Source: Clostridiales bacterium (GTDB taxonomy: Bacteria > Bacillota > Clostridia > Saccharofermentanales > Saccharofermentanaceae). From it: a DNA stretch of 64,000 nucleotides. The stretch is taken from the NCBI GenBank assembly GCA_017617295.1, contig JAFZWN010000084.1, positions 7,142 to 71,141 on the forward strand, in the 5' to 3' direction. The notes under the pieces were generated by a model. That model did no database searches. It was not told where the DNA came from and saw only the letters and a program-made list of their open reading frames with translations. The number at the start of each line of letters is the position of its first letter. The first letter of the stretch is position 1. Position numbers and translations under genes: made by a program. Positions 1 through 64,000 of this stretch are shown piece by piece.

Positions 1-878
1 CGGACAACAGCTTTGTCATGGGAGTTTCCGATGTGCAGATCAAGGCTGTTTTCGAAGAGATACCATCTTCCGACAGCAACGAGACGCCGGTAGTACCTTT
101 TGACGGACCGTCTGCACCCACGCCTTCTCCGGCGGCAGAGCGCGGAGTTGCAGGCTTTGTCGAGAGGCTATACACAGTGGCTTTGGGCCGCAGATCCGAT
201 CCTGTCGGCAAGCAGGACTGGATCGATGCGATCACCCTTAGAGGGGAGACCGGAGCATCCTGTGCCAGAGGATTCCTTTACAGCCCCGAGTTTTTGAACA
301 AGCAGTGCTCCACTGAAGAATTTGTGACCGTACTCTACAGGACTTTCTTCGACCGCGAGCCCGATCGGGCCGGTTTTAACGCCTGGGTGGAAACACTTAA
401 TAACGGCACTTCCAAGGAAGAAGTAATAGAAGGCTTTATCAACTCCACCGAGTGGGCGAACCTCTGCCTGTTCTACGGAATCAGATCGGGAGGCACGGGC
501 ATTCCGAGCATCGAGATCGAACCCAATCAGGACACTATAGATTTTGCAACGCGTCTTTACACGACCTGCCTGAACCGCGAGGCAGACAGTAACGGCCTGA
601 TGGCCTGGGCCCGTCAGCTTGCCAACCAGCGCGATACCGGAACGGGCGCCGCAAGGGGATTCTTCTTCAGTAATGAGTTCACCGGGCAGAATGTTACGAA
701 CGAAGAGTACGTTAACAGGCTATATAGGACCTTCATGGGGCGCGAAGCCGACGAGGCGGGTTTTACCGCCTGGGTGGCGCAGCTTAACGAAGGCGTCTCC
801 CGCGAGGAGGTCTTTGAAGGCTTCGCGCAATCTCCGGAGTTCACCAGGATCTGCGCTTCATACGGTATAGTAAGGTAA
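1..878 (+). CDS. DUF4214 repeat protein, C-terminal part (5' end lies outside the window)
   Basis: Frame 3 is open from the first bases (..DNSFV precedes the first Met at 18). Three ~70-aa repeats with the DUF4214-like pattern F..RLY...L.R..D..G...W......G.S.EEV..GF..S.EF. TAA at 876-878 is followed by a terminator. Confidence 0.75.
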   Translation, partial: DNSFVMGVSDVQIKAVFEEIPSSDSNETPVVPFDGPSAPTPSPAAERGVAGFVERLYTVALGRRSDPVGKQDWIDAITLRGETGASCARGFLYSPEFLNKQCSTEEFVTVLYRTFFDREPDRAGFNAWVETLNNGTSKEEVIEGFINSTEWANLCLFYGIRSGGTGIPSIEIEPNQDTIDFATRLYTTCLNREADSNGLMAWARQLANQRDTGTGAARGFFFSNEFTGQNVTNEEYVNRLYRTFMGREADEAGFTAWVAQLNEGVSREEVFEGFAQSPEFTRICASYGIVR

Positions 879-889
879 GAATATAAGAA

Positions 890-926
890 GACCGCCCGGG
901 TTCACTTAAACCGGGCGGTCTTTGTT
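890..926 (+). terminator. intrinsic terminator
   Basis: Perfect 10-bp stem GACCGCCCGG / CCGGGCGGTC (890-899 / 911-920), 11-nt loop, then TTTGTT. Confidence 0.8.
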
Positions 927-1261
927 GCATTTGATTTTTTATATTGCGATCGTTCCGGTTCGCGGCTTCCCCCTCATAATGAAGAATACCTCTTTAAATC
1001 TGCTGCCGGGTTTTATCGGGGGCGGGCGGATATATTCTTCGCCCGCAATTGAATAAAATGAGATGATAATAGAATAAATCAATTTTAGACCCGTGAGACC
1101 CGGTTTTCTTTAGTGCCTGTTATCGGCGAAATGACAATCAAGACGGGTATTTTTAGGTGAATATGTTAGTATACGGTCTTTCGCTGAATCTGATAAAATA
1201 ACAGAAATTTGTTGAGTTTATTGAGTTCGTAAAAAGAAATATCATAGAGGGGGAACTTTCA

Positions 1262-4030
1262 ATGCAAAAAAGACTTATGAAGTCTTGCGCTGCTTTTTTG
1301 GCAGTGCTTACCGGCCTGTCTCTGCTTAAGACGGGAACCGTTTCAGCTGCATCCGTAGAGACGCCGCTTCAGGATGCCGTAGTCGGCGAAGGCGGATCGC
1401 TTACCGTGTCGCTCAGTTCCGGAGTGACCAACCTGATGACCGCGACCGACCCTGTCGTCAATTACGGAGATCCTCTGGATTGTGAGATCGACTGGCATCT
1501 GCCCGATTCTTTTATCCTTAACGAAAATGATGTTCTGACTTACGAACTTCCGCCGGTCATCAATTTCGATTACAAATCCGGAGACCTGATGGACGGTAAT
1601 AAAGATCTCGGGGACTATGAGATAAGCGGAAACCGCATTACCATAACGTATACGTCCTACGAATTCTGCCATCAGAGAGAGAGGCAGGGTCATCTGGGAT
1701 TCAGAGGAAGAGTTACAAATGATCCCGATCCCGCGGGAGATCCCGATACGATCACCGTCTCTTTCCCCGGAGTCCGTGATTTTACCCTTACGGTACAAAG
1801 AAGACCTGTAACTGCCCGCCTTTCAGTTGATAAGGACTATCAGATCCTGGATGATACCAATCATATATACAGATTCAGGATCCCGATAACGGCAACGGGT
1901 AATCAGACGGATATTACGGTAAGAGACACCATGTGGCCCGGTATGGAGCTCTATAACGGCTCTATCGGCTCTATGCCCGTTATCTACTCGGATTACGGAA
2001 TGACCACAGAATTTACCGATCATACGCCTTTTGCGATCGAAGCAGGCGACGGAAGGACATTCTCGTGTACGATAAACAATCTTTCCGACGGTCAGACCGT
2101 TTATGTTTATTATGATGTTCAGGTCAGAGATGAGATGTATGACCTGACGACAGGAGATGCCTGGGTCAGAAGCCAGGGATATGTTACATCGACAGGATAC
2201 TATCCGAGCGGATATAACGGTGTGGTTCCCAACAGGGTGACGGTATACAGTACCGAGGCTCCGGATCCCGTAACCAAAGACAGAGACATATACGGAGCGG
2301 GCAATCAGTTTATCAAGTGGCATTCCGCTCCTGTCGGAAATGAGCTTTATTACGGATATCTGAGGTGGCAGCTTGTCGTAAACAGGATAGATCCGAGTGT
2401 GACCTCCGGTTATATTATTGACACTATTCCCGAAAACAATTCTTTCGACATCTCGAATGTTATCGTCTATGACGGCGACACTTTTACCGGGCGTGATGTT
2501 CTGCAGTATCTTGATATAACGACCTCCACAGTATCCGGTCAGACGCAGATCACTTTCAGGTTTAAAGATCCCATGCTTGCCGATCTTAAGACTGCGGGCA
2601 AAGGCATGTATATAGAATATGTTACCCATGTTGACCGGCAATCGGTTCCGACGCTGAGATATGAAAATACCGCAACGCTTTATCTGGATAACTCGTCGTA
2701 CGGTCCTATAACGGCTGATACGAATTATACAAAACCGGACGATGTGTTCAAGACCGGTGAATATTCTCCCGCTACGGCACCTTATGCGGAATATATCGTT
2801 ATAGTCAATCCTGCTGCGCTTGATCTTGATCCTCAGAGCGACAGGCTTATATTGACCGATACGCCCGGTTCCGCTCTGGATATCGATCTGGGATCCATAC
2901 TCGTGAACGGAGTTGCTCCTGATCGTTCTGATATCAGTTTTGATCTTAATACGCATCAGGTATCGATAACGCTTGATGATGCCACATATTACAGGATCAC
3001 ATACAGGGCAAGGGTAAATCTCCAGCCCGGTTCCAGGCTGGATTCGACTAACGCGGAGAATACATGTGCTCTCACAGGGGTCATCTCCAATCAGGGTGAC
3101 GGAACATTTACTATCAACTCGCGTGTATACAACAATGCCGCCACCTCCTCGTCGAGGATCTCATATGTTACTTATAATGTTATAAAGTATGACGCGGATT
3201 CCAATTCGACGCTTCTTCCGGGAGCTGTTTTTGAGATCTCCGAGGCAACGCTTAACGGAACTTCCGTAACAGGCACCACGGTCATCTCGTCACAGACGAC
3301 GGACACTTACGGATTCGCATCTTTTACGGATCTTCTCAGAGGAACATGTTATATGCTGACCGAGACAGAGGCGCCGACGGGATATGAGCGTGATGCTTCT
3401 CCGAGATTTGTTATCTTTGCCGAGAATGATGCTCTCACATATCCTTCGAGCGTTACCTATAACGGATCTTCATATCCGGTAACGGTTATCAGTGCCGCCA
3501 GATCGTCTTTTGACGATAATATCGGCAATACTCCCGTAAGTACTTCAACGCCCACACCAACGGAACCTGTGAACACACCTGCTGCCTCGACTCCCGCGGT
3601 CACCACGCCGGCAGTTACCACACCGGCAGTTACCACCCCTGTGGATTCGGAGAATACGCCTACACCTTCTGTGGCTACGCCGACCGGTTCTTCGTCTGCT
3701 TCGACGCCTGTGCCTACAGGAGCTGTTTCAACTCCGGTGCCTTCCGTTGTTGCTACGATAACGCCCGCGCCCGCGACACCGACTCCGGCAGATAATTCTT
3801 CTTCGCTTGTCCTGAGTCAGGTAAGAGAACCTTCTCCGACGCCGGCGGATACTTCCACCCCCACGCCGACACCTACGCCGCCTTCTGCGGTAACTTCCTC
3901 GAGTCCTGTAGTAAGTACCGGCGAGATATCGGACGCTTATACTTTGTACGGGTTTATCCTGATCTCGGCCGCCTGCTTATTCTCGGCTGTCAGCAGAGTG
4001 AGAAGACGCAGGGATTATTCCGGGTCGTGA
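1262..4030 (+). CDS. cell-surface adhesin-like protein (signal peptide, Cna-B/SpaA-type fold, P/T-rich stalk, sortase-substrate-like C-terminus)
   Basis: 922-aa ORF with SD AGAGGGGGA ~7 nt upstream. N-terminal signal peptide (..TGTVSAAS). Cna-B-like module YNVIKYDADSNSTLLPGAVFEI..YMLTETEAPTGYE. ~130-aa Pro/Thr/Ser stalk. C-terminus is VSTGE + hydrophobic helix + RVRRRRD tail. Confidence 0.8.
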   Translation: MQKRLMKSCAAFLAVLTGLSLLKTGTVSAASVETPLQDAVVGEGGSLTVSLSSGVTNLMTATDPVVNYGDPLDCEIDWHLPDSFILNENDVLTYELPPVINFDYKSGDLMDGNKDLGDYEISGNRITITYTSYEFCHQRERQGHLGFRGRVTNDPDPAGDPDTITVSFPGVRDFTLTVQRRPVTARLSVDKDYQILDDTNHIYRFRIPITATGNQTDITVRDTMWPGMELYNGSIGSMPVIYSDYGMTTEFTDHTPFAIEAGDGRTFSCTINNLSDGQTVYVYYDVQVRDEMYDLTTGDAWVRSQGYVTSTGYYPSGYNGVVPNRVTVYSTEAPDPVTKDRDIYGAGNQFIKWHSAPVGNELYYGYLRWQLVVNRIDPSVTSGYIIDTIPENNSFDISNVIVYDGDTFTGRDVLQYLDITTSTVSGQTQITFRFKDPMLADLKTAGKGMYIEYVTHVDRQSVPTLRYENTATLYLDNSSYGPITADTNYTKPDDVFKTGEYSPATAPYAEYIVIVNPAALDLDPQSDRLILTDTPGSALDIDLGSILVNGVAPDRSDISFDLNTHQVSITLDDATYYRITYRARVNLQPGSRLDSTNAENTCALTGVISNQGDGTFTINSRVYNNAATSSSRISYVTYNVIKYDADSNSTLLPGAVFEISEATLNGTSVTGTTVISSQTTDTYGFASFTDLLRGTCYMLTETEAPTGYERDASPRFVIFAENDALTYPSSVTYNGSSYPVTVISAARSSFDDNIGNTPVSTSTPTPTEPVNTPAASTPAVTTPAVTTPAVTTPVDSENTPTPSVATPTGSSSASTPVPTGAVSTPVPSVVATITPAPATPTPADNSSSLVLSQVREPSPTPADTSTPTPTPTPPSAVTSSSPVVSTGEISDAYTLYGFILISAACLFSAVSRVRRRRDYSGS

Positions 4031-4050
4031 ATAATCCGGTAAGATCTATA

Positions 4051-4084
4051 CGGGTCGGAGATGATCTCCGGCCCGTTTTTTGTT
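4051..4084 (+). terminator. intrinsic terminator
   Basis: CGGGTCGGAGA-TGA-TCTCCGGCCCG hairpin (one G:U pair) followed by TTTTTTGTTTT, 20 nt after the adhesin stop. Confidence 0.8.
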
Positions 4085-4309
4085 TTCGCAGTGGGGATAC
4101 TTAAGCTCCTGATGCACATTCAACCTATTTTGAAAAAAGTCGTTTCAGGTTGTATCGAGTCCAGGAGCTGATAACGTGCAATACGTGCTCTCCTGAAAAT
4201 AGAAAAATTTTTTCAAGATCTTTCGAATATTCCGGTCAAGTTCTGTGTCTTATAGTCAGATGCACCGAAAAGCAGTGCAAAAATTACGGGATAGACGGAG
4301 GATAATCCT

Positions 4310-5227
4310 ATGAAAAAGATCTTATTAACAGGAATCACGACATGTATCGCTTTAAGCATGCTCACAGGCTGTGGAGCAGGAGCCGGCAACGGCGGAAGGG
4401 AAAGAAGCGGCAGGGAAGCCGGAAGGGATACGGATGTACAGGAGCAGGAAGATGAAGCTGCCGGCAGGGATGCAGACGCACATGAGCATGCAGATACCGG
4501 CATCGGCGCTGCCGTTGAAGGCCCTTTGGAAGTCGGCGACACCGTCGAGTTCGGACACTACGAGCAGGATAACGACACATCAAACGGTCCCGAGGAGATC
4601 GAATGGGAAGTTCTGGCATGCGAGGACGGTAAGGCGCTCCTTATCTCCAGGTATATCCTTGACGGCCGTCAGTTCGATTCCGAGACGGCGAGCGAAGTCT
4701 GCTGGGAGAACAGTGACATCAGGGAGTGGATGAACGGTGAGTTTGTGGAGGAGGCTTTTACGGATGATGAGTATGACGCGATCCTTGATACCGAGCTTTC
4801 CACTCATGACCTGAGAACATCCGGCAATGAATACTACACCACGACGGATCGAGTCTTCCTTATGTCTAACGATGACATGATAGAGTACTACGATTACATA
4901 GTCTTTAATGAGGACACCAGGCAGGGCGGTACCCCCGATCTGATGTGCGAGGCTACCGAATATGCCCAGAGCCATAATGTCTATAATTTTGTATACAGAC
5001 GCAATGAAGTGTTTACCATGGATCATCCGATCTCTCTCGACGGCAGGTGCAGTTCCATGTACTGGCTTCGTGACAGCGGCAATTGCTACGCACTCATTAT
5101 GGGTCTTGGCGGAACGACAGGTGACTGGGACAGGGATCAGTGCAGCTCTGCTCTTCCTTACTACAGAAATATCGACAACGATGAGATGGGAGTCCGTCCC
5201 GCGATATGGGTAAGGGTATCGGAGTGA
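4310..5227 (+). CDS. lipoprotein with DUF6273-like C-terminal domain
   Basis: 305 aa. Signal + lipobox MKKILLTGITTCIALSMLTGC, then an acidic low-complexity linker. C-terminal pattern VEFGHYEQD..IEWEVL..LLISRYIL....VRPAIWV, which I recognise as DUF6273-type. SD GGAGGA upstream. Confidence 0.7.
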   Translation: MKKILLTGITTCIALSMLTGCGAGAGNGGRERSGREAGRDTDVQEQEDEAAGRDADAHEHADTGIGAAVEGPLEVGDTVEFGHYEQDNDTSNGPEEIEWEVLACEDGKALLISRYILDGRQFDSETASEVCWENSDIREWMNGEFVEEAFTDDEYDAILDTELSTHDLRTSGNEYYTTTDRVFLMSNDDMIEYYDYIVFNEDTRQGGTPDLMCEATEYAQSHNVYNFVYRRNEVFTMDHPISLDGRCSSMYWLRDSGNCYALIMGLGGTTGDWDRDQCSSALPYYRNIDNDEMGVRPAIWVRVSE

Positions 5228-5379
5228 TCTTTTATAGATCGTATAACAAACGGAAAAGGAACATGAAAGAGTACCAGGCGGAAAAGCCTTCACCGGCTTT
5301 TCCGATCCCGTTGAGTCTGCGGGGATATGCGGCACATACGGGTTCTTAATATATGACAATCTCCTTCTATCCCCAAGAT

Positions 5380-5412
5380 GGTCGTCCGGCTTGTCCGGAC
5401 GGCCTGTTTTTT
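5380..5412 (+). terminator. intrinsic terminator
   Basis: GGTCGTCCGG-CTTG-TCCGGACGGCC hairpin followed by TGTTTTTT. Confidence 0.7.
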
Positions 5413-5506
5413 AAGGATCTTTCGAATATTTAGATCATGTTTTGTGTCTTATTATCGAGAGCGCTGATAAGGGAGGCGCAAATAAATGGAAAAGGAGAAA
5501 AGGATT

Positions 5507-5647
5507 ATGAAGAGGATTATAATTACAGTAATGATAACAGCTATGGCACTTATGCTTCTTACGGGATGCAACGCAGGTCTGACAGAAAAGGCGGTCGAGC
5601 GCTATGGTGAGTTCTTCTATGAGAATATAATGGAAACAGTAAAATAA
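5507..5647 (+). CDS. small lipoprotein (46 aa), absent from the ORF track
   Basis: ATG 5507 (AGGAG 9 nt upstream) to TAA 5645-5647. An in-frame alternative ATG is at 5486 with GGGAGG 9 nt upstream. MKRIIITVMITAMALMLLTGC.. is a lipoprotein signal with lipobox LTGC. It directly precedes the SD-led gene at 5667. Confidence 0.55.
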   Translation: MKRIIITVMITAMALMLLTGCNAGLTEKAVERYGEFFYENIMETVK

Positions 5648-5666
5648 TCGATCAGGAGGAAATGAG

Positions 5667-6194
5667 ATGGGATTTCTTGACAGCTTTAAGGATGCTATGA
5701 AGAGAGGGAGCGAGGCAGCCAACAATTATATCGAGCGCGAGCGTGCCAAGGAGGCTTCGGCCGCGGCAGCGTCTCCGGCAACGGCAAGAACGGCGCCTTC
5801 AGGGGGTACCGGACCTTCAGGCAGATCCTCTTCCACACACAGTACGGCGAACAGGCTTCCTGAAGGGGTATTTGCGATCGCCCTTACACATGATGAGATA
5901 TTTGAGTGTGGTCTGAAGTCTGACGGAACGCCGTTAAGGGTATCGGCTTTTGGCGAGATCAGGATGAAAGCCAAGGATCCTTCTCAGTTTGAAGGAAAGG
6001 ATCAGAGAGCGATCGCCAAAGAGATCATATACGATGCCCTGAGAAACGCTCTTACGGGCAGGGAGGACGATCTCAATGAGCTTAAGAGACTCATGCTGCT
6101 TCCCCGTCAGATCTCACCCGTGATCACGGATGCCTTGAACAGTGCAGGCTTCGAAGCGGCGTTTAAGATGCCGCTTATGCTGAAGCCTCAATAA
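5667..6194 (+). CDS. hypothetical protein (low-complexity linker + ~100-aa C-terminal domain)
   Basis: 175-aa ORF with AGGAGG ~7 nt upstream. Ala/Ser/Pro-rich middle region. I can name no catalytic motif. Confidence 0.6.
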   Translation: MGFLDSFKDAMKRGSEAANNYIERERAKEASAAAASPATARTAPSGGTGPSGRSSSTHSTANRLPEGVFAIALTHDEIFECGLKSDGTPLRVSAFGEIRMKAKDPSQFEGKDQRAIAKEIIYDALRNALTGREDDLNELKRLMLLPRQISPVITDALNSAGFEAAFKMPLMLKPQ

Positions 6195-7027
6195 GAGATC
6201 GTGATCTCTTCACCGGAATGAACGTATCGGAGAGCATCCCCCAGGATGCTCTTCATTATCTTATATGCTTCGACCCCGGTACAGTGGCAGGTGATGAACC
6301 TGGTCGGGTATCTCTTAAGCTCACGGGCTATGTCTTCGATCTCTTTTATCTCGCCGCCGGTATATGCCGATCTTTTCATAAGATGAAAACCGCTGACAAC
6401 GATATCGGGAGCTTTTCCGTATCTGTCCGTAAAGGCGTCAAGGATATTGAGTATGCCGTTATGGGCACACCCTGACAGAAGGACCGTCATATCATCCTGT
6501 CTTATAACAGCGAACTGCTCGTGAGCAAACGTATCGCGGATAAACCCGTTTCCTGTCTTTATGAGAAGACGTTTGTTTGAAGACGGCAGATCACGGCGTC
6601 TGCTCCCTATAGTCATAAGTTCCAGCTCATCATCGATCACGGTGTCCCCGCTAAGGGACCGTATCTGAGGAAGAGACGCGATATCCTTGTCGATCCCGAT
6701 ATATCTGAATCTCGGGGATGCATCTTCCCCGTCATCCGCATAATAATCCCCGCCGGCCGATGCCTGCATATAGATGAGTGCTTTATCGTTGATCTTTGTG
6801 AAAGGGATGATCCCACCCGAATGATCGTAGTGGCCGTGGCTTAATATGACCGTGTCGACCGTCTTGAGATCTATCCCTTTGACCCTGGCATTGGAAAGCG
6901 CGGCTTCTGACGGCCCGAGGTCCACAAGAAGACGGTGCTTACGGGTCTCCGCGTAAAAAGACAGACCGTGCTCAAAAGAGCAGCCGCTCTCGCCTTTTGT
7001 ATCTTCGATAAGATTAACGATCCTCAT
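6188..7027 (-). CDS. MBL-fold metallo-hydrolase
   Basis: 279 aa with the HxHxDH motif (ILSHGHYDHSGG). 4-nt overlap with the upstream methyltransferase gene. Confidence 0.8.
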   Translation of the reverse strand: MRIVNLIEDTKGESGCSFEHGLSFYAETRKHRLLVDLGPSEAALSNARVKGIDLKTVDTVILSHGHYDHSGGIIPFTKINDKALIYMQASAGGDYYADDGEDASPRFRYIGIDKDIASLPQIRSLSGDTVIDDELELMTIGSRRRDLPSSNKRLLIKTGNGFIRDTFAHEQFAVIRQDDMTVLLSGCAHNGILNILDAFTDRYGKAPDIVVSGFHLMKRSAYTGGEIKEIEDIARELKRYPTRFITCHCTGVEAYKIMKSILGDALRYVHSGEEITISY

Positions 7028-7692
7028 TTGACGGCCCAGAACCCTGCCTGCAGGTATGAAGTCCAGAGGACATCCGCCGACCTGAAACCGGTGCTGCGGA
7101 GAAGCTTCAAATGTTCTTCTACGGTTATCGGGAACACCTCGACGCCCCTTCTGTTTATATGATGATCAACGGCTTCCTGCGATCCGAGATGGTCGGAAAG
7201 GAAGTTCTCCCATCTTTTTAGAGCATACGAATCGCTCACAGCTGATGTCATCTTTATATTCTCGAAAGTGATAAACACGCCGTTATCCTTCAGAGCTCTG
7301 TAACAGTTCTCGACTGCCACGCGCCGCGCCTCGGGCTTCAGGTAATGGTGGCACTGAACGGCCGTCACGACATCGAATTCCGAACTGAAAGATAAGGATT
7401 GCGAAGGCTGGGCGATATACTCTATATCCCTGCCTTTAAGTTTTTTCTTTGCTTCCTGAAGCATCTGCTCTGAAGGATCGCACAAAGTGAAGCTGACATC
7501 GCTTCTGCTCTCGAGCACCTTCTTCGCGAGAGTTCCCGTACCGCAGCCGGTATCAAGCCACTTGATATCACTTATGCACATAGCCCTGATCAGATCGATG
7601 ATCTGGTTATGGTATTCGCGGTAATAGGGAAGAGTCGAGACGATCTTTTCATCGTAGATATCCGAATTGTATGCTGACCTGTTATCGTTCAT
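7024..7692 (-). CDS. class I SAM-dependent methyltransferase
   Basis: 222 aa with SAM-binding motif I WLDTGCGTGTLA. Same-strand operon with the flanking genes. Confidence 0.8.
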   Translation of the reverse strand: MNDNRSAYNSDIYDEKIVSTLPYYREYHNQIIDLIRAMCISDIKWLDTGCGTGTLAKKVLESRSDVSFTLCDPSEQMLQEAKKKLKGRDIEYIAQPSQSLSFSSEFDVVTAVQCHHYLKPEARRVAVENCYRALKDNGVFITFENIKMTSAVSDSYALKRWENFLSDHLGSQEAVDHHINRRGVEVFPITVEEHLKLLRSTGFRSADVLWTSYLQAGFWAVK

Positions 7693-7713
7693 CTTTATAC
7701 CCCGCTTATCTGG

Positions 7714-8136
7714 TTATCCTTCCAGAGTGAACCACTGGTCCATTCCTGCGCCGAGGCGGCCGTTGGGTCTTTCCTCAAACCCGAACTTCCTGTAAAAAGG
7801 CTCTTTTCCCTGTGCCGCCATCAGCCCCATCTTTACTTTGTAACCAGGCTTCATATCTGCCTTGATCCTTTGGATGCTCGCTTCAACGAGCTTTCTTCCG
7901 ATGCCCTGCCCCTGGTATCCGGGATCCACGATAACATCCGACAGCATGGCGATATATCCGCCGTCCCAGAGCAGCCGCATCACACCGACCGCCTTATCCC
8001 CGTCTCTGGCGCAGAGGATCATATAGGCATTATCGATCCCCGCCTGAGCTTCCTCGAGAGGGAACTCGCACCAGCCGACCTTCCGCCGGAGCTCCATATA
8101 TTCTTCAGATGTGATGTAATTACTGTAATGTATCAT
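7714..8136 (-). CDS. GNAT family N-acetyltransferase
   Basis: Acetyl-CoA motif QGQGIGRKLV. The track ORF starts at GTG 8169 inside the upstream terminator stem. ATG 8136 sits 7 nt after an extended -10 (TGATATAAT), so I take 8136 as the start. Confidence 0.7.
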   Translation of the reverse strand: MIHYSNYITSEEYMELRRKVGWCEFPLEEAQAGIDNAYMILCARDGDKAVGVMRLLWDGGYIAMLSDVIVDPGYQGQGIGRKLVEASIQRIKADMKPGYKVKMGLMAAQGKEPFYRKFGFEERPNGRLGAGMDQWFTLEG

Positions 8137-8160
8137 GTCCTCTATTATATCATCGGAATA

Positions 8161-8191
8161 TAAAAGCACCCCGCGTTTCTTTTGCGGGGTG
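8161..8191 (-). terminator. intrinsic terminator of the HerA-like gene
   Basis: Minus strand: CACCCCGC-AAAAGAAAC-GCGGGGTG followed by CTTTTA, 27 nt after the stop at 8218. Confidence 0.7.
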
Positions 8192-8217
8192 CCCGGGTTG
8201 TCTTGACTGTGTACTTA

Positions 8218-9837
8218 TCAGAGAACCGGCGTATCGTTGTCCTGAGGTCTCTCACTCTTGATTACATGGATGAACATGTTGTGAAGGAGGTTGACGCTCG
8301 TAAGGATAACTTCACCCTGATTGAGCTTTCTTACGTGCTTGATCGCGTGATCGTCAAGGTGGCTCTCTACGGCATGGATCTCATCGTTGAGCATGAGCCT
8401 GTGGATAAGGAGAGTACCGATCTGACCGAAAAGAACGGAAGATACGTCCTTGGGGTTCTGTGTCGTAAGGTAAAGGAAGATACCCTTCTTACGTCCCTCT
8501 CTGGCGAGGAGCTCGAGACCGCCGTGGAATTCCTTGTCGGAATATCTGGACTTGGCATATCTGTGAACCTCATCGATAAAGAATACGAAGGGATTGATCT
8601 TATCCATCGAAAGTGCATAGTTACTTACCAGGTCGACGACCATTCCGCCGATACCTTCTGCGGCACCGAGTGCGGATGTATCGATATAAAGGCTGGCCTC
8701 GGGAAGATGTACGAACTCTTCGATAACATCGAGGAGGTTATACATATTGGGGTTGTTCGAGAAGAATGTCAGGAACTTTGTGTTGGTCATCTGATACTGG
8801 ATCTTCTGAACGAGGGAAGCGTTGGAGTTGGCCTTCAGCGTATCGTAACGGTACTTGAAGTTGTAGTTATTGTCTCTGTCGGGCTCGCAGACGGACTCTG
8901 CCTGGATCTGCTCGGGAAGGAGCTCGATATTGAAGTCGGTGTCATCCTTGGAAACGGATGCGAGGTTCTCCTGAACCTCATCGATGTTCTCACCTACCTT
9001 GAAGTAATAGGAATCCTCGTGGATCTTCTTCATGTAACGGAGGGAAGTGATAGCCTCGGAAAGAACGGCACCCTGGCTGCTGTTCTCAGTCTCGAAAAGC
9101 TTCTCCCACTGATCCATCGTAAGCTTACTGGGGGAGATGGTCGTATCAACGCCGAGAGTCAGCTTCGTGATCTCCTCGTTGGAGAATGCGTTCTTATACT
9201 CGCCCGTGGGGTCGATGATAAGTGCCTTACGCTTGCTCGAAACAAGCTTGTCGAGAATAGCGAGTGCTGTTGTTGACTTACCGCTGTTCGTAGCACCGAT
9301 GCACATAAGGTGACGGTTGAAGAGAGTACTGGGCTTCAGGATAACATCCGCCTGAGCCTTATCGATGTATGTGGCAAATGCGGGAAGCGGCTCCTCAGCC
9401 TCACTGGAGAACTCAAGGGAGCGCAGATAAAGCTTATAGATCTCATCTGTTGCAATATAGACTTTATCACCGATACCGAGAGTCTTGAATCCGGCTACCT
9501 GGAACTTGTTCGACTCCGGCAGGATGACTGCGATCGTGTCGATGCAGATCTCGTGATAGTCCATGGGTTTCTCTTCTGAAGAAGTTCCCATCTCGTATAT
9601 GTTCTTTCTCGAAGCCTTATTCTCGAAGATCTCGCCGAGGAACAGTCCTGCGCTCGAATCAATGATGACGAAGTAGTTGATGGTGTTGGGACGGAACGAT
9701 GCGTTAAATCTGCTCCGATCGGCCATTATGGACAGGTTGTCGACCTGTGCGATACAGTTACTCCTGTATACCTGAGTAACTTTTCCCATGTAGTAATCCT
9801 GGAGATTTACTCCCTCAAACAATGATTCAAGTGTCAT
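8218..9837 (-). CDS. HerA/FtsK-type (DUF87) P-loop ATPase with N-terminal barrel domain
   Basis: 539 aa. Walker A GATNSGKST, then IIDPTGEY. Walker B FFIDEVHRY, then LTTQNP. N-terminal ~90 aa resemble a HAS-barrel. SD GGGAGG upstream. The gene is monocistronic. Confidence 0.75.
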   Translation of the reverse strand: MTLESLFEGVNLQDYYMGKVTQVYRSNCIAQVDNLSIMADRSRFNASFRPNTINYFVIIDSSAGLFLGEIFENKASRKNIYEMGTSSEEKPMDYHEICIDTIAVILPESNKFQVAGFKTLGIGDKVYIATDEIYKLYLRSLEFSSEAEEPLPAFATYIDKAQADVILKPSTLFNRHLMCIGATNSGKSTTALAILDKLVSSKRKALIIDPTGEYKNAFSNEEITKLTLGVDTTISPSKLTMDQWEKLFETENSSQGAVLSEAITSLRYMKKIHEDSYYFKVGENIDEVQENLASVSKDDTDFNIELLPEQIQAESVCEPDRDNNYNFKYRYDTLKANSNASLVQKIQYQMTNTKFLTFFSNNPNMYNLLDVIEEFVHLPEASLYIDTSALGAAEGIGGMVVDLVSNYALSMDKINPFVFFIDEVHRYAKSRYSDKEFHGGLELLAREGRKKGIFLYLTTQNPKDVSSVLFGQIGTLLIHRLMLNDEIHAVESHLDDHAIKHVRKLNQGEVILTSVNLLHNMFIHVIKSERPQDNDTPVL

Positions 9838-10032
9838 TAAGTGCCTCCCGAGTTTGTAAAAAAGTGCGACCGGTCTGAAAAAGAGCCGCTACTTATTATA
9901 ATATAGACTGCCTGAATATGAAATTGTTATTTTTTCGCAAATATGACAATAATACATATTCGGCAAAAAATGAAGTCAGAGTATTTTGTCAGTTAGAAGA
10001 TATAATTTTACATATCAAGTCCGTTCCAAAGA

Positions 10033-10263
10033 TCAATCACACGAATACCCCGGTTTCTTATAGAGGGTTTCCATCTCCGGAGCGATCTCGGTATCCCATA
10101 CCTGAGGTTTCCAGTCTTCCTTCTCATATTCTTTTACTGCTACGGATACCGATGACAAGTCGCATCCGAGAAGCTCTGCTACATCGGAAGCGACCTTATC
10201 GGCGCATTTCCGAAGGACGTCTTCCGGACGTCCCTTATAGCATTTGATCGTTACGTGTGGCAT
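10033..10263 (-). CDS. pptA: tautomerase PptA (4-oxalocrotonate tautomerase superfamily)
   Basis: 76 aa starting MPHVTIKCY (catalytic Pro1) and ending ..W...WDTEIAPEMETLYKKPGYS. Colinear with E. coli PptA as I recall it. Confidence 0.8.
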   Translation of the reverse strand: MPHVTIKCYKGRPEDVLRKCADKVASDVAELLGCDLSSVSVAVKEYEKEDWKPQVWDTEIAPEMETLYKKPGYSCD

Positions 10264-10289
10264 ATTATACTCTCCTTTTGGTCATTTGA

Positions 10290-10619
10290 TCATGCGTTGC
10301 TTTCTGTGACAGCGGTCTTCCATTTCCCGTTCCATAGATCGATTATCTCCTGACGCTTTGATTTTCTGATAAGATACAGCCCCCAGAAAAAAGCGACGAC
10401 CGCTGCAGCCACGGCTCCGACGGAGGTTCCCGCGCCGCTTGCAGAGACAGTTGTCCTTCCCAGGACCTCCATCTCGGTACCGTATCCGGGGATCAAAGCG
10501 GCAAGGAGCTTGACATCGATAATTGATGAGAAGATGTTCGCCATGATCACCGTAAAGATCAGGAGAAGAAAATAAGACAGGATCGGATGATCCAGTATTA
10601 CGTGCTTTTTAGTCTTCAC
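10290..10619 (-). CDS. small membrane protein, unknown function
   Basis: 109 aa with two clear hydrophobic helices (ILSYFLLLIFTVIMANIF, VGAVAAAVVAFFWGLYLI). Confidence 0.55.
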   Translation of the reverse strand: MKTKKHVILDHPILSYFLLLIFTVIMANIFSSIIDVKLLAALIPGYGTEMEVLGRTTVSASGAGTSVGAVAAAVVAFFWGLYLIRKSKRQEIIDLWNGKWKTAVTESNA

Positions 10620-10809
10620 AACTAAAACCTCCTTGAGAACCTCAATATTTATTATAGAGGCTCCCCGGATATATGTCTATTTGGCAAACTAATACAAAAA
10701 TCGGAGGGCATATTTGTTCTTGACAGGAAACTGACGCCATCGGATCTGTTTCCATCACGATTGCGTGAAGGCGCGGGAATCCCCGGACCAATGCTGCCGG
10801 AAGAATGTT

Positions 10810-10957
10810 GTCCCTGCTGTTTCATATGAAACCGCAGCGCACGCTGTCCCTATTCATGTACATAAAAACAGCGCTTTTTGCAGAAGATCAGGGACAAACC
10901 CGCCTCTGTCCCTACCTTGGTACATATAAACGCGGTTTCACGAGCAAAATCAGGGAC
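10810..10957. repeat. mosaic palindromic repeat, locus 1 (truncated inverted unit + 50-nt unit + 12-nt linker + 50-nt unit)
   Basis: Units 10846-10895 and 10908-10957 both read GTCCCTA..GTACATA.AAA..GCG.TT....ATCAGGGAC. The linker is AAACCCGCCTCT. 10810-10845 is a truncated inverted unit. The same family occurs at 25737-25848. Confidence 0.85.
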
Positions 10958-11024
10958 AGCTGCTTCCTGTTTATGCTCTTCAGCTTTATCCGGCATCTCC
11001 TGTTCCGTTTTACCAAAAGGTTTT

Positions 11025-12755
11025 TCATCTGATCCATTTAAACTTTCTGAATACTCCGGGGACCATAGTCACAACTGCGGCGTAAACCTTTTTATCCTGC
11101 CAGTTTTCTCTTATGTTCTCGATCCCCGTATCGATCAGCTCACCGGTGACCTGATCCTGAAGCCCCTTAACTTCCTTATCTGTATATATCTTAACGCGGT
11201 CCGGTCTGATATTGTTTTTCACGTAACGGTAAAGGAAAAAGCTTCCGTCATCGTATGTGAACATCGAGAGATCCTTTCCGGATACATAAAGAGACGGGTC
11301 AAGGGTCCGTTTGATAAGGTCTGTGACAGGCTGGGGGATACTGTATATATCCGAAGGATTGTCGGGAACGGATAAGATATAGAGCCTGCCTCTGCCATAG
11401 GTGCTTCGAAGAAAGAGCGGCGTGTGGTAATCCCCGTCGCCTCCGTTTATAAGTGACCATGAGGCGTTATTGCCGTGAAGGATCTCGGGGAAGATCACAG
11501 GCTTCATATTGTCGACATAGCCTGCGGTATCTCCTGTCAGCTGATATCTTGTGACATTGATCTTACGGCCGGAGACATAAGCTTCGGTCATTCCTGCTTC
11601 ATGAAGCTTTTCGGATGTTCTTAACAGGAATCCTGACGTGATGAAAGCATCTCCGCCCGATCTTACGAAAGACTCGAGCTTATCAATGACCAGGGGATCG
11701 GAAGCGGAGCTCTCTGTAAGAAGTATCGTCTTACGCTCCGACGGGAATCCGGGTGTGGGATCTACCGGGATACCGGTCATGCCGAGCCTCATCTCCAGAT
11801 GGTTCTCGCCCGAGGATCCGTAAGGTATATAGACGGGAATGCCTGTCGGATCTCCGGTATCATCCAGCATATCATCGATCTTTTTAAGCTGTATTCCCAT
11901 GCCTCCCAGAAAGTAGTTATCGATCAGGTCGCTCCACTGGAAGAACATGAGCTCCCGTGCTTTGGCGAAAGCGGTAAGATAAGCCTGTTCGAGATAACGG
12001 TCGGCCGACCAGCACTGATATGTGTCGAACCATCCTCCGCCGTTTCTTCCGGGCCAGGCATTATCGATATATCTGACAAGGGAATAGCTCAGATACTCGG
12101 GAAGATGCTGATCCGCGTATCTGGGGCTTCTGGTCTCGGTACCTATATAGGTGGCATCAAAGATGTCCTGCTGGTCTTTGGGAAGATAACCAGTGAAGTG
12201 ATATGATTCGCGCCAGTTCGGATACTTGACGACCATCCTGACATTCGGGTTGACAGCTTTGGCGGGCCTTACGATAAGTTCCTTTGAGACATCTCTCATG
12301 AGATCCCTTCTGAAAGACACCCAGTCGCGGCTGCCCTTTTCCCTGATACAGCGTTCGCATGTGCAGTTTGTGAAATAGAAATCGTCGAGGATCACCTCGT
12401 CAAAAAGGCGTGCTGCGGCTTCTGATATCTCACGGGCCTTGGCTCTCATAACGGAGTCGGTATAGCAGAAAGTATTAAACAGCCTTTGCTTCCCGGGCTC
12501 AGAACCCTCGAGATCGGGGATTATGGTGGTTATTCCGCCCGAGACGGCAACACCATTATCTTCGAGAGTCCGCTTTATCATAAGGAGCTGTTCTTCCGGC
12601 ACATCGATATCCCCTCTGTGGGTCTCGAGATACACCTTATCGAGACCGACATATCTCTCGAGGAAGCCGTAGTCTGAACAAAGCTTCTCCTCCGTCATCG
12701 AGGATGCAATGGCAGCGGGTATATATACAACGGTCTTAAAGTTTCTGTAATGCAT
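11025..12755 (-). CDS. hypothetical protein, glycoside-hydrolase-like architecture (TIM-barrel-like N-terminus)
   Basis: Long ORF (track start 12791). GGAGG lies 11 nt upstream of Met13 at 12755, and there is no SD before 12791. Cys cluster FTNCTCERC. The function call is weak. Confidence 0.45.
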   Translation of the reverse strand: MHYRNFKTVVYIPAAIASSMTEEKLCSDYGFLERYVGLDKVYLETHRGDIDVPEEQLLMIKRTLEDNGVAVSGGITTIIPDLEGSEPGKQRLFNTFCYTDSVMRAKAREISEAAARLFDEVILDDFYFTNCTCERCIREKGSRDWVSFRRDLMRDVSKELIVRPAKAVNPNVRMVVKYPNWRESYHFTGYLPKDQQDIFDATYIGTETRSPRYADQHLPEYLSYSLVRYIDNAWPGRNGGGWFDTYQCWSADRYLEQAYLTAFAKARELMFFQWSDLIDNYFLGGMGIQLKKIDDMLDDTGDPTGIPVYIPYGSSGENHLEMRLGMTGIPVDPTPGFPSERKTILLTESSASDPLVIDKLESFVRSGGDAFITSGFLLRTSEKLHEAGMTEAYVSGRKINVTRYQLTGDTAGYVDNMKPVIFPEILHGNNASWSLINGGDGDYHTPLFLRSTYGRGRLYILSVPDNPSDIYSIPQPVTDLIKRTLDPSLYVSGKDLSMFTYDDGSFFLYRYVKNNIRPDRVKIYTDKEVKGLQDQVTGELIDTGIENIRENWQDKKVYAAVVTMVPGVFRKFKWIR

Positions 12756-12873
12756 AAAAAGACTTACCTCCGGGATCGGACAGTTCTTCATTTCTTTTTA
12801 TACTTAAAGACGGATCTTATCAAGGACAGCGCGTCTGTTTTCGCGAAATTAAATGTATATATATGTAATTATT

Positions 12874-15800
12874 CTATTTCTCTTTGGGCTGCACGCTGAT
12901 ACCGTCTCCCCACTCGAAGAATTGTTCGAGCTTAAGAGGTCTCGAATAATAGTAGCCCTGGAAGCTCCCGACATTGAAATCCTGGAGTATATCTCTCATG
13001 CCTGCGGTCTCGATACCTTCGACGCATACCTTTGCTCCGAATAAGGAAGCCACGCCGGCGAAGTGCCTGATCAGTTCGCGGTCGGCCCCGTTATCTTCGA
13101 TCTTGGCAACGAATCCCTGATCTATCTTGATGATGTCAAAAGGGATCTCCTTTACGATACCGATGGATGAGAATCCCGTTCCGAAATCGTCAAGCGCTAT
13201 AAGTATGCCTCTGGCCTTAAGGCTGGCCGTAACGTTACGGAGGAGCTTGATATCCAGGAGCCTGCAACGTTCCGTGACCTCGAAGCAGAGATGGCCGGCC
13301 GGGTATTTCATCTCGGTCAGTATACGGAATACCATATCGGAAAAGTCATGTTTTTCGAGCTGCGTATATGAGAGATTGATGTTGATGACAAAATCCGGAA
13401 CCTTTTTGATGATCTTCTTTGCCGCACGGATGGCTTCCCTGATGATCCACTCACCGAGTTCCGGGAAAAGCGGGTCGGACTCAAGAAGCGGGATGAACTG
13501 GTCGGGAGGGACGGTGCCGTATGTATCGTTCTTCCAGCGAAGAAGGGCTTCGGCAGAGATGAGCTTCTCGGTCTTGGCGTCAACGACCGGCTGATAAAGA
13601 AGATAGAATCCCTTGTAACCGTTCATTATCGAGGCGCGGATGGCGTGAAGCTTCTCAAGCCTCTGACGGTTGTTCTCATTAAGGTCGTTCTCGAAGATCA
13701 CCATGTCGCCCTGATGGCGGGTCTTGGATTCGTTATAGGCGAAGTTCAGACAGGCATAGACTGTCTGTGTATCAAAGTCAAAACGGTCGAGTTTCAGTGC
13801 TCCGCAGTTTACCTCGAGAAGGACTCTCTTGTCATCGGCCTGGAACACTTCACGGAAATAGTTACGGAACTTCCTGTATCTTTCCCGGATATCATCCTCG
13901 GACAGGGAGTTGCTTATGATGGCGAACTTGGTTCCGTCGATCCTATAGCAGGTTCCGCTATTCCCGGTTGTCTCAAGAACCTTTCTGGCATAGAGCTGCA
14001 GTACGCGGTTGCCGAAATGGTAACCGTATACTTCGTTTATCTCGGAGAATTTGCTGATGCCGACAACAAGAACGTAAACGGAGGCCTCTCTGTTGATCCA
14101 GCCGTCGAGATCCTCGAAGAAACCGTACTGGTTACGAAGACCCGTCAATGTGTCGAGATGTCCCTGGGAACCGTGGTTACGGATAGTGCCGACAAAGTAG
14201 TCGGGCTCCCCGTGAAGGTCCCTTATGACGACGCCCCTGCAGGTGCAGACATCGTATTCACCGTTTGGTTTTCTGGTACGGTACTGCATGTCGTGACCTG
14301 AGGAATTGCCCGCAAATATCTCATCTATACCCTTGTGATAAGCCTCGCGGTCATCGGGATGGATATAGTTCTCCCAGATGTCTCCTGCGCCGTACATATA
14401 CTCTGAAGGAAGATTATAAGTATCCACCGCGGTCTTGGACCACTTGGAATAATCGTATTTCATGTCGCAGAGAAATACGTAAGTACCCTCCGAAACGATA
14501 TCGTAGGACTTAAAGAGTGAATCCAGCATCTTTCTTCTGTCCTCGGTGATCCTCTTCTCGTTTGCTATCTCTTTCAGCGAGTGGGTCTCGCGCATGAGCT
14601 TCATTTCCTTGAGACGGGTCTTATCTTCATACATGCGGCCGTCGGCTCTGTGGAAGAGATCCTCGACAGAGGCGTCACTACCGGAACTATAGAAAGCCAT
14701 ACCGAGAGCGACTACGGGACCCGAATCCGTCCTGATATTCTCTTCGATCTGTTTCCTGAACCCGGAAATGAGATTATCCCGGTCGGCATAATCCGCTCCC
14801 CTTAAGATAACGGTAAACTCGTCTCCGCCGATCCTGAATACCGGGCTGTGAGCGAATGTCCTGCATATGAGCTTACAGGCGGCCTTGATATATTCGTCGC
14901 CCGCTTTATGACCCTGGGTATCGTTTATGAGCTTCAGGTCGTTAAGATCGCATACCAGCATCCCGAAAGGATCGGCCTCTTTATTGTCGATATCTTTCTG
15001 AAGCTCTTTCTCGAACTCCTGATAAGCCGTCTTATTCCTGGTCCCGGTGAGGCTGTCGCGGCGCGCCGTCTCATTTGCCATCGTAAGCGCCATCAGATGT
15101 TCCTTCTCTTTTTTCACATCCTCTTCCCGGTTCTCGATACAGATGATGAAATGAGTCTTATCCGAAGACCAGGTCACGGTCATCCGGGTGTATTGAGGCT
15201 CTTTGCTCCCGACGACCATCCTGTAGTCCTCGATCAGATGTTTGGCGGTGTCGAGCCGTGAGATGAGATTATCCTTATTGAGGAAAAGCTTAATACGCTC
15301 GCGGTCTTCCGCATAGATGACGAGATCCGCGTTCCTTTCCGATACGGCAAAGAAGTCGTCGCCTTCCTCCTGAATTTCCAGTTCGCCGTAGAGCTTATGT
15401 GTGGCAAACTCCATATAGTGTTCGGTTTCCAGATCGATATAATAGATCAGGTCATACTGTGATGCGAGGCTCTCTGCGATCTGCGTAAACGTAACGCTCT
15501 TCTGTCTGGTCTGTGCGAGCTCAAGTCTTGCCTTGACCTCATCATCGATATTCTCGATACAGATGATGATATGCTTTTTGTCGCTGGCCATGATCTCGGT
15601 ATGCCGGATGTGCCTGACTTGTTCGTTTACGACCAGACGGTAAGCCAGGGAGTAAGAATTCCTGTGCTTCAGATTATTGAGCATTGCATCTTTATAGTGG
15701 ATCCTGATGACCTTTTCCTGATCTTCGGGATGCACGTATTTTCTTATGCTCCGGCGGCTGTCGGCGAAGAAATCGCTTCCCGTCGCGGGAACGTTCAGCT

Positions 15801-16350
15801 TCTTGTATTCATCGGTAGAGGATATCTCGACATAAGTGCACGTTTCCATATCGACGTAATAGAGGGTATCATACTGGCCCGCGAGACTGGATGTGATCTG
15901 GTTATATACCTCCTTCTGCCGGGCAGTCTCCTTCTCCGCCTCTCTGCGGCGGTATTCCTCGTCGATGTTCAGAACGCCGAGTATAAAATAATCGGCATTA
16001 TCATCCAGACCTCTGATCATCTTCAGGGAATGCCACGTCGGGACTCCGTTTATCATCAGGCGGTATTCTATACTCTGCATGCTGCCTTTTTTCATGGCGC
16101 ACAGAAGATTGTCCTTCTGGATATCGTCAAGGAAGATATGCTGATCCTCTTTATAGATGACCTTCTTACAGTCGCGCTTTATGTTCTTGAAGAAGTCGTC
16201 GCCGCCCTGTTCGAGCCTGAGCGAATGGAATTCGGGATTAACGGAGTACCAGTAATATTCGTTTGTGACCGCATTAACATAATAGACACTGGAATAGTCA
16301 ACAAGTAGAGATTCCGCGATCTTTTTAAAGATGTTGTCCTGTTTTGTCAT
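12874..16350 (-). CDS. multi-PAS c-di-GMP signalling protein (GGDEF + degenerate GGDEF + EAL)
   Basis: 1158 aa. Intact FRIGGDEFTVIL. Second cyclase domain is degenerate (YRIDGTKFAII). EAL domain motifs SAEALLRW, DDFGTGFSS, KIDQGF, EGIET. Confidence 0.9.
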   Translation of the reverse strand: MTKQDNIFKKIAESLLVDYSSVYYVNAVTNEYYWYSVNPEFHSLRLEQGGDDFFKNIKRDCKKVIYKEDQHIFLDDIQKDNLLCAMKKGSMQSIEYRLMINGVPTWHSLKMIRGLDDNADYFILGVLNIDEEYRRREAEKETARQKEVYNQITSSLAGQYDTLYYVDMETCTYVEISSTDEYKKLNVPATGSDFFADSRRSIRKYVHPEDQEKVIRIHYKDAMLNNLKHRNSYSLAYRLVVNEQVRHIRHTEIMASDKKHIIICIENIDDEVKARLELAQTRQKSVTFTQIAESLASQYDLIYYIDLETEHYMEFATHKLYGELEIQEEGDDFFAVSERNADLVIYAEDRERIKLFLNKDNLISRLDTAKHLIEDYRMVVGSKEPQYTRMTVTWSSDKTHFIICIENREEDVKKEKEHLMALTMANETARRDSLTGTRNKTAYQEFEKELQKDIDNKEADPFGMLVCDLNDLKLINDTQGHKAGDEYIKAACKLICRTFAHSPVFRIGGDEFTVILRGADYADRDNLISGFRKQIEENIRTDSGPVVALGMAFYSSGSDASVEDLFHRADGRMYEDKTRLKEMKLMRETHSLKEIANEKRITEDRRKMLDSLFKSYDIVSEGTYVFLCDMKYDYSKWSKTAVDTYNLPSEYMYGAGDIWENYIHPDDREAYHKGIDEIFAGNSSGHDMQYRTRKPNGEYDVCTCRGVVIRDLHGEPDYFVGTIRNHGSQGHLDTLTGLRNQYGFFEDLDGWINREASVYVLVVGISKFSEINEVYGYHFGNRVLQLYARKVLETTGNSGTCYRIDGTKFAIISNSLSEDDIRERYRKFRNYFREVFQADDKRVLLEVNCGALKLDRFDFDTQTVYACLNFAYNESKTRHQGDMVIFENDLNENNRQRLEKLHAIRASIMNGYKGFYLLYQPVVDAKTEKLISAEALLRWKNDTYGTVPPDQFIPLLESDPLFPELGEWIIREAIRAAKKIIKKVPDFVININLSYTQLEKHDFSDMVFRILTEMKYPAGHLCFEVTERCRLLDIKLLRNVTASLKARGILIALDDFGTGFSSIGIVKEIPFDIIKIDQGFVAKIEDNGADRELIRHFAGVASLFGAKVCVEGIETAGMRDILQDFNVGSFQGYYYSRPLKLEQFFEWGDGISVQPKEK

Positions 16351-16452
16351 ATGCGCCTCCGCATTAACCGTGTACTGTTATTATATAATATAAAAAATTA
16401 AGTTTCTTTTAACATTTGCAGACAAACAGTACATATTTTGTTAAACGGGTCT

Positions 16453-16947
16453 TTAACCGCGTGACAGTTCCTTTTTCATATATATGCCGTCAGGACCGGA
16501 ATCCGCTGGTTCATAGCCGCATTTTACATACAGATCATAAGCAGGGGCGTTATGTTCCCATACATATAGAGAAGATATCCCGCAGCCGTCTTCACGGGCT
16601 TTCCGTTCCATCTCAGCCAGGGCTTTTGCCGCGTAGCCTTTCCGCCTTTCATCCTCATCGATAAGGAGATCGAAAAGGAAGACCTGTCTCACGCCGCCGT
16701 TATCCTCATAACCGTACCATATCCGCCCGACATCCTTTCTGTTCCCGGGATCTTCTATCACCATCGGAAAACAGTTTTCTGTATTAAGCCCGTCGGGGAG
16801 GATATCGTTAAACTCTTCTGCTGCCGAGTTCATCGCCTCCTCTTCGGAGATATCCCTTTCTTTGAGCATATCCGAGGCATAATCTTTTATGCTGTAAGCC
16901 TTGAAGTTCTCGAATTCCTTATCGTTCATTTTCCGCAATATGATCAT
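16453..16947 (-). CDS. GNAT family N-acetyltransferase
   Basis: 164 aa with an RRKGYAAKAL acetyl-CoA loop and typical GNAT length. Confidence 0.75.
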   Translation of the reverse strand: MIILRKMNDKEFENFKAYSIKDYASDMLKERDISEEEAMNSAAEEFNDILPDGLNTENCFPMVIEDPGNRKDVGRIWYGYEDNGGVRQVFLFDLLIDEDERRKGYAAKALAEMERKAREDGCGISSLYVWEHNAPAYDLYVKCGYEPADSGPDGIYMKKELSRG

Positions 16948-16980
16948 TTCCGCTTTTCCTCCGGGGGATCCTCCTATCCC

Positions 16981-17601
16981 TCAGAACAGATCCCGCAGTC
17001 CGTTCAGGTCGTCCGTGATGTGATCGGGCTGTTCTTCGGATAAGCCGGGATCCTGATGGACCGAGAAACCCTGTCTTATCCATACGGTCTTCATTCCGAT
17101 CCTTTTTGCCGGGACGATATCATTATCGAGCCTGTCGCCTATCATTACCGCTTCGTCAGCAGAACAGCCCGCCATATTAAGCGCGCGTTCAAAGATTCTC
17201 CTGTCAGGCTTCGATATCCCGAGCTCGGCCGATGCCGCCACGACATCTATGTACTTAAGAAGCCCCCATTTTTCCAGCCTGCCGGAAGTACCGGGAGCCT
17301 GGTTGGCAATGACTCCGATCCCGTATCCTTTTTCTTTCAGGTATCGAAGTATATCAGAAGCCTCAGGATAGGGGACCTCATCCTCGGTATGCCACGGTGT
17401 TCTTGTCAGTCCGTAGAACTCCATCGCCTCGAGATCGCCTCTCTTATTTTGCCGGGCATAAAACAGCCTCTTCTCCTGAAACTGCCAGAAAGTGATATCC
17501 GTGCCTTCGATCACATCCATGATACGGTGCTCATAAGCTTTCGTCTCATCGATAAGCGTGGACCCGACATCAAAAAATATCCATTTGATCTTCTTATCCA
17601 T
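16981..17601 (-). CDS. HAD family hydrolase
   Basis: 206 aa. Motif I IFFDVGSTL. Motif IV MIGDRLDNDI. Confidence 0.75.
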   Translation of the reverse strand: MDKKIKWIFFDVGSTLIDETKAYEHRIMDVIEGTDITFWQFQEKRLFYARQNKRGDLEAMEFYGLTRTPWHTEDEVPYPEASDILRYLKEKGYGIGVIANQAPGTSGRLEKWGLLKYIDVVAASAELGISKPDRRIFERALNMAGCSADEAVMIGDRLDNDIVPAKRIGMKTVWIRQGFSVHQDPGLSEEQPDHITDDLNGLRDLF

Positions 17602-17625
17602 GTATATACTTTATCATACCGGGGC

Positions 17626-18078
17626 TTAGTTATAGCCGCTGATGGCTGAGGATATCAGCGAACCGTCTATTCCCATGACTCCGGTCGGATATGCGGAACC
17701 ATTCGAATAGATGTATCTCGTATAAGTATTTCCCGTCTCGCTTCGAAGGTAATGATCCGAAGTGCCGTCAGAGTAACGAAGGCAGATACTGATACCGTCG
17801 GAGCCTCCCCCGGCATCCCCGGCATCAAGAAGGTTGAGCGATGTTATCCTGGAAGATCTTATCGCATCGTAGATCTCCTTTTTGACAGATCCGTCTTCGA
17901 TGACCCTCTCGTGAATATCTTCGCCTGACCCGTACGATATCGTAACGGTCTGAAGTTCCCCGAAGTCACGGCTCACTCTGGGATAGAACAGCCGCAGCAG
18001 TATAACGGATGAGACTACCGCGATCAAAGCGAAAAATAATATACGCAGAAATATCTTCTTTTTACTCATATTTTCCAT
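17626..18078 (-). CDS. membrane-anchored hypothetical protein
   Basis: The track ORF runs to 18417 but overlaps the divergent HAD gene. An extended -10 TGATATAAT (18097-18089) sits 10 nt before ATG 18078 (MENMSKKKIFLRILFFALIAVVSSVILL..). An alternative ATG is at 18069. Confidence 0.5.
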   Translation of the reverse strand: MENMSKKKIFLRILFFALIAVVSSVILLRLFYPRVSRDFGELQTVTISYGSGEDIHERVIEDGSVKKEIYDAIRSSRITSLNLLDAGDAGGGSDGISICLRYSDGTSDHYLRSETGNTYTRYIYSNGSAYPTGVMGIDGSLISSAISGYN

Positions 18079-18183
18079 GATGGACTCTATTATATCAGGC
18101 CGCGAAAAAAGTTCAGGGCAAAAATGCGTGCCCGTATTGCCAAAAACAACAGAATAAATTATCCTGTCTAGTAAGTTTTTTAC

Positions 18184-18795
18184 ATGGAGAAAGATGCGAA
18201 TCTTATGATAAGAAATATAGTGCTCGATATGGGAAATGTCCTTCTGGATTACGATCCCGAGATCAGCCTGGATAAGTACTGTTCTTCCGCGGAAGAAAAA
18301 GAAGTAATCCGGAAAGAACTCTTCGGAGGTCCCGAGTGGCTGATGGGGGACCGCGGACTCATAAAGGATAAGGACAGGTTCGACCTGGTGAAGGTCAGAG
18401 TCCCGGAGCAGTACCATAAGGCGCTTCGGAAATGTGCGGACAACTGGTATATCTGCATGACCCCTCTTGCAGGCGCGAAGGAATTCTGCGAGGAGATAAG
18501 GGCAAAAGGGTACGGGATCTATATACTCTCGAATGCGAGCGATATGTTCTATAAGTATTTTCCGGAGTTCATGCCGCTTCGGTTTTTCGACGGAGTTTTC
18601 GTATCGTCGGACTATCTTATGCTGAAGCCCGAGACAGATATATATGAGGCTTTCCTTACTAAGTACGGATTAAAGGGAGAGGAATGTCTTTTTGTCGATG
18701 ATCGGGAAGACAATGTGGAAGGGGCTCTGAAGGCAGGGATGAAAGGTTTCCGATTCAGAGGCGATTATAAAGAGGTCTTCGATCATTTATCCTGA
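18184..18795 (+). CDS. HAD family hydrolase
   Basis: 203 aa. Motif I IVLDMGNVLLDY. Motif IV FVDDREDNVEGA. An alternative start is at 18205. Confidence 0.75.
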   Translation: MEKDANLMIRNIVLDMGNVLLDYDPEISLDKYCSSAEEKEVIRKELFGGPEWLMGDRGLIKDKDRFDLVKVRVPEQYHKALRKCADNWYICMTPLAGAKEFCEEIRAKGYGIYILSNASDMFYKYFPEFMPLRFFDGVFVSSDYLMLKPETDIYEAFLTKYGLKGEECLFVDDREDNVEGALKAGMKGFRFRGDYKEVFDHLS

Positions 18796-19679
18796 ATATC
18801 AGTGATCGTATCCGATCCTCTGCCAACTGCCGGTTTTTTCATCAGTTCCCAGAAGCTGATGGCGCTCGCTGCAGCGACATTCAATGAATCGACGCCGTGA
18901 TGCATGGGGATCATGACGCGGTAGTCGCATGCGGAGATGACTTCCTCCGGAAGGCCGGTTCCTTCGGTGCCCATTATCACTGCGAGCTTATCGTTGGAGC
19001 GGATCTCATCGTTATCTATGTTGGTCGAGTCTTCCGTCAGAGCCATCGCGACAGTCTTGAATCCATAGTCTCTGAGGATATTTAAGAGAGTGATCCCGTC
19101 GGATTCCGGGAGTGTCGCTTTTGTCCAGGGTATCTGGAAGACCGTTCCCATGCTGACCCTGGAGCAACGCCTGGTATAAGGGTCTACGGACGGATGGGTG
19201 AGAAGGACTCCGTCCATTCCCAGAGCCGCCGCCGAGCGGATTATCGCTCCGACGTTTACGGGATTTACAACATCCATTAAGACGGTTATACGTTTCTTGT
19301 CGCAGCAGAATTCCGTTACGGATATCAGCGGTTTTCTCCGCAGTGTCATCCAAAGCCCCCTGACCAGTTTATGTCCGGTCATATTGATAACGACTTCGCG
19401 CGGCGCGATATATACCGGGATAGAGTCTCTTTTCTCTTTGCCCCACAGCTTTTCGACCGCATCAAAGACGGGGGCAGCTTCCGCTTCAATACGGTCAGCT
19501 TCAACGAGCATCGAGACGGGTTCGCATCCCGCTTCCAGCGCACGGAGGGCGACATAGGCGCTCTCGGCTATAAAGAGTCCTTCGGAGGAGTCGCCGATGC
19601 TTCGTAAACTGTTCTCAGTGACCCTGGCGAAGATATCCAGTTCGGGTGCGTTTATGTCATTTATCTCGATCAGATTCAT
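18783..19679 (-). CDS. TrmH/SpoU family RNA 2'-O-methyltransferase
   Basis: 298 aa with SpoU motifs NPVNVGAIIRSAAALG, IMGTEGTGL and IPMHHGVDSLNVAAASAI. Confidence 0.85.
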   Translation of the reverse strand: MNLIEINDINAPELDIFARVTENSLRSIGDSSEGLFIAESAYVALRALEAGCEPVSMLVEADRIEAEAAPVFDAVEKLWGKEKRDSIPVYIAPREVVINMTGHKLVRGLWMTLRRKPLISVTEFCCDKKRITVLMDVVNPVNVGAIIRSAAALGMDGVLLTHPSVDPYTRRCSRVSMGTVFQIPWTKATLPESDGITLLNILRDYGFKTVAMALTEDSTNIDNDEIRSNDKLAVIMGTEGTGLPEEVISACDYRVMIPMHHGVDSLNVAAASAISFWELMKKPAVGRGSDTITDIQDK

Positions 19680-19698
19680 GCTGCTGCCTTCTTCATGG

Positions 19699-20376
19699 TC
19701 ATATATTAAGCCCGGCGTTTTCTTCCGGTTCTCCCCGAAGTCCGAGGAACTTTTCCGCCAAAGCGACTGTCTCGTCTATCGACCTGTTTTCGTCCCGAAG
19801 GATCGTGTTAAATCCTGAGTAAAGAATCTCGTCGTATGCTTCCTGCGAGTTAATAAGCTCAAGCCCCTTACGGTAATTCTCCATGGCGGTCTTCGGATCG
19901 GGCTCTTCCATGATCAGGCTGTAAAGAAACTGTTTTTCAGGATCGCCTCTCTCAAAAAACCTTTGCGCGGAAACTCCCGGATCGGCGAGCATCGCAAGGA
20001 CGTGATCCGAAGGAGCTATAGATCTTAACGTATCTATGCAGATATTGGTATCCACAAATACCGGCTTTCCCTGACTGCAGATATCGGGGAGCATCCGAAG
20101 TTCCAGGATCTCGCACTCTTTCTTGACTCCGTCGATCCAGTCCTTGTATTCCTGAGGAGATCTTCTTATAAAGTCATGCCAGTCGGAAATGTCCCTTGTG
20201 TAGGTCAGACAGGGAAACTCAATGCTGTCCAGATGCTCCGGATAGTCGTCGTGATAGTTTTCCCTGCAGGCGATCCCGCCGTGCCTTTGGGCGAGCTCTT
20301 TTACGAGCGTGGATTTTCCGGCATAAGCCGTCCCGATGATGAAGTATGCATTATCAAAAAATATCTTGTCTTCCAT
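19699..20376 (-). CDS. P-loop NTPase / kinase-like protein
   Basis: 225 aa. Walker A GTAYAGKST near the N-terminus. No other motif recognised. Confidence 0.6.
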   Translation of the reverse strand: MEDKIFFDNAYFIIGTAYAGKSTLVKELAQRHGGIACRENYHDDYPEHLDSIEFPCLTYTRDISDWHDFIRRSPQEYKDWIDGVKKECEILELRMLPDICSQGKPVFVDTNICIDTLRSIAPSDHVLAMLADPGVSAQRFFERGDPEKQFLYSLIMEEPDPKTAMENYRKGLELINSQEAYDEILYSGFNTILRDENRSIDETVALAEKFLGLRGEPEENAGLNI

Positions 20377-20442
20377 ACGATGATTATAGCATTGAAAGGG
20401 TATCCCGTTGGTATTATTATCGTAATTGGAAGTGTTACCGGA

Positions 20443-21201
20443 TCATTTAAGCGTCGATTCGGGGCCCTTGTAGCGGATCTTTCCGACGGAGCCTTTACCG
20501 TATTCTATCGCATCCTTCGGACAGCGGTTGATACAGGCCATGCAGTGTGTGCAGTTTTTGTCCCAGACGGGCTTACCGTCCGTCATGCTGATATTTGACA
20601 TCGGGCAGATGCCGGCACAAAGCCCGCACGAGACACATGCATCCGTCGCAAGAAACTTCTTTGTCTTCATGAAGTCCTTATAGTAGAGATCCCTGACCCA
20701 TTTGGTGACCGCATATTCGGCCGATCCGACCTTCTTGTCGTCGAGCTTTCCGCCGCTCTTGACAGTCTCGGCTATGTGATCTATCACGGGAAGAGCTTCG
20801 TTAACGATCGTACCGTTTGTTTCCTTATCCTTCATCGAGAACAGAGCGATATAGTTCTGGGGCATCACTACCTGTGAGGCGCCCATGTATTCCATACCCT
20901 TTTTCTCACACAGTTCGCGGCACACCCTTGACGAGGCGCCCAGAGAAGCCGCACATGTGATCAGGAAATATGCCTTGACTCCCTGCGGAAATGTAGCCGA
21001 TTCGATGAACTCCGTCATGGATCTGGCGGGCGTCGACATATAGCAGGGACACGAGAAAAGATATGCGCCGCCTTCAGTAAAGACAGGGCTTTCTCCGCTC
21101 TTTTTATATGCCGTGACGTCTTCCGCTTTCTGTCCGATCGCTTCCGCGATCCTCTCGGCAGCAAATCTGCTGTTACCCGTACCCGAAAAATAAAAAACCA
21201 T
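20443..21201 (-). CDS. EFR1-type ferredoxin (flavodoxin-like domain + 2x[4Fe-4S])
   Basis: 252 aa. Starts MVFYFSGTGNSRF. Cys clusters CVSCGLCAGICP and CTHCMACINRCP. Confidence 0.8.
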   Translation of the reverse strand: MVFYFSGTGNSRFAAERIAEAIGQKAEDVTAYKKSGESPVFTEGGAYLFSCPCYMSTPARSMTEFIESATFPQGVKAYFLITCAASLGASSRVCRELCEKKGMEYMGASQVVMPQNYIALFSMKDKETNGTIVNEALPVIDHIAETVKSGGKLDDKKVGSAEYAVTKWVRDLYYKDFMKTKKFLATDACVSCGLCAGICPMSNISMTDGKPVWDKNCTHCMACINRCPKDAIEYGKGSVGKIRYKGPESTLK

Positions 21202-21207
21202 TTGATC

Positions 21208-21867
21208 CTAACTCCCTTTAAGAGGCATGATGACATTTTCCATGAACTGCCTTGCCCCGTCTTCTTTTAATAACATCTTCAGTGTCTTGCTCGAGGGATT
21301 GCCCTCCGTTATCATGCACTCCCTGAAAGAACGTAGCTTGTCTTCGTATCCGGAAAGTCTCTTGCACGAAGATACGGATCCCAGATAGCTTCTTATGCAG
21401 TCGGCTGCCATATCAGTCAGCTGATCCGCCTCTCCCGACTTGATGAGCGAATAAGGCATCCTCTCTTTGACATACCAGTTATCCTTTTCGGCATAATCGG
21501 GAAGGGCTTTCCACCTGTCATAAGATTCCTTCAAAGCGGCATCATTGAACCCGTCCGCTCCGCATCCGTAGTACTCGACAAACGCGCAGCGCTTTTTCTT
21601 CATGCTCATGGCATCTACCAGAAGATACGGAAGATCGGGAAGCTCTGACGGCATAAAGGATATCGTAAGGAGTTCCATACCCATCTTTGTCGTCGTATGC
21701 ATGATCATAATGTGACCGAAGCCTTTAACCTCGTACCGGTCGACGTGAAACCGCATAAGAGGCAAGAGGGACGGATACTTCATATCGGTATACCGGTCCG
21801 CCGGAAGCACTGCCGCACCACTTTTGAGGATGATGTCAACGGCTTTCTGCTTGAGAGAGCTTATCAT
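21208..21867 (-). CDS. hypothetical protein (operon partner of the SDR and EFR1 ferredoxin genes)
   Basis: 219-aa ORF. ATGA overlap with the upstream SDR gene and 6-nt gap to the ferredoxin gene. No motif recognised. Confidence 0.55.
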   Translation of the reverse strand: MISSLKQKAVDIILKSGAAVLPADRYTDMKYPSLLPLMRFHVDRYEVKGFGHIMIMHTTTKMGMELLTISFMPSELPDLPYLLVDAMSMKKKRCAFVEYYGCGADGFNDAALKESYDRWKALPDYAEKDNWYVKERMPYSLIKSGEADQLTDMAADCIRSYLGSVSSCKRLSGYEDKLRSFRECMITEGNPSSKTLKMLLKEDGARQFMENVIMPLKGS

Positions 21868-22706
21868 TTTTCAAAACTCTTCCTGATATACTCGGCGAAG
21901 CTCATGTCACCCGCGATGGTATCACCGACCATGTCATGTGTCAGAGTCCACTTGGAGAAACGGATGATCGCTTCCTTGCCGTTCTTCTTGAGCTTGTTGA
22001 CGAAAGCGAGCATATCGAATATCGCGGGCGAAGCTCTCTTGATGACCGGCTCCTTGCCTGCGGCCTCGAAGCACATCTTGGCGATCTCCTCGTATGAATA
22101 CTTCTCTTTTCCGCCGACGGAATATGTCTTGTTCTCATCGGTAATGTGCGCCACGATGAACTTCGCGAAGTCCTCGGTGGAGACGATATTTGCATAGACC
22201 GGCTCCTTGCTGAGCAGTGTGACCTTGCCCTTTTCGATCATGGGCTTAAAGACCTTGATGATGTCGTAAAAATATCCCGTAGGACGGTGGATGACATACG
22301 TGATGCCGCTCTTCTTGAGATCTTCCTCGAAAAGAAACTTGGCATGTACCATCGGGACATCGGGAGCGGTATCCGCCTTGACGACGGAGATATAAACAAA
22401 GTTCCTGACTCCTGCCTTCTTGGCTTCATTTAAAAGGTTCAGGTTGCCTCTATAATCGATGTCGTAATTACTGAGAGTCGCTGAGCCTCTGGTAAGACCG
22501 ACTGTGGTGATCAGGGCATCCGCGCCGTCGCACACTCCTTCAAGCGTCTTGGGATCGGTCACGTCGATCTTTACGAAACGGGAAGGCGACACGCCGATAT
22601 CCCTCTGAGCCATGTCAAGAGCAATGACCTCATGTCCGTTATCGACCAATTCCCTGAAAATATCAGAACCAAGATTACCGTAAGCACCGGCCAGAACGAC
22701 CTTCAT
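21864..22706 (-). CDS. NAD(P)H-binding SDR/NmrA-like oxidoreductase
   Basis: Rossmann motif MKVVLAGAYGNLG. GGAGG lies 7 nt upstream of ATG 22706. The track start at 22748 has no SD. Confidence 0.75.
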   Translation of the reverse strand: MKVVLAGAYGNLGSDIFRELVDNGHEVIALDMAQRDIGVSPSRFVKIDVTDPKTLEGVCDGADALITTVGLTRGSATLSNYDIDYRGNLNLLNEAKKAGVRNFVYISVVKADTAPDVPMVHAKFLFEEDLKKSGITYVIHRPTGYFYDIIKVFKPMIEKGKVTLLSKEPVYANIVSTEDFAKFIVAHITDENKTYSVGGKEKYSYEEIAKMCFEAAGKEPVIKRASPAIFDMLAFVNKLKKNGKEAIIRFSKWTLTHDMVGDTIAGDMSFAEYIRKSFEK

Positions 22707-22789
22707 AAGATTACCTCCGTTAGCATTCATAGTATGACCATTATACATCTTTGCGGGTGATGATTGTTAAACGTTTCCCCCCGGGCAGA

Positions 22790-23173
22790 TCATTCTGCGG
22801 CCATCTTCCCGTCTTTGACGGAAACGGCTATCTGCCAGTCATCCTCGTAGACGATCTTTCCTACGAAATTCGTATATACGACATCATACGGCTTACCGTA
22901 TTTATCCAGAAGGTCGATCGCCGGCTGTAGTTTCTCCTGCATATGAGAAGTGGTACCGCATTTGAAAAAAGTTATGACCGTCTCGTGATTCTTACAGGGT
23001 TCGGGCTCAGGAAGATTATCCTTGAACCAGTCGTCAATGGATCTGAACAGAGCCTCTTCTTCAGCAGTCAGGACTTTGTCTCTTATAAGATTCCAGCACA
23101 GGCTGAAGATACCTTTCGGATACTTTGTGATGTAGGAATCTTCTCTTCCCTGAATGCGCATATATTTGTACAT
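22790..23173 (-). CDS. hypothetical protein
   Basis: 127-aa ORF with plausible composition. No motif recognised. Confidence 0.5.
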   Translation of the reverse strand: MYKYMRIQGREDSYITKYPKGIFSLCWNLIRDKVLTAEEEALFRSIDDWFKDNLPEPEPCKNHETVITFFKCGTTSHMQEKLQPAIDLLDKYGKPYDVVYTNFVGKIVYEDDWQIAVSVKDGKMAAE

Positions 23174-23358
23174 TATATAAAACCCTCTGAAGTTGATATA
23201 GGGATTATATCATTTCCCGAACTGCTTTCTGTTGAGAACGATGCAAAATGGTATTATACATGTGTCGAAATAATTTTTTGAAAATTTTTCCCGATCCACC
23301 CAAGAAACCGCATCAGCAGTTCGTCAAGTAAGTAGATGCGGAAAGAAAGGATGCAAAA

Positions 23359-24987
23359 ATGACCGATCAGGAACTCGAGCAGATCTATAACGAAGGCTAC
23401 AAGGCGGTGTACTGGACGGCTATGTCGTTTCTTAAGAACGAAGCCGACGCCGAGGATATCGTCCAGGATGTCTTCGTTACCCTGATAAAGTCCTATGAGA
23501 CTATAAGGGATAAGGCCAAGGTGCTTCCCTGGCTCAAGAAGACTGCCGCCAACCGCTGCCTTGATAAGATCAAGCTCAGTAAGACGGACAACATGGATGA
23601 CGAGTTCTTTGACAGTATCGAGGCGCTTCCCGAGGACTTCCTGCCCGATTCTATTTTGGAGTCGGATGAGTCAAGGAAGATCGTTATGGATATCATCAGA
23701 GGTTCGCTTTCTACGGATATCCAAAGGACACTCATCATGTTCTACTTTAACGAGATGAGCACCAAAGAGATCTCCGAAGCGCTCGGCGTACCTGCCGGTA
23801 CTGTCTCCTGGAGGATCAATTTTGCAAAGAAAACAATCAAGAAGGAGGTCGAGAAATATGAAGATCAGAACAGGACAAAGCTCTTTGGTATGGGACTGCC
23901 GTTCCTGACAAAGCTTTTTATGAAAGAAGCCGAGCAGGTAAGTTTCAGGCCTATGCCGGCTTCGCTTTCACAAACACTTACCGGTCCTTCCGCATCAAAG
24001 GCGAACCTTACTAAAGGATCCGCAAAGAAAATCACGGCTGCAGCATCCAAGGCAGCCAAGGAAGGAACAGGCTTTATGCTGAAAAAGATAATTATAGGCG
24101 GTGTCTCCGTCATGCTCGCGGGAACCGCGGCAGTCGTGGGCATACAGCAGGCAGCAAAGAACTCCAAGGCCGGGATCGATATAATAGCTTCTTCGGAAGT
24201 CACGGTTACCGAGACGGAAGATACGGCAGATACGACGGAGGAGACGCTCCGCGAGATCATCGTACTGCCGGGTCAAACTGTTACTTATGATCCGACACCG
24301 TCGGAACCACCCCATCTGAAGTTTGACGGACAGATGGCGCAGGCGGTCTACGATGCTTTGATGGAATATATGTATAACGATCAATTTCCTTGCGTTAATT
24401 ATGAATACTGTTGTTATAACCCGTACTTCTACGATCCTGACAGTTATGTGTGGGCACTGTATGATGTGGACACAGACGGTCAGGAAGAACTGATCTTATA
24501 CATTTACAGTGAATTGTACAGCGGATTCGGTTTCGGATATGTTTTTGATTATGATATGGAGTCCTGTGAATGGACATGTATATTTCATAATTCTGCCGAG
24601 AATCATCTTTACGATAACGGTGTGATATTGTCGACAAACGATTATTACCCGCAGGACAGGTCGGCTGTGGTTAGGGAATGCTTATATGTGTATGATCCCG
24701 GAGCAAACGTTTTTACTATGCGTAAAAATGCCGAGCAGTGGACGTATTGGACCTTTCACCAGTTTTATACCGATGAGGAAATACCTGAAGAGGCACAGTC
24801 GATCCACGGTTATGATTATCTGTATAAGATATATGACGACGGTATTTATCTTGACGGTTTTTACGACGATGATTTCTGGCGCGGGATCTACAGCCCGTAT
24901 ATAGAAGGCGCCAATGAGGTGTTTCCGGAATTCATGCCGCTGGATGAAGATTTCATCATCAACTATGTGCAGAACATGCATTACTAA
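23359..24987 (+). CDS. ECF-type sigma-70 factor fused to a transmembrane helix and a ~280-aa extracytoplasmic domain
   Basis: Residues 1-170 carry sigma region 2 (DIVQDVFV..LPWL..A.N.C.D) and region 4 (MFYFNEMSTKEISEALGVPAGTVSWRINFAKK). A TM helix IIIGGVSVMLAGTAAVVGI follows at ~aa 245. The C-terminal domain is Tyr/Asp-rich. Confidence 0.8.
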   Translation: MTDQELEQIYNEGYKAVYWTAMSFLKNEADAEDIVQDVFVTLIKSYETIRDKAKVLPWLKKTAANRCLDKIKLSKTDNMDDEFFDSIEALPEDFLPDSILESDESRKIVMDIIRGSLSTDIQRTLIMFYFNEMSTKEISEALGVPAGTVSWRINFAKKTIKKEVEKYEDQNRTKLFGMGLPFLTKLFMKEAEQVSFRPMPASLSQTLTGPSASKANLTKGSAKKITAAASKAAKEGTGFMLKKIIIGGVSVMLAGTAAVVGIQQAAKNSKAGIDIIASSEVTVTETEDTADTTEETLREIIVLPGQTVTYDPTPSEPPHLKFDGQMAQAVYDALMEYMYNDQFPCVNYEYCCYNPYFYDPDSYVWALYDVDTDGQEELILYIYSELYSGFGFGYVFDYDMESCEWTCIFHNSAENHLYDNGVILSTNDYYPQDRSAVVRECLYVYDPGANVFTMRKNAEQWTYWTFHQFYTDEEIPEEAQSIHGYDYLYKIYDDGIYLDGFYDDDFWRGIYSPYIEGANEVFPEFMPLDEDFIINYVQNMHY

Positions 24988-25013
24988 AATTTTCAAAAAT
25001 CAGGAGAAATAAT

Positions 25014-25688
25014 ATGGAATTCATTAATAAGTTCAAGGCCCCCGAGAGGTGGTCTGATTATAACCTTGTCTGTTTTTTCATTCAGCTTACCGTGATCATC
25101 ATCACGTCATTTTTGGTGTTTCGCATATTCGTCTACAATAATCCCGAATTTCCGGAGATGTCCCGGAAGAACGGAGCTGTAGCATCGTTTTTCGATGATC
25201 TTACGGCAAGAAGGGGAGAAGAGAAGATCCTCCGTAAGATCCCCTCACTGTCATCAGACGAGCAGTATATTGAGACCAACAAGTTCATCGATCTTGGAAA
25301 CGGCGGTCTGTGGCTTACCGAGAGGCAGGACGGGATGTTCGGAATATTGTGTATAAGTGTATGCTTTTCCGGAGTGATACTCGTCTTTGTCGGAGCGGGT
25401 CCCCTCTACAGGCTCGTAAGACGGATAATAGGAATACTGACGGCAGCCTTAGCCCCGTTTTTCATCTTCGTAATTCCGTTCGGAGTATGGGGTGCTCTTG
25501 TAAGCATAATACTGGCAGTGGTCGGATATCTTACACTGACGTTTTGCCCTTTGATCCTTACCGCACATCTTGTACTCGGTATCGTGCAGATCAGGATGCT
25601 CCGCGGAAATAAATGCAAAGAAACGGTGCGCGGGGAGCGCGCCGAAGGATATTCACCGGCATATGGTCAATGTTTCGAAGATCCGTGA
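25014..25688 (+). CDS. multi-pass membrane protein, unknown function
   Basis: 224 aa with at least 4 hydrophobic helices. SD AGGAGA upstream. Confidence 0.6.
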   Translation: MEFINKFKAPERWSDYNLVCFFIQLTVIIITSFLVFRIFVYNNPEFPEMSRKNGAVASFFDDLTARRGEEKILRKIPSLSSDEQYIETNKFIDLGNGGLWLTERQDGMFGILCISVCFSGVILVFVGAGPLYRLVRRIIGILTAALAPFFIFVIPFGVWGALVSIILAVVGYLTLTFCPLILTAHLVLGIVQIRMLRGNKCKETVRGERAEGYSPAYGQCFEDP

Positions 25689-25736
25689 TAGATACAGATC
25701 AGCCCATTCGGGTATAGTGCCTCAGCCGGCCGGCTT

Positions 25737-25848
25737 GTCCCTGATTTGGAGCGTGAAACCGCATTTTTATGTACCACATTAGGGACAAAGGCGGGTTTGT
25801 CCCTACCCTTGTACATAAATCTGCGGTTACAAGAAGAAAATCAGGGAC
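25737..25848. repeat. mosaic palindromic repeat, locus 2 (inverted 50-nt unit + 12-nt linker + 50-nt unit; long hairpin)
   Basis: 25737-25786 is the reverse complement of the unit seen at 25799-25848. The linker AAAGGCGGGTTT is the reverse complement of the locus-1 linker. The site is a convergent intergenic position. Confidence 0.85.
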
Positions 25849-25931
25849 AGAGGCTGCCGGTCTTATGATCCTGCAAACGGGATCGCGGAGTTTAAACAGT
25901 AGTCTTTGGTTTTTGTTGATTTACTCGCTTT

Positions 25932-26609
25932 TCAGCCGAGAAGATCCGACAATGTATCTTCCGTTTCCACCGGTGTCCAGTGGCCTTCCACGCAGATCTC
26001 GGGATCTATCTTCCTGATGTTCTCCGCGAGCTTTTCCGCCTTGATCCTGTCCTTTGTTCCTTTCGGAAATTCCCCGCATGTGGAGTCTCCGAGGAAGAGC
26101 GTCCTGTCTTCGCACACATAGACCAGTGTGGAGTCATCGGTATGGGGAGAAGGCGATTGCATGATCTTGACCGTGCATCCTCCGAGATCGATAGTCATGC
26201 CGCCGTCAAAAACAATATCAGCGGGGACGACGATGACTTCGCGGTTGCCCTCATATTCTTTTCTGATACTGTCATATAAGTTCAGAAATTCATCGGGACC
26301 GTTCGCCTCGATCTTACTGATACATTCGAGAAGATGCCCGTTTGTCCTGCTGTTCGCGATGCTTAGACCGTTTATGGCATGCATCCCGAAAGTGTGGTCC
26401 CAATGCCAGTGGGTAAGTACCGTAAGATCGGGGAGGGGAAGGCCTTCTTTTTGTAAAAGACCGTAGAATTCCTTAGTGTGTGCTTCCGAATGTCCCGCGT
26501 CTATCGCCAGGCTTCTTTTATCGCCCCTGACATACCCGAGGTTCGGGCGGTCCCTTTCTTCCTCGAAAGGTATATACCATATATGTTCTGAAAGTTTCTT
26601 CAGTTCCAT
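25932..26609 (-). CDS. MBL-fold metallo-hydrolase
   Basis: 225 aa with the motif THWHWDHTFG. Confidence 0.8.
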   Translation of the reverse strand: MELKKLSEHIWYIPFEEERDRPNLGYVRGDKRSLAIDAGHSEAHTKEFYGLLQKEGLPLPDLTVLTHWHWDHTFGMHAINGLSIANSRTNGHLLECISKIEANGPDEFLNLYDSIRKEYEGNREVIVVPADIVFDGGMTIDLGGCTVKIMQSPSPHTDDSTLVYVCEDRTLFLGDSTCGEFPKGTKDRIKAEKLAENIRKIDPEICVEGHWTPVETEDTLSDLLG

Positions 26610-26629
26610 GTCCTGTCCCTCCTTAAGTC

Positions 26630-27073
26630 TTAAATGTATTTCGCAAAAGGTACCAGGCTGCTCACTTCTACATAGCCGTTTTTCTTATAGAAGTTATATG
26701 CCGGGACGTCTCTGTCCGTTAAAAGGAAGATCTGTTTGAGCCCGAGTTCCTTTATCGCTTTCTCTATCTCTGTCAGGAAGAACGTACCCGCGCCCGTGCC
26801 CTGTCTGTCGGTCAATATGCACAGTTCGTTGATTATGTATTCCGTGCCCGTATACCAGTGCTTTATATAACCCATCGAGATGCCAATCAGATCATTTCCG
26901 TCGTACAGTCCGTAAGTCAGGGAATAGTTCTGGCCGGCGAGATCGTTTATGTATAGATCGAGCTGCTCTTTGTCCGACCAGTCGTCATTCCAAGGCTCAC
27001 GCGTAAAGACGCTCACGAAAATGTCTTTTATCGCTTCTTTATCATCTATGGAAAGTCTTTTGAGTTCAAACAT
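26630..27073 (-). CDS. GNAT family N-acetyltransferase
   Basis: 147 aa with the acetyl-CoA loop RQGTGAGTFFL. Confidence 0.75.
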   Translation of the reverse strand: MFELKRLSIDDKEAIKDIFVSVFTREPWNDDWSDKEQLDLYINDLAGQNYSLTYGLYDGNDLIGISMGYIKHWYTGTEYIINELCILTDRQGTGAGTFFLTEIEKAIKELGLKQIFLLTDRDVPAYNFYKKNGYVEVSSLVPFAKYI

Positions 27074-27129
27074 GGATATGTCTCCCGTATTATTGCATTT
27101 CCCGAAAGGCGGACTATAGATCCCGCCTC

Positions 27130-27651
27130 TTACCGGATGTCTTCAAAGATACTGTCGAGATATGAACGGTATCTCTCGACGTGAGTCGTTATTGCCAGAT
27201 CGGACCTCGTATATTCCAGAAGTCCTTTTACATCGACCCATCTGTATTCGGTAGTCTCCCCGTCCTGAAGAACGACGGCATCCTTATCTCCGCTTACGAC
27301 AGCAAGATACGAAAAAATAATGCTGTGGCTTTTGTCTCTTATGGTCTTATTGATCTGCTTGATGCTGTCGGGAACAAGACCTGTCTCTTCGAAAAGCTCT
27401 CTTATCGCACACTGCTTCGGATCTTCTCCCTGCTGGGCCGAGCCGCCCGCGCTGGCTTCCCAGTATCCGGGATATACGTCTTTCTCCGGATGCCTTTTTG
27501 TAAGAAGATACGTACCGTCAACATGCTTGACAAGGATATCGCTTACGATGTGATACAGCCCGTCAGGGATTGCAAGATAATTTCCGTGCTGCCGTTCCCA
27601 GACTTCGCCTGTTTTATTTCCTTCCCGATCGTAAAGATCCCATATTTCCAT
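27130..27651 (-). CDS. NUDIX hydrolase
   Basis: 173 aa with the Nudix box GGSAQQGEDPKQCAIRELFEETG. Confidence 0.85.
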   Translation of the reverse strand: MEIWDLYDREGNKTGEVWERQHGNYLAIPDGLYHIVSDILVKHVDGTYLLTKRHPEKDVYPGYWEASAGGSAQQGEDPKQCAIRELFEETGLVPDSIKQINKTIRDKSHSIIFSYLAVVSGDKDAVVLQDGETTEYRWVDVKGLLEYTRSDLAITTHVERYRSYLDSIFEDIR

Positions 27652-27878
27652 ATTGTGATTACCACCTCTTATTTGTTTTACGAGATATTATACCATCCCA
27701 AGGGGGTGCTTCGTGATCGTCTCGCATTCAGGTCCTCCGCGCTCCGCTTGTGCGGAAGAAATGCTCGACGGATCCCGGTGCACCTCCGATTCTTTCCTTC
27801 AAATGAAAAAAGTGCCTTTTGCAACTAGTTGCGCGAAGCGCACTGTCCGTATGTTGCAAAAGACTCTTTTTGAATCTT

Positions 27879-27954
27879 TGGTGGAGACGGGGAGGATCGA
27901 ACTCCTGACCTCTGCAATGCGAATGCAACGCTCTCCCAGCTGAGCTACGCCCCC
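27879..27954 (-). tRNA. tRNA-Ala (anticodon CGC), CCA encoded
   Basis: Hand-folded cloverleaf. Acceptor GGGGGCG/CGUCUCC with the G3:U70 Ala identity pair. D arm GCUC-AGCUGGGA-GAGC. Anticodon arm UUGCA-UUCGCAU-UGCAG. T loop UUCGAUC. 76 nt. Confidence 0.9.
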
Positions 27955-28032
27955 AAAACGTAATCATTATATCACTTTTGCAAAAAATTATCGTGATATA
28001 ATTTTTGAAGGGTATCTTCCGGGAGGTGACAT

Positions 28033-28926
28033 ATGGGATTACTGGCTATGAATGCAAAAAGAGCCGAGAAAAAAAGGCTCGAATTTATAAGCAGATGTAA
28101 GGCATACGACACTCCCAGGCTCGAGAACGAGGTCTTCCCTGACGGCGTTACCGTCATGAAGGATATCTCTTACGATGAGACGGAAGGTGTAAACGGCCTT
28201 CTGGATATCTATTTCCCGGGAACGGCAAAAGAGCGCTTTGACGAGGCGTTTTTCCTTATCCACGGCGGCGCTTTTGTATACGGGAGCAAAGAGCTCGACC
28301 AGAATTACGGGATGCATCTGGCTCTGCGGTCCGGCCTTCCCGTTATCAATATCAACTATACCCTGATGCCCGGCAAGGATCTCTCCGGAGTATGCGAAGA
28401 GATATGTGCCGCGCTTAATTTCCTTGCGCGCGAATACGGGATAGCGAAGATACATACGACAGGGGATTCCGCGGGCGGATATCTGGCTCTGATCACTGCG
28501 CTTTTCTGTAATGATGACAAGATGCGCGATGAGCTTCATATAAAGACAGATCCGATGGTTAACTGCCTGTCAGGCAACATGATCTGCGGCGGCTTCAAAC
28601 GGGATAAGAACGACTGGAGCAGGTTCTTTATGGATCCTTCGGGCAGGTGTCCGGATTATATATATGACATGGGAAAGGCCGTGGTCATGTCTTTCGGGAG
28701 GACACATAAGATACCTCTGTGCAACGTCACGGGCGACAGGGATTCCATGCTCCGGGAATGCCGTTATCTTCAGAAGATATGCGAGAAGGAAGGCATCGGC
28801 TGCAGGTTCTATAACGGCAAGTCTTCCGGGGAACGCAAGATGTACCATGTCTATCCGATATCTCATCCCGAGTGGCCGGAATCTCAGGAAATCATAGGAA
28901 TGTTCGCGGAAAATGCCAAAGCTTAA
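28033..28926 (+). CDS. alpha/beta hydrolase (HSL-type esterase/lipase)
   Basis: 297 aa. Oxyanion motif HGGAFVYGS and nucleophile elbow GDSAGG. GGGAGG lies 6 nt upstream. Confidence 0.8.
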   Translation: MGLLAMNAKRAEKKRLEFISRCKAYDTPRLENEVFPDGVTVMKDISYDETEGVNGLLDIYFPGTAKERFDEAFFLIHGGAFVYGSKELDQNYGMHLALRSGLPVININYTLMPGKDLSGVCEEICAALNFLAREYGIAKIHTTGDSAGGYLALITALFCNDDKMRDELHIKTDPMVNCLSGNMICGGFKRDKNDWSRFFMDPSGRCPDYIYDMGKAVVMSFGRTHKIPLCNVTGDRDSMLRECRYLQKICEKEGIGCRFYNGKSSGERKMYHVYPISHPEWPESQEIIGMFAENAKA

Positions 28927-30994
28927 GTCCAAGGAAAAAAGACCGCTTGGCATCGTGTCGCCGTATCTGTTTGCGGCGGCTGTTTTATGGTACGAGACCC
29001 TGTTCGCTGTAACCGTTACGGGCAGCATGCGATCGGTCCCGCACTTTATCCTTATGTCTCTTGTGCTGTCGCTTCCGATCACTGTCCTTCTTGCCTTTAT
29101 AAGAGGAAAGGGGAGATATATCACCGCGGCGGTCCTCTCGGCAGTTTACGCGGTCCCGTTTCTTGTTGAATACTTTATCTACATGCAGTTTAAGACCGTT
29201 TACGATATTAACACTGTTACAAACGGCGGTGCCGACGCGCTTACGGGATTCTCTGATACGATCCGCGAACTCGTGGTATCGGTTCCCGGGATAACCACTA
29301 TCTTACTCTATGCGCTTCCCTGTATCGGCTTTACCGTTGCCGCGGTAAGAGGAAAAGGGAGGAGCGAACTCCCCATGCCCGCGGTCATAACGGCGGCGGT
29401 ACTGATCCCCGTCTGCTTCTTCGGTAATTACTTCCTGGTCAGATCGTCAGAAGAAGACATGTCTGCTTCCAAAGGTGAATATAACTTTTCCAAAGCGGTC
29501 GAGAGCTTCGGCCTGATCGAAGGCCTGAGACTCGATATAGTTAATACGGGAGTAACATCCGATCCGGAGATAACTTTCGGGGAGGGAAACGAGGCTGAAC
29601 TTGCCCTTCCTACACCGACATCCACACCGACCCCGACTCCCGCTCCTACGCGCGCCCCGTCGGCGACACCCACACCCACTCCGACTCCGACGCCCGAACC
29701 TGTACCTCAGGTCATGGATATCGACTTCGACGCTCTGATCGAGAGCAGCAGCGGCACTATAAGAAACCTTAACGAATACGTGGCTTCACTGACGCCTTCG
29801 ATGACCAATGAGTACACGGGGATCTTTCGGGGCAAGAACCTTATCATGATCACGGCCGAGGCATTTACCGCCGAGGTCATAGATCCCGAGCTGACTCCGA
29901 CTCTATATCGGATGGCGACAAGAGGCATAAATTTCACCGACTTTTATGTGCCCGCCACGGCAGGAACGACCGGCGGCGAGTTCTCGCATATCTTCGGGTT
30001 GCTGCCGACTGCCGGAGGCGCTTCGGTCCCCATAATGACCGGCAACAACGATATCCATTTCACGATGAGCTATCTTCTCGGACAGGAAGGATACTGGGGT
30101 CAGGCATATCACAATAACGACTATACATATTATTCCCGTAACATCACCCATAATGCGATGGGATTCTCGGAAGGCTTCATGGGATGGGGCAACGGAATGG
30201 AGGAATATGTCGTTCCGACCTGGCCCGAGAGCGACCTCGAGATGTTTACGGGAACGGTGCCTCTTTATATCCATAACTCTCCGTTCAACGCATACTACAT
30301 GACTGTCAGCGGACACAGTAACTACAGCCGCGGAGCTAATGCCATGAGCAGGGCGCACTGGGATGAGACCGCCTTTATGGAGGAGGCTTCTTCGGAAAGA
30401 GTAAGGGCATATATCGCCGCGAATCTCGAGCTCGAGTATTCCATGGCGTATCTTCTCGAACAGCTCGAAAACGAGGGGATACTGAACGATACCGTCATCG
30501 TCATCTGTGCCGATCACTATCCCTACGGACTGGACCGTAATGCGGGTCCGGGCTATATGCCTTACCTGTCGGAACTTTACGGATACGAAGTGACAAATAT
30601 GGTCGAGAGGGATCATAACAGATGCATCATCTGGAGCGGATGTCTGGAGGATTCCGATCCCATCATCGTCGATACCCCGACATCGAGCATAGATATCCTT
30701 CCGACGCTACTGAACCTTTTCGGGCTTACCTGGGACAGCCGTCTGCTTCCCGGGCGCGACGTGCTCTCGGATGCGATGCCCCTGATGTTTAATCTGAACT
30801 ACGACTGGAAGACCGAATACGGCACATATATCAGTTCGCGTAACGAATTCATTCCGGTATCGGAAGACATCGAGATCCCCGAAGGTTATGTCGAGGCGAT
30901 AAGAGAGATCGTCCGCGACAAGATACAGTACTGCAGGGGCGTAATAGGTTCGCACTATTTCTCGTATCTTTTCCCGCTCGAACCCGACGGCTGA
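28913..30994 (+). CDS. LTA-synthase/sulfatase family membrane protein
   Basis: 693 aa. About 5 N-terminal TM helices, then a PTPTSTPTPTPAP.. linker. The extracellular sulfatase-like domain has NLIMITAEAFT and CADHYPYG. Confidence 0.75.
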   Translation: MPKLKSKEKRPLGIVSPYLFAAAVLWYETLFAVTVTGSMRSVPHFILMSLVLSLPITVLLAFIRGKGRYITAAVLSAVYAVPFLVEYFIYMQFKTVYDINTVTNGGADALTGFSDTIRELVVSVPGITTILLYALPCIGFTVAAVRGKGRSELPMPAVITAAVLIPVCFFGNYFLVRSSEEDMSASKGEYNFSKAVESFGLIEGLRLDIVNTGVTSDPEITFGEGNEAELALPTPTSTPTPTPAPTRAPSATPTPTPTPTPEPVPQVMDIDFDALIESSSGTIRNLNEYVASLTPSMTNEYTGIFRGKNLIMITAEAFTAEVIDPELTPTLYRMATRGINFTDFYVPATAGTTGGEFSHIFGLLPTAGGASVPIMTGNNDIHFTMSYLLGQEGYWGQAYHNNDYTYYSRNITHNAMGFSEGFMGWGNGMEEYVVPTWPESDLEMFTGTVPLYIHNSPFNAYYMTVSGHSNYSRGANAMSRAHWDETAFMEEASSERVRAYIAANLELEYSMAYLLEQLENEGILNDTVIVICADHYPYGLDRNAGPGYMPYLSELYGYEVTNMVERDHNRCIIWSGCLEDSDPIIVDTPTSSIDILPTLLNLFGLTWDSRLLPGRDVLSDAMPLMFNLNYDWKTEYGTYISSRNEFIPVSEDIEIPEGYVEAIREIVRDKIQYCRGVIGSHYFSYLFPLEPDG

Positions 30995-31016
30995 AAAAGA
31001 GGCATAGAAAAACCTC

Positions 31017-31044
31017 TTGCCAAGATCTTTCCTCAGTGTATAAT
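31017..31044 (+). promoter_or_regulatory. sigma-A type promoter of the FMN riboswitch-ribU unit
   Basis: TTGCCA (31017-31022), 16-nt spacer, TATAAT (31039-31044). Confidence 0.6.
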
Positions 31045-31200
31045 CTTAATCGTATCCAAGGCGGGGTGTAAGTCCCCACCGGCGGTGATCCTCCCGCACA
31101 TAGCGGCGCAGGCAAGTCCGCGACTCCCGTAAAATCTTAATGCGGGACTGACTCGGTGAGATTCCGGGACCGACGGTTAAAGTCCGGACGGAAGGAGTTG
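31045..31200 (+). promoter_or_regulatory. FMN riboswitch (RFN element)
   Basis: Conserved RFN blocks GGCGGGGTG.AAGTCCCCACCGGCGGT, AGTCCGCGA and GGTGAGATTCCGGGACCGACGGTTAAAGTCCGGA. The 3' closing strand runs into the SD GGAAGGAG of the next gene. Confidence 0.9.
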
Positions 31201-31207
31201 TTTTTTT

Positions 31208-31852
31208 ATGTCCCAAAATTCCCAGAAGCTGCCTCAAAAGGCAAATGTATCATTATCCCTGAAGCTCGCTTGCGGCGCGGTAATGACGGCTTTGTCAGTC
31301 GTTCTCATGTACATGGAAGTCGCGCTTCCCTTCATGCCGCCGTTTCTGAAGTTCGACTTCTCGGAGATCCCCGTTTTAGTCGGTTCGTTCACTCTCGGCC
31401 CCTGGTACGGCGTGGCGATCGAGCTTCTTAAGAACCTTATCCATCTGCCTGTTACGGCCACCTCCGGTATCGGCGAGATGAGTAACTTCATCACGGGAAG
31501 TATCTATGTCTTCACTGCAGGTGCGGTATATTCCAGAAAGAGGACCATGAAGGGCGCCATCATCGCAATGACGGTCGGAACCATCGCTCTTGCGGTCATC
31601 GCATGCCCGTTCAACTATTTCATTACGCTTCCTCTGTACGGATCGATCTGCCACTTTACGACAGAGGCCATCGTCGGCATGAGCCAGGCAGTCAATCCCT
31701 ACATCACCGACAAGACGAGCCTCATCCTCTGGGGCTTCCTGCCTTTCAATATCTTTAAGGGCGCCGTTGTCGGATTCTTCACTTTCTGGATCTATAAGCC
31801 CATCTCAAGGCTTATAAACAGCATCCACGAGAAGACTCACAAGAAGAGCTGA
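31208..31852 (+). CDS. ribU: ECF-transporter S component, riboflavin (RibU/FmnP type)
   Basis: 214 aa with ~6 TM helices. It sits immediately behind the FMN riboswitch. S-component-like N-terminus ..ALSVVLMYMEVALPFMPPFLKFDFSEIPVLV. Confidence 0.8.
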   Translation: MSQNSQKLPQKANVSLSLKLACGAVMTALSVVLMYMEVALPFMPPFLKFDFSEIPVLVGSFTLGPWYGVAIELLKNLIHLPVTATSGIGEMSNFITGSIYVFTAGAVYSRKRTMKGAIIAMTVGTIALAVIACPFNYFITLPLYGSICHFTTEAIVGMSQAVNPYITDKTSLILWGFLPFNIFKGAVVGFFTFWIYKPISRLINSIHEKTHKKS

Positions 31853-31873
31853 ATCGTAAAAGGATAAATAATC

Positions 31874-31917
31874 AGATCCAATATGCCGGTGTCTTGGGCG
31901 GTGTATCGGATCTTTTT
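31874..31917 (+). terminator. probable terminator between convergent genes
   Basis: AGATCCAAT ... ATCGGATCT imperfect stem followed by TTTTT. Confidence 0.45.
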
Positions 31918-31928
31918 CGTAATGATTT

Positions 31929-32834
31929 TTACTCGTCTTCTCCGGGCATTATCTGGCATCTGCCGTAGTATGCCTCCAAAGACATGTCGTTCTCGTAAAG
32001 GTATGTGGCCAGTTCCACTCCGAGGTATCTGTAGTGCCAGGCCTCGACGTCGTAACCGGTCTCATATCTGTACTGCTCCTGAAAGCGTCTTACAAAACCG
32101 AATTCGTGGCAGTGCTCGTTGACCCAGCGGCCGGTCGTGGTCTCTCCGAATTCGTCGAGGATCTCGTACACGCCTTCGGGAGTGATGTCCAAAGCCAGCC
32201 CGAGCTGGTGTTCGGATCTGCCGGGAAGGGCATTCTTGCGCACGGCGAATTCTATTCCTCTCAGGTTCCTTGATCTGTCGAAAAGATACTGCTGGATATT
32301 CGCATCCCTGTAGCCGGAGACGAGGAAGAGTCCCTGTCCCGTCGCTTCGCGGCATGCATCGTACATGGCTTCCCATGCCTCACATGCTTCTGCTCTGATC
32401 TGCTGGTTCATGGAGTGCGGTGCGAGCACCAGATCCGGCGGTACATAGTCCAGCGGAAGCGCATAGTATTTGTTTATGAGTACGGTGATGTCTTCGGGGT
32501 TATCGACTATCTGAGCGGTGACCGATCTGGCGTCAACAAAGCCGTTGTACCAGGTCTCCTCGAACTGCGGGAGCACATACTCCGGCACGGGTGTCGGAGT
32601 GGGCGTCGGAAGCGGTGTCGGAGAAGGTGAAGGCGACGGTGTCGGCGTGGGCGTCGATGTAAGGGTCGGAGTCGCTTCTGCCGTCGTATCGGATGCGGAC
32701 GGAATGACGAAAGTGTCATCCGTTACTTTCGCCTCACATGATGTCATCTGCAAAAGAAAAGCGGCGGCCGTGACAACCGCCGCTGCCTTGACCGGTACTT
32801 TATCTGTCCTTGTATTCTTCACAGGTCTTCTCAT
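31929..32834 (-). CDS. M15-family D-alanyl-D-alanine carboxypeptidase (VanY-like), lipoprotein
   Basis: 301 aa. Signal + lipobox (..LLQMTSC), then a TPTPTPSPSPSPTP linker. Motifs SGYRD, GRSEHQLGLALD and EAWHYRY. Confidence 0.8.
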   Translation of the reverse strand: MRRPVKNTRTDKVPVKAAAVVTAAAFLLQMTSCEAKVTDDTFVIPSASDTTAEATPTLTSTPTPTPSPSPSPTPLPTPTPTPVPEYVLPQFEETWYNGFVDARSVTAQIVDNPEDITVLINKYYALPLDYVPPDLVLAPHSMNQQIRAEACEAWEAMYDACREATGQGLFLVSGYRDANIQQYLFDRSRNLRGIEFAVRKNALPGRSEHQLGLALDITPEGVYEILDEFGETTTGRWVNEHCHEFGFVRRFQEQYRYETGYDVEAWHYRYLGVELATYLYENDMSLEAYYGRCQIMPGEDE

Positions 32835-33543
32835 AGTTCTCGACTGTTCCTATATCGATGCATGTTCCGTCGCCGATAAAGGCGTAGACAGGCATCTTCT
32901 TATAGAGCCATGAAGGGAAGTTGCCGGGAGCATCCGGCGAATTGCCTTCGGCTATGTATTCCTTGAAAAGAGGAAGGATCTCTCTGCCGTAGAAATACGT
33001 GGCATAGATACCCCACTCGCTCTTGGGCTCTACGGGCTTCTCCTCCATATCGAGTACCCTGCCCGAATCGTCCAGTACCGCGATGGCCAGCTTCTGTCTC
33101 TGATGGAGCTCGGGGACCTTGATGGCGATCAGCGTGGGAGCGTTCTTCTCGCGGAAGAAATTATACATATTCTCGATGCTGTAAGTAAAGATATTATCAC
33201 CTGCCAGAATGCAGATATCCTCATCGATATCTTCCTGTTCTATTGTGTAGATTATGTCGCCTATGGCGCCTCTCTTGTTCGAGTCGTCAGTAGTACCGTC
33301 GTTGATGACCTTTATCGGAGCCTTGCCCTCACGGTCACAGGATTCTGCCCACGAAGAGAACTGGTCCGCGAACCTGTCGTTTGTGATGAGAACGACCTTG
33401 GAAACGTCCGGGATCTTATCCACGGAATCCATGATGTAATCGATAATGAGCCTGCTTCCCAAAGGCAAGAGGGACTTGGGCTTATCCTTGGTGAGCGGGT
33501 AGAGTCTGGTTGCATATCCTGCGGCCAGTAATATAGCGATCAT
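32800..33543 (-). CDS. sugar-phosphate nucleotidyltransferase
   Basis: 247 aa with the N-terminal motif MIAILLAAGYATRLYPLTKDKPKSLLPL. Confidence 0.8.
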   Translation of the reverse strand: MIAILLAAGYATRLYPLTKDKPKSLLPLGSRLIIDYIMDSVDKIPDVSKVVLITNDRFADQFSSWAESCDREGKAPIKVINDGTTDDSNKRGAIGDIIYTIEQEDIDEDICILAGDNIFTYSIENMYNFFREKNAPTLIAIKVPELHQRQKLAIAVLDDSGRVLDMEEKPVEPKSEWGIYATYFYGREILPLFKEYIAEGNSPDAPGNFPSWLYKKMPVYAFIGDGTCIDIGTVENYEKTCEEYKDR

Positions 33544-33675
33544 AGAGAATCCCCTTTTTTCATCCTTTCAATAAAATTTTATTAATTATACACCAAAACA
33601 AAAGGACATGCAGAAGAATTTGTAATATAATTGGGAATTGATGATTTGATTATTTTTCATTTAGAGGAGAATGTT

Positions 33676-35085
33676 ATGGATATTTGCGCTGTGGTAATGG
33701 CAGCCGGTGACGGTAAGAGGATGAAGTCTGCACACTCCAAGGTAGTGCAGCAGGTGGCAGGTAAGCCCATCATACAATGGGTATCCGATGCTCTCTGCAA
33801 GTCCGGTTGTACGGAGCAGGTATATATAGTCGGAGATAAGCAGGAAGAGATCAGGGACGTGCTCGGAGAGGGTGTCGCTTATGTCTTCCAGGAGCAGAGG
33901 CTCGGTACGGGTCACGCCGTCATGCAGGCCGCTCCTTTCCTGGAGGGAAGGGACGGATGCGTCATAGTGCTTCCGGGCGATTCCCCGATGGTCAGCGAAG
34001 AGACGATCAACAAGGCAGTCAAGGCAATGGAAGACGGGGATTATGCCGCGGTCGTCATCACTGCCGTAGCAGAAGATCCCAGAGATATGGGACGTGTCGA
34101 AAGAGACAGTAACGGAAACGTTCTCGCGATCGTCGAGGACCGCGACTGCACTCCCGAGCAGAAGAAGATAAAAGAGATCAATTCCTCGATGTATATCTTC
34201 AAGACATCGCTCCTTCTGTCAGCACTCGGAAGGCTCTCCGCACAGAATGCGCAGAAGGAATATTATCTTACCGACACCATCGGGATCCTTATCGGAGACG
34301 GATATACCGTAGGTTCCGTCATCTGTGATTTTGAGGATACCATGGGTGTCAATGACAGGCTCCAGCTCATGCAGGCAAGCCGCATAATGAACAGAAGGAT
34401 ACTTAGAAAGCACATGGCAAACGGCGTTCAGATCGCCGACGAGAATTCGGTTTGGATCCACTCTGCAGTCGAGATAGGACAGGATACGATAATCCTTCCC
34501 GGAACGACTCTCATGGGCAATACAGTTATCGGTAAGGACTGCATCATCGGCGAGAATACGAGACTCGACAGCGTCGAGGTCGGAGACGGTACGGTCATCG
34601 ACTATTCCGTTGCTTCTCAGTGCGTTATCGGCAAGGACTGCCGTATCGGACCTTTCTCCCACATCAGACCCGCCACGAGGATCAACGATCACGTTACGAT
34701 CGGCGCATATGTCGAGGTCAAGAATTCCACGATCGACGACTACACCAGAGCAAGACACCTTACGTATATCGGCGACTCCACGGTCGGCAAGAACGTCAAC
34801 TTCGGATGCGGTACGGTAACCTGTAACTACGACGGTCAGGATAAGGTCGGATGTACTATCGAGGACAACGTCTTCATCGGAGGTAATTCCAATATCCTTT
34901 CGTCCGTTAATCTCGGTAAGGACAGCTATATCGCCGCAGGTTCGACTATCACTTCCGACGTTCCCGCTCTGGGACTCGGCATCGGAAGATCCAAGCAGGT
35001 CAACAAGGATGAGTGGGTCGCCAAGTCCAACCGTCTCCGCGGAGCCAACTTCATCAAGCTGGACAACAAGAGATCAGAGGTGTAA
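33676..35085 (+). CDS. glmU: bifunctional UDP-GlcNAc pyrophosphorylase / GlcN-1-P N-acetyltransferase
   Basis: MAAGDGKRMKS nucleotidyltransferase motif and C-terminal hexapeptide repeats. AGGAG lies 7 nt upstream of ATG 33676 (track start 33631 is unsupported). Classic position before pth-mfd. Confidence 0.9.
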   Translation: MDICAVVMAAGDGKRMKSAHSKVVQQVAGKPIIQWVSDALCKSGCTEQVYIVGDKQEEIRDVLGEGVAYVFQEQRLGTGHAVMQAAPFLEGRDGCVIVLPGDSPMVSEETINKAVKAMEDGDYAAVVITAVAEDPRDMGRVERDSNGNVLAIVEDRDCTPEQKKIKEINSSMYIFKTSLLLSALGRLSAQNAQKEYYLTDTIGILIGDGYTVGSVICDFEDTMGVNDRLQLMQASRIMNRRILRKHMANGVQIADENSVWIHSAVEIGQDTIILPGTTLMGNTVIGKDCIIGENTRLDSVEVGDGTVIDYSVASQCVIGKDCRIGPFSHIRPATRINDHVTIGAYVEVKNSTIDDYTRARHLTYIGDSTVGKNVNFGCGTVTCNYDGQDKVGCTIEDNVFIGGNSNILSSVNLGKDSYIAAGSTITSDVPALGLGIGRSKQVNKDEWVAKSNRLRGANFIKLDNKRSEV

Positions 35086-35088
35086 TCC

Positions 35089-35622
35089 ATGTGGCTTATC
35101 GCCGGACTCGGTAACCCCGGGGACAAATATGCCTACACATGGCATAACTGCGGTTTCCTTACGGCCGAGCTCCTGGCTGACCGTAATAACATCACGCTCG
35201 ATAAGAGCAAGTTCAAGGGAACATACGGCAAAGGAAAGATCGCGGGCAAGGATGCGATCATCTTAAAACCGTCCACTTTCATGAACCTCTCCGGCGAATC
35301 GATACTTCCCGCAGCGGCTTTCTTTAAGGTCGAGCCGAAGCATATAATCGTCATCTACGACGATATCGACATCGCCATCGGAAGCATAAGGGTGAGATCC
35401 AAGGGAAGCGCGGGAACTCACAACGGGATGAGATCGGTCATCAAGTGCCTCTCGACCCAGGATTTCCCCAGAGTAAGGATCGGAACCGGTCCCGTACCCG
35501 AGAGATGGGATCTGGTGGATTATGTCCTCTCGGAGATACCCAAAGATATCAGACAGACGGTCTACGCGTCTTTTGAGGATGCCGCGGCCGCATGTGAGAA
35601 ATATATAGCAGAGAACGACTGA
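35089..35622 (+). CDS. pth: peptidyl-tRNA hydrolase
   Basis: 177 aa. LIAGLGNPG..Y..TWHNCGF and GTHNGMRS motifs. Confidence 0.92.
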   Translation: MWLIAGLGNPGDKYAYTWHNCGFLTAELLADRNNITLDKSKFKGTYGKGKIAGKDAIILKPSTFMNLSGESILPAAAFFKVEPKHIIVIYDDIDIAIGSIRVRSKGSAGTHNGMRSVIKCLSTQDFPRVRIGTGPVPERWDLVDYVLSEIPKDIRQTVYASFEDAAAACEKYIAEND

Positions 35623-35627
35623 GCATA

Positions 35628-38600
35628 ATGGAAGGATCCGTATCAGAACTCCTTAGACTGATCGAGAATGACAGGGGACTTATTGACGCGCAGGACAGAT
35701 GCGAACGTCAGGTCTCCCATCTTAACGTGTCCGGAATGTGCGAGCAGAACAAGGGATTCCTGGCCGCATCGCTTTCCGCACGCAAGTCAAAGCTCCCGGT
35801 CATCATAGTTCCCGACCCTGCCAGAGCCAGGGTGTTCGCCGATTATATCGCGCCTTTCGTGGACGGGAGAACAGTAATACTTTCACCCGCTGAGATGTCT
35901 CTTGTATCGGCCGTCGCCAGATCCAGAGAGAACGACAGCGACAGGGCAGGAGAGATCTCGCTTATATCATCGGGCAGGTTCGGCGCAGCGATCATCTGCG
36001 CATCTGCCCTTACCAACCGCATGATATCCCCCCGGGAGTGGAACGGCTTCGTACTGCATCTCAGGACGGGTGACAGATACGAACCCGCCGATCTCATTAC
36101 GGCTCTGACGGGAATGGGTTACGAACGCACGGGAACGGTCTCCGTACCCGGCGAATTCTCTTCCAGAGGAGACGTTATAGACATCTATCCTCCGGATATG
36201 GGCAAGCCCGTGAGACTGAGCTTCTTTGACGATGAGATCGACAGGATCGCGACGTTCGATCCCGAGACCCAGCGTTCGGAGGATCAGTTTACAAAGACGG
36301 AAATTTTCCCTGCGGTCGAGTATCTGTGGAAAAAGGAGAAAAGAGGCTCTCTTGCTCAGAAGATCCGCTTGAGCGGTGCGGGTGACATCAATGCCATGAA
36401 CGCATCTTCGAGGACCGGCGTCGGGGAGCTTTTAAACAGGACGGTAAAGGCGGACGCCGAAGCGATGGAGACGGGAAGTCCGATCTCGGGTATCGCCAGA
36501 TGGCTGCCGATAATCTATGACGAGCCCTCCTCGATCCTTGACTACATCAATACGAATACATGCATGGTCTTTATCGATGAGATAATGGAATGCAGGAGCA
36601 GGATGGATGCATATGCGGCCGACTATATGGCCAGATGCAAGAATGCTTTTGAGACCGGGACCGCGCCCAAGTGCGCTTTCGAATCGCTCCTTCCGTCTCC
36701 CGAAGCATTTAAGAGGCTCGATAAGATCGGATGCGTCACTACGCTCTCGTGCCTTCCTTCATCGGGCAACGGACTTCCCGGAGGAATTACGGTGAAGGCG
36801 TCTTCCGCCTCCGCGGAGAACTGGAGAGGAAGGGACAGGGAGCTCGCTTCCTATGTAAAGAACAAAGAGTATAAGAGCACAGTCAGATTCCTTATAACGG
36901 GAACACAGAGGACCGAAGCGCTGAGGCTCAGGCTGGCCGGCGAGGGCATAGCTCCTCAGATAGTCGGACGCGCCCTTCCGTCGGGATTCGATTACCCGGG
37001 AGCAGGTCTTATCCTGATCGGTGAACAGGATGTTTTCGGAAGCGAAAAGAAGATGAGCTCTCCGAAGAAAAAGACCGGAAGGCTGAACTTTTTCGGTGAC
37101 GTCAAGCCGGGTGATTATGTCGTTCACGACGTGCACGGAATCGGTCAGTACGAAGGCACGGTCAACATGCGCATGGGCAAGTCATGCCAGGATTATCTCA
37201 AGATAAACTATGCGAAGAACGCGGTCATATACGTGCCTGTCGACAAGCTCGACAAGCTCCAGAAATATGTCGGTCCCGGCGGCAAGCAGCCGAAGCTCTC
37301 CTCCCTTGATTCAGGCGAGTGGACCAAGGCCGTTGAGCGCGCCAGATCCTCGATCAAGAAACTGGCTTTTGACCTGGTCAAGCTCTATGCGGTCAGACGC
37401 TCGGGAAAGGGATTCTCATGCGAGCCCGATAACGAGTGGCAGAAGATGTTCGAGGAGAACTTCCCCTATGTCGAGACAGATGATCAGCTCTCCGCCATAA
37501 GAGACATCAAGAAGGATATGGAAAGCGACGTCCCGATGGACAGGCTCCTGTGCGGAGACGTCGGATTCGGAAAGACGGAGGTGGCTTTCCGCGCGATGTT
37601 CAAGTGCGTCCAGAACGGCAAGCAGGCATTCATGCTCGCCCCGACGACGCTTCTTGCACAGCAGCATTACGACAATTTCATCTCGAGGGTCAGAGGTTTC
37701 CCGGTCAAGGTGGCGCTCCTGTCGAGATTCGTTCCGCCTTCCAAGATCAGACAGAGCCTCAAGGAGATCAAGGACGGTTCGGTGGATGTCGTTATCGGCA
37801 CGCACAGGATACTCTCGAAAGATGTCATCCCCCACGATCTGGGACTTCTCGTGGTCGATGAGGAACAGCGTTTCGGAGTCAATCACAAAGAGCAGATAAA
37901 GGCGATGAGATCCAATATCGACGTTCTTACCCTGACTGCGACTCCCATCCCCAGGACGCTCCACATGTCGATGTCCGGCATCAGGGATATCTCTGTCCTT
38001 GACGAAGCTCCGATGAACCGCCGTCCGGTCGAGACATATGTCCTCGAATATGACGAGGAGATAGTGGTCCAGGCCTGTATGAGAGAGATCTCGAGGGGCG
38101 GCCAGGTCTTCTACCTCTATAACAAGACCGCAGATATTGACGAAAAGGCATCGTATCTGGGAAGCCTCATGCCGGGAGTCAGAGTCGTCTATGCACACGG
38201 CAAGATGAGCGAGCATCAGATGGAGAAGATCGTCGAATCCTTTATCCTGGGCGAAGCGGATATCCTCGTCTGCACGACGATAATCGAGTCCGGCGTCGAT
38301 ATGCCGAACGTCAATACCATGATAGTCGAGGACTCCGACAGGTTCGGCCTGTCCCAGCTCTATCAGATAAAAGGCCGTGTCGGAAGATCCGACAGGCAGG
38401 CGTACGCATACATAACCTACGATCCGGAGAAGAGCATGAATTCCGACGCGCAGAAACGTCTGATGGCGATCCGGGAATTCACCGAGCTGGGCTCGGGCGT
38501 AAAGGTCGCTCTCCGCGACCTCGAGGTAAGAGGCGCAGGTAATCTCCTGGGCGCCGAACAGCACGGCCAGATGGAAGTCATCGGTTACGAGCTCTACTGC

Positions 38601-39164
38601 CGTCTGCTCGATGAGGAGATCAAGCTCCTTAAGGACGAAGGAGACACATCCTATCTTCCGAAGCCCCAGGTCAATCTCGAGATCGACTTCGACTCCTATA
38701 TCCCTTCTAAATACATCGACGACGAAGCCATCAGGATGTCTATCTACAGACGCATCGGCAAGATCTCGTCGCGCCCGGACTACGACGACTTCCTCGACGA
38801 AGTCACCGACAGATACGGCGATCCCCCGAAAGAAGTCGTGTTCCTCGCAGGTGCCGCTCTCGTCAAAGCCCTCGCATCCGATGCCGGCTTCGAGAGGGTC
38901 TGCTTTCGAGATGCCGGAGTACTTCTTTATTTTGCAAATGACCGCAAGATGGATCAGGAAGCGGTGGGACGCCTCCTGAAGACGCCCCGCTTCGCGGGCA
39001 AGATTATGATCTGCGCCCAGGGGAAGCCTTATATCCACTATAAGCCCACCTCGTTAAGCCACGAAAAGACTGTCGGCGAGGTCACCGATCTTTTTGACGT
39101 GCTCCTGAACACTCCCGAAGCTCCTTCCGGATCCGCCAAGGCTGACGGATCAGACGAGAAGTGA
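35628..39164 (+). CDS. mfd: transcription-repair coupling factor
   Basis: 1178 aa. Walker A GDVGFGKTEVA and DEEQRFG box. Superfamily-2 helicase motifs, CarD-like middle domain and TRCF C-terminal domain. Confidence 0.95.
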   Translation: MEGSVSELLRLIENDRGLIDAQDRCERQVSHLNVSGMCEQNKGFLAASLSARKSKLPVIIVPDPARARVFADYIAPFVDGRTVILSPAEMSLVSAVARSRENDSDRAGEISLISSGRFGAAIICASALTNRMISPREWNGFVLHLRTGDRYEPADLITALTGMGYERTGTVSVPGEFSSRGDVIDIYPPDMGKPVRLSFFDDEIDRIATFDPETQRSEDQFTKTEIFPAVEYLWKKEKRGSLAQKIRLSGAGDINAMNASSRTGVGELLNRTVKADAEAMETGSPISGIARWLPIIYDEPSSILDYINTNTCMVFIDEIMECRSRMDAYAADYMARCKNAFETGTAPKCAFESLLPSPEAFKRLDKIGCVTTLSCLPSSGNGLPGGITVKASSASAENWRGRDRELASYVKNKEYKSTVRFLITGTQRTEALRLRLAGEGIAPQIVGRALPSGFDYPGAGLILIGEQDVFGSEKKMSSPKKKTGRLNFFGDVKPGDYVVHDVHGIGQYEGTVNMRMGKSCQDYLKINYAKNAVIYVPVDKLDKLQKYVGPGGKQPKLSSLDSGEWTKAVERARSSIKKLAFDLVKLYAVRRSGKGFSCEPDNEWQKMFEENFPYVETDDQLSAIRDIKKDMESDVPMDRLLCGDVGFGKTEVAFRAMFKCVQNGKQAFMLAPTTLLAQQHYDNFISRVRGFPVKVALLSRFVPPSKIRQSLKEIKDGSVDVVIGTHRILSKDVIPHDLGLLVVDEEQRFGVNHKEQIKAMRSNIDVLTLTATPIPRTLHMSMSGIRDISVLDEAPMNRRPVETYVLEYDEEIVVQACMREISRGGQVFYLYNKTADIDEKASYLGSLMPGVRVVYAHGKMSEHQMEKIVESFILGEADILVCTTIIESGVDMPNVNTMIVEDSDRFGLSQLYQIKGRVGRSDRQAYAYITYDPEKSMNSDAQKRLMAIREFTELGSGVKVALRDLEVRGAGNLLGAEQHGQMEVIGYELYCRLLDEEIKLLKDEGDTSYLPKPQVNLEIDFDSYIPSKYIDDEAIRMSIYRRIGKISSRPDYDDFLDEVTDRYGDPPKEVVFLAGAALVKALASDAGFERVCFRDAGVLLYFANDRKMDQEAVGRLLKTPRFAGKIMICAQGKPYIHYKPTSLSHEKTVGEVTDLFDVLLNTPEAPSGSAKADGSDEK

Positions 39165-39179
39165 TATAATACGCGGGAT

Positions 39180-39254
39180 GCCTCTATAGTTTAATGGATA
39201 GAACAGCAGTTTCCGGTACTGCTGGTACGGGTTCGATTCCTGTTGGAGGCGCCA
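39180..39254 (+). tRNA. tRNA-Arg (anticodon CCG), CCA encoded
   Basis: Hand-folded. Acceptor GCCUCUA/UGGAGGC. D loop AAUGGAUA. Anticodon arm GCAGU-UUCCGGU-ACUGC. T arm ACGGG-UUCGAUU-CCUGU. 75 nt. Confidence 0.88.
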
Positions 39255-39260
39255 ACGTTC

Positions 39261-39326
39261 ACAACCTTGTTTCACATTCAGTCCTCGGCTCTTCGAGCCT
39301 GCGTAAGAAATGTGAAACAAGGTTGT
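39261..39326 (+). repeat. perfect 18-bp inverted repeat (hairpin) immediately 3' of tRNA-Arg
   Basis: ACAACCTTGTTTCACATT (39261-39278) pairs perfectly with AATGTGAAACAAGGTTGT (39309-39326). The 30-nt loop holds a GGCTC-TTC-GAGCC mini-hairpin. Confidence 0.85.
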
Positions 39327-39502
39327 TCTCTTTAGAGAAAAAACCGGTAGTTTGTGCGTGCGTAAGAAGTTTGACACGCCCCATAAAACGAAACAGGTAC
39401 GCGATCAACTTCTTTAGTGTATAATATGACTCGTTCGATCATGGAAGAGCGGCAGATGCTTTCGGACGGATTGGGCAAATCGATTACAGGGAATGATCTT
39501 TT

Positions 39503-40267
39503 ATGGGAAATAAGAAGAACAAGAACTACAAAAAAAAGAAAAAGAAGCAGAAGCAGGTAAATAAGCGCACAAGGAACCTGATCCGCATAGCGGTTGCGGC
39601 GGCTGTGGTGATTATCCTGTGTGTCATTTTCGGATTTAAGCATATAGTCACTTTCGCCCGCGAACAGGCGATCAAGAAGGATCTCAAGGCCGTATATCCT
39701 GACGGTGATATCGTTAAGATAGAGTGCGACATGGAGCCGACCGATGTTGACCGCATCATCGAGAATCTCCATCTTGCTCCCGGAAGCCTCCCGCAGACCG
39801 ATATCTATTACTGCAGGATAATCGATTCCGAGGATCAGAACTGGGTCGGACTGGCGGATAAGGACGGTCATGTTTACTACGATTCGTATGTGAACGGTTA
39901 TTTTGCCGATCAGCTCATCGCTTACTTCAATGAGACCGTTGATCCGGCGGACAACCTTCCCGGACTGGAGTTCGAATATCACGTGTTCACATACGAGAAT
40001 CAGGCGAGATGCCTTCCTACCGGACAGATCCATTCTTTCGCCGAGTATATCGATCCGGATATCGCGGGATGGGGCTCGACACTGGCTCAGGGCTACCCGG
40101 CTCTGTGGGTCGGGGTCAGCGACAACAGCAGGGCGACGCTCGATGCCATCGACGCCTGCTTTGAAGATTCGGATTGTGAAGTGTACATCATTTTCTACGA
40201 GGCCGTGACCGGCGATAACGAGAAGATCTATTCATATTTCCCGTACGAGCAGGAGGCTGACGCTTAA
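39503..40267 (+). CDS. membrane-anchored hypothetical protein with Lys-rich N-terminus
   Basis: 254 aa. Starts MGNKKNKNYKKKKKKQKQVNKRTRN, followed by a TM helix IAVAAAVVIILCVIFGF. Confidence 0.6.
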   Translation: MGNKKNKNYKKKKKKQKQVNKRTRNLIRIAVAAAVVIILCVIFGFKHIVTFAREQAIKKDLKAVYPDGDIVKIECDMEPTDVDRIIENLHLAPGSLPQTDIYYCRIIDSEDQNWVGLADKDGHVYYDSYVNGYFADQLIAYFNETVDPADNLPGLEFEYHVFTYENQARCLPTGQIHSFAEYIDPDIAGWGSTLAQGYPALWVGVSDNSRATLDAIDACFEDSDCEVYIIFYEAVTGDNEKIYSYFPYEQEADA

Positions 40268-40280
40268 TAAGAGGTGAGGC

Positions 40281-40490
40281 ATGGGGCTTTTCGGTTCAAA
40301 GAAAAAGGGATACTGGATAAAGGAAGAGAGGCTTTTCCGATCCGATTCCTATGTCTGCTCCGTCTGTAAAAAGAGGTTTTCCAAAGCGTCGTCGACATGT
40401 CCTTCCTGCGGTGCCGTCATGACAAAGACGAAGAACGATCCCGGGTGGGTGGACGATCTTGAGATGATTGACGCGATATTTGACGACTGA
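40281..40490 (+). CDS. small zinc-ribbon protein
   Basis: 69 aa with CSVC..(10)..CPSC. SD GAGGTGAGG upstream. Confidence 0.55.
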   Translation: MGLFGSKKKGYWIKEERLFRSDSYVCSVCKKRFSKASSTCPSCGAVMTKTKNDPGWVDDLEMIDAIFDD

Positions 40491-40498
40491 GGTTTGAT

Positions 40499-41035
40499 AT
40501 GGCTTTACGAACGGTAATGATCTTTCCGGAATTCGGAGAAAGGTCGGAAGTGATCGATACTATAAGGGACAGATACGACCCGCTGGCCGGTCTCGTGAGG
40601 CCGCATATCACGGTCGTGTTCCCTTTCGATTCGCCCATGAGCGACGATGAACTTTCCCGTATCCTTGATGAGAGGCTTCGAGATGTCAGACCTTTCGATG
40701 TACTCTTGAAAGGCTTTTCCAAAAGCACGGATCCCTCCGGCAATTATCTGTTCCTCGATGTCTTGAAGGGTAAGGAAGACATCATCTCGCTTCACGAGCT
40801 TTTTTATGCAAACGAATTCCGCGAGTTCTATCAGCTACTTCCTTTTTCGGGGATCTCTTTTGTGCCTCATGTGACGGTCGGCAAGGTCGGATCCTTAAAG
40901 GAACTCGATGCTGCCTACGATGACATAAAGGATATCGATCTTGAATACGGGTTTAAAGTAAAAAAGATATCCGTCGAGATGATAGGACCGAACGAGGAAT
41001 CGATAATAATCATCGAAAAGGAACTCGGAGAATAA
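40499..41035 (+). CDS. 2H phosphoesterase superfamily protein (LigT / 2'-5' RNA ligase-like)
   Basis: 178 aa with the two H-x-T-x motifs HITVVF and HVTVGK at the expected spacing. Confidence 0.75.
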   Translation: MALRTVMIFPEFGERSEVIDTIRDRYDPLAGLVRPHITVVFPFDSPMSDDELSRILDERLRDVRPFDVLLKGFSKSTDPSGNYLFLDVLKGKEDIISLHELFYANEFREFYQLLPFSGISFVPHVTVGKVGSLKELDAAYDDIKDIDLEYGFKVKKISVEMIGPNEESIIIIEKELGE

Positions 41036-41053
41036 AGAAGGAGGGACAACGGA

Positions 41054-41611
41054 ATGCTTCAAAAGACATATACGGAGACGATAGAGACAGACCGCCTGAT
41101 CCTACGGAGATTTCAGAGGAGCGACTGCAAGTCGGCATGGAGAAACTGGGCATCCCTTCCCGAAGTTCAGCTTAATTACGGAGAGCCGGTCTATGAGACG
41201 GCTGAGGATACGATGAAGCTGCTCGACAGTTATATCAGAAGATACGGCAATGAGAATTATTACCGCTGGGCCGTTATCGAAAAGGAGTCGGGAGAGTGTA
41301 TCGGACTGATCGCATATTTCCTGGTGGAAGCGGGAAACGAATTCGGCGAGATCGAATACTGCATAGGGACTGCTTTTCAGGGCAGAGGCTATGCGACCGA
41401 AGCCTGCCGCGCCGTGATAAGATACGGCTTTGAGACCATAGGTTTTCATAAGGTTCAGATCTGTTCGCGCGTGACCAACGTGAGATCCCAGAGGGTCATC
41501 GCCAAATGCGGATTTACATATGAAGGGACGTTGCGCGATTATTTCCATATGCCTGACGGAAGCTTCGAGGGCAGGATGTACTTTTCCATCCTGAAAGACG
41601 AGTTCAGATAA
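41054..41611 (+). CDS. GNAT family N-acetyltransferase (RimJ/RimL-like)
   Basis: 185 aa. Starts ..TDRLILRRF. Acetyl-CoA loop FQGRGYATEA. SD GAAGGAGGG upstream. Confidence 0.8.
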   Translation: MLQKTYTETIETDRLILRRFQRSDCKSAWRNWASLPEVQLNYGEPVYETAEDTMKLLDSYIRRYGNENYYRWAVIEKESGECIGLIAYFLVEAGNEFGEIEYCIGTAFQGRGYATEACRAVIRYGFETIGFHKVQICSRVTNVRSQRVIAKCGFTYEGTLRDYFHMPDGSFEGRMYFSILKDEFR

Positions 41612-41859
41612 ACGCTGTTTTCTTATCACGCAAAATATCGCAAAAACACGGTCCTTTTTGTGATATTTTGCGATAATCTCGCAGATTATAACAAATACAG
41701 GCTGATTGTTGTGATAGTTTGCGTGATAATCTTTTTTGGTATGTGATCCTGTTTTTCTAACGGATGCAACAGGGCGTGTCCTTTTTGCCACTTCCGGTTA
41801 ATGGAATTTACTCCCGCGATATATTATCATCAGTTCATAAGATGAACGGAGGGTCTGTC

Positions 41860-42534
41860 ATGATATTTCCCGATAAGCTGAGAGCACTTCGAAAGAGTAA
41901 AGGTTATACGCAGGAGGAACTGGCGGAGAGGCTCGGTCTGTCAAGGCAGGCGATCGCCAAATACGAGTCGGGGCAGGGATATCCCGATATAGGAAATCTC
42001 ATCGGCATGAGCGAGCTGTTTAACGTGACGGTCGACTGGCTGGTCAAGGACGGCGACTGCGAAGCCGGAGCTTCTGCTGAGGAACTGCCACAGGACCTCT
42101 CCGAGCTGATCGGATTCAGGCTCCTGGCCAACCGTAATACCTATGCGGGTTTTTCAAATGAGACGGATCCGTCGCGCCCGGACTCGCACGACTTCCGTTT
42201 TGATCAGGGCGATTATACTTATATCGATACTTATCTCGGCGGCGAGAGATTCGCGGGCGAAGAGGCCGTGTGGAAGAACGGCAAAGCAGTATATGCGATG
42301 AACTACGCCGGACGTGTTCTCGATCAGAGATTCAGCGGCAACTTTTTAAAGGCGGCGCTTCGTGCGGCCGACCCGAAGATGCCCTACAGAGGACCGTCGC
42401 ATTTTACCGACGGCGAATACACATATACCGCGACCGTCGAAGGCGACATCACCTGGTTTCAGGGATATGAAGAGATCAGCTGCAGGAGCGATAAAGTGTA
42501 TGAATGTTATTTCCACGGAGGGCTGGTGAAGTAA
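41860..42534 (+). CDS. XRE-family HTH protein with C-terminal domain of unknown function
   Basis: HTH LRKSKGYTQEELAERLGLSRQAIAKYESG. GGAGGG lies 7 nt upstream of ATG 41860, while the track start 41764 lacks an SD. Confidence 0.75.
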   Translation: MIFPDKLRALRKSKGYTQEELAERLGLSRQAIAKYESGQGYPDIGNLIGMSELFNVTVDWLVKDGDCEAGASAEELPQDLSELIGFRLLANRNTYAGFSNETDPSRPDSHDFRFDQGDYTYIDTYLGGERFAGEEAVWKNGKAVYAMNYAGRVLDQRFSGNFLKAALRAADPKMPYRGPSHFTDGEYTYTATVEGDITWFQGYEEISCRSDKVYECYFHGGLVK

Positions 42535-42625
42535 GCCCTCCGTCTGGAGACGGTCTTACGGGGCGTCACCCCTGCCGACGGTTACTTCCAGGGGCGGCCT
42601 TTCGGGACGTCACTTGTGGCGCTGG

Positions 42626-43315
42626 TTACTTCCAGGGGCGGCCTTTGCCGAGCCAGCCGTTCTCCTGCCAGTATTCCTTTTCCTTCGGTGAGGAGCCCAT
42701 ATCCTTGCTCTGCATCAGGCGCATGGCCGAGAAGCAAGCTTTCGTTTTGATCCCGACATGAACATTGCTTCCGGAGATCTTTTTTGCCATCCGGTCGACG
42801 TCTTTACCGATCTTCTCCTTTTGGGCGGGAGCGACCGTTTCCCAGTTCATGGCATGAACTGCGTATCCCATTTTCCTTATATACGGAACGCCCCACCAAA
42901 AGAGCGAATCCTTTATGTCCTTGATGGCACTTCCCGTTCCCGCGCCTGACGCCGTCGATATTATGACAGCCTTCTTCGAGAACATCTCACGGCGCGGACG
43001 GTGGACCATCCAATAAGTGAATGCCAGATCCAAAAATGACTTCATTCCGGCACTTGCATGCATGCAGTATGTGGGCGTCGTGAATATCAGAAGATCGGCG
43101 CCGGTCACGGAGTCCAGGATCTTTTTCTTTTCCGCATAAAAAGGGCAGCGGCTCTCGTCTTCGATACACGAGTAGCATCCGAGACAGAAATGCTCGAGAT
43201 CGCGCGGAAGGAAGAATTCCTCTATGTCTGCTCCGTCGAACTTCTCCGCGAGCATCCTGCCGATCGTATATGAACTTCCCTTGTGGTTCTGTCCGTGAAC
43301 AAGTGTTATCTTCAT
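42626..43315 (-). CDS. flavodoxin-like / NAD(P)H-dependent FMN reductase family protein
   Basis: Starts MKITLVHGQNHKGSSY at 43315, which forms an ATGA overlap with the TetR stop. The track start at 43408 lies inside the TetR gene. Cys motif CLGCYSC. Confidence 0.75.
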   Translation of the reverse strand: MKITLVHGQNHKGSSYTIGRMLAEKFDGADIEEFFLPRDLEHFCLGCYSCIEDESRCPFYAEKKKILDSVTGADLLIFTTPTYCMHASAGMKSFLDLAFTYWMVHRPRREMFSKKAVIISTASGAGTGSAIKDIKDSLFWWGVPYIRKMGYAVHAMNWETVAPAQKEKIGKDVDRMAKKISGSNVHVGIKTKACFSAMRLMQSKDMGSSPKEKEYWQENGWLGKGRPWK

Positions 43316-43935
43316 CTGTTTATCCTCCCGTATTCCGCCGCGAAAGCGCGTATGTGTGAATCCATTATCTCCAGTGCCTTTTTCTCGTGATCCGGGTTCC
43401 TGTCGCATTCCGTAAGGAGCATATATATGGGCGAGTAGAATTCCACCGCCATCAGCTGAGGGTCGCCTTCCTTAAAGCTTCCGAGCGATATCAGCGTCTG
43501 AAAGATCTGTGCCTGATAGCTGATCGGACCATCGTATAACAGTGCGGAATAAAGCTTCGCCATATCCTTGTCCTTAAACTGCTCGAGAGTGAGCATTTTC
43601 CGGAACTTTGACATGTGATCGTCGTGCAGAAAGAACAGGAAAAGGCCTGTGCCGATCTCGCAGAGAAAGTCTTCGGAGATGTCCTTATATATCGAAGCGT
43701 CTTTGCTATAGTCCTCGCCGCTGATGCCGATCCCCAACGCCGTCTTGAGATATCTCCCGGACATCTCTGCCTTGATCGCTTCGAAGATCTCCTTTTTCCC
43801 CTTAAAATGCTTATAAAGCGACGGTGCCTTGATCCCGACGGCTTCAGCTATCTCGCCGACATAAACGTCACCGTATCCTTTCTGAGCGAAAAGCGTCAGC
43901 GCCTCGTCCAGTATCCTCTGCTTTGTATCTGACAT
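43312..43935 (-). CDS. TetR/AcrR family transcriptional regulator
   Basis: 207 aa with the N-terminal HTH ILDEALTLFAQKGYGDVYVGEIAEAVGIKAPSLYKHF. Confidence 0.9.
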   Translation of the reverse strand: MSDTKQRILDEALTLFAQKGYGDVYVGEIAEAVGIKAPSLYKHFKGKKEIFEAIKAEMSGRYLKTALGIGISGEDYSKDASIYKDISEDFLCEIGTGLFLFFLHDDHMSKFRKMLTLEQFKDKDMAKLYSALLYDGPISYQAQIFQTLISLGSFKEGDPQLMAVEFYSPIYMLLTECDRNPDHEKKALEIMDSHIRAFAAEYGRINR

Positions 43936-44020
43936 GGCCGTTCCTTTCCGTGTGGTCTTGTGGTGTCAACAGGCGGACCGCTCTTTGTTCCGTACAGTCT
44001 CTGTTGACTTTTTCTGTGCG

Positions 44021-44068
44021 GCTAATTTTGATTAGCCCGATTATAGGCTAATTTGGATTAGCTGTCAA
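44021..44068 (-). promoter_or_regulatory. consensus sigma-A promoter with two TetR-type palindromic operators
   Basis: Minus strand: TTGACA (44068-44063), 17-nt spacer, TATAAT (44045-44040). GCTAATTTGGATTAGC (44047-44062) fills the spacer. GCTAATTTTGATTAGC (44021-44036) lies just downstream of the -10. Confidence 0.85.
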
Positions 44069-44082
44069 GCGTGAGAAAAAGA

Positions 44083-44447
44083 TGTACCACGTTTTGCTGA
44101 AAAATAGTGGTTTATATGGTACAGGTATATGGTACATTCGGGCAGATGTACCATATTTTTGCGTTGAACTGCGGATCATATGGTACCGGTATATGGTACA
44201 CGCGGTTGGGAATACTTAACGAGACTTGTCTTTCAGATGTACCACTAAAACCTCAAAAACACCGATCTCTCAGGTACCAACCTCTGGTACATCCGGGCAT
44301 TTGTACCACTAAAATGCCGAAAACACCGATTCCGCTGGTACCAACCTCTGGTACATCCGAAAGACTCCTCGATAATACAAGCTGCATCAATCAGCCTCAT
44401 ACTACTCACCACTCTGGTACATCCGAAAGACTCCTCGAAAATACAAG
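44083..44447. repeat. array of four 54-nt units bounded by TGTACCA...TGGTACA, plus a duplicated 36-nt tail
   Basis: Units are 44083-44136, 44147-44200, 44238-44291 and 44302-44355, each exactly 54 nt. Pairs 1/2 and 3/4 are 64 nt apart. The tail CTCTGGTACATCCGAAAGACTCCTCGA.AATACAAG occurs at 44346-44381 and 44412-44447. Confidence 0.9.
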
Positions 44448-44488
44448 GGGAAAAAGCTGACCGCAACGGCTGCGAAAAATAGTAACGA

Positions 44489-44514
44489 CAAAAAAGCGCC
44501 TGCAAAAAGGCGCT
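44489..44514 (-). terminator. intrinsic terminator of the Na/Pi cotransporter gene
   Basis: Minus strand: AGCGCC-TTTTTGCA-GGCGCT followed by TTTTTTG. Confidence 0.75.
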
Positions 44515-44562
44515 TAACACTGTTACGAACACCGCAGCTTCAGGCGCTTTCGGCGAAAAAGA

Positions 44563-46338
44563 TCACTTCGCGGCTTTGGACTCGGCGAGCATGTATTTCT
44601 TGAGATAATGCTCGTATTTCATCTCGCTGGCGTGGTCCTTACGCTGCTTGAAGTCGTGCATGTATGTCGAACTGTTGCCTGTATTGAGATGAGTGGAACG
44701 GTAGGCGATGGCCACGATGTTCATGCTGTGATCGGCGATCCTGCCGCAGCTGTAGAGGATGTCGTTGAAGACGAAGCCCTGCTCGGCTGTGCACGTGCCT
44801 TCGGCGAGCCTCTCGACGTGGGAAGCCTTGAAAGCGTCACACATCTCGCTTATTACTATCCTAAGGGGGCCGACCTCGTCTGCTTTGTCCGCTTTATCGG
44901 AGAGATAGCAGTCGAGAGATAGGGTATATACTTCGCGGACGGCGTTTATTATCCTGTTGAGCTCATCCTGCGCGCCTTCGGAGAACGAGAGCTGCTTGGT
45001 CTCAAGCTCCTCGGCGGAGTTGGCCATGTAATTGGCGTGGTCAGCGATCCTCTCGATCTCTCCTATGGCCTGGAGCATCTTCGATGACTTGTTCTTGTCG
45101 ACGGAAGACAGGTGGTGAGTGGTCGTAAGGGTCATGAGATATGAACCGATATGGTCCTCGTATCCGTCGACCAGCTCCTCGTTCTTCTTTATGAAGTTAT
45201 AGTCTTCCTCGTTATAGCCGTTCAGGAGCATCATGGTGGCCTTATCAAGGCCTTCACGCGCCTTGGTGATCATCTTGGTGACTGAATTGGAACACTCGGC
45301 GACGGCGATAGGGGGAGTGAGCATGAGACGTTCGTCGAGCTTGAACTCCTGCTCCTCGTCCGTTTCCTTTACGATAAGGTGCGCGATCTTTACGAGGACC
45401 TTGCTGAAAGGGAAGAGGAGGATCGTATTTACTATGTTGAATATCGAGTGGTAGGCGGCGATGCCGACGATACCGATGGTCTTATCCAAAAAGGAGAAAT
45501 GGAAGATCGCGTTCCCGCCGTAGAAAAGAACGAGCCAGATAAGAGTACCGACGAGCTTGATCGTAACATGGATAACGGTAACTCTCTTGGCATCGCGGTT
45601 AACGCCGATGGATGAGAGTATGGCGGTCATGCAGGTACCTATGTTCGCACCCATGATGATCGGGATTGCCATGCCGTATGTGAGGCTTCCCGTGAGCGAG
45701 AGCGACTGCAGGATACCGATCGCGGCGGCGGAACTCTGGATGATGCCCGTTATGATCATTCCGGCGAGAACACCGAGGATCGGGTTTTTGAATGCCGTCA
45801 GGATGTTCGTGAAGCTGTCCATCTCGCGGAGCGGAGCCATCGAGCCGGACATAAGCGTCATGCCTTCCATCAGGATCGCGAATCCGATGAGCATATTGCC
45901 GATATCCTTTTTTCTCTGCTGCTTGGCAGTCATTATGAGGATGATACCGATCAGAGCGAAGATCAGTGAGAAACATGTGGGCTGAAGTAGTCTCAGTATA
46001 AAATTGTCGCTGCTGCTGATACCTGACAGCGAGAGTATCCATGCGGTCAGTGTCGTTCCGATATCCGAGCCGAAGATGACGCCGACCGTCTGCGACAGTT
46101 CCATGATGCCGGAGTTAACAAAACCGACGAGCATGACCGTCATCGCGGATGACGACTGGATGGCGATCGTAATGACCGATCCTATGAGAAGTCCCTTGAA
46201 GTTATTATCGGTTGCTTTCTTGAGAAGTTTCTCGAGCTTGCCGCCCGCCGTCTTTTTAAGTGAATCCGAGAGTACACTCATTCCGTAGAGGAAGAATGCG
46301 AGTCCGCCGAAAAGCGTAACAAACGAAAAAATATCCAT
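44563..46338 (-). CDS. Na+/phosphate cotransporter family protein with PhoU-like C-terminal domain
   Basis: 591 aa. Starts MDIFSFVTLFGGLAFFLYGM. Multiple TM helices with duplicated QSSSA motifs. Cytoplasmic helical PhoU-like tail. Confidence 0.85.
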   Translation of the reverse strand: MDIFSFVTLFGGLAFFLYGMSVLSDSLKKTAGGKLEKLLKKATDNNFKGLLIGSVITIAIQSSSAMTVMLVGFVNSGIMELSQTVGVIFGSDIGTTLTAWILSLSGISSSDNFILRLLQPTCFSLIFALIGIILIMTAKQQRKKDIGNMLIGFAILMEGMTLMSGSMAPLREMDSFTNILTAFKNPILGVLAGMIITGIIQSSAAAIGILQSLSLTGSLTYGMAIPIIMGANIGTCMTAILSSIGVNRDAKRVTVIHVTIKLVGTLIWLVLFYGGNAIFHFSFLDKTIGIVGIAAYHSIFNIVNTILLFPFSKVLVKIAHLIVKETDEEQEFKLDERLMLTPPIAVAECSNSVTKMITKAREGLDKATMMLLNGYNEEDYNFIKKNEELVDGYEDHIGSYLMTLTTTHHLSSVDKNKSSKMLQAIGEIERIADHANYMANSAEELETKQLSFSEGAQDELNRIINAVREVYTLSLDCYLSDKADKADEVGPLRIVISEMCDAFKASHVERLAEGTCTAEQGFVFNDILYSCGRIADHSMNIVAIAYRSTHLNTGNSSTYMHDFKQRKDHASEMKYEHYLKKYMLAESKAAK

Positions 46339-46486
46339 ATATATCTATCACCTCACGAAGATGTAATGTTCTGCGATAGCTTTCGCCTAATTTTATTATT
46401 ATATATAGCAAATGTAAACCCGGTTTTTCGCTGCGTTTACAATATATAGATGACGGTCTATATATCCAAAAGCCTCGTAATACGTA

Positions 46487-46517
46487 CAAAAACGGCCCCG
46501 CCGTGAGTGGCGGGACC
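46487..46517 (-). terminator. intrinsic terminator after rtcB
   Basis: Minus strand: GGTCCCGCC-ACTCAC-GGCGGGGCC followed by GTTTTTG, 10 nt after the rtcB stop. Confidence 0.8.
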
Positions 46518-46526
46518 GCGATGGTG

Positions 46527-47780
46527 TCATCCTTTTCTTGCTGCCTTTTTGAGTTTCCATTCAGGGACCTGATCGTCTGTCGCCTTGAAGTTATAGACCG
46601 GTCTTAAGACCTCGATGATATCGACCGATCCTCTTACGACATCGATGATGTCTTCGAGGGATTTGTATGCCATCGGAGATTCGTCGATCGTGCTCTCGCA
46701 GACCGATGTCGAGTAGATCCCTTCCATCGATCTGATGAAGTCTTCGAGAAGTACCGTGGCCTTGGCTTTTGTCCTCGACATCACTCTTCCCGCGCCGTGG
46801 GGAGCGGAATAGTTCCATTCGGGATTTCCCTTGCCGTACGCCAGGATGGATCCGTCTCTCATGTTGATCGGGATCAGGACTTTTTCCCCTTCGTGTGCCG
46901 CGATGGCACCCTTTCTGAGGATCATCTCGTCCGTATCGATATAGTTATGGACTGTGTGAAAGGATTCTGCTGCTTTAAGTCCGCTCTTATCGAGGATGAT
47001 CTCCGCCATCAGTTCCCTGTTCCTTCTGGCATATCTCTGGCAGATCTTTACATCGTGGAGGTAGTCCTCCATGTAGGTGCCGTAGAGCCAGCAGAGATCT
47101 TCGGGGTAGGCCGCGGACGTCTTCTCATATTCCGCCGCCAATGCCTTCAGAGCGGGCTGGATCTCGGATCTTCTGCCCTGTTCTTTATAGTTCCTGATGA
47201 TCTCTTCTCTTTTTTGGAAGTACTCTTCCTTGCCGCTTTGAAGATCGACCGCGAGAGACTGGTAGATATCGGCCACCTGCTTGCCCAGGTTCCTGCTGCC
47301 GGAGTGGATAACGAGATAGAGTGTCCCGTCTTCCGCTCTGTCGATCTCGATAAAGTGGTTGCCTCCGCCCAGAGTCCCGAGGGATCTGATAAGTCTCCTT
47401 GTATCCTTGAGCTGTCTGAAGCACTTGAGCTCCGAGATATCGAAGTTCTCTTTTCTGCCTTCCCATACGGACTTGCCGGAGGGGATACTGTGGCATACGG
47501 TATCAAAGGCTTCAAGATCGATCTCTTTGACATCAAGCTTAACCGTATACATCCCGCAGCCGATGTCGACACCGACGACGTTAGGGACTACCTTGTCCTT
47601 AACGGTCATCGTGGTGCCGATCGTGCAGCCTGTTCCCGTATGGACATCGGGCATGATCCTTACTTTACATCCTTCCGTGAAGGGCGTATCGAGCATCCCT
47701 TTGATCTGCTCGACCGCTTCGTCTTCACAGACTTTGGCGTAGCATACCGCCTGATTGTATTTTCCTTCAATAGTAAACAT
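46527..47780 (-). CDS. rtcB: RNA 3'-phosphate/2',3'-cyclic-phosphate ligase RtcB
   Basis: 417 aa. Motifs GGGNHFIE, HSGSRNLG and APHGAGR. SD GAGGAG upstream. 18 nt after the SPFH gene. Confidence 0.92.
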   Translation of the reverse strand: MFTIEGKYNQAVCYAKVCEDEAVEQIKGMLDTPFTEGCKVRIMPDVHTGTGCTIGTTMTVKDKVVPNVVGVDIGCGMYTVKLDVKEIDLEAFDTVCHSIPSGKSVWEGRKENFDISELKCFRQLKDTRRLIRSLGTLGGGNHFIEIDRAEDGTLYLVIHSGSRNLGKQVADIYQSLAVDLQSGKEEYFQKREEIIRNYKEQGRRSEIQPALKALAAEYEKTSAAYPEDLCWLYGTYMEDYLHDVKICQRYARRNRELMAEIILDKSGLKAAESFHTVHNYIDTDEMILRKGAIAAHEGEKVLIPINMRDGSILAYGKGNPEWNYSAPHGAGRVMSRTKAKATVLLEDFIRSMEGIYSTSVCESTIDESPMAYKSLEDIIDVVRGSVDIIEVLRPVYNFKATDDQVPEWKLKKAARKG

Positions 47781-47798
47781 TTTCTTTTCTCCTCAGTA

Positions 47799-48902
47799 TT
47801 ATGTCTTTCCGGAAGAGATGAGCTGTGTCAGACGCTCGAGGATATCCCCCGAACCGCCTACGTTGAGGCTTCCGACATTCTCGCAGATCCTCTCCACGTA
47901 TTCGAGCTCCTTGAGCTTATAGAGTGTGGGATTCTCTTCCATGAGCTTTGCCGTGTTAAGAAGCGACCTCGTGGAGGCGACTTCCTCACGTCTTGTTATT
48001 ACGTTGGCCTGAGCCTTTTTCTCGGCTATAAGGACAGTGCTCATTATGTCCCTTACCGCGCCGGGGAGGATGATGTCCCTGACGCCGCAGTCCGTAACTT
48101 CGATATGATATCCGGCGCACTTTTCCTTCATCTTGCCGAAAACAAACTCAGATATACCGTCCTTGTCTTCGAGGATCTGGTCGAGCTTCTGCCTGCCGAC
48201 TATCTCACGGAGAGCCATCTGGGCGACCTGATGCATATAGGCGTTATAATCGGCGAGTGACTCATAAAGAGCCGCGGCGTCGGTTATCCTGTAGTTCAGG
48301 ACGAAGTTGACCCTCAGGGGGACCTTATCGGCCGTGAGTATCTCCTGACCGAGTATGTTCATGGGGATGAGCCTTGTGTCGACGAGCTGTACCTCGACGG
48401 TCTTCTCGGTCCTCCAGAAATAGTGGTCGCCGGGCTGAAGCTCTCTTACGAGCCTGCCGTTTATATAGAGAAGCCCGATCATGAACTTGTCTATGGAATA
48501 GAGCTCGTAGAGGTCGGGATCGATCCTCTCGAAGAGATATCCGGGGAAGTCGGGGGACACTTCTTCCGTGAGGTCGAAAGTATCGAACCCGTTAACTCCG
48601 GCATCCTTTCTGAAAGCGTGCTTTCCGGGCGTACATATGATGCGGTCGAACTTACCGTCGACTGTTCTGATGCAGAGCTGATTATCGAGCAGTTCGATGA
48701 TATCGAAAGCCTCGTTCATGCGTGCATCATGAAGCAGAGTATCTGTAGCGGCTCTCTCCGATACGAGCTCACCCGTGATATCGTGTATCTCTATCTCCTT
48801 TCGTCCCGTGACGAAATATCTGCCGGCATTTACCATCTTTACGAATCTGCCGTCCCTGAACATTAATCCGTACTGTCTTTCGTTAATTACTACTGTTTTC
48901 AT
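47799..48902 (-). CDS. SPFH/band-7 (stomatin/slipin-like) protein with ~170-aa N-terminal extension
   Basis: The C-terminal half is typical SPFH (..LTADKVPLRVNFVLNYRI..ALREIVG..LDQIL..R....V..). GGAGGA lies 7 nt upstream of ATG 48902, and the track ATG 48917 overlaps that SD. Confidence 0.8.
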   Translation of the reverse strand: MKTVVINERQYGLMFRDGRFVKMVNAGRYFVTGRKEIEIHDITGELVSERAATDTLLHDARMNEAFDIIELLDNQLCIRTVDGKFDRIICTPGKHAFRKDAGVNGFDTFDLTEEVSPDFPGYLFERIDPDLYELYSIDKFMIGLLYINGRLVRELQPGDHYFWRTEKTVEVQLVDTRLIPMNILGQEILTADKVPLRVNFVLNYRITDAAALYESLADYNAYMHQVAQMALREIVGRQKLDQILEDKDGISEFVFGKMKEKCAGYHIEVTDCGVRDIILPGAVRDIMSTVLIAEKKAQANVITRREEVASTRSLLNTAKLMEENPTLYKLKELEYVERICENVGSLNVGGSGDILERLTQLISSGKT

Positions 48903-49319
48903 ATATCTTTCCTCCATTAAGAGTTGTTATCTGATAGGGCCTCCCGTACCGGGTAAAGCGGCCGGTATCTTCAGCCTGTACCTCCCGAAGCGGAAACGGT
49001 CACCGTTCTGGCTTACGGTTCGTATCAGGCGGTATCCGTTACCGGACATGTCTTTAAGCGGTACTGCAGTTGCCTGCGCGGGCGGCCTGTTCTTTGATCT
49101 TTACAGATCTGAAACTGAAACCTACGGATTCGAACCGCTTTCTTAACGCTTTTGAGACGTCGTTGATTACCACTTCGTTTCACATACCGTGCTTTTCTGA
49201 AACACCCGCAGAGGAACCTCCCGGAGCAGCGGTGACTTTGACGAATCACCTGCAGGTCTGATCCACGTGCTCATGATAACGGACACGTTTTATGTAATCA
49301 CGGAAAAAAAGTTGCGAGA

Positions 49320-50228
49320 TCAGTTTTCGAAGAGGACAGACTGTTTCCTGATGCGGTCTCTCATGAGATCGATAAATGCATCGGGGGATGTGACCCTTAT
49401 CATCGGACCGAAAGACAGAAGCCGGATAAGAAGCTCCGTCTCGTCGTCCTTGTCATAGCACAGGGTGACTTCGTAAGTGCTCTTTCCGGTCCTCTTGACT
49501 TCCTTCTGAAGGTGCGAGAAATGAAACATCACGCGCTCGAGGGCGTTCCTGGTATCGCGGAGCGTGAAGGTCACCTTTCTGTCGTTTTTATAAGGAGCAG
49601 GCTTGCGCGTGACGGACTCGTCTGTATCGGCAATACTCTTTATGCGGTTGATATTGACTACGCGTGGACCGTCGGCACACATACCGACCGCTCTGAACTT
49701 ATCGTCCTTCTCGGAATATTCCAGCATGTCAGGACGGAAGACTATCCTTCCCGTCCTGCCCCTTCCCGATGATGAGACTATCTCCAGAGTCTTCTTATTC
49801 CTTACCGCATCAAGTACCCGGCGGAAGTTTTCGATATATGAGGGATCGGTAAACGGGTCGCCGTCGGCGTAACTGTCGTAGACATCGTAGTCATCGGAGG
49901 TGAAAAGAGGAGGGACGTCTTCGAGTCCTTCTATGGTCTCTCCGAACAGCATGAATCTCGGATCGAGAGTGACGGATCGAAGCCACATTTTCTGCAATGT
50001 CGTAAGAGGCATCGAGGGCTCTTTGGTGACCGGTGTCGTGCCGTCCTTACGGATCAGCTTATACTCTTCCTCGCGGAACGCTCTTTGTAATGCCAAAGCC
50101 GTCTCGGCGAATCCTTTTGCCTTCGATATCCGCACTATGTCGGATGAAGTCACGGGGCGTCTGACCGCGATCTTCAGAAGATCGGCCACGCAGTTATAGT
50201 ATGCGCCGTAAAGTTCACTGAACAGCAT
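49320..50228 (-). CDS. WYL-domain regulator-like protein (paralogue 2)
   Basis: 302 aa. Starts MLFSELYGAYY. WYL-like strand ..RPDMLEYSEKDDKFRAVGMC....RVVNINRIKSI. WCX-like C-terminus ..YEVTLCYDKDDETELLIRLLSFGPMIRV. 14-nt overlap with paralogue 1. Confidence 0.6.
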   Translation of the reverse strand: MLFSELYGAYYNCVADLLKIAVRRPVTSSDIVRISKAKGFAETALALQRAFREEEYKLIRKDGTTPVTKEPSMPLTTLQKMWLRSVTLDPRFMLFGETIEGLEDVPPLFTSDDYDVYDSYADGDPFTDPSYIENFRRVLDAVRNKKTLEIVSSSGRGRTGRIVFRPDMLEYSEKDDKFRAVGMCADGPRVVNINRIKSIADTDESVTRKPAPYKNDRKVTFTLRDTRNALERVMFHFSHLQKEVKRTGKSTYEVTLCYDKDDETELLIRLLSFGPMIRVTSPDAFIDLMRDRIRKQSVLFEN

Positions 50229-51441
50229 CCGGGCCTCCTTCGTAAAGCGAATACATAGCGGTCAGGTCATCCCTGAACTGCTGCTCTGTCCTTTTGTTAC
50301 TGAAACTGATACGGACGATCCTTCCGATAAAGGTCCTGATCCACGGGATCAGTTCGCTGCAATCATAGACATCCGCTTCGAACCTTGCCAGACCGTCCTC
50401 TATAACGGTCACTTTACCGCAGCGTTTCTCGCGCTGAAGCCTTGCCGGGATATGTTCCTCGAACCTGCCGTAACGCACGTCGAATTCGACATGCTCGATG
50501 TGATCTCCGACGGTCACGCCCCAGATATTCTTTTCCATGCTCTGAAGCTTTTTCCGCGCTCCGGGAAGAAGATCGGTCTGTCCGGTAATACTTATCTTCG
50601 TTATGTGATCGATACGGCACGAGATCATCCTGGCGCGCTTTAATGAGAATGCCAGAAGATGCTGTCTGGCACCCTGTGAACTGATCTTGACCTTAAGTGG
50701 GATCAGTTCTGATGTATTGGTGCCGCCTCTTCTGCTCTCGGTGGTGACTGTCAGAATGCCGTTTTCCCTCATCGCCGTAAAGATAGTAAGCATGACTTCG
50801 CTGTCCATCGTGCCGGTTATATAGTGGTGCTTGAAGCGGAACAGGGGATCGGACGGATCGAGCTTATCCTCGATAAAGGAACCGATGACTCCGCAGGGCA
50901 TGACTTCACTAAAGAACCTCAGAAGATCCTTCGAGGGAAGGGGAGTCTTCGGGCACATCTTATAGTACACGGTACGGCCTTCCCTGCGGCTTACGATAAG
51001 CCCTTCCTGCTCATATTCCCGAAGTTTCTTACGGACTGTGGATTCGTCATAAACACGAGCTTCGCAGAATCCTTCCGAATATCTGTCTATGGAATCGGTT
51101 ATCTGTTTAAGAGTGAGTTCGGAAGCTTCTTCGAGGATATCGAAAAGGATAAAATGCAGCGTGATGTCGCCGTCGGTGAAGCTCTTGGCCTTCCATGATT
51201 TAAACAGGGGATTCGGGCCCTCCTGGCGGCTGTCCATCGAGATGAATACTGTCTTGCCGTCAGAAGTATTCCGGAAAGACATGGACTCCAGAAGCCAGCT
51301 CTCGATCCTTCTTCTGGAATCGTCGTAGCTCCTGGCGCTCTTGTTCGTATATTCGTCCCGGCTCTTGAAGCCGTAGACATAGAACTCGCGCATGTATTCG
51401 CGGATATTATCGTAGTTCTTGATCAGTTCACTGTACGGCAT
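50215..51441 (-). CDS. WYL-domain transcriptional regulator-like protein (paralogue 1)
   Basis: wHTH (LTLKQITDSI). WYL-like ..IPLKVKISSQGARQHLLAFSLKRARMISCRIDHI. WCX-like tail. Start chosen at Met14 (MPYSELIKNY) by analogy with the paralogue. The track ATG is at 51480. Confidence 0.6.
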   Translation of the reverse strand: MPYSELIKNYDNIREYMREFYVYGFKSRDEYTNKSARSYDDSRRRIESWLLESMSFRNTSDGKTVFISMDSRQEGPNPLFKSWKAKSFTDGDITLHFILFDILEEASELTLKQITDSIDRYSEGFCEARVYDESTVRKKLREYEQEGLIVSRREGRTVYYKMCPKTPLPSKDLLRFFSEVMPCGVIGSFIEDKLDPSDPLFRFKHHYITGTMDSEVMLTIFTAMRENGILTVTTESRRGGTNTSELIPLKVKISSQGARQHLLAFSLKRARMISCRIDHITKISITGQTDLLPGARKKLQSMEKNIWGVTVGDHIEHVEFDVRYGRFEEHIPARLQREKRCGKVTVIEDGLARFEADVYDCSELIPWIRTFIGRIVRISFSNKRTEQQFRDDLTAMYSLYEGGPDAVQ

Positions 51442-52258
51442 AGGCTTTCTCGAGGAATCCGGCGACGCTGTCTTCTTCATTGCTCCCGATAACGCCCGTG
51501 GCGGCCTTCTTCGCCTCGGGGAGGGCGTTACTTACCGCATAGGATTCGTCCGCGGCAGCAAACATCGGGAGGTCATTTACCGAGTCTCCGAAAACGACGA
51601 GCCTGTCGAATCCGTATCTCTCCTTGAGCTTCAGAAGGGCTTTGGCCTTGGTGCTGTTACCCGGGCAGATCTCGAGCCAGAATTCCTTGTCGTAGGCGTC
51701 CTTTTGAAATACGCACTCCCATCCGGGATAAGCCTTTACGCGCTCGTAAGCGGGGCGGAGGGCTTCCTCATCGTCGATCAGTGTGAGATACCCGACCTGA
51801 CCGCTGAACATCTCGTCTTTCGTATCCGTGAAGTACATCCTCTTATCGCCCGCGTGATCGTCTATATACTTCTGAAAGCCGGTGACATGGTCACTTTTCA
51901 GACAGACTTTTTCCATACTGTTTCCGACATATCTCGAGACGAATCCGCACTTAGCGGTCTCGGGGAGAAGTTCTCTCAGAAGTGCGACCTCTTCGGAGGT
52001 GAAGAGCGCCTTCTCGAGCATCTCTCCCGTACTGTTGTCGGCCAGTACCGTCCCGTTTCGCGAGATCACGGGGAGCTTCAGCTCGAGACTTCCGCATATC
52101 TCCATCGAGCTCTGTATCGATCTGGCCGTGGCATAGGTAAAGGCCAGACCTTCTCTTACCAGACGGTTTATCGTACTGACGGTGTAATCCGACAGGGTCT
52201 TGTCGTTTCTCATCAGGGTCCCGTCCAGATCCGATACGTAAAGTGTTCTTTTTTCCAT
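51428..52258 (-). CDS. Cof-type HAD-IIB phosphatase
   Basis: 276 aa. Motif I YVSDLDGTLM. Motif IV FGDSVNDLPMF. Confidence 0.85.
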   Translation of the reverse strand: MEKRTLYVSDLDGTLMRNDKTLSDYTVSTINRLVREGLAFTYATARSIQSSMEICGSLELKLPVISRNGTVLADNSTGEMLEKALFTSEEVALLRELLPETAKCGFVSRYVGNSMEKVCLKSDHVTGFQKYIDDHAGDKRMYFTDTKDEMFSGQVGYLTLIDDEEALRPAYERVKAYPGWECVFQKDAYDKEFWLEICPGNSTKAKALLKLKERYGFDRLVVFGDSVNDLPMFAAADESYAVSNALPEAKKAATGVIGSNEEDSVAGFLEKAYAVQ

Positions 52259-52264
52259 GTTTCT

Positions 52265-53149
52265 TTATACTCCCATATCAAAGATACTGATCTGATCGTT
52301 TTTCTCGGGAAGATCGTTCATAAAGGCAAAGCAGTCTTCGGGCTTATACATCAGGCCGCTGCTCCTGCATATATCGCGGAGGAGTGCCGTAAGCTCGCGG
52401 CTGTTCGGCGAAGGTATCTCATAAGCGTAACCGTATGTCCTTATGTATCTGTCCTTAAGGCCCGGGAAATGACGGTCGAGCGCATCGTAGAAATATTCGC
52501 GGTCTCCGTCTCTCAGAGTCAGTCCCATCCCAAAATCGATCACGCCCCTGACGCCCGCATCGACGCAGGCGTTAAGGATCGATCTCACGTTGTCTTCGGT
52601 GTCATTTATGAAGGGAAGGATCGGGGTGAGCCAGGCTATGGTCGGGATGCCCCGCTCTTTCATCTTGTGAAGGACCTCGATCCTTCTTTTTGTGTTACAT
52701 ACATTCGGCTCGAGGATGCTGCACAGATCATCGTCGTATGTGGTGAGCGTCATCTGTACCACGCACTTGGCCTTGCGGTTTATCTCTTCGAGCAGATCGA
52801 TGTCGTGGAGTATGCGGTCGGACTTGGTCTGAAGTGCGACGCCGAAACCGTACTTTTCTATGATCTCGAGGCATTTTCTTGTCAGGCCGAGCTGTTCTTC
52901 GCAGTGCATGTACGGGTCCGACATGGCGCCTGTTCCGATCATGCACTTTTTGCGCTTTGACTTCAGCGCCTTCTCGAGAAGTTCGGGGGCATTTCTTTTG
53001 ACTTCTATATCCTCGAAAGCATGCGTGAACTGATAGCATCTGCTCCTGCTGTCGCAGTAGATACACCCGTGGGTACAGCCGCGGTAGATGTTCATTCCGA
53101 GCCTGCCGCCGCTCCCGTTCAGTATTCCCTTTGCGTCAACAAAATGCAT
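52265..53149 (-). CDS. radical SAM protein, SPL / DNA-photolyase-like (COG1533-type)
   Basis: 294 aa. CxxxCxxC cluster GCTHGCIYC close to the N-terminus. SD GAGGAAG upstream. Confidence 0.75.
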   Translation of the reverse strand: MHFVDAKGILNGSGGRLGMNIYRGCTHGCIYCDSRSRCYQFTHAFEDIEVKRNAPELLEKALKSKRKKCMIGTGAMSDPYMHCEEQLGLTRKCLEIIEKYGFGVALQTKSDRILHDIDLLEEINRKAKCVVQMTLTTYDDDLCSILEPNVCNTKRRIEVLHKMKERGIPTIAWLTPILPFINDTEDNVRSILNACVDAGVRGVIDFGMGLTLRDGDREYFYDALDRHFPGLKDRYIRTYGYAYEIPSPNSRELTALLRDICRSSGLMYKPEDCFAFMNDLPEKNDQISIFDMGV

Positions 53150-53161
53150 ATCTTCCTCTTC

Positions 53162-53623
53162 TCAGTATATCGTCTTCCCGGGGTCGTTGCTGAATGCCTC
53201 GAAAGCCTTTATCGTCTCGTCACGGTCGATACACAGAAGGTCCAGTATGCCGTCCCTGCCGTTTCTGATGTAATCGTATATGAGATCATCGCGGAAGCCT
53301 ATCGCCGCCGCGTCTTCTTTGGTATTCCCGTAATAGACCTTTTTTATGTTGGACCAGATGATCGCCGACAGGCACATGGGGCAGGGGTAGCACGAGGTAT
53401 ATATCTCGCAGCCGCTCAGATCGTGGGAACCGATCCTTCGGCATGCATCCCTAATGGCCGATATCTCGGCATGCGCCGTCGGATCGCAGTTCTTTAATAC
53501 CTGATTGTTTCCTTTTCCTATGACCTTGCCGTCTTTAACGATACACGCACCGAAGGGGCCGCCCTCTCTCGATCTCAGGTTGTCTTCTGCGAGCCTTTTT
53601 GCCGTATTCATGAATTCGTTCAT
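53162..53623 (-). CDS. guaD: guanine deaminase (CDA-fold, GuaD-like)
   Basis: GGPFGA..V....I..G.N, then PTAHAE and CYPCPMC zinc motifs. Colinear with B. subtilis GuaD as I recall it. A TATAAT box lies inside the track's 5' extension, so the start is Met17 at 53623. Confidence 0.75.
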   Translation of the reverse strand: MNEFMNTAKRLAEDNLRSREGGPFGACIVKDGKVIGKGNNQVLKNCDPTAHAEISAIRDACRRIGSHDLSGCEIYTSCYPCPMCLSAIIWSNIKKVYYGNTKEDAAAIGFRDDLIYDYIRNGRDGILDLLCIDRDETIKAFEAFSNDPGKTIY

Positions 53624-53740
53624 ATTCCGATCCCCGTTATTCTTCAAGCTGAAACACATATCATTATACAATAAAGGGAGGAGCTCTGCGTTTTGAAAAT
53701 GTCACTTATCATCGGCAGGCATATATAGTAATATAACTTC

Positions 53741-54301
53741 ATGGCGGATAGTTATTTTCAGAAAACATACGAGGAAGAAGTGGCTAAGATCCCGTTCCTT
53801 TTCAGGTTTACAAGGACAAAGGTGATCGTTCTTATCACCCTTCTTATCATATGGCTCGTTACCGATATCTGTCTCGGAGTTTATATCAAGCAGGATTCCT
53901 ATGATGCCATGACCGTCATCGAAGGACGCGGCATGGCTGTCAGGACGAATTTTGATTCATGGGCAGTCTTTACCGCAGCCAACATCGCCCTCGTACCGAT
54001 CCTTCTGTGGCCGGTGGTCGGCATATGGTTAGACAGGAAAGCTTTCAGGCAGGCATCAAAGCTGACGGCTCTTCATTCCGACTGGGAGAGGATGCAGAAC
54101 AGAAAGGAAGCGAGCCAGATCCGCGAGGAAGTCACAAAGACGACTGAAGCTAATCTGATGAAAAAGCTCGAGAATAAAGCCGAGTTTTGCCCGGTCTGCG
54201 GACTGTTGATACTGCCTGAGGATGGATATTGCCGGACCTGTAATCCGCCGGTCACTGAAGACTCCGGAGATCAGGATACAGAGGAGTTGCCGGATATCTG
54301 A
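53741..54301 (+). CDS. membrane protein with C-terminal zinc ribbon
   Basis: 186 aa. Two TM helices, a coiled region, then CPVC..(10)..CRTC. Confidence 0.55.
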   Translation: MADSYFQKTYEEEVAKIPFLFRFTRTKVIVLITLLIIWLVTDICLGVYIKQDSYDAMTVIEGRGMAVRTNFDSWAVFTAANIALVPILLWPVVGIWLDRKAFRQASKLTALHSDWERMQNRKEASQIREEVTKTTEANLMKKLENKAEFCPVCGLLILPEDGYCRTCNPPVTEDSGDQDTEELPDI

Positions 54302-54334
54302 AGCGGCGCCCCAAGGATCGGTCATGCCGCTCCT

Positions 54335-55096
54335 TCAGTGAGTGCGCAGAGTTGAAGAGACCTCATAAGCGGTATATTCATGAGAGAATTCATATCCGAG
54401 CTTCTCCGCCAGATGCACGGAGATCATATTATGCGCGTCCCAGCTCGGGTAAAGGCCGTTATCCAGACAGTCAAGTATCAGTGCCGCGCTGGCTGCCGAA
54501 GCCAGGCCTTTACATCTCTCGCTCTCGCAAGTATCGACTTCGATCTCGATCCCTTCTTTATATGCGGTATATGACGAAGCTCCCGACACTATCTTTCCGT
54601 CCTTTAAGATCACGATTCCGCGGCCTTTCTTAAGATAGTCTTCCTTGGTTCCGAATGCGGATATAAAATCGGCCGTAACGGGATCCTCAAGACACAGATC
54701 GCAGATACCGGAGTCGATCTTTTTAAGTTCATATCCGGAGGGGATACGATCGACCAGGCTTTTAAGATATGCCGTATCGAACTTCGTGTCTTTCCTGATG
54801 GCATAGCGTGTCCTCTTTATCGAGTCGGGGAAGCATTCTTCTATGAGGGCTGCCCACAAGTCGTTTTGAGGGATCATGATGACGAAGCCTTCGGGCTTTC
54901 TGATGATCAGCTCCTTATCGGGCTTTCCCGCGAGGAAGGCAAAACAGCCGACGAATGCCATCGCGGATCCCGGGTGATCCGTGTCGGTCACATAGATCTT
55001 TCCCATGACTTTCTGAAGGCAGGAATATATAAGGGTCTCTTCCCACCCTTCAAAAAGTGATGCCGCTTTTGCCGTGTCATTAAGCTCATATATCAT
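54335..55096 (-). CDS. GNAT family N-acetyltransferase (two-lobed, ~250 aa type)
   Basis: 253 aa. The C-terminal GNAT core has CKGLASAASAALI and ..S..LAEKLGYEF. Confidence 0.65.
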   Translation of the reverse strand: MIYELNDTAKAASLFEGWEETLIYSCLQKVMGKIYVTDTDHPGSAMAFVGCFAFLAGKPDKELIIRKPEGFVIMIPQNDLWAALIEECFPDSIKRTRYAIRKDTKFDTAYLKSLVDRIPSGYELKKIDSGICDLCLEDPVTADFISAFGTKEDYLKKGRGIVILKDGKIVSGASSYTAYKEGIEIEVDTCESERCKGLASAASAALILDCLDNGLYPSWDAHNMISVHLAEKLGYEFSHEYTAYEVSSTLRTH

Positions 55097-55123
55097 GCAC
55101 AGATTATTATATCAGAATCCGGC

Positions 55124-56431
55124 TTACAGTAACGTTACCATGTTCCTTCCGCTGTGCTTTGAGATATACATCGCTTTGTCGATCCTGTTGAAAGCTTCAG
55201 TAAAATCATCTTCCGGCATAAGCTCGGTGACACCGACGGAACATGTTATATGACCTGTTTCCGGGAAGTCATATCCTTCAACTCTGACCCTGAGTTTTTC
55301 CGCGCAGTCTTTGGCGTTTTCTGCATCTTTCCCGTAGCAGACGATGACGAATTCCTCGCCGCCCCAGCGGCCTACGGAAGCTTTTTCTTCGACTGCGAAG
55401 TCTTTCATGATCCCGGCGAAATGCTTGAGAGCGGTATCGCCTGCGGAGTGACCGTATGTATCGTTTATGTTCTTGAACATATCAAGGTCGATGAGCATAA
55501 CGGAAACGGGATCATCGTTCTTCTGCTTAAGCGACATGGCATTATGGAACTGAGTCTCTATCTCGCCGTGGTTGAATACGCCCGTAAGCGGATCGGTGAT
55601 AGCCATCTCTTCATATCTCTTCAGTGTGGAAAGGATCTCCATGGAGTTCTCGTGGATATCCTGGACCATAAAGACGAAACGGTAGTCGTCCTCATAATTG
55701 GTCTGGGCGCGGCTGAAGATGAGCTTGACCCAGATGAACTTGCCTTCGAGGTTACGCATCATGCAGTCATAGGAAGCGGTACGTCCGGGCGTGAAATTCG
55801 CCTTCAGGTACTCGGGATCCGTACGGCGGAGGAACTGTGCCTGATCCTCGGGCCAGATCATGTTTACGATCATCATCCTCCAGTCGGAATACTTAAGGTT
55901 GTAATTAACTACATCATCGGAGATCTCGGCGACGTTGATGCTGCTCGTGGTGTCCTGTACCAGATCGATATACATCGAGAACAGGTAAGAACTCTGGATC
56001 GTAGTGATCTTCTTGGAAGTAAGCGATTCCTGCAGTGATTCGTTGTCGTCGAATTCGTCCAGGATAAGCAGATACTTCTTCGTCTCATCAAAAGGATATA
56101 CGGTCATCTGAACCAGATGAGCCTTTTCCTCATTCTCGAGAAGGAGCTTTAAGCGGCGGCTGTATTTTTTCTTGAAGATACCTGTGTTGTCTGCGAAGAT
56201 CTGATAATCTTCGGATACTTTCTCGTTTGAATCGTTAAAGTGGAACCACAGATCCAATATCAGATCATGATATCTTCCCGCCCCGGCCAGGAAGCTTTCA
56301 AAAAAGCCGCGCCGGATAATGGTCTTGTACTGGTCGATCTCGGGATCGACTATGATAGCGGCATCGACATTGTCCACAAATACTTCGGAAAGATCACTGA
56401 CATCATAATCATTCAAATTCTTGTCTTTCAT
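55124..56431 (-). CDS. diguanylate cyclase (GGDEF) with N-terminal sensor region
   Basis: 435 aa. Active-site RWGGEEFVIV and the D.D.FK.IND.YGH pattern. Confidence 0.88.
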   Translation of the reverse strand: MKDKNLNDYDVSDLSEVFVDNVDAAIIVDPEIDQYKTIIRRGFFESFLAGAGRYHDLILDLWFHFNDSNEKVSEDYQIFADNTGIFKKKYSRRLKLLLENEEKAHLVQMTVYPFDETKKYLLILDEFDDNESLQESLTSKKITTIQSSYLFSMYIDLVQDTTSSINVAEISDDVVNYNLKYSDWRMMIVNMIWPEDQAQFLRRTDPEYLKANFTPGRTASYDCMMRNLEGKFIWVKLIFSRAQTNYEDDYRFVFMVQDIHENSMEILSTLKRYEEMAITDPLTGVFNHGEIETQFHNAMSLKQKNDDPVSVMLIDLDMFKNINDTYGHSAGDTALKHFAGIMKDFAVEEKASVGRWGGEEFVIVCYGKDAENAKDCAEKLRVRVEGYDFPETGHITCSVGVTELMPEDDFTEAFNRIDKAMYISKHSGRNMVTLL

Positions 56432-56693
56432 ACCTCAGTCCTCGCGTCCTGATAATCTTATTACCTTCTTATCAAACCTGATATGCCTGATGTAAAACTA
56501 TTTTTATTATATAGCGCGAGTCAGATCATAGTGTTAACAAAGTGAAAACAAAGAAGTGAGATTATGTGAATGACGGGGAGTTACCGCTCCTTATCAACGT
56601 TGAACAGAGACTCGAAAGTCTCCGGTCTCATATGAAACTGCGGGAAGCACTCGTTAAAGATGTCACAGTATTCCTTTTTCATTGAATATCCTT

Positions 56694-57272
56694 TCAGACC
56701 GGGTTGCCTTCGCCGTCAGTCATGGGGTAGAAGCACTGTTCATACTCGATCCCGCTCCATCTGTCATGGTCGGGATCGTACGACTGAGTGTAATAATCAA
56801 TGACTTCGCCGCCGGAAAACTCCACCTTCATGATCCCCTCTTCGAGATCAACGGTGTAATACCCCCCGGCGTCCATCGAGAGACCGATGATATCATCCGC
56901 ATCGTCTTCATCCATCGCAAAGCTCATGATCAGTTCTCTTCCGTTGATGTCGATATTGACATCTTCAGCATCTATCCGGTACGGGTCGCTGTCTTTGATC
57001 CAAACAGATACGGGACGGTGTGATCTCCACTCTCCTTCTCTCAGCACGTACTCAAGTCCGCACTCCGGGTGTTCCTGATCTTTTATCTGATAGTTGTCAA
57101 AGACGATGCAGAGATCACCGTCGAGATAATAGTATCCCTTAAGTCCGAGCATATTACCGGGATCGCAGGCGAAGAGCCAGTCTTTTTTGCCGACGCCGTT
57201 GCATCCCGTTATCAGCGAAACGCAAAAAACGAAGATAAGGATGACCGTCGGTATCTTTCTCAGATTAAACAT
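56694..57272 (-). CDS. lipoprotein, unknown function
   Basis: 192 aa with signal + lipobox ILIFVFCVSLITGC. Confidence 0.65.
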   Translation of the reverse strand: MFNLRKIPTVILIFVFCVSLITGCNGVGKKDWLFACDPGNMLGLKGYYYLDGDLCIVFDNYQIKDQEHPECGLEYVLREGEWRSHRPVSVWIKDSDPYRIDAEDVNIDINGRELIMSFAMDEDDADDIIGLSMDAGGYYTVDLEEGIMKVEFSGGEVIDYYTQSYDPDHDRWSGIEYEQCFYPMTDGEGNPV

Positions 57273-57330
57273 AATACATCCCCTTTTTCGGAGTTACAAA
57301 ACGACTATACCATATAACACGTAAAAAACC

Positions 57331-58260
57331 TTATTTGGTCGCGAGTCCGGTCAGCCTTATATCGTCCAGCTGCCCGGCAGTCAAGGTCCCTGCATTATAT
57401 AGAAGAAGATATTCGTTCTCGATCGAGCTGTCAAAGATCAGAAGATCATCCGTATTGATCGTTACCTTTACTCCGTTTTCATACAGGATCTTTATTGGAT
57501 GATCCCTGAAGCCGGGCGCGTATCCGAGCATCACGTTACTGCTCGGACAGACGTTCAGCTGTATCCTGTTATCAGCGAGGAACCGCATGACTTCATCGGA
57601 AGAAGCAGCATGGATACCGTGATGTATCTCATCCAGTTCCAGTATATCCACGGCGCGCCTTACGTCCTCGGCAGAGCCGCTCTCGCCGACATGGATCCTC
57701 TTGATAAGACCGTACTGTGAAGCTTTACGGTACAGCGGAAGAAAGTCTTCAAAGGGTCTTATATCCTCGCCGCCGCACACATCGATCGACCTGAAGTATC
57801 CGCTGGATAAATACTGTTCGATCTTCTCCGCTTCTGCATTGATATCACAAGCTGATACATAAGTCAGTTCAGGCTCGAAAACTGTATCATGGCAGTACAT
57901 TCGGCGGCAGCTTTCAATGATTTCCCGGAAGGTATCCATTCCGCCGACGAGCTCGATCTCAGCGGCTCCGAAGTTCATGGAAAGACGCTTGATGTTGTTC
58001 CGCTTTGCTTCGGCAAACGCGCCTTCCCACCGGAGGATTATCCCTTCACTGCCGCTGCAGTACGGTTTGATCGAACCCGTGAACCATTCCTGCATGCCCA
58101 TAAGACCGTCGAATACCCGGGGCGGTCTTGGGAGTTTTCTGTCGATCTTCGTTTCGAGCCACGCGAGGCGGCATCCCTTGGTGGAATGGTTGTGCAGATC
58201 GCTCTTGGGAGCATCCAGAAGCTTTTGTCTATTGTTTTCTGTTAAACCGTCAACAAACAT
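57331..58260 (-). CDS. adenosine/adenine deaminase family protein
   Basis: Motifs DLHNHS, HVGESG, HGIHA and TINTDDLLIF. Start taken at Met20 (MFVDGL..). The track's 5' extension is Cys-rich junk within the divergent promoter region. Confidence 0.75.
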   Translation of the reverse strand: MFVDGLTENNRQKLLDAPKSDLHNHSTKGCRLAWLETKIDRKLPRPPRVFDGLMGMQEWFTGSIKPYCSGSEGIILRWEGAFAEAKRNNIKRLSMNFGAAEIELVGGMDTFREIIESCRRMYCHDTVFEPELTYVSACDINAEAEKIEQYLSSGYFRSIDVCGGEDIRPFEDFLPLYRKASQYGLIKRIHVGESGSAEDVRRAVDILELDEIHHGIHAASSDEVMRFLADNRIQLNVCPSSNVMLGYAPGFRDHPIKILYENGVKVTINTDDLLIFDSSIENEYLLLYNAGTLTAGQLDDIRLTGLATK

Positions 58261-58349
58261 GATCCAACCCGTTTTACCTTTAAGAACATTACAGGAAGAG
58301 TTACATTTCCGACACAATTATACCATTGATCCTGTAGTATAATGGCGAT

Positions 58350-60182
58350 ATGAAGATATGCGTTTTAATCGGTGACATGTACAGGGATTTTGCCCTGTCG
58401 ATCATAAGGCATCTTGATCATTATGCCCGGGAAAAAGGACATCGCATTGATGTGTTCGGAACCTGTTCGATCTACACCAGCAATCCTCTCTATGTCAACG
58501 GTTATAAGAGCATCCTTTCCCTTCCGCCTTTTCATCAGTATGACGGCATCATCCTCTGCTATGATACGCTTATCCATGAGGGGATGGGCAAGGATCTGGT
58601 CGATGATCTGCTCTCTGATATGGATGCTCCGCCTGTCGTCTGCATAAGGGCGGCGATTCCGGGGTTTTACAATATCATCCCCGATAACAAAGGTCTCATG
58701 TATGAGATCTCAAAGCATGTCATCTCCAAGTGCAGCAAAGGCGATATCGGTTTTGTAACGGGGAGAGAGGATCTCGAGGATTCTTTTGAGCGCAGGGCCG
58801 GATTTGAAGAAGCAATGCAGGAGGCCGGTATAGAGATCCCGGAGGATAAGATCTTCCACGGCAATTACTGGATCACTCAGGGGTCCGAGATGGCCGATTT
58901 CTTCATTAAGGAAGACGGGACGTTGCCCGAGGCGATCATCTGTTCCAATGACTATGAGGCGATCGCACTATGTAACGAGCTGATATTAAGAGGATATTCG
59001 ATCCCTTCCGATACCATCATCAGCGGTGTGGACAATGCTACGGAGGGAGAGACGCATATTCCTTCCATTACGACTATCGAGATCTCCAAGGAAGCTTTCG
59101 TCGATTCTGCGATGAAGGTCCTCGAGGATGCGGTTTCCGGGAAGAAACCCGAACTCACTACTTATGTCCCGGGCGAACTCATCCTTCGCGAAAGTACTGC
59201 AGATCAGGTCGTCGAGAGAGATGCTTTCCGTTCGCTCAGCATTCAGAATGTCGTCTCCTCCGCGTCGATGGACGACATGAGAGAATTTGTTGCCATCAAT
59301 GCCATTTTCGAGGGAGCCCTTACCGATGAAGCCTTAACGCAGATCGCGCTCGATCAGTTGAAGAGCGTTAAGAGCATAAAGTCGTGTTACCTGTGCAGAT
59401 ACCGCGAGAACGACCGCGAACTGACCGGGTATTTCCCGGATAGGGGGGAGAACCGTATCGTGAACATCTCATTCCCCGATGACAGATTCCTTCCCGACGG
59501 TCTCGACAGCGAAGAACACGGGATGCGCGTGTATCTGTCGCTCCTTTACAAGAATGAGGTCTACGGATATTCCGTCTTTGTTTTCGATACAGGCATACAG
59601 AGCTTTATCAATTTCAAGATCGAATTTCTGCTGGCTCAGATCGGGCAGAGCATAAACAGGCTCGAGCTGTATAACAAGCTGTTCGGTATCTCTGATGTTA
59701 TCAGTCTTTATATCAAGGATCCTCTTACGGGGATATTGAACAGGAGAGGATTCGATAAGAAGATATCCGCCATGTTTGACAAGGACGGAAAAAGGATCAG
59801 GGACATAGCCGTCGTGTCGATAGATATGGACGGACTGAAGGATATCAATGATACATACGGCCATAAATCCGGAGATGAAGCCATAAAGCAGACGGCGGCA
59901 TGCATTAACAGGGTGCTTGAGCCGGATGAGTTCGTAGCAAGGATGGGAGGCGACGAGTTCGTCGCGATAATCGTACTTTCCGAAGTCGGAAGGATCGGCA
60001 AGTTCATACGTAATGTCAGGAATAATATCAAAGACGTGAACAAGACGGGCAATTATCCGTATGAGCTCAGTTCCAGCATCGGCACATGCGAACTGACTGA
60101 CTGGCACGGCGTCATGGATTGTATGAGCAAAGCCGACAAAGCCATGTATCTTGAGAAAAAGGCAAAAAAGAAGAACCGCTGA
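58350..60182 (+). CDS. cytoplasmic LacI-type sugar-binding sensor domain fused to a GGDEF diguanylate cyclase
   Basis: 610 aa with no signal peptide. The N-terminal ~280 aa look like a PBP/LacI ligand-binding fold (IGFVTGREDLEDSFERRAGFEEAM..ICSNDYEAIAL). The C-terminus has RMGGDEFVAI. Confidence 0.8.
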   Translation: MKICVLIGDMYRDFALSIIRHLDHYAREKGHRIDVFGTCSIYTSNPLYVNGYKSILSLPPFHQYDGIILCYDTLIHEGMGKDLVDDLLSDMDAPPVVCIRAAIPGFYNIIPDNKGLMYEISKHVISKCSKGDIGFVTGREDLEDSFERRAGFEEAMQEAGIEIPEDKIFHGNYWITQGSEMADFFIKEDGTLPEAIICSNDYEAIALCNELILRGYSIPSDTIISGVDNATEGETHIPSITTIEISKEAFVDSAMKVLEDAVSGKKPELTTYVPGELILRESTADQVVERDAFRSLSIQNVVSSASMDDMREFVAINAIFEGALTDEALTQIALDQLKSVKSIKSCYLCRYRENDRELTGYFPDRGENRIVNISFPDDRFLPDGLDSEEHGMRVYLSLLYKNEVYGYSVFVFDTGIQSFINFKIEFLLAQIGQSINRLELYNKLFGISDVISLYIKDPLTGILNRRGFDKKISAMFDKDGKRIRDIAVVSIDMDGLKDINDTYGHKSGDEAIKQTAACINRVLEPDEFVARMGGDEFVAIIVLSEVGRIGKFIRNVRNNIKDVNKTGNYPYELSSSIGTCELTDWHGVMDCMSKADKAMYLEKKAKKKNR

Positions 60183-60203
60183 CGGGCGGTTCCTCTTCTT
60201 TTT
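60173..60203 (+). terminator. intrinsic terminator shared by convergent genes
   Basis: GAACCGC-TGACGG-GCGGTTC followed by CTCTTCTTTTT. The stem overlaps the TGA of the GGDEF gene. Confidence 0.6.
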
Positions 60204-61191
60204 ATATCTCTTGATCCAGTCTTATTTTCATATATCCGCATGTGAACGGGAAGAAGTCGAATCTCTGTGTTCCTATATGGACAGCGCCGTTATCCTCGTA
60301 CCACTTGCGGAGTACTTTATTCTCTTCGACGATGCTCAGGTTCATGGTATTACATCCGAGAGAACCGGCGATCCTTACAGAATGGTCCAGCAGCGCCTTT
60401 CCGATGCCCTTGTGCCTGTGATCGGGAAGGACTGCGATGCTACCGAGTTCGCACTCTCCGTTATCCTTTATCTCGAGCGAATAAAATCCTGCCGGAATAC
60501 CGTCGTCCTCATAGATATACATCGGCCTTTTCTGTTCGTTCATCCAGTATTCGATGCGCTCGGGACACATTGCAAATGCGGTGAACCTCGGCGCGTTCTC
60601 TTCGGTGAATCCGAATTCGTCCGCGACGGTCTTAAAGCTCTTTCTGATGATCTCCGAACATGCGGGTATGTCTTCGGGACGGACCTTCCTTATGGGAGAT
60701 CTGTATTCCATCCTGCATCTGCCCCAGGCTTCGTCATTATAGATGAACGGATCCTTCTCGATCCTTACGGGCTTAAAGCCGGCTCCTTCGTAACACTTCC
60801 TTGCCTGCTCGTTTACATCGAATACTATGAGTCCGACCGCATCGGCACCGGTCTTCCCGATGCCGTATCTGACGGCGGATCCGATCATCTTCTTGCCGAG
60901 GCCTTTTCCGCGTTTTTGAGGGTCGACGATCACGAACTTAAGGAAGCCCTCGTTAGTATCTTTGTTGAGCGAGTAGCAGAAGAATCCTTCCGGCTTACCG
61001 TCGTCCCCTACAGCCACGAACGGGCGGTCACCGTGACGCTTTCCTATATCCGCAAGCACTTCATGAAAGTTGTCCTTTTGAAGCGGAAAAGCGAACCTTC
61101 CCGCGCACCAGAGCGCGTGAGTCCGCTCATCAACGCTCCAGTTCTTTATTATCTCAAAATCATCTTCTTTGTTATATTCTCTTATATTCAT
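60202..61191 (-). CDS. tandem double-GNAT N-acetyltransferase
   Basis: Two GNAT cores (KRGKGLGKKMI and HRHKGIGKALL). Start Met44 at 61191 forms an ATGA overlap with the stop of the upstream GNAT gene. The track start at 61320 is unsupported. Confidence 0.75.
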   Translation of the reverse strand: MNIREYNKEDDFEIIKNWSVDERTHALWCAGRFAFPLQKDNFHEVLADIGKRHGDRPFVAVGDDGKPEGFFCYSLNKDTNEGFLKFVIVDPQKRGKGLGKKMIGSAVRYGIGKTGADAVGLIVFDVNEQARKCYEGAGFKPVRIEKDPFIYNDEAWGRCRMEYRSPIRKVRPEDIPACSEIIRKSFKTVADEFGFTEENAPRFTAFAMCPERIEYWMNEQKRPMYIYEDDGIPAGFYSLEIKDNGECELGSIAVLPDHRHKGIGKALLDHSVRIAGSLGCNTMNLSIVEENKVLRKWYEDNGAVHIGTQRFDFFPFTCGYMKIRLDQEI

Positions 61192-61730
61192 TGTTCTATA
61201 CCTCTGTGAAACTCTTCTTTTGTTATCTCCAGTTCGACTACTTTCCGCTTCTTTCCGTTGACGTCCATGACGGAATCGGAAAGTACGGAGGAAGGACGGA
61301 ATCCGCATGATCTGTAGCAACCGTATGCGGGCGGATTGTCTTCGTATACTCCGATGGTAACAGTGTCCGCACCAAGGATGTCAAACGCGTATTTAAGAGC
61401 CAGACTGATCATCTTCTTGCCGTAGCCTTGGCCGCGCTTTTGCGGATCTGCGAGGACCCATCCCAGGCGCAGGATCTTGGGGTTACCGTTTATGTATCTT
61501 ATGATCAGCGAACCGACCGAACCGTCGCTGCATACAGCCGTCAGAGGATAGAAATTATCCTCCTCGGAACAGTCACCGTTCTTTTCCAGATACTTCGTGT
61601 TTATGATGTCCGCCGTAAGAGGGTAGGGGCCGAATAATGTTCCGCCCCAGTTAAGGTATGTCTCTTCACTGTCACACCAGGAGGCGATCTTTTCCGCATC
61701 ACATTTCTTATATGGTCTTAATGTCAGCAT
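61188..61730 (-). CDS. GNAT family N-acetyltransferase
   Basis: 180 aa with the acetyl-CoA loop KRGQGYGKKMI. Confidence 0.8.
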   Translation of the reverse strand: MLTLRPYKKCDAEKIASWCDSEETYLNWGGTLFGPYPLTADIINTKYLEKNGDCSEEDNFYPLTAVCSDGSVGSLIIRYINGNPKILRLGWVLADPQKRGQGYGKKMISLALKYAFDILGADTVTIGVYEDNPPAYGCYRSCGFRPSSVLSDSVMDVNGKKRKVVELEITKEEFHRGIEQ

Positions 61731-61744
61731 ATCGTTTCTCCTTA

Positions 61745-62830
61745 TCAGTTAAATACGATGAGCGGGATAAGCATCTCGTCTTCCGTAAGTCCCGCATGCA
61801 TCGATCTGTAATCCGCATCGGTGAAATATATCGACAGATCACCCGTGGCAATGGCGATATAGTTACCCAGATACGACTGCAGGTCATCGCGCTCTTTGGC
61901 GGTGCCCAGCATCTTTCGCTCCAGTACTTCTTCAGTCTTCATAAGCCAAAACTTATCGCCGAATTCTTTGTTGAACTCCTTCTCGAAAGTCTCCTCCATC
62001 CCTTCTCTGACGAACAGGTTGAGGGTCCTTGGCTCGAGCGAAGGATTACGCTTAAGGCACTCATATATCTTCGGGTAATCTTCGATCCTGGCTGAAGACG
62101 TGTTGATGTGCCCGTGGTCTGCCGTTATGAAGACGATCGTATCTTCAAGATCCGTGAGTGTACTGACCTTTTCCTCGAGAGAAGCGAGCATATCGAATAC
62201 TTCCTTAGATCCTGAGCCGTATTCGTGGAGCGCTCCGTCAGGCTCACTCCAATAGGAGTAGATGTATTTCTTTCCGGGCTCGCTGCACAGCGTCTTTATC
62301 CTCTCAAGTATCGTATCTATGTCCTGCGGGAAAGGCGGCATGAACGGCATGCTCTCGTATGCGGTCCCACCTGCTTCGTTGATCCTTTGGACTACGCTCT
62401 TGTACGGTGTGTGCGTCCACGCGAGGTTGTAGTCGGCAGCGGGCTTGTCCGTATTCTGCTCTATGTTAAGAAATACCGTGACGTTCTTATCGACCTGCGG
62501 GTAATACATATCCCATCCGAGCCAGCCGTGCTCGCAGGGCTGAAGGCCAGACATGGCGGAAGTCGTGGCAGCAACCGTGGTAGGGAGGAAGACTGACGTA
62601 TATGATCCTGCCAGATGCGATCTGAATACACCGTCTTCCTTAAGATGGCGCTCTATGATCTTTGTTCCCATACCGTCGAGAAGGAGCACTACCACGTTCC
62701 TGTATTCATTCTGAAGGAAACCGTCTGCAAGCGGCAGTGTCTTGCCGACCGTTTCCGCCCCGAATGCCTTCAGGATCGAGTTAGGCAGGTTCGCGAGGCA
62801 GTTACTGTAATCGGGCATTATGATATCCAT
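61745..62830 (-). CDS. alkaline-phosphatase superfamily protein (nucleotide pyrophosphatase/phosphodiesterase-like)
   Basis: 361 aa. Metal-site motifs VVLLLDGMG and FITADHGH. AAGGAGG lies 7 nt upstream. Confidence 0.75.
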   Translation of the reverse strand: MDIIMPDYSNCLANLPNSILKAFGAETVGKTLPLADGFLQNEYRNVVVLLLDGMGTKIIERHLKEDGVFRSHLAGSYTSVFLPTTVAATTSAMSGLQPCEHGWLGWDMYYPQVDKNVTVFLNIEQNTDKPAADYNLAWTHTPYKSVVQRINEAGGTAYESMPFMPPFPQDIDTILERIKTLCSEPGKKYIYSYWSEPDGALHEYGSGSKEVFDMLASLEEKVSTLTDLEDTIVFITADHGHINTSSARIEDYPKIYECLKRNPSLEPRTLNLFVREGMEETFEKEFNKEFGDKFWLMKTEEVLERKMLGTAKERDDLQSYLGNYIAIATGDLSIYFTDADYRSMHAGLTEDEMLIPLIVFN

Positions 62831-62845
62831 GTCTAATCCTCCTTA

Positions 62846-62879
62846 ACAAAAAATCACCTGTCTCCAAGAGACAGGTGAT
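62846..62879 (-). terminator. strong terminator-type hairpin 4 nt upstream of the next gene's SD
   Basis: Minus strand: ATCACCTGTCTC-TTG-GAGACAGGTGAT (perfect 12 bp) + TTTTTTG, then TTA-AGGAGG-ATTAGAC-ATG. Confidence 0.8.
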
Positions 62880-63211
62880 GATCTTTTACTCTTATAAGTT
62901 CATTCTTCTCTCGGTATCTTATTCATACGTCAAAATACGACCGTGATATGCCACTGTCATTGTCACTCTATTTGAATATACGGATGCCGAAATGATCACG
63001 AAATGAACTCCTTTTTCTGATTTTGAAGTAGGTTAACATTAAGATCACTGAGTGTCAAGGTTCAACTTATCAAGGTTACGCGCGATCCATTCCGTCATCA
63101 TCCTGTTTGTCTCGCAGAACTCCTCGTACTTATCCTTCCCTGCAAAGAAAGCCGTTGATACGAACTGGTTTGCAAGTATCATGTAAGGGGGCGCTTCCTT
63201 CTCGAATCTCC

Positions 63212-63991
63212 TTATGCTTCTTTGTTCCAGATAGTCCAGTGAGGACCTTTGCCGTAGCCGATCTTCTCATAGAAAGGATCTCCTCCGCCTGTCATGTGAG
63301 TGGCGCCGAGCGGCTTAAACCGTCTGTAGTGTCTTGTGAGGGCGGCTGCAGCCAATCCCCTGCGGCGATGGTCGGGATGCGTACACAGGGGCTCCATATA
63401 TGCCAGGTGATTCTCGGGCACCCACCACATTCCCGAATAGCACACATACTCTTCGTTCTCATCAGCTATAATTACATCATACTGATGTGTGGAATGAGGC
63501 GGCGGCGACATGAAATCTGCATATCCGCTCTTATGGGATTTGGCGGGAGTCCATTCAAGTGAATCATCGTACTTATCCCAGTCCTTGAACTCGCCCTTAT
63601 CTCCGTGTCCGAAGCCGTACCAGCAGAGCTTGGATATCTTAACGATATCGAGATCCTTCTCTTCCACAAAGTGATAACCTTCGGGAAGTTCGTAGTTCAG
63701 TTCGTTTGCAAAATCGAAGACTTTATCTTCATATTCGAACACCATCTTGTAGCCTCTTTTCGCTGCCGCTTCCTTAAGGAACTCCTGTCCGTCAAAGAGG
63801 ATAAACTGCTGCTTGCCGTCGAAGTGCGGCATCGTTGTCATGGCATAGTCTATAAGCTCGTCCGCCAGGAATTCGTAGCCCGGACGCACCCTGAAATGTA
63901 TATCCGTAACAGGCGCTTCGTAGAATACGAATGCCACGACTTTGTCGCCGTCGAACCAGATCCTGTCTAGAAACGAATATGACGTATCCAT
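63212..63991 (-). CDS. GNAT family N-acetyltransferase (C-terminal GNAT core)
   Basis: 259 aa. Has HPDHRRRGLAAAAL. The frame stays open to the window edge, so the true start could lie beyond 64000. Confidence 0.7.
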   Translation of the reverse strand: MDTSYSFLDRIWFDGDKVVAFVFYEAPVTDIHFRVRPGYEFLADELIDYAMTTMPHFDGKQQFILFDGQEFLKEAAAKRGYKMVFEYEDKVFDFANELNYELPEGYHFVEEKDLDIVKISKLCWYGFGHGDKGEFKDWDKYDDSLEWTPAKSHKSGYADFMSPPPHSTHQYDVIIADENEEYVCYSGMWWVPENHLAYMEPLCTHPDHRRRGLAAAALTRHYRRFKPLGATHMTGGGDPFYEKIGYGKGPHWTIWNKEA

Positions 63992-64000
63992 CCACGAGCT

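What the first reader, a model, noticed from the sequence alone, without database searches (positions are those of the whole stretch)
44083..44447. Array of four exactly 54-nt units bounded by the inverted heptamers TGTACCA...TGGTACA; 13 GGTAC-core sites in 365 bp
This lies between the Na/Pi-cotransporter terminator and the TetR promoter. Four units are 44083-44136, 44147-44200, 44238-44291 and 44302-44355. Each starts with TGTACCA, ends with TGGTACA, is exactly 54 nt long, and carries a third GGTAC(A/C) 12-13 nt before its right end. Units 1/2 are near-identical in their right 23 nt (ATATGGTAC[A/C]GGTATATGGTACA). Units 3/4 are about 86% identical over 58 nt. Both pairs have a 64-nt period, about 6 helical turns. 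A 36-nt tail is duplicated again at 44346 and 44412. The heptamer would be expected about 0.04 times by chance in this span. No SD-led ORF explains the array, and the two track ORFs only mirror the DNA repeats. The motif differs from the adjacent TetR operators (GCTAAT-N4-ATTAGC). Possibilities include phased binding sites for an unknown regulator or nucleoid protein, iteron- or arm-type recombinase sites, miniature TIR elements inserted in tandem, or a modular sRNA with alternative hairpins.
Basis: seen in the sequence. Interest (0 to 1): 0.62.

Follow-up and report, generated by a model that had tools for sequence, protein, structure and literature searches.

The report
Private mosaic intergenic repeat family
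The four-unit array upstream of the tetR promoter is real, but it is one of 13 scattered copies of a non-coding, modular repeat found almost only in this uncultured species, so it is an ordinary kind of "junk or selfish" DNA in a new sequence family and not a control site for its neighbouring genes.

Summary
There are four exact 54-nt units, TGTACCA-N40-TGGTACA, each with a third GGTAC arm, where shuffles give none.

The array is not unique to this locus. The genome holds 37 such units at 13 intergenic loci, next to unrelated housekeeping genes. There are two homologous module types, A and B, usually ordered A(2-3)-spacer-B(2). All 18 unit-to-unit linkers are exactly 10 nt.

The family is absent from 299 other genomes of the same order. 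The exception is one congener with two single units, in which all three arms have changed together (GGGGTAC). I found no matches in public genome, metagenome, viral, plasmid or phage collections.

The array is non-coding, has no Rfam match and shows no covariation. Single units fold no better than shuffled sequence. A second strain carries one array with about 1.7% SNPs, close to the synonymous rate, and one SNP lies inside an arm.

tetR orthologues in 11 congeners keep the promoter and operators but have no array. I therefore read the array here as an insertion 15 bp upstream of the -35 box.

Best reading: a new BIME/BOX/MITE-like mosaic repeat. It spreads as blocks and expands by local duplication, and its arms probably serve as cis sites for an unidentified protein. 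No RAYT transposase, matching IS or target duplication was found.

The parts
44083..44136 (+). Unit A1 (54 nt): left arm TGTACCA, internal arm TGGTAC, terminal arm TGGTACA
   Evidence: nhmmer E 9e-14
44137..44146 (+). 10-nt junction linker TTCGGGCAGA (family consensus TYCGGGCAGA; exactly 10 nt in 18 of 18 junctions genome-wide)
44127..44156 (.). A-A junction palindrome ATATGGTACAT-N8-ATGTACCATAT. This is the only strongly stable hairpin of the array (ssDNA -8.2 kcal/mol, z -6). It is followed by T5, so the scan also flags it as terminator-like on the + strand.
   Evidence: (I9)
44147..44200 (+). Unit A2 (54 nt)
44201..44237 (+). 37-nt spacer between the A block and the B block. It varies between loci (37-80 nt) and is related to the spacer at genome locus C84.
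44238..44291 (+). Unit B1 (54 nt); its internal arm is AGGTAC here
44292..44301 (+). 10-nt junction linker TCCGGGCATT
44302..44355 (+). Unit B2 (54 nt)
44346..44381 (+). Tail copy 1: terminal arm plus flank, CTCTGGTACATCCGAAAGACTCCTCGATAATACAAG. Its 5' part is complementary to 44228-44244 (17 nt, 94%), giving the B-B block extended inverted ends.
   Evidence: D3, I2
44412..44447 (+). Tail copy 2 (97% identical to copy 1, 66 nt downstream). A local partial duplication that carries a 13th GGTAC arm.
   Evidence: D3, I3
44040..44068 (-). tetR promoter TTGACA-17-TATAAT, not part of the repeat. The array starts 15 bp upstream of the -35 box. The operators GCTAAT-N4-ATTAGC lie at 44021-44036 and 44047-44062.
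   Evidence: (D4)
44494..44515 (-). Intrinsic terminator of the Na/Pi-cotransporter/PhoU gene (44563-46338, minus strand). This is the right-hand boundary of the intergenic region and is not part of the repeat.

Best explanation
The array is one copy of a lineage-restricted, non-coding, modular interspersed repeat family that exists at the DNA level.

**Building block (shown).** The repeating period is 63-64 nt. It consists of a left arm (G)ATGTACCA, a roughly 27-nt interior, two direct arms TGGTAC-N7-TGGTACAT, and a 10-nt linker. Two homologous versions, A and B, differ mainly in the interior.

**How it spread (inferred from copy similarities).** Blocks of one or two units were copied to new intergenic sites. 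These sites are mostly terminator-proximal gene 3' ends, where insertions do little harm. Blocks then expanded or contracted locally by unequal recombination or replication slippage between the repeated arms.

**Role of the arms (inferred).** The three arms are the cis-acting sites needed for amplification. They are probably recognition sites for a trans-acting DNA-binding enzyme or protein that I could not identify.

**At this locus (inferred).** The element inserted between the terminator of the upstream gene and the tetR promoter. The promoter and both operators are intact. It most likely has no dedicated regulatory function. At most it displaces DNA upstream of the -35 box, or adds weak hairpins that could stop read-through.
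For: **Dispersal within the genome.**
- 33 exact-pattern units, 37 nhmmer units and 36 covariance-model units lie at 13 intergenic loci.
- The flanking genes are unrelated: PHP, GGDEF-EAL, DapA, PurD, citrate synthase, O-antigen ligase, POR and Hsp70.
- Array orientation relative to neighbouring genes is inconsistent, and many arrays lie between convergent genes or next to terminators.

**Restricted distribution.**
- Among 301 genomes of the order (51 genera), only G000 (34 units), G102 (2 units) and one chance hit match.
- Scans of genome, metagenome and viral collections gave only unrelated singletons.
- Plasmid and phage collections gave no match.

**Insertion at this locus.** Eleven congeners keep the tetR gene and ten of them the operator pair, in roughly 110-190-nt intergenic regions without any array.

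**Modularity and mode of growth.**
- The order A(2-3)-spacer-B(2) recurs at about six loci, and solitary A-A or B-B blocks and hybrids also exist.
- Neighbouring A units are 96-98% alike. B units and the C5/C6 A doublets match best position by position across loci.
- The local 36-nt tail duplication fits local expansion.

**Arms as cis sites.**
- The GTACC core is invariant in all 111 arms of the 37 units, while interiors are only 40-80% conserved.
- All three arms change together in the G102 variant (GTACCCC...GGGGTAC-N6-GGGGTAC).

**Neutral behaviour.**
- A second strain has 5 SNPs in 296 nt of the C138 array, one of them in a terminal arm. The adjacent gene has 11 differences in 1695 nt, all synonymous.
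- Decayed units exist at C84 and C138.

**Not coding, not a known RNA.**
Against: - No mobilising enzyme was found. There is no Y1/RAYT transposase, no PDDEXK_3 nuclease, and no larger element bounded by the same ends. The four tyrosine recombinases in the genome are not near any arms.
- No target-site duplication is visible.
- No empty site could be shown at nucleotide level, because the nearest species are too distant (TetR is at most 63% identical). All contigs from other samples that carry an identical TetR carry the identical array.
- The strict 10-nt linker length and the arm invariance could instead reflect selection for a host function.
- The genome is a 92%-complete assembly of 156 contigs, so a partner gene could be missing.
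Confidence: 0.62

Rival explanations
1. The arrays are functional chromosomal binding platforms. A species-specific DNA-binding protein (nucleoid-associated, insulator-like or boundary-marking) would recognise clusters of three TGGTACA half-sites, two direct and one inverted within about 37 bp, repeated every 64 bp. The host would maintain the arrays for that purpose.
For: - The arm cores are invariant in 37 units while the interiors vary.
- Linker length is exactly 10 nt in 18 of 18 junctions although the linker sequence varies.
- All three arms co-vary in the G102 variant, which a single hairpin cannot explain.
- Single units are not thermodynamically special, so sequence rather than structure seems to be what is conserved.
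- Unrelated phage, satellite and integrase-adjacent regions use GTACC arms in similar two-plus-two layouts, which look like protein sites.
Against: - The arrays are absent from 99 of 100 congeners and from all other genera of the order, so no conserved host function requires them.
- They sit beside unrelated genes with no positional logic.
- Between-strain divergence is near the synonymous rate and includes a hit in an arm.
- Decayed copies are tolerated.
- No candidate binding protein was identified.
Confidence: 0.14
2. The junctions are core-type site-specific recombination sites. Inverted 9-12-bp arms (ATATGGTACATC / GATGTACCACAT) flank a central region of fixed length, here 6 bp, as in dif or lox. 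The extra direct arm would be an accessory site. The arrays would be gene-less mini-cassettes, assembled, shuffled and dispersed by a tyrosine (Xer-like) or serine recombinase.
For: - The spacing between inverted arms is strictly constant (18 of 18 junctions).
- Array ends retain an arm plus a linker-like half (GCAGA on the left, TCCGGGCA on the right), as hybrid att sites would.
- The mosaic and hybrid units, and the variable spacer between A and B blocks, fit module exchange.
- In the related GTCCCT family, units occur flipped between their inverted ends.
Against: - No recombinase is adjacent to or associated with any array. The four PF00589 genes have no arms nearby.
- I found no sequence within 6 mismatches of the Bacillus subtilis or E. 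coli dif sites in the assembly, so the junction could not be compared with the genome's own dif.
- The breakpoints of hybrid units fall inside units, not in the linker.
- A 64-bp circle is too small to serve as an excised intermediate (general knowledge of DNA stiffness).
Confidence: 0.1
3. The arrays act at the RNA level, as REP-like 3' stabilisers or weak bidirectional terminators at operon ends, or as a family of small hairpin-rich RNAs.
For: - Many copies lie just after stop codons or terminators. Both G102 single units lie in short intergenic gaps, one of them between convergent gene ends.
- The A-A junction hairpin followed by a T-run is scored as terminator-like.
- The whole array folds better than shuffles on both strands (z -4.1 and -4.3).
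Against: - There is no Rfam match.
- There is no compensatory covariation beyond the invariant 7-bp stem.
- The only promoter-like site in the intergenic region is the tetR promoter itself, which points away from the array.
- Array orientation relative to flanking transcription is inconsistent. Here the array lies downstream of the upstream gene's own terminator.
- Single units fold no better than shuffles.
- One-nucleotide indels are common (53- versus 54-nt units).
Confidence: 0.08

Closest known systems
REP sequences and BIMEs (bacterial interspersed mosaic elements) of Enterobacteria and Pseudomonas, and REPINs mobilised by RAYT
   Same: - Short extragenic units with inverted symmetry.
- Clustered into mosaics with conserved linkers of fixed length.
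- Concentrated at gene 3' ends and between convergent genes.
- Lineage-specific sequence families.
   Different: - No RAYT/Y1 transposase gene is present.
- There is no GTAG-type tag.
- All units in an array point the same way, instead of alternating.
- Single units are weak hairpins with a roughly 35-nt loop.
- Copy number is low (37 units), and each unit has three arms.
BOX elements of Streptococcus pneumoniae (boxA-boxB(n)-boxC)
   Same: - Modular, non-coding intergenic repeats.
- A variable number of tandem internal modules in a fixed module order. Here that order is A(1-3), spacer, B(1-2), tail.
   Different: - The modules here are homologous to each other, and each carries its own inverted ends.
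- Homology to BOX was not tested.
- The BOX comparison rests on my general knowledge.
Bacterial MITEs (Correia/NEMIS, RUP, ERIC)
   Same: - Small non-coding elements bounded by terminal inverted repeats with 5'-TG...CA-3' ends.
- Dispersed in intergenic DNA.
- Absent from related species.
   Different: - No target-site duplication is visible.
- No parent IS with matching ends was found.
- The elements form head-to-tail arrays with a fixed 10-nt linker.
MIRU-type dispersed minisatellites of mycobacteria
   Same: Tandem 50-100-bp units present at a few dozen intergenic loci, with the number of units per locus varying.
   Different: - MIRUs are oriented with operons and often carry small coupled ORFs (general knowledge).
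- Here there is no frame or orientation rule.
dif/pdif modules and other recombinase core sites
   Same: The junction has inverted arms around a spacer of invariant length.
   Different: - I could not find the genome's own dif site for comparison.
- No associated recombinase was found.
- The 'modules' between sites are only about 35 nt and carry no genes.

Membership tests
REP/BIME/REPIN (RAYT-associated) | Multi-copy extragenic units clustered in mosaics | tested here: met
   37 units at 13 intergenic loci, with conserved 10-nt linkers.
REP/BIME/REPIN (RAYT-associated) | Each unit is a stable imperfect palindrome (hairpin) | tested here: not met
   Single units as ssDNA give z -1.1 to -1.9 against shuffles. 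Only the A-A junction palindrome is stable, at -8.2 kcal/mol and z -6.
REP/BIME/REPIN (RAYT-associated) | A cognate RAYT (Y1 HUH transposase, PF01797) in the genome | tested here: not met
   No PF01797 match in the 92%-complete assembly, while the control search rang in 6 of 14 reference genomes.
REP/BIME/REPIN (RAYT-associated) | Conserved GTAG-type tetranucleotide next to the palindrome | tested here: not met
   The arms have a GTAC core (TGTACCA/TGGTACA) and no conserved GTAG. That GTAG defines the family is from general knowledge.
MITE | Terminal inverted repeats bounding a short non-coding element | tested here: met
   Inverted ends of 7-13 nt. No conserved frame and no protein or Pfam relatives.
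MITE | Target-site duplication flanking the insertion | tested here: not met
   Inspection of the flanks of all 13 loci shows no direct duplication. The element edges are uncertain by a few bases.
MITE | An autonomous IS with the same ends | tested here: not met
   The assembly holds no 0.5-6 kb segment bounded by matching ends. No related sequence was found in genome, metagenome, viral, plasmid or phage collections.
MITE | Presence/absence polymorphism at orthologous sites | tested here: inconclusive
   The array is absent upstream of tetR in 11 congeners, but these are too distant to align. Every contig recovered from other samples that carries a flanking gene carries the array at all four loci checked. 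It is identical at three loci and differs by 5 SNPs in a second strain at the fourth.
BOX-like modular repeat | Fixed module order with a variable number of tandem modules | tested here: met
   A(1-3)-spacer-B(1-2) at about six loci, plus solitary blocks.
BOX-like modular repeat | Sequence homology to boxA, boxB or boxC | not tested
   No reference BOX sequence was compared. No Rfam family matched.
Structured small RNA or riboswitch | Conserved secondary structure supported by covariation, with its own promoter and terminator | tested here: not met
   No Rfam hit. Zero compensatory pairs in the consensus fold. The extended helix is only marginally above shuffles. The only promoter-like site in the region is the tetR promoter itself.
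Structured small RNA or riboswitch | Transcription as a discrete RNA | not testable with these tools
Recombinase core site (dif/lox-like) | Inverted binding arms around a central region of fixed length | tested here: met
   18 of 18 junctions have exactly 10 nt between the heptamers. This equals 6 nt between 9-nt arms.
Recombinase core site (dif/lox-like) | A cognate recombinase encoded nearby or co-distributed | tested here: not met
   The four PF00589 genes (C55, C147, C141, C94) have no arms within 1.5 kb beyond single chance sites. Co-distribution with G102 was not tested.
Operator array of the adjacent TetR regulator | Motif matches the regulator's conserved operator and is conserved with the gene | tested here: not met
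   The GCTAAT-N4-ATTAGC operator pair is conserved upstream of tetR in 10 of the 11 congeners checked, the 11th being cut at a contig end. The GGTAC array is absent in all 11.

The most novel reading that the evidence does not exclude
The arrays may be strings of site-specific recombination sites, that is, gene-less mini-cassettes. Each junction (a 9-12-bp arm, an invariant 6-bp centre, and an inverted arm, plus one accessory direct arm) would be a core site for a host Xer-like or still unidentified recombinase. The A and B interiors would be the shuffled 'cargo'. The same machinery would also drive the genome's other private families, which have swapped ends: GTCCCT/AGGGAC with a 12-nt linker, GTATACC arms, and the GGGGTAC variant in G102. 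That would be a hairpin- or dimer-guided mobilisation system working without RAYT or a DDE transposase.
Probability: 0.1. Interest if true: 0.65.

Novelty: new member of a known kind. Interest (0 to 1): 0.3.

Why it matters
In practical terms, the array should not be annotated as a regulatory region or an sRNA gene of the tetR or Na/Pi locus.

Biologically, the finding adds one well-delimited example to the poorly catalogued small mosaic repeats of uncultured bacteria. The contig names suggest a gut or rumen source, but that is a guess.

Three features make it a usable test case for how such repeats move when no RAYT transposase is present:
- three arms per unit that co-vary between species;
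- a strictly fixed 10-nt junction;
- at least three other private repeat families in the same genome, built to a similar plan but with different ends.

Such repeats also break short-read assemblies, as several copies here lie near contig ends.

Tried and rejected
- **Known RNA family.** An Rfam scan of the region at permissive thresholds gave only sub-threshold noise.
- **Coding repeat or decayed gene.** No frame stays open across loci. There are no Pfam hits, and the 117-aa ORF has no protein relatives.
- **CRISPR-like array.** The "spacers" are conserved between loci.
- **Regulon or operator.** The flanking genes are unrelated, and the array is absent from tetR orthologues.
- **REP/RAYT.** No PF01797 gene is present.
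- **Nuclease-cassette arms** (lead from earlier finding e1-2408193). No PF13366 gene is present.
- **Parent IS with the same ends.** None was found. Self-BLAST of the genome revealed only other small repeat families.
- **Restriction-site avoidance or enrichment of GTAC.** Observed-to-expected ratios are 0.8-1.2, which is unremarkable.
- **dif-like site.** No sequence within 6 mismatches of the Bacillus subtilis or E. coli dif sites was found, so no comparison was possible.
- **Strain polymorphism.** Six look-ups of flanking proteins found contigs from other samples for five; at all four array loci covered, the array has the same structure. It is identical at three and differs by 5 SNPs at the fourth.
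- **Literature search by motif.** It returned only irrelevant papers.
- **Pattern hits outside the lineage.** All are unrelated in their interiors. Some are GTACC-arm clusters in phage or satellite-like contigs and next to a putative integrase gene. I treat these as analogues only.

Full report
**Observation**

- The pattern TGTACCA-N36-44-TGGTACA occurs exactly four times in the 64-kb window, all in this intergenic region. Each match is 54 nt, and none was seen in 100 shuffles.
- The heptamer occurs 17 times in the window against about 3 expected, and 10 of the 17 are here.
- Each unit has a third (T/A)GGTAC 13 nt before the terminal one. Both unit pairs have a 64-nt period. A 36-nt tail is duplicated 66 nt downstream.
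- On the left is a consensus tetR promoter (TTGACA-17-TATAAT, minus strand, 44068-44040) with two GCTAAT-N4-ATTAGC operators. On the right is the terminator of the Na/Pi-cotransporter/PhoU gene.

**The array is not unique**

The window is part of a 2.96-Mb assembly of 156 contigs that is 92% complete.
- The same unit pattern occurs 33 times in that assembly. A profile not tied to exact arms finds 37 full units, and a covariance model finds 36. They lie at 13 loci, all intergenic.
- The units fall into two clearly homologous types:
  - A: GATGTACCACATTTT..CTGAACTGAGATTATATGGTACAGGTATATGGTACATC
  - B: GATGTACCACTAAAA..AAAACACCGATCTCACTGGTACCAACCTCTGGTACATC
- Hybrids with a B-type left part and A-like right arms also exist.
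- The usual layout is two or three A units, a 37-80-nt variable spacer, then two B units. It is seen at C5 (this window), C7, C47, C63 and C76, and in decayed form at C84. There are also solitary A-A blocks (C6, C129), B-B or single B blocks (C28, C35, C67, C104) and a rearranged copy (C138).
- All 18 unit-to-unit linkers are exactly 10 nt (consensus TYCGGGCAGA), although their sequence varies.

**Genomic context**

- The nearest genes at ten loci encode unrelated functions: a PHP-domain protein, a GGDEF-EAL protein, DapA, PurD, citrate synthase, an O-antigen ligase, a POR subunit, an Hsp70-like protein and two proteins with no Pfam match.
- Array orientation relative to neighbouring genes is inconsistent. 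Many arrays sit between convergent genes or directly beside intrinsic terminators. One follows a tRNA gene and its terminator.
- This is the usual distribution of tolerated intergenic repeats, not of a regulon.

**Distribution**

- The strict pattern found only chance-level, unrelated singletons among representatives of about 185,000 species, in JGI metagenomes and in IMG/VR.
- BLAST against plasmid and phage collections found nothing.
- Among 100 genomes of the same genus, 143 of the family and 301 of the order (51 genera), a looser architecture pattern (TGTACC-N26-31-GGTAC-N8-GGTAC) and the covariance model hit only G000 (34-36 units), one other congener, G102 (2 units), and a single chance match.
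- The two G102 units are single copies in short intergenic gaps, one of them between convergent gene ends. They keep the architecture, but all three arms read GGGGTAC/GTACCCC. Their consensus aligns with type A far better than shuffles do (z about 6).
- The family is therefore older than this species. It is patchy, and it has expanded only here.

**This locus as an insertion**

- tetR orthologues in 11 congeners (50-63% protein identity) lie behind intergenic regions of only about 110-190 nt without GGTAC arms. Ten of them retain the GCTAAT-N4-ATTAGC operator pair, and the eleventh is cut at a contig end.
- Here the intergenic region is 627 nt, and the array begins 15 bp upstream of the -35 box.
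- Contigs carrying an identical TetR from other metagenome samples carry the identical 627-nt spacer, so no polymorphism could be seen at this locus.

**How the family grows**

- Neighbouring A units at one locus are one another's closest relatives (96-98%). This points to local tandem duplication or conversion.
- B units, and the A doublets of C5 and C6, are most similar position by position across loci. This points to dispersal of multi-unit blocks.
- The 36-nt tail duplication in the window is another local event.

**What is conserved, and under what pressure**

- The GTACC core is invariant in all 111 arms of the 37 units, whereas interior columns are 40-80% conserved.
- Part of this contrast is selection bias from the search. 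Even so, decayed relics with broken arms exist at C84 and C138.
- Between two strains, the C138 array differs at 5 of 296 positions (1.7%), one of them inside a terminal arm. The adjacent gene has 11 differences in 1695 nt, all at third codon positions.
- That looks like roughly neutral drift of resident copies.
- Arm invariance across copies, together with neutral drift within copies, is what one expects if intact arms are required for making new copies. This step is inference.

**RNA, protein and structure**

- Rfam gives nothing.
- No reading frame stays open across loci, and the ORFs over the array have no relatives.
- The consensus fold is only the invariant 7-bp terminal stem, with zero compensatory pairs. 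An extended 15-bp helix is marginally above column shuffles, which related sequences can achieve without any structure.
- The whole array folds better than shuffles on both strands (z about -4), as any set of inverted repeats would.
- Single units as ssDNA are not special (z -1.1 to -1.9). Only the A-A junction palindrome 44127-44156 is stable (-8.2 kcal/mol, z -6).
- The two direct arms co-vary with the inverted arm in G102, and a single hairpin does not require that. I therefore favour recognition of the arms by a protein over an RNA structure. This is inference from only two species.

**Search for a partner enzyme**

- There is no Y1/RAYT transposase and no PDDEXK_3 nuclease.
- No 0.5-6 kb segment is bounded by matching ends.
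- No long multi-copy element was found in the assembly.
- The four tyrosine recombinases have no arms nearby.
- No target-site duplication is visible.
- The junction has 9-12-bp inverted arms around a centre of fixed length, here 6 bp, which resembles a recombinase core site in form. I keep this as the boldest reading. I found no sequence within 6 mismatches of the Bacillus subtilis or E. coli dif sites with which to compare it.

**Comparison with known kinds**

The family works like the small mosaic repeats of bacteria (REP/BIME, BOX, MITEs, MIRU). It fails the defining tests for REP/RAYT: no RAYT, no GTAG tag, and weak unit hairpins. It also fails those for classical MITEs: no target duplication and no parent IS. 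It shares with BOX the fixed module order and variable module number. I file it as a new member of the general kind "interspersed mosaic intergenic repeat", not as a member of any named family.

**Limits**

- The genome is an incomplete metagenome-type assembly.
- The nearest other species are too distant for base-level definition of an empty site.

**Verdict**

The locus-specific interpretations (regulator sites for tetR or the Na/Pi gene, or an sRNA) are not supported. Interest is modest.

Noticed in passing
window 10846-10957 and 25737-25848 (also about 17 other loci in the genome): A second, more abundant private repeat family. It has 50-nt units GTCCCT-N38-AGGGAC joined in pairs by a 12-nt linker (AAACCCGCCTCT or its complement). 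I counted about 40 units (43 pattern matches, a few of them chance hits inside genes) in 19 doublets. Units occur both in direct and in flipped orientation between their inverted ends. The family is absent from 99 congeners. Its consensus shows weak similarity to type A of the GGTAC family in one orientation (p about 0.005).
   Followed up: partly
genome contigs C33:23170-23361, C47:174-364, C66:23286-23476, C128:28587-28620 (outside the window): A third small family of 34-35-nt units TGTACCA-N20-21-TGGTACA with A/T-rich flanks. It forms tandem arrays of 3-4 units downstream of genes and uses the same heptamer arms as the finding.
   Followed up: partly
genome contigs C97:1-490, C144:1-411, C142:7735-8140, C31:7754-8072 (loci L124, L125): A fourth repeat of about 400-490 bp, with copies 94-97% identical and mostly at contig ends. 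It has five or six units GTATACCA-N20-TGGTATAC followed by a GC-rich stretch of about 200 nt that contains a long inverted repeat. It has no Rfam match.
   Followed up: partly
L105 (G102:C2:116639-116690) and L106 (G102:C13:13061-13112): These are the only relatives of the family found outside this genome. They are two single units in another congener, with arms GTACCCC...GGGGTAC-N6-GGGGTAC, lying in short intergenic gaps. At L105 the gap lies between convergent gene ends and one ORF ends inside the unit.
   Followed up: yes
window 44021-44068: The tetR promoter is a perfect TTGACA-17-TATAAT, with one operator in the spacer and one downstream of the -10 box. The operator pair GCTAAT-N4-ATTAGC was found upstream of tetR in 10 of 11 congeners examined. 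The 11th is cut at a contig end.
   Followed up: yes
L031 6800-7150, L039 500-860, L055 2300-2700 (reverse strand), L003 and L011: Unrelated contigs caught by the pattern carry clusters of GTACC(A) arms in two-inverted plus two-direct layouts. One lies just after an ORF whose end looks AlpA-like. In Xenorhabdus and Photorhabdus one lies directly upstream of an ORF starting MPKLTDKEIRAW, which resembles integrase N-termini. Both resemblances are from memory and were not tested. They look like iteron or arm-type protein sites.
   Followed up: no
L055 1-300: This metagenome contig begins with a CRISPR array with the repeat GTTCACTGCCGCATAGGCAGCTTAGAAG. It is unrelated to the finding.
   Followed up: no
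G066 (congener): The backwards control of the GTCCCT pattern matched three times in this one congener. It may carry its own private repeat family with related ends.
   Followed up: no

Follow-up and report, generated by a model that had tools for sequence, protein, structure and literature searches.

An RNA-repair system consisting of a Band-7/SPFH protein, the ligase RtcB and a tRNA-like non-coding RNA (b7a-tRNA) was predicted by comparative genomics in 2016, with a function suggested to parallel that of Rsr-YrlA (Burroughs & Aravind, Nucleic Acids Res 2016, 44:8525), so the core of the cassette described here had already been predicted. Later papers cite that study for WYL transcription factors regulating RNA-repair pathways and such regulators also appear to have been noted there. 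In the Salmonella rsr-yrlBA-rtcBA operon (Chen 2013; Hughes et al. 2020), one transcript carries rtcB, the gene for an RNA-binding scaffold of the Ro60/TROVE type and tRNA-mimicking RNAs, and control lies with RtcR, a CARF-AAA+ sigma-54 activator that is dedicated to this operon and has a domain for sensing nucleic acids; the rtc locus of P. aeruginosa has an SPFH gene inside it. Among WYL-domain activators, PafBC of mycobacteria and DriD of Caulobacter share a wHTH-WYL-WCX architecture and govern DNA-repair regulons. At PafBC promoters, the binding site lies where the -35 element would be.

The window (the whole 64,000-nt stretch of Clostridiales DNA analysed) contains a locus that is probably a WYL-regulated RtcB ribonucleoprotein operon. 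Its elements all lie on the minus strand, in the order WYL1 (50215..51441), WYL2 (49320..50228), gap (48903-49319), SPFH gene (47799..48902), rtcB (46527..47780) and terminator (46492..46519). The 14-nt overlap of the two WYL genes, the 417-nt gap and the 18-nt spacing from SPFH gene to rtcB agree almost to the base with the initial annotation, as do gene order and strand. The WYL1 reading frame extends over 50215-51480, with 51441 as the start given by the family and the gene caller; that of the SPFH gene covers 47799-48917, with M6, at 48902, as the start consistent with its family. The Shine-Dalgarno sequence noted previously for this gene was read as GGAGGA at 48915-48910. The rtcB product (417 aa; Pfam RtcB, 5.7e-61) is an RNA 3'-phosphate/2',3'-cyclic-phosphate ligase that matches NCBIfam RtcB-family models, all under equivalog cut-offs, and the clean terminator reported after its gene was recovered as an 11-pair stem (9 G-C) followed by TTTTGT. 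Pfam searches found no RtcA gene in the locus, in contrast to the Salmonella operon. Co-oriented with the WYL pair are three upstream genes (51428..53671, minus strand; Pfam, NCBIfam) encoding a Cof-HAD protein (51428-52258), a PA0069/Rv2578c-type radical SAM protein (52265-53149) and a TadA-like deaminase (53162-53671). With gaps of 12 nt and 6 nt and one 14-nt overlap, this operon is as tightly packed as had been described; the placement of these genes beside the two regulators is peculiar to this genome, and elsewhere they are not conserved neighbours.

The cassette is real and widely conserved in bacteria, and the co-occurrence of WYL, SPFH and rtcB genes envisaged in the initial annotation was recovered from both sides. 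Viewed from the SPFH gene, the WYL pair is present at 40 of 47 loci and rtcB lies downstream at about 40 of 62 Firmicutes loci (37 directly downstream by script, with L055, L061 and L041 added), including loci in Oscillospiraceae, Lachnospiraceae, Christensenellaceae and Erysipelotrichaceae. Roughly one SPFH locus in three has no adjacent rtcB, and at some loci the WYL pair is on the opposite strand. Viewed from the regulators (43 loci), WYL2 is always present (43/43) and rtcB accompanies it at 35, which by gene neighbourhood ties the pair specifically to rtcB. The genes that follow are SPFH-rtcB at 9 loci, a DUF2828 gene with rtcB at 15, and rtcB alone at 11; SPFH and DUF2828 proteins (the latter presumably akin to the TROVE domain found in TEP1 and Ro) are thereby interchangeable under a common regulator type. 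A cross-phylum distribution that includes Bacteroidota is shared with the b7a-tRNA system. To that prediction the present analysis adds detail on the operator, the large RNA and the interchangeable scaffolds, and it works out the paired WYL regulators together with their invariant operator.

WYL1 (408 aa) comprises a conserved N-terminal region, a winged HTH (~residues 100-165) and WYL and WCX domains. Its own sequence gave no match in Pfam; 25 of 28 orthologues match Pfam WYL, and WYL1 itself matches the PADLOC WYL model (1.1e-7) and PDB profiles of SmtB/ArsR, PafB and PafC. Overall confidence in the structure model is low (pLDDT 58.5), and its best 32 Foldseek matches are all WYL regulators (E about 1e-9), with resemblance to PafBC, DriD, BrxR and CapW. 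WYL2 (302 aa) carries WYL and WCX domains behind 125 N-terminal residues without an assigned fold (PADLOC WYL, 4.5e-10; Pfam WCX, 2.6e-4, under the curated cut-off); of its 29 orthologues, 18 match WCX and 7 match WYL, and its best PDB profile matches are BrxR and PafBC. Their paralogy (hhalign, E 6.7e-5), the PADLOC WYL matches and Foldseek uphold the view of the two genes as WYL-domain paralogues. The architecture of HTH, WYL and WCX assigned to both holds in full for WYL1; for WYL2 the WYL and WCX domains stand, and a search for an HTH detected none. As with pafB-pafC, the regulators form a tandem paralogue pair. They differ from PafBC and DriD in their low identity (about 14%), in an extra conserved N-terminal region of ~95 aa in WYL1, in the absence of a detectable HTH in WYL2, and in having an RNA-repair operon as the target.

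A sigma-A-type promoter adjoins the WYL pair. The invariant 20-nt element TCGCAACTTTTTTTCCGTGA (49298..49317, minus strand) fills its -35 position and the DNA upstream, and lies at a constant spacing, across about 55 loci, from a -10 hexamer that reads TATCAT here (49273..49278, minus strand) and is an extended -10, TGnTAnAAT, in most relatives. Exact copies of this gap element (TCGCARCTTTTTTTCCGTGA) occur at 35 other loci despite the proteins being only about 50% identical, and the 64-kb window holds a single match against 0.01 expected. At WYL-side loci it lies 8-35 nt past WYL2 regardless of the downstream genes, and at L078 a second copy fronts a divergent WYL operon. The element is presumed to be the binding site of the WYL pair; this putative site occupies the -35 position as in PafBC promoters, and its invariance fits direct control by the pair. 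Because of the conserved linkage, the rtcB-specific tie and the invariant promoter element, the best reading of these sequence relationships is that the WYL pair stands in for RtcR as sensor-regulator, at a sigma-A-type rather than a sigma-54 promoter. To this extent the earlier proposal that a WYL heteromer replaces RtcR as the damage sensor is retained for the regulator role, with the ligand and the sign of regulation being what we infer. WYL1 and WYL2 would occupy the 20-nt element together, as a heteromer of the PafBC kind. A nucleic acid signalling damage, which could be single-stranded DNA or RNA fragments that perhaps end in 2',3'-cyclic phosphate, would be bound by their WYL domains, and this binding would switch the promoter on. 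Activation is favoured because the site takes the place of a proper -35; since an extended -10 can function without a -35, the pair could alternatively repress, as BrxR and CapW do.

It is possible, though unlikely, that the WYL pair is instead a DNA-damage regulator sensing single-stranded DNA, with the cassette forming an arm of a LexA-independent response in which RtcB deals with tRNAs cleaved as a result of damage, or even with 3'-phosphate ends of DNA. The nearest structural matches, PafBC and DriD, are both activators that respond to single-stranded DNA, the tandem paralogous genes recall PafB/PafC, RtcB is capable of acting on DNA ends, and the Salmonella rtc operon is inducible by DNA-damaging agents via tRNA cleavage. 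The operon to which the WYL pair is joined in the window also includes genes for a deaminase and for a radical SAM protein resembling SplB, but that operon is not conserved. Moreover, the 20-nt element is confined to the cassette in the 64-kb window and, in other loci, is found solely beside RtcB-type cargo or WYL genes, which indicates a dedicated rather than a global regulator; and at about 14% identity, ligand specificity cannot be transferred from PafBC or DriD.

The gap is not a spacer. Going beyond the initial annotation, it was found to contain the promoter and a conserved RNA of ~360 nt (48903..49266, minus strand; 5' end predicted), either the leader or a processed ncRNA of the SPFH-rtcB transcript. 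This RNA has a T-arm like that of tRNA, hairpins that resemble anticodon loops, and a 3' domain of four helices that covaries. In >40 loci, blocks of conservation extend over the entire gap. Rfam gave no match, YrlA included, and ARAGORN made no tRNA call. The description of the gap as structured is supported by covariation but not by folding energy (z = -1.23). The 3' domain (48946..49064, minus strand) consists of four nested helices, for which RNAalifold gave 31 pairs, 28 of them with compensatory changes; paired cells amount to 86.5%, versus 62.9% in shuffled and about 41% in slid alignments, and double-change cells number 317 versus 100. The window's sequence makes 26 of the 31 consensus pairs, with a concordant MFE fold, and the conserved unpaired stretches are GGAUACCG (49037-49030), GCCA, CCGC, CUSAAG and GCCGC.

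The remaining helices lie 5' of this domain on the minus strand. A hairpin with an anticodon-loop-like U-G-U (GAUC-UGUAAA-GAUC; 49096..49109) has a stem that covaries among members of the window's subclade (GAUC/GAUC, UUCGA/UCGAA, CAAAU/AUUUG, CCGGA/UCCGG). The tRNA-like T-arm, GCGG-UUCGAAU-CCGU (49124..49138), likewise has a covarying stem, and its motif GTTCGAATC is found 250-450 nt 5' of the SPFH gene in most loci. A further anticodon-arm-like hairpin with a 7-nt loop (GACGU-CUCAAAA-GCGUU; 49145..49161) retains the loop CUCAAAA in 6 of 7 subclade members while its stem covaries (UGG/CCA, CGG/CCG, UGU/ACA, ACG/CGU). At the 5' end (49202..49250), hairpin P2 (49250-49231) is derived from alignments and P3 (49230-49202) covaries, with pair counts of AU 24, GC 15 and CG 3, and of AU 18, CG 11, GC 6 and UA 3. 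In relatives, the T-arm is followed by an acceptor-like and a D-arm-like hairpin; T-arm, hairpin and GG-loop hairpin of this module were found at 42, 41 and 33 of 43 loci, versus 16.8, 12.3 and 2.5 in shuffles. The window's own module is degenerate, with a T-stem of 4 pairs and with neither the GG-loop D-arm nor the neighbouring acceptor-like hairpin that most relatives have. As in the b7a-tRNA system, a Band-7 gene beside RtcB is accompanied by a predicted tRNA-like ncRNA. The RNA of the window and most Clostridia appears to differ from that system in its size of about 360-450 nt and in a 3' domain that covaries but is not tRNA-derived in form; in the window, only a T-arm and loop mimics are left of the tRNA-like part. 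In Rsr-RtcB operons, the gap RNA has its counterpart in the Y-RNA-like YrlA; Bacteroidota relatives match YrlA in Rfam (E 2.5e-6) and consist of tandem YrlA-like modules, and at DUF2828-type loci tRNA-like RNAs are scored by Rfam.

No terminator was found between this RNA and the SPFH gene, so it may be merely a cis-acting leader. That the RNA is purely cis-regulatory for SPFH-rtcB, with no trans-acting partner RNA, is unlikely; it could then be riboswitch-like, tRNA-sensing or a site of SPFH/RtcB feedback, with the tRNA-like arm binding some factor in the cell that signals tRNA status. Such a role is consistent with the position of the RNA between promoter and Shine-Dalgarno sequence, with the end of the 3' domain about 30 nt short of the latter, with a recurrent pyrimidine stretch immediately 5' of the Shine-Dalgarno sequence and complementary to it, and with conserved unpaired loops, such as GGAUACCG, that resemble ligand or partner contacts. 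However, loci with the same regulator place tRNA-like RNAs after rtcB or between genes, and some have rtcB directly after the promoter without any RNA, so that the position of the RNA relative to the coding genes is not fixed. Furthermore, Rfam contains no riboswitch or T-box match to it, and YrlA, whose tandem modules make up the Bacteroidota versions, is a stand-alone RNA in Salmonella. That the cassette is an anti-toxin or anti-phage island, in which anticodon-loop mimics serve anticodon nucleases as bait or decoy, the WYL pair is turned on by the products of cleavage and the damage is then resealed by RtcB, is improbable: patchy distribution with swapped partner genes, two copies on viral-classed contigs, CUGUNAA loops with all four N alongside recurrent CUCAAAA, and the frequent control of defence systems by WYL regulators (BrxR, CapW) would suit it, but no PADLOC model matches SPFH or RtcB here, neither a nuclease nor a toxin gene is linked, UGU loops are limited to some subgroups and replaced in others by a second T-arm-like hairpin, and the "viral" contigs may be prophage-adjacent host DNA.

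In the favoured ribonucleoprotein operon, the RNA would be excised from the transcript, or be active within it, as a tRNA mimic, and would be bound by an oligomer of the SPFH protein, much as YrlA is by Rsr/Ro60 or vault RNA in MVP particles; the resulting particle may help RtcB to locate or retain tRNA or rRNA that has been cleaved and is to be resealed. The scaffold is an SPFH protein here, as opposed to Ro60/TROVE in Salmonella. This 367-aa protein carries Band_7 at residues 147-312 (Pfam, 2.9e-32). Three N-terminal beta modules lead into the SPFH domain and then into long C-terminal helices. The N-terminal part, previously described as an unusual extension of ~170 aa, measures ~140 aa and is a regular feature of the family, kept full-length in thousands of homologues (7920 full-length hits). 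No transmembrane or hydrophobic segment was found (maximum KD19 1.18), and the AF2 model (pLDDT 79.5) has its longest Foldseek alignment with the soluble major vault protein (2.8e-11; ~470 columns, with modest TM-scores of 0.42/0.24), although stomatin (4.6e-16) and HflK/C outscore MVP on the SPFH part. By its sequence and model, the protein is predicted to be soluble and vault-protein-like; since it lacks a membrane segment and resembles major vault protein, its designation as a membrane scaffold is unsupported. As in the vault particle (MVP, vault RNA and TEP1), the model joins beta-repeat modules at the N-terminus to an SPFH "shoulder" and long helices, and the gene for the protein is accompanied by a small structured RNA; the protein would be a cage-type scaffold, with three repeats in the model against the nine of MVP.

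Along the minus strand, the cassette consists of two paralogous regulator genes, a non-coding gap, a Band-7 gene and rtcB. In the six-frame ORF list with Pfam assignments, WYL2 occupies 49320-50228 and rtcB 46527-47780; the longest ORFs for WYL1 and for the SPFH gene (Pfam Band_7, 2.9e-32) span 50215-51480 and 47799-48917, with preferred starts at 51441 and 48902, respectively, set by alignment of homologues together with independent gene calls on metagenome contigs carrying an identical RtcB. With these revised starts, the 14-nt overlap of WYL1 and WYL2, the 417-nt non-coding gap and the 18-nt SPFH-to-rtcB spacing of the initial annotation were reproduced, the ribosome-binding site ascribed to the SPFH gene was located as GGAGGA at 48915-48910, and the terminator placed after rtcB corresponds to a strong terminator-like hairpin (46519-46492). 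The upstream genes are as tightly packed as had been described, with spacings of 12 nt and 6 nt and then a 14-nt overlap; they encode a TadA-like deaminase (53162-53671), a radical SAM protein of the PA0069/Rv2578c type (SplB-like; 52265-53149; ORF list, Pfam and NCBIfam) and a Cof-type HAD hydrolase (phosphatase; 51428-52258), all on the minus strand. The WYL pair was joined to these overlapping or nearly abutting genes (51428-53671) in the window genome only, and the deaminase, radical SAM and HAD genes were not conserved neighbours in the tblastn table of other SPFH loci. In contrast to the Rtc system, no RtcR (CARF-AAA+ sigma-54 activator) or RtcA domain was found by Pfam in the genes from 44.5 to 54.3 kb, and the promoter is sigma-A-like.

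The proposed association of WYL genes, SPFH gene and rtcB proved to be conserved in relatives. One genome per species was scanned from the SPFH side, giving 80 SPFH loci tabulated by tblastn, with linkage counts taken over Firmicutes loci that had enough flanking sequence. The WYL pair was present in 40 of 47 such loci (35 co-directional, 5 on the opposite strand), and rtcB lay directly downstream of SPFH in 37/62 by script count, or ~40/62 when L055 and L061, in which rtcB abuts SPFH, and L041, with a more distant rtcB, are counted as well. Three further loci had a distant-type rtcB upstream of SPFH, and rtcB-less loci had unrelated genes downstream instead. These SPFH loci include Oscillibacter valericigenes, Dielma fastidiosa, Lachnospiraceae, Christensenellaceae and Erysipelotrichaceae; SPFH also adjoined rtcB in 6 of 9 loci of other phyla, mostly Bacteroidota, in which SPFH and a distant rtcB occur without the WYL pair. 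At one homologous locus, L034 (7071-8288), a class-I peptide release factor (PCRF and RF-1 domains) takes the usual place of rtcB after SPFH, recalling the RtcB-PrfH pairing already known from the literature.

From the regulator side, metagenomes were searched with a WYL1 profile, yielding 43 loci with a minimum of 3.2 kb of downstream sequence, and rtcB was present in 35 of them. Downstream of the pair stood rtcB alone (11), SPFH-rtcB (9), DUF2828-rtcB (9), rtcB-DUF2828 (6), DUF2828 only (3) or none of these (5). Because rtcB recurs with varying partners, the regulator pair is tied specifically to RtcB and the scaffold is exchangeable; SPFH and DUF2828 look like interchangeable partners. Since one regulator drives both SPFH- and DUF2828-type cargo, these loci form a natural experiment supporting scaffold equivalence. 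The SPFH-less operons with the same WYL pair and operator (L090, 4111-5568, minus strand, in which a DUF2828+DUF7788 protein was identified; L091, 9827-11478; and L092-L171) comprise tRNA-like RNAs with DUF2828/DUF7788 and rtcB, rtcB followed by DUF2828, and rtcB alone.

Overall, the initial interpretation of the WYL/SPFH/RtcB genes was partly supported, and the explanation that we favour, with moderate confidence, is a WYL-heteromer-controlled RNA-repair particle. A PafBC-like heteromer of WYL1 and WYL2 would occupy the 20-nt operator and switch on the operon once it has bound a nucleic-acid damage signal; the products of the operon, a tRNA-mimic RNA, a soluble SPFH oligomer binding that RNA, and RtcB, would together form a repair particle analogous to Rsr-YrlA-RtcB. 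The comparisons establish the layout of the cassette, its conservation, the structure of the RNA and the specificity of the regulators for RtcB; operator binding, the ligand, the direction of regulation, processing of the RNA and assembly of a particle are inferred from them. Each of the rival explanations is compatible with part of this one.

The assignment of both regulators to the WYL family is sound despite weak Pfam matches. Pfam returned nothing for WYL1 and WCX only for WYL2 (2.6e-4, below the curated cut-off), and single-sequence searches of both proteins against PDB sequences gave no WYL match, and the assignment relies on profiles, PADLOC and a structure model. The PADLOC WYL model matched residues 209-376 of WYL1 (1.1e-7) and 127-295 of WYL2 (4.5e-10), which bears out the WYL domains named initially; the Pfam WYL family was met mostly in orthologues, with WYL in 25/28 for WYL1, and WCX in 18/29 and WYL in 7/29 for WYL2. 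Profiles retrieved PafB, PafC, BrxR and PafBC from 177,635 PDB sequences in the right domain, each match being marginal alone. When the AlphaFold model of WYL1 (overall pLDDT 58.5; HTH and C-terminal half mostly 70-90) was searched with Foldseek, the best 32 PDB matches were all WYL regulators, including PafBC on RNA polymerase (1.5e-9), DriD (2.2e-9), BrxR, CapW and a CRISPR-associated WYL protein. The order WYL then WCX is seen in the PADLOC matches, orthologue Pfam counts and Foldseek alignments, and hhalign relates the two families as distant paralogues across WYL+WCX (E 6.7e-5); WYL1 was accompanied by WYL2 in 43/43 WYL1 loci, as tandem overlapping paralogues in the window. Of the HTH, WYL and WCX domains initially ascribed to both proteins, WYL and WCX stood for both and the HTH for WYL1 only: residues ~100-165 of WYL1 gave weak ArsR/SmtB/PaaX-like matches and the model aligned over its full length with PafB and DriD, supporting a predicted winged HTH, whereas the first 125 residues of WYL2 yielded no HTH. 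WYL1 residues 1-95 form a strongly conserved extra region (YSELIKNFEKIR.YMREFYVYGFKSR..Y..KSARSYD.ERRRIESWL) with no family match and a low-confidence model.

Gap alignment and pattern searching revealed an arrangement common to ~55 loci, [GT]TTCGCA[AG]C-T7-CCGTGA, then 17-19 nt, then (TGn)TAnAAT. Within it lies an invariant 20-mer, TCGCARCTTTTTTTCCGTGA, which has one copy in the window (49317-49298; chance expectation 0.01) and recurs without mismatch at 35 other loci, where the proteins share only ~50% identity; in WYL-side loci it stands 8-35 nt after WYL2, irrespective of the genes downstream. We read the arrangement as a sigma-A promoter, with GTGATT in the -35 position (49301-49296, minus strand) and the -10 at 49278-49273 (minus strand), in which the -35 position and the DNA upstream form the putative operator of the WYL pair. 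The conserved block is also the 3' half of a terminator-like hairpin that ends the WYL operon in many loci. Termination of the WYL operon as the sole role of the GTTCGCARC-T7 block was rejected because the window, L081/L082 and loci with divergent WYL genes lack the 5' half, and because L078 has a second operator copy, with its own -10, ahead of a divergent WYL operon. At L065 (2435-4698), two operator copies flank a 550-aa ORF (2976-4628) that looks like a mobile insertion just 3' of the promoter, and at L016 a group II intron was matched by Rfam downstream of rtcB.

PafBC and DriD bind at the -35 position, and by analogy the WYL pair may bind the operator and activate. BrxR and CapW are repressors, and the pair could likewise repress, because extended -10 promoters need no -35. 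Sensing of single-stranded DNA by the pair, after the manner of PafBC and DriD, would turn the cassette into a DNA-damage module; we regard this as rather unlikely, and it differs from the favoured explanation on the signal only.

The gap encodes a genuine structured RNA, as judged by comparison rather than by thermodynamics. The structure initially claimed for the gap was upheld by covariation and not by folding energy, which is unremarkable (z = -1.23), so that covariation replaces the thermodynamic argument. Gap alignments showed that the region 3' of the -10 is conserved in blocks along its full length. Alignment of the whole RNA with MAFFT and RNAalifold recovered local helices only, and domain-wise alignment succeeded. 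A 5' hairpin (49230-49202) covaries, with one pair, for example, AU in 24, GC in 15 and CG in 3 sequences. For the 3' domain (49064-48946), four nested helices totalling 31 pairs are predicted, with compensatory changes in 28 of the 31; over 40 sequences, 86.5% of cells were paired, compared with 62.9% in shuffles and ~41% with slid partners, and double-change cells numbered 317 versus 100. The window sequence forms 26/31 of these pairs, and these helices appear again when it is folded alone by minimum energy. Unpaired stretches of this domain are conserved as well (GGAUACCG, GCCA, CCGC, CUSAAG and GCCGC). Long-range pairing of GUAUGCC with GGAUACCG, and pairing of GCGGUGC with downstream blocks, failed across loci.

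Between these domains lies a tRNA-like module. A tRNA T-arm, GGUUCGAAUCC, lies mid-gap; in most loci 250-450 nt separate it from the SPFH gene downstream. Among 43 relatives, 42 have a hairpin directly after the T-arm (16.8 in shuffles), built from 38 different stem sequences; a second small hairpin comes next in 41/43 (12.3 shuffled), with GG in its loop in 33/43 (2.5). This order of T-arm, closed acceptor-like stem and D-arm is that of a permuted tRNA mimic of the type of YrlA, a bacterial Y RNA. ARAGORN or Rfam called a tRNA in the gaps of L014, L016, L060 and L070, and the Rfam YrlA model (RF02553) matched Bacteroidota locus L079 at 43.5 bits (E 2.5e-6) and L070 at 35.3 bits (E 5.7e-4), against a gathering score of 69. 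In the window, YrlA gave no match at E<=1, and neither ARAGORN nor Rfam (E<=1 over 44.0-54.5 kb, tRNA RF00005 included) returned a match. In the window subclade (7 sequences), the module lacks the neighbouring acceptor and D hairpins and is reduced to three elements, all with covarying stems: a 4-bp T-arm (49138-49124), an upstream anticodon-arm-like hairpin with a near-invariant 7-nt loop, CUCAAAA (49161-49145), and a downstream anticodon-arm-like hairpin with the loop (C)UGUAAA (49109-49096). A canonical cloverleaf drawn by hand over 49182-49116 was abandoned, its acceptor pairing not being kept in the subclade alignment.

No terminator lies between the RNA and the SPFH gene, and the gap RNA may be either an mRNA leader or, by analogy with Salmonella rsr-yrlBA-rtcBA, in which yrlBA is processed from the operon transcript, an RNA processed from the operon transcript. 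That it acts solely in cis as a leader is unlikely in our judgement, even if such a role would fit its continuity with the SPFH gene.

In other gaps (L005, L008, L016, L024 and L088), hairpins carry 7-nt anticodon-loop-like CUGUNAA loops with all four N (GUC, GUA, GUG, GUU), and in other subgroups a second T-arm-like hairpin takes the place of the UGU-loop hairpin. tRNAs of the queuosine family, on which TGT acts and which colicin E5 targets, have U-G-U as their signature. The cassette could also be a conflict island whose UGU-loop hairpins are bait for anticodon nucleases; we hold this to be distinctly improbable.

The SPFH protein is best read, from its sequence and predicted structure, as soluble and possibly ring- or cage-forming. 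Its 7920 homologues, annotated as 'slipin family protein', typically match at ~50% identity over 97-99% of the length, and this full-length conservation makes the N-terminal extension a family trait; the extension, initially described as unusual and ~170 aa long, measures ~140 residues and is common to the whole large family. By 19-residue hydropathy windows, no N-terminal transmembrane helix or hydrophobic hairpin was present in the protein or in 15 homologues; the maximum Kyte-Doolittle mean, 1.18, falls inside the SPFH domain, and the homologues are alike. In the AlphaFold model (pLDDT 79.5; first 290 residues near 90), three beta modules precede the SPFH domain and long helices. The 'membrane scaffold' of the initial annotation was not sustained, given the lack of a hydrophobic segment and a beta-rich N-terminus modelled at pLDDT ~90: the protein shares the SPFH domain with membrane scaffolds (stomatin, HflK/C, flotillin) but lacks their N-terminal membrane segment. 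If soluble, it would be a rare non-membrane member of the superfamily. In Foldseek searches, stomatin (4.6e-16), HflK/C and prohibitin ranked first over ~230-250 columns; the longest alignments were to major vault protein (464-481 columns, E down to 2.8e-11, TM-scores 0.42 and 0.24) because its N-terminal repeats match the model as well as its SPFH-like part. A vault-like particle, in which a soluble SPFH oligomer and the ~360-nt, multi-module tRNA-mimic RNA would house or recruit RtcB, the UGU loops would be sentinels for anticodon nucleases and cleavage products would switch on a PafBC-like WYL heterodimer, is in our view highly doubtful. Were it true, SPFH and DUF2828 (Ro/TEP1-like) would be interchangeable shells of one machine, and vault and Ro-Y RNA particles would share a prokaryotic root.

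To our knowledge, the substrates of bacterial RtcB, and the reason it travels with tRNA-mimic RNAs and scaffolds, are still unsettled. The cassette is a compact version of this problem, very common in gut and rumen Clostridia, and of a kind that comparative genomics predicted ten years ago and that is still uncharacterised; searches combining RtcB with WYL, SPFH or vault found no experimental study of it. The abstract by Burroughs and Aravind reportedly names Rot/TROVE modules and SPFH/Band-7 modules, each with a non-coding RNA of its own: YRNAs for the one and a new tRNA-like molecule for the other. In agreement with their Band-7 and RtcB system (Burroughs & Aravind 2016), the SPFH gene of the window adjoins a co-oriented rtcB. 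As a possible counterpart of its tRNA-like RNA, the window offers the T-arm and two anticodon-arm-like hairpins, short of an ARAGORN or Rfam tRNA call. In a later text, YrlA and the b7a-tRNA, the tRNA-like RNA of that system, sometimes exchange partners and the b7a-tRNA is described as not validated (citing Burroughs & Aravind 2016); judging from later citing papers, the WYL link was probably noted there too. A 2026 study reported that the rtc locus controlled by RtcR in P. aeruginosa includes an SPFH gene. This analysis adds the invariant operator, the evidence for the WYL pair as a dedicated RtcB regulator, also on DUF2828-type and scaffold-less operons, the size of the RNA and its covarying 3' domain, and the predicted soluble, vault-protein-like character of the SPFH partner. 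The gap RNA constitutes an unannotated family with strong covariation, absent from Rfam, and the ligand of the dedicated WYL sensors would define the damage signal. The 20-nt operator, WYL sensor pair, RNA family and soluble SPFH protein are easily testable parts, and cultured hosts include Oscillibacter valericigenes Sjm18-20 (AP012044.1, about 466.6-481.7 kb) and Dielma fastidiosa JC13.

Two further features flank the window cassette. A divergent 186-aa ORF (53741-54301, plus strand) combines hydrophobic segments with a CxxC...CxxC motif at its C-terminus, and Pfam gives it a weak holin-like match (9.2e-4, below cut-off). Between TetR-like and Na/Pi-cotransporter-PhoU genes, a direct-repeat array (44080-44450; units of ~62-66 nt, each enclosed by inverted TGTACCA...TGGTACA cores) may represent clustered binding sites for a regulator or else a small repeat element.

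What the first reader, a model, noticed from the sequence alone, without database searches (positions are those of the whole stretch)
49116..49182. 67-nt tRNA-like element (perfect T-loop, acceptor-like stem) in the non-coding gap upstream of SPFH-rtcB
The minus strand reads TGAAACGAAGTGGTAATCAACGACGTCTCAAAAGCGTTAAGAAAGCGGTTCGAATCCGTAGGTTTCA. It contains the canonical T-arm core GCGG-TTCGAAT-CCGT (GGTTCGAATCC at 49136-49126). The ends TGAAAC/GTTTCA form a 6-bp acceptor-like stem placed exactly as in a tRNA. A D-region-like GTGGTAA is present. The anticodon arm is only a weak, non-canonical 4-bp stem (GACG..CGTT) with a 9-nt loop, so it is not a functional tRNA gene. Established: in Salmonella and many other bacteria, rtcB operons carry Y-RNA-like genes (YrlA) whose distinctive feature is a tRNA-mimicking domain, and damaged tRNA is the inducing signal for the Rtc system. 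Inference: this could be a tRNA-mimic decoy, sensor or substrate RNA, or a cis element, tied to RtcB. No Rsr/Ro gene is present, which would make it a Ro-independent variant.
Basis: partly seen in the sequence, partly recalled or inferred. Interest (0 to 1): 0.72.

Follow-up and report, generated by a model that had tools for sequence, protein, structure and literature searches.

The report
tRNA-like leader RNA before slipin–RtcB
The 67-base tRNA look-alike is real and conserved, and it is one module of a roughly 350-base structured RNA made with a membrane-scaffold protein (slipin) and the RNA-repair ligase RtcB, a class already predicted by computer in 2016 but never tested.

Summary
The sequence is exactly as described, but alone it is weak: Rfam tRNA 18 bits (cut-off 29), no ARAGORN call, folding z about 0. 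Comparison makes it real. A T-arm lies on the sense strand within 700 nt upstream of slipin in 58 of 77 species-level loci, against 0 antisense and 0.018 expected, and its stem covaries.

The element is the middle of a conserved leader filling the whole 402-nt gap. Its parts are an invariant box CGCAACTTTTTTTCCGTGA after two PafBC-like WYL regulator genes, a 5' domain holding the tRNA-like module, and a 128-nt 3' domain. The 3' domain covaries strongly, matches no Rfam family, and occurs in 76 of 90 sources, always just before the slipin start.

[quoted passage not shown] It is not a tRNA gene and not Rfam YrlA.

The 6-bp acceptor stem is not conserved in relatives.

Most likely it is the tRNA-mimic module of an operon-encoded RNA cofactor, analogous to Y RNA with Ro. 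A cis-acting sensor or decoy role is not excluded. It is a new member of a known, unvalidated kind. The 3' domain and regulator box may be new.

The parts
50215..51480 (-). WYL-domain regulator, 421 aa (wHTH + WYL + weak WCX), first of a PafB/PafC-like pair
   Evidence: The window protein has no Pfam hit above threshold. It gives weak wHTH and WCX signals. 22 of 24 orthologues match Pfam WYL, best E 8e-9. A profile gives weak PDB hits to PafC/PafBC and ArsR-type HTH proteins. It is conserved next to the 302-aa gene in 55 of 90 loci.
49320..50228 (-). Second WYL/WCX-type regulator, 302 aa, overlapping the stop of the first gene
   Evidence: WCX domain, E 2.6e-4. 18 of 27 orthologues match WCX and 3 match WYL. 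Weak PDB profile hits to PafBC and BrxR. Present in 60 of 90 loci.
49298..49316 (-). Invariant box CGCAACTTTTTTTCCGTGA, a presumed operator and -35 region, starting 4 nt after the regulator stop codon
   Evidence: TTTTTTTCC[G/A]TGA lies at this position in about 60 loci. It is invariant in the close relatives. It is the only match in the window even with 3 mismatches. The same box heads Ro-like/RtcB cassettes in L215 and L216. The operator function is inferred.
49273..49278 (-). -10-like hexamer TATCAT, 19 nt after the box. The transcript start is inferred near 49266.
   Evidence: Read from the sequence. Relatives have TAAAAT, TATACT or TATCAT at the same place. The consensus sigma-70 scan found no full promoter, so this is an inference.
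49183..49250 (-). 5' part of the leader: hairpin P2 (GGTGA 49246-49250 with TCACC 49231-49235) and a divergent P3 region ending in the CGGTATG motif (49183-49189)
   Evidence: P2 and P3 covary in 39 leaders. The P3 position R107/Y129 shows AU:17, GC:16, CG:5. The window copy of P3 carries an insertion. The assignment of its 3' strand to CGGTATG (49183-49189) is by eye.
49116..49182 (-). The finding: the tRNA-like module. It holds acceptor-like TGAAAC/GTTTCA, D-loop-like GTGGTAA (49167-49173), an anticodon-like arm (49145-49161, loop CUCAAAA) and a T-arm (49124-49138).
   Evidence: Rfam tRNA 18 bits over the full model length. The relative L085 scores 24.1 bits. Relaxed ARAGORN calls L081, L082 and L085 as tRNA-Leu(CAA). 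The T-arm covaries. The arm stem covaries and the loop is invariant in the window's clade. The acceptor stem is not conserved.
49096..49109 (-). Small hairpin GATC-UGUAAA-GATC. Relatives have GATC-CUGUAAA-GATC or TCGA-CUGUUAA-TCGA, which are GUA/GUU anticodon-loop look-alikes.
   Evidence: Alignments. Hairpins with a 7-nt loop YUGUNAN occur in 16 of 51 leaders, against 0-2 in shuffles and 3 in the reverse complement. The window copy has a 6-nt loop.
49069..49095 (-). C-rich linker (…GGCCGCCCGCGCAGGC…) between the two domains
   Evidence: CCCRCGCC is conserved in the window's clade. No structure is assigned.
48941..49068 (-). 3' domain of the leader, a multi-helix structured RNA with invariant GGAUACCG, CU.AA and GCCGC, ending about 25 nt before the slipin Shine-Dalgarno
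   Evidence: Covariance model R1 scores it at 72.2 bits. R1 matches 76 of 90 sources, all sense and just upstream of slipin. 90.4% of cells are paired against 30-46% when slid, with 586 compensatory cells against 87-163. No Rfam family matches.
47799..48902 (-). Slipin (SPFH/Band-7) gene. The likely start is ATG 48900-48902, with GGAGG at 48911-48915. The mechanical ORF starts at 48917.
   Evidence: Pfam Band_7, E 2.9e-32. The 99% relative is 367 aa. Sequence read.
46527..47780 (-). RtcB RNA ligase gene
   Evidence: Pfam RtcB, E 5.7e-61. NCBIfam RtcB models match but score below their curated cut-offs (best 151.7 bits against 407).

Best explanation
Identity (shown). The 67-nt element is the tRNA-mimicking module of a conserved, structured leader RNA of about 350 nt.
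- The module has a T-arm, a GG-containing D-loop-like motif that could form a tRNA 'elbow' with the T-loop, and an anticodon-like hairpin.
- The leader follows an invariant box next to two PafBC-like WYL regulator genes.
- The leader appears to be transcribed with slipin and rtcB, because no terminator intervenes.

Mechanism (inferred). I read the leader as a bipartite operon-encoded RNA cofactor, the slipin counterpart of Y RNA/YrlA in Ro(Rsr)-RtcB operons.
- The 3' domain, which travels strictly with slipin, would be the slipin-linked module. It could bind the protein or control slipin translation.
- The tRNA-like module would present a tRNA shape to proteins that recognise tRNA, such as RtcB, tRNA-processing or modifying enzymes, or tRNA-cutting toxins. 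This would bring RNA repair and its substrates together at the slipin scaffold.
- Induction would come through the WYL pair, which senses a damage signal.
For: Conservation with slipin:
- A T-arm lies sense-strand upstream of slipin in 58 of 77 loci, with 0 antisense and a background of 0.018 per 700 nt.
- The whole gap is homologous in more than 55 loci.
- There are 40 covarying pairs in 8 helices, 91.3% paired against 35-49% in slid controls.

Resemblance to tRNA:
- Rfam tRNA model: 18 bits for the window, 24 bits for L085, and 48-49 bits, above the cut-off, for the elements in L215 and L216.
- Relaxed ARAGORN of 52 leaders.
- In the wider family the order is T-arm, closed acceptor-like hairpin, then D-arm, as in YrlA.

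Bipartite logic:
- The 3' domain is in 76 of 90 sources and always just before slipin. It is absent from the two slipin-less cassettes that have the same box and regulators.
- In one of those (L215), Y-RNA-like modules that include a tRNA-like element precede a DUF2828/vWA protein and RtcB.

Transcription and regulation:
- No consistent intrinsic terminator lies between the RNA and slipin.
- The regulators are WYL proteins.

Literature:
- b7a-tRNA next to Band-7 and RtcB was predicted but not validated, and was proposed as redundant with YrlA.
- The YrlA tRNA-like domain folds like tRNA.
- rtcB, a slipin gene and a tRNA operon are co-regulated under translational stress in Anabaena (PMC10272220).
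Against: - There is no expression, processing or binding data of any kind.
- The window's own copy is a poor tRNA. It has no D-stem, a 4-bp T-stem, and an acceptor stem that is not conserved.
- Folding energy is no better than shuffles.
- The architecture of the tRNA-like part varies between lineages, with one or two T-arms and canonical or permuted order. The common denominator is little more than the T-arm and a GG motif.
- The position in a 5' leader directly before the ribosome-binding site fits a cis-regulatory role equally well.
- RtcB is absent next to slipin in about 40% of loci.
- The original paper defining b7a-tRNA could not be read.
Confidence: 0.5

Rival explanations
1. Cis-acting sensor or bait. 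The leader is a riboregulator of slipin-rtcB. Its anticodon-like loops would be cut by the same anticodon nucleases that damage cellular tRNAs, or would bind a tRNA-recognising factor. Cleavage or binding, with possible religation by RtcB, would change the stability or translation of the downstream message. The loops are CUCAAAA in the window and CUGUNAA (Tyr/Asn/Asp/His type) in relatives. The 3' domain would be the expression platform.
For: - The RNA is always in the 5' leader, sense, and ends about 25-40 nt before the slipin ribosome-binding site.
- No terminator separates it from the genes.
- Hairpins with GUN-anticodon-like 7-nt loops are enriched: 16 of 51 leaders against about 1 expected.
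- The loop CUCAAAA is invariant in the window's clade.
- Damaged tRNAs are the inducing signal of the RtcR-controlled Rtc operon in Salmonella (PMC7790460).
- Alternative pairings exist. TGAAAC has three possible GTTTCA partners in the window. In one subfamily, P3 plus the post-T hairpin compete with an acceptor stem.
Against: - The GUN loops are present in only about a third of leaders, at varying positions. In the window the loop is shortened to 6 nt.
- The closing helix of the 3' domain does not overlap the Shine-Dalgarno.
- No conserved terminator/antiterminator pair was found.
- In Salmonella, YrlA was not cut by the RecA-dependent nuclease that cleaves tRNAs after DNA damage.
- The alternative pairings are not supported by covariation.
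Confidence: 0.28
2. A canonical Ro-binding Y RNA (YrlA) whose Ro partner is encoded elsewhere in the genome.
For: - The wider family shows the YrlA order of T-arm, closed acceptor hairpin and D-arm.
- Some loci (L021, L070) carry a DUF2828 Ro-like gene just upstream of the same box.
Against: - The Rfam YrlA model gives no hit in the window at E <= 10, and only 14.2 bits against a cut-off of 69 in L005.
- No relative of the one Ro-like protein I had as a query (DUF2828 of L215) is in the window.
- The window's clade has the canonical, not the permuted, order.
- The RNA tracks slipin, not Ro.
Confidence: 0.04
3. A decayed tRNA gene, or a tRNA-derived integration-site remnant, with no function.
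For: It scores below the tRNA threshold, has no D-stem, and its folding energy is not unusual.
Against: - It has the same position and strand in dozens of species whose slipin is only 40-60% identical.
- The T-stem and the anticodon-like stem show compensatory changes.
- It is embedded in a covarying larger RNA.
- No integrase or repeat context was seen.
Confidence: 0.02

Closest known systems
[quoted passage not shown]
   Same: A predicted non-coding tRNA-like RNA encoded next to a Band-7/SPFH protein and RtcB, with no Ro. It was proposed as a cofactor redundant with YrlA and has not been validated experimentally. The window has this gene context and a tRNA-like element.
   Different: - The description says the RNA 'strongly resembles an authentic tRNA'. 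The window's copy is sub-threshold (18 bits) and lacks a D-stem.
- I could not read the original paper. I therefore cannot say whether it also described the 3' domain, the conserved box or the paired WYL regulators.
YrlA (Rfam RF02553), the tRNA-like Y RNA of rsr-yrlBA-rtcBA operons (Chen et al. 2014, PMC4201824; Wang et al. 2018)
   Same: - It is an operon-encoded ncRNA in an RtcB context.
- Its module mimics the tRNA T-arm, D-arm and acceptor.
- It has a bipartite logic of a protein-binding module plus a tRNA-like module.
- In the wider slipin family the order is also T-arm, closed acceptor hairpin, D-arm.
   Different: - There is no Ro/Rsr gene and no Ro-binding stem.
- The Rfam model does not match: no hit in the window, and 14 bits against 69 in L005.
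- The window's clade has the canonical D, anticodon, T order.
- The partner module is a different, slipin-linked 3' domain.
Genuine tRNA (Rfam RF00005)
   Same: - The T-loop GGTTCGAATCC is perfect.
- It has a 7-nt anticodon-like loop with U33 and a purine at position 37.
- A GG lies in the D-loop position.
- A 6-bp terminal stem is present.
- The model aligns over its full length.
   Different: - It scores 18 bits against the cut-off of 29, and ARAGORN gives no call.
- It has no D-stem, a 4-bp T-stem and no discriminator/CCA context.
- It lies inside an mRNA leader.
- The acceptor stem is not conserved in relatives.
PafBC-type WYL transcription regulators (PDB 6SJ9, 7P5X) and their upstream promoter motif
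   Same: Two adjacent paralogous HTH-WYL-WCX genes lie next to a promoter with a strictly conserved upstream box. The family responds to nucleic-acid damage signals, from my own knowledge of PafBC and DriD.
   Different: - Sequence similarity is only at profile level, E 0.05-0.7.
- The box sequence is different.
- The target here is an RNA-repair cassette rather than a DNA-repair regulon.
- Binding was not tested.

Membership tests
tRNA gene (Rfam RF00005 / ARAGORN) | Score at or above the curated gathering threshold of 29 bits for the cloverleaf model | tested here: not met
   18.0 bits, E = 1.1. The best clade relative scores 24.1 bits.
tRNA gene (Rfam RF00005 / ARAGORN) | Called by a tRNA gene finder, with D-stem, anticodon stem, T-stem and acceptor stem | tested here: not met
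   ARAGORN finds only tRNA-Ala and tRNA-Arg in the window. The element is not called even at relaxed thresholds. The D-stem pairs are flagged non-standard.
YrlA / Y RNA-like (Rfam RF02553) | Match to the family covariance model (gathering score 69 bits) | tested here: not met
   No YrlA hit in window 48600-49700 at E <= 10. L005 of the wider family scores 14.2 bits.
YrlA / Y RNA-like (Rfam RF02553) | Encoded next to Rsr/Ro60 and carrying a Ro-binding stem | tested here: not met
   The neighbours are WYL regulators, slipin and RtcB. The Ro-like DUF2828 protein of L215 has no relative in the window. A canonical TROVE query was not run.
YrlA / Y RNA-like (Rfam RF02553) | Circularly permuted tRNA-like domain: T-arm, then closed acceptor stem-loop, then D-arm | tested here: inconclusive
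   This order is seen in the wider slipin family (L005, L069, L071). The window's clade has D-like, anticodon-like, T-arm in canonical order, followed by a small hairpin.
[quoted passage not shown] | Predicted ncRNA encoded adjacent to a Band-7/SPFH gene, often with RtcB | tested here: met
   The element lies 214 nt upstream of the slipin start, with RtcB next. The same arrangement holds in 58 of 77 loci and 68 of 72 with looser criteria.
[quoted passage not shown] | 'Strongly resembles an authentic tRNA' (wording of 10.1101/312249) | tested here: inconclusive
   The window has a perfect T-loop and a 5-bp/7-nt anticodon-like arm, but no D-stem and 18 bits. Family members range from 14 bits to 49 bits.
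[quoted passage not shown] | Formal definition and alignment in the original paper | not testable with these tools
   PMC5062991 / 10.1093/nar/gkw722 is not held in the library.
Riboswitch or other curated cis-regulatory RNA (Rfam 15) | Match of the leader, including the 3' domain, to any curated family | tested here: not met
   Nothing at the gathering threshold in the window or in 16 loci. Only chance-level hits at E <= 10.

The most novel reading that the evidence does not exclude
The whole leader would be an undescribed bipartite RNA, a 'Y RNA for slipin'.
- The 3' domain of about 125 nt, which covaries strongly and is absent from Rfam 15, would be a new protein-binding or regulatory motif specific to slipin.
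- The variable tRNA-like 5' domain carries exact look-alikes of anticodon loops (CUGUAAA, CUGUUAA, CUGUCAA, UUGUGAA, CUCAAAA). These would serve as decoys or sensors for anticodon nucleases of the colicin-E5 type, whose 2',3'-cyclic-phosphate/5'-OH products are what RtcB seals.
- The cassette would be switched on by a PafBC-like WYL pair acting at the box CGCAACTTTTTTTCCGTGA.
Probability: 0.25. Interest if true: 0.8.

Novelty: new member of a known kind. Interest (0 to 1): 0.5.

Why it matters
What bacterial RtcB repairs, and why its operons so often carry tRNA-shaped RNAs, is still open. The Ro/Y-RNA version has been studied experimentally. The slipin version exists only as a 2016 computational prediction.

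This locus and its more than 70 relatives give a concrete, testable anatomy:
- a regulator pair with a strictly conserved box;
- a leader with a tRNA-mimic module;
- a second, strongly covarying domain that travels with slipin.

This allows direct experiments on whether the RNA tethers RtcB or tRNA-binding proteins to a membrane scaffold, or whether it senses tRNA-cutting toxins. The system is common in gut and rumen Clostridia, so it may matter for survival under bacteriocin, phage or antibiotic stress.

Tried and rejected
1. Thermodynamic support. The 67-mer, the 5' domain and the whole gap fold no better than shuffles (z = 0.01, -0.41, -1.23). MFE folds of clade members are mutually inconsistent.
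2. Conserved canonical acceptor stem. Only the window and L090 have TGAAAC/GTTTCA. Relatives offer only G-U-rich, shifting pairings. A formal pair count on alignment A6 was abandoned because MAFFT misaligns the flanks.
3. More clade members from a metagenome scan with CTCAAAAN{11,15}GGTTCGAATCC. The scan returned 120 contigs, 82 of them genuine tRNAs called Leu(CAA), and no family member.
4. Long-range pairing between the 5' TGCAAGG or GCGGUGC motifs and the 3' domain (CCUUGCC, GGAUACCG). The complementarity exists, but the columns are invariant, so there is no covariation. The window lacks GGUG. I left this open.
5. Intrinsic terminator between the RNA and slipin, which would indicate a separate sRNA. 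None is consistent (6 of 39 weak sites, mostly the T-arm itself).
6. Reading the original b7a-tRNA paper. It is not held.
7. Literature search for an RNA motif linked to rtcB or slipin. Nothing was found beyond the Wolin and Aravind papers.
8. Structure prediction of the WYL proteins. Not run, because my alignments hold locus-derived sequences that the tool refuses.

Full report
**1. The observation**

It holds:
- GGTTCGAATCC at 49126-49136;
- TGAAAC (49177-49182) and GTTTCA (49116-49121) at the two ends;
- GTGGTAA at 49167-49173.

The anticodon-like arm is better than described. With G-U pairs it is GACGU/GCGUU (5 bp) around a 7-nt loop CUCAAAA, with U at position 33 and A at position 37.

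Taken alone, the element is not convincing:
- The 11-mer is expected 0.11 times per window and occurs once.
- The Rfam tRNA model aligns over its full length but gives 18.0 bits, E = 1.1, against a cut-off of 29.
- ARAGORN calls only tRNA-Ala (27879-27954) and tRNA-Arg (39180-39254). It does not call the element even at relaxed settings.
- Folding energy equals that of shuffles, z = 0.01.
- GTTTCA occurs three times locally (49198-49203, 49116-49121, 49110-49115), so a 6-bp terminal complement is not improbable.

**2. Context in the window**

On the minus strand the order is as follows:
- a 421-aa protein (50215-51480);
- a 302-aa WCX-domain protein (49320-50228);
- a 402-nt gap;
- slipin/Band-7 (47799-48917 mechanically; the likely start is 48902, behind GGAGG);
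- RtcB (46527-47780);
- a Na/Pi-PhoU transporter.

Both upstream proteins belong to the HTH-WYL-WCX type:
- 22 of 24 orthologues of the 421-aa protein match Pfam WYL.
- 18 of 27 orthologues of the 302-aa protein match WCX.
- Profiles give weak PDB hits to PafB/PafC, BrxR and ArsR-type HTH proteins.

They look like a PafBC-like pair.

**3. Comparative evidence**

Slipin homologues were used to fetch 80 species-level genome loci and 12 metagenomic relatives closer to the window.

The T-arm is conserved with slipin:
- A strict T-arm lies on the sense strand within 700 nt upstream of slipin in 58 of 77 loci. There are none antisense, and the background is 0.018 per 700 nt.
- With a 4-bp stem and 1150 nt of upstream sequence, the count is 68 of 72.

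The whole gap, not only the 67 nt, is homologous:
- A profile of the window's clade matches more than 55 loci from the promoter to the slipin start.
- In a 39-sequence alignment, RNAalifold predicts 40 pairs in 8 helices. 91.3% of cells are paired against 35-49% when partners are slid. There are 317 compensatory cells against 59-85, and 0 of 500 shuffles reach this.
- The T-stem is 97.8% paired, with compensatory change in 4 of 5 pairs.

**4. Anatomy of the leader (window coordinates, minus strand)**

(a) *Box.* CGCAACTTTTTTTCCGTGA (49298-49316) starts four bases after the regulator's stop codon.
- It is invariant in about 60 loci.
- It is unique in the window even with 3 mismatches.
- A -10-like TATCAT (49273-49278) follows it.

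(b) *5' domain.* It holds hairpin P2 (49231-49250) and a P3 element that is divergent in the window.

(c) *The tRNA-like module* (49116-49182).
- In the window's clade (WIN, L081, L082, L085, L086, L089, and partly L212) the order is canonical. A D-loop-like RYGGYAA comes first, then an arm with invariant loop CUCAAAA, then the T-arm.
- The arm's stem covaries: ACGU/GCGU, UUGG/CCAG, UUUGU/ACAAA.
- Relaxed ARAGORN calls L081, L082 and L085 as tRNA-Leu(CAA). Rfam gives L085 24.1 bits.
- The acceptor stem is not conserved.

(d) *Small hairpin* GATC-UGUAAA-GATC (49096-49109).

(e) *C-rich linker* (49069-49095).

(f) *3' domain* (48941-49068).

No intrinsic terminator lies between these parts and slipin, either in the window or consistently in 39 leaders. 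The RNA is therefore most likely made as the 5' leader of the slipin-rtcB message.

**5. The 3' domain**

- A covariance model (R1, 123 positions, 24 pairs) finds it in 76 of 90 sources. Every match is on the slipin strand and ends about 40 nt before the slipin start.
- Matches include many loci that were not in the seed, loci without the WYL pair, and Bacteroidota (L063, L075).
- The window scores 72.2 bits.
- On the 76-sequence alignment, 90.4% of cells pair against 30-46% when slid. There are 586 compensatory cells against 87-163.
- Nothing in Rfam 15 matches it.
- No paper in the searchable library links an RNA motif to slipin or rtcB beyond those cited below.
- It is absent from the two cassettes that have the same box and regulators but no slipin (L215, L216).

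**6. Variation of the tRNA-like part**

- In the wider family the T-arm is followed by a strongly covarying closed hairpin and then CGCCAGYGGWUUGG, a D-arm with the GG. This is the circularly permuted order of YrlA.
- The Rfam YrlA model aligns L005 in just that way, but at only 14.2 bits against a cut-off of 69.
- Some leaders have two T-arms.
- Hairpins whose 7-nt loops copy GUN anticodon loops (CUGUCAA, CUGUAAA, CUGUUAA, UUGUGAA) occur in 16 of 51 leaders. Shuffles give 0-2 and the reverse complement gives 3.
- From my own knowledge, GUN anticodons (Asp, Tyr, Asn, His) are the queuosine tRNAs and the targets of colicin E5, whose cleavage products have the ends that RtcB joins. This is a lead, not a result.

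**7. Relation to Ro/Y-RNA cassettes**

- *L215.* The same box and a divergent WYL pair head about 650 nt of five tandem Y-RNA-like modules. One module contains a tRNA-like element of 49.4 bits. A DUF2828+DUF7788 protein with a vWA motif follows, then RtcB. From memory, DUF2828 is a Ro/TROVE-like family.
- *L216.* The same box and WYL pair precede a tRNA-like element of 48.4 bits and RtcB directly.
- *L021 and L070.* These carry the DUF2828 gene just upstream of the box-RNA-slipin unit.
- The window has no relative of that DUF2828 protein.

One regulator and box system therefore drives interchangeable 'tRNA-like RNA + scaffold protein (+ RtcB)' cassettes.

**8. What is known**

- Wang et al. 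(bioRxiv 10.1101/312249) summarise Burroughs & Aravind (2016). [quoted passage not shown] This RNA strongly resembles an authentic tRNA, is proposed to be functionally redundant with YrlA, and has not been validated experimentally. The finding is a member of that class.
- The original paper is not held. I therefore cannot say whether the 3' domain, the box or the WYL pair were described there.
- Supporting context: the YrlA tRNA-like domain folds like tRNA. Damaged tRNAs induce the RtcR-controlled operon in Salmonella. In Anabaena, rtcB, a slipin gene and a tRNA operon share one repressor and respond to translational stress.

**9. Mechanism**

*Shown:*
- a conserved, covarying leader RNA with a tRNA-like module and a slipin-linked 3' domain;
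- co-orientation with slipin and absence of terminators;
- the WYL pair and the conserved box.

*Inferred (confidence about 0.5):*
- The RNA is a bipartite cofactor analogous to Y RNA.
- The 3' domain is linked to slipin.
- The tRNA-like module presents a tRNA elbow and anticodon-like loops to RtcB or other tRNA-recognising proteins at the slipin scaffold.
- The cassette is induced through the WYL regulators.

*Main rival (about 0.28):* a cis-acting sensor or bait, in which cleavage or binding at the tRNA-like module controls slipin-rtcB expression.

*Minor rivals:* canonical YrlA with Ro encoded elsewhere (0.04), and a decayed tRNA (0.02).

**10. Verdict**

- It is a new member of a known but experimentally unvalidated kind.
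- The larger structure around it is the more interesting result and may be undescribed. That structure is the 3' domain, the regulator box, and the anticodon-loop look-alikes.
- Interest: 0.5.

Noticed in passing
window 48941-49068 (-): A structured RNA domain of about 125 nt sits immediately upstream of slipin. It has invariant GGAUACCG, CU.AA and GCCGC. It is found in 76 of 90 sources, covaries strongly, and matches no Rfam family.
   Followed up: yes
window 49298-49316 (-): The box CGCAACTTTTTTTCCGTGA lies directly after the WYL-regulator stop codon. It is invariant in about 60 loci, and also heads Ro-like/RtcB cassettes on two IMG/VR contigs. It is a likely operator/promoter element.
   Followed up: partly
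window 49096-49109 (-); L005:3632-3646, L081, L082, L089 and others: Hairpins whose 7-nt loops copy GUN anticodon loops (Tyr/Asn/Asp/His type) recur in 16 of 51 leaders, against about 1 expected. The window copy has a 6-nt loop UGUAAA. They may mimic targets of colicin-E5-type nucleases.
   Followed up: partly
L215:2791-8604 and L216:7681-11478 (IMG/VR contigs): The same WYL pair and box are present, without slipin. L215 has five tandem Y-RNA-like modules, one with a 49-bit tRNA-like element, then a DUF2828/DUF7788 (vWA) protein and RtcB. L216 has a 48-bit tRNA-like element directly before RtcB.
   Followed up: partly
L002:3366-4004, L026:3237-3983 (also L009, L021, L028, L037, L042): A conserved ORF of about 210 aa with no Pfam family is inserted between the leader RNA and slipin in several species.
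   Followed up: partly
window 49177-49182 with 49198-49203, 49116-49121 and 49110-49115 (-): TGAAAC has three possible GTTTCA partners, one upstream and two tandem downstream. This allows mutually exclusive pairings. It is seen only in the window and its 99% twin, so covariation cannot test it.
   Followed up: no
window 31048-31203 (+): FMN riboswitch, 91.1 bits.
   Followed up: no
window 27879-27954 (-) and 39180-39254 (+): Genuine tRNA-Ala(CGC) and tRNA-Arg(CCG) genes.
   Followed up: no
L094:7520-7600, L095, L098 and about 80 other metagenome contigs: These tRNAs have a class-I shape (5-nt variable loop; several end in CCA) and the anticodon loop CUCAAAA. ARAGORN calls them tRNA-Leu(CAA), yet bacterial tRNA-Leu normally has a long variable arm.
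   Followed up: no
L073:2806-3652, L074:960-1400, L065:2889-3217: In Flavobacterium and Marinoscillum the slipin gene is preceded by arrays of genuine tRNA genes (Asn, Arg, Asp, Pro, Tyr, Leu) plus extra T-arm elements. The Clostridial leader is absent there: model R1 finds no 3' domain.
   Followed up: no
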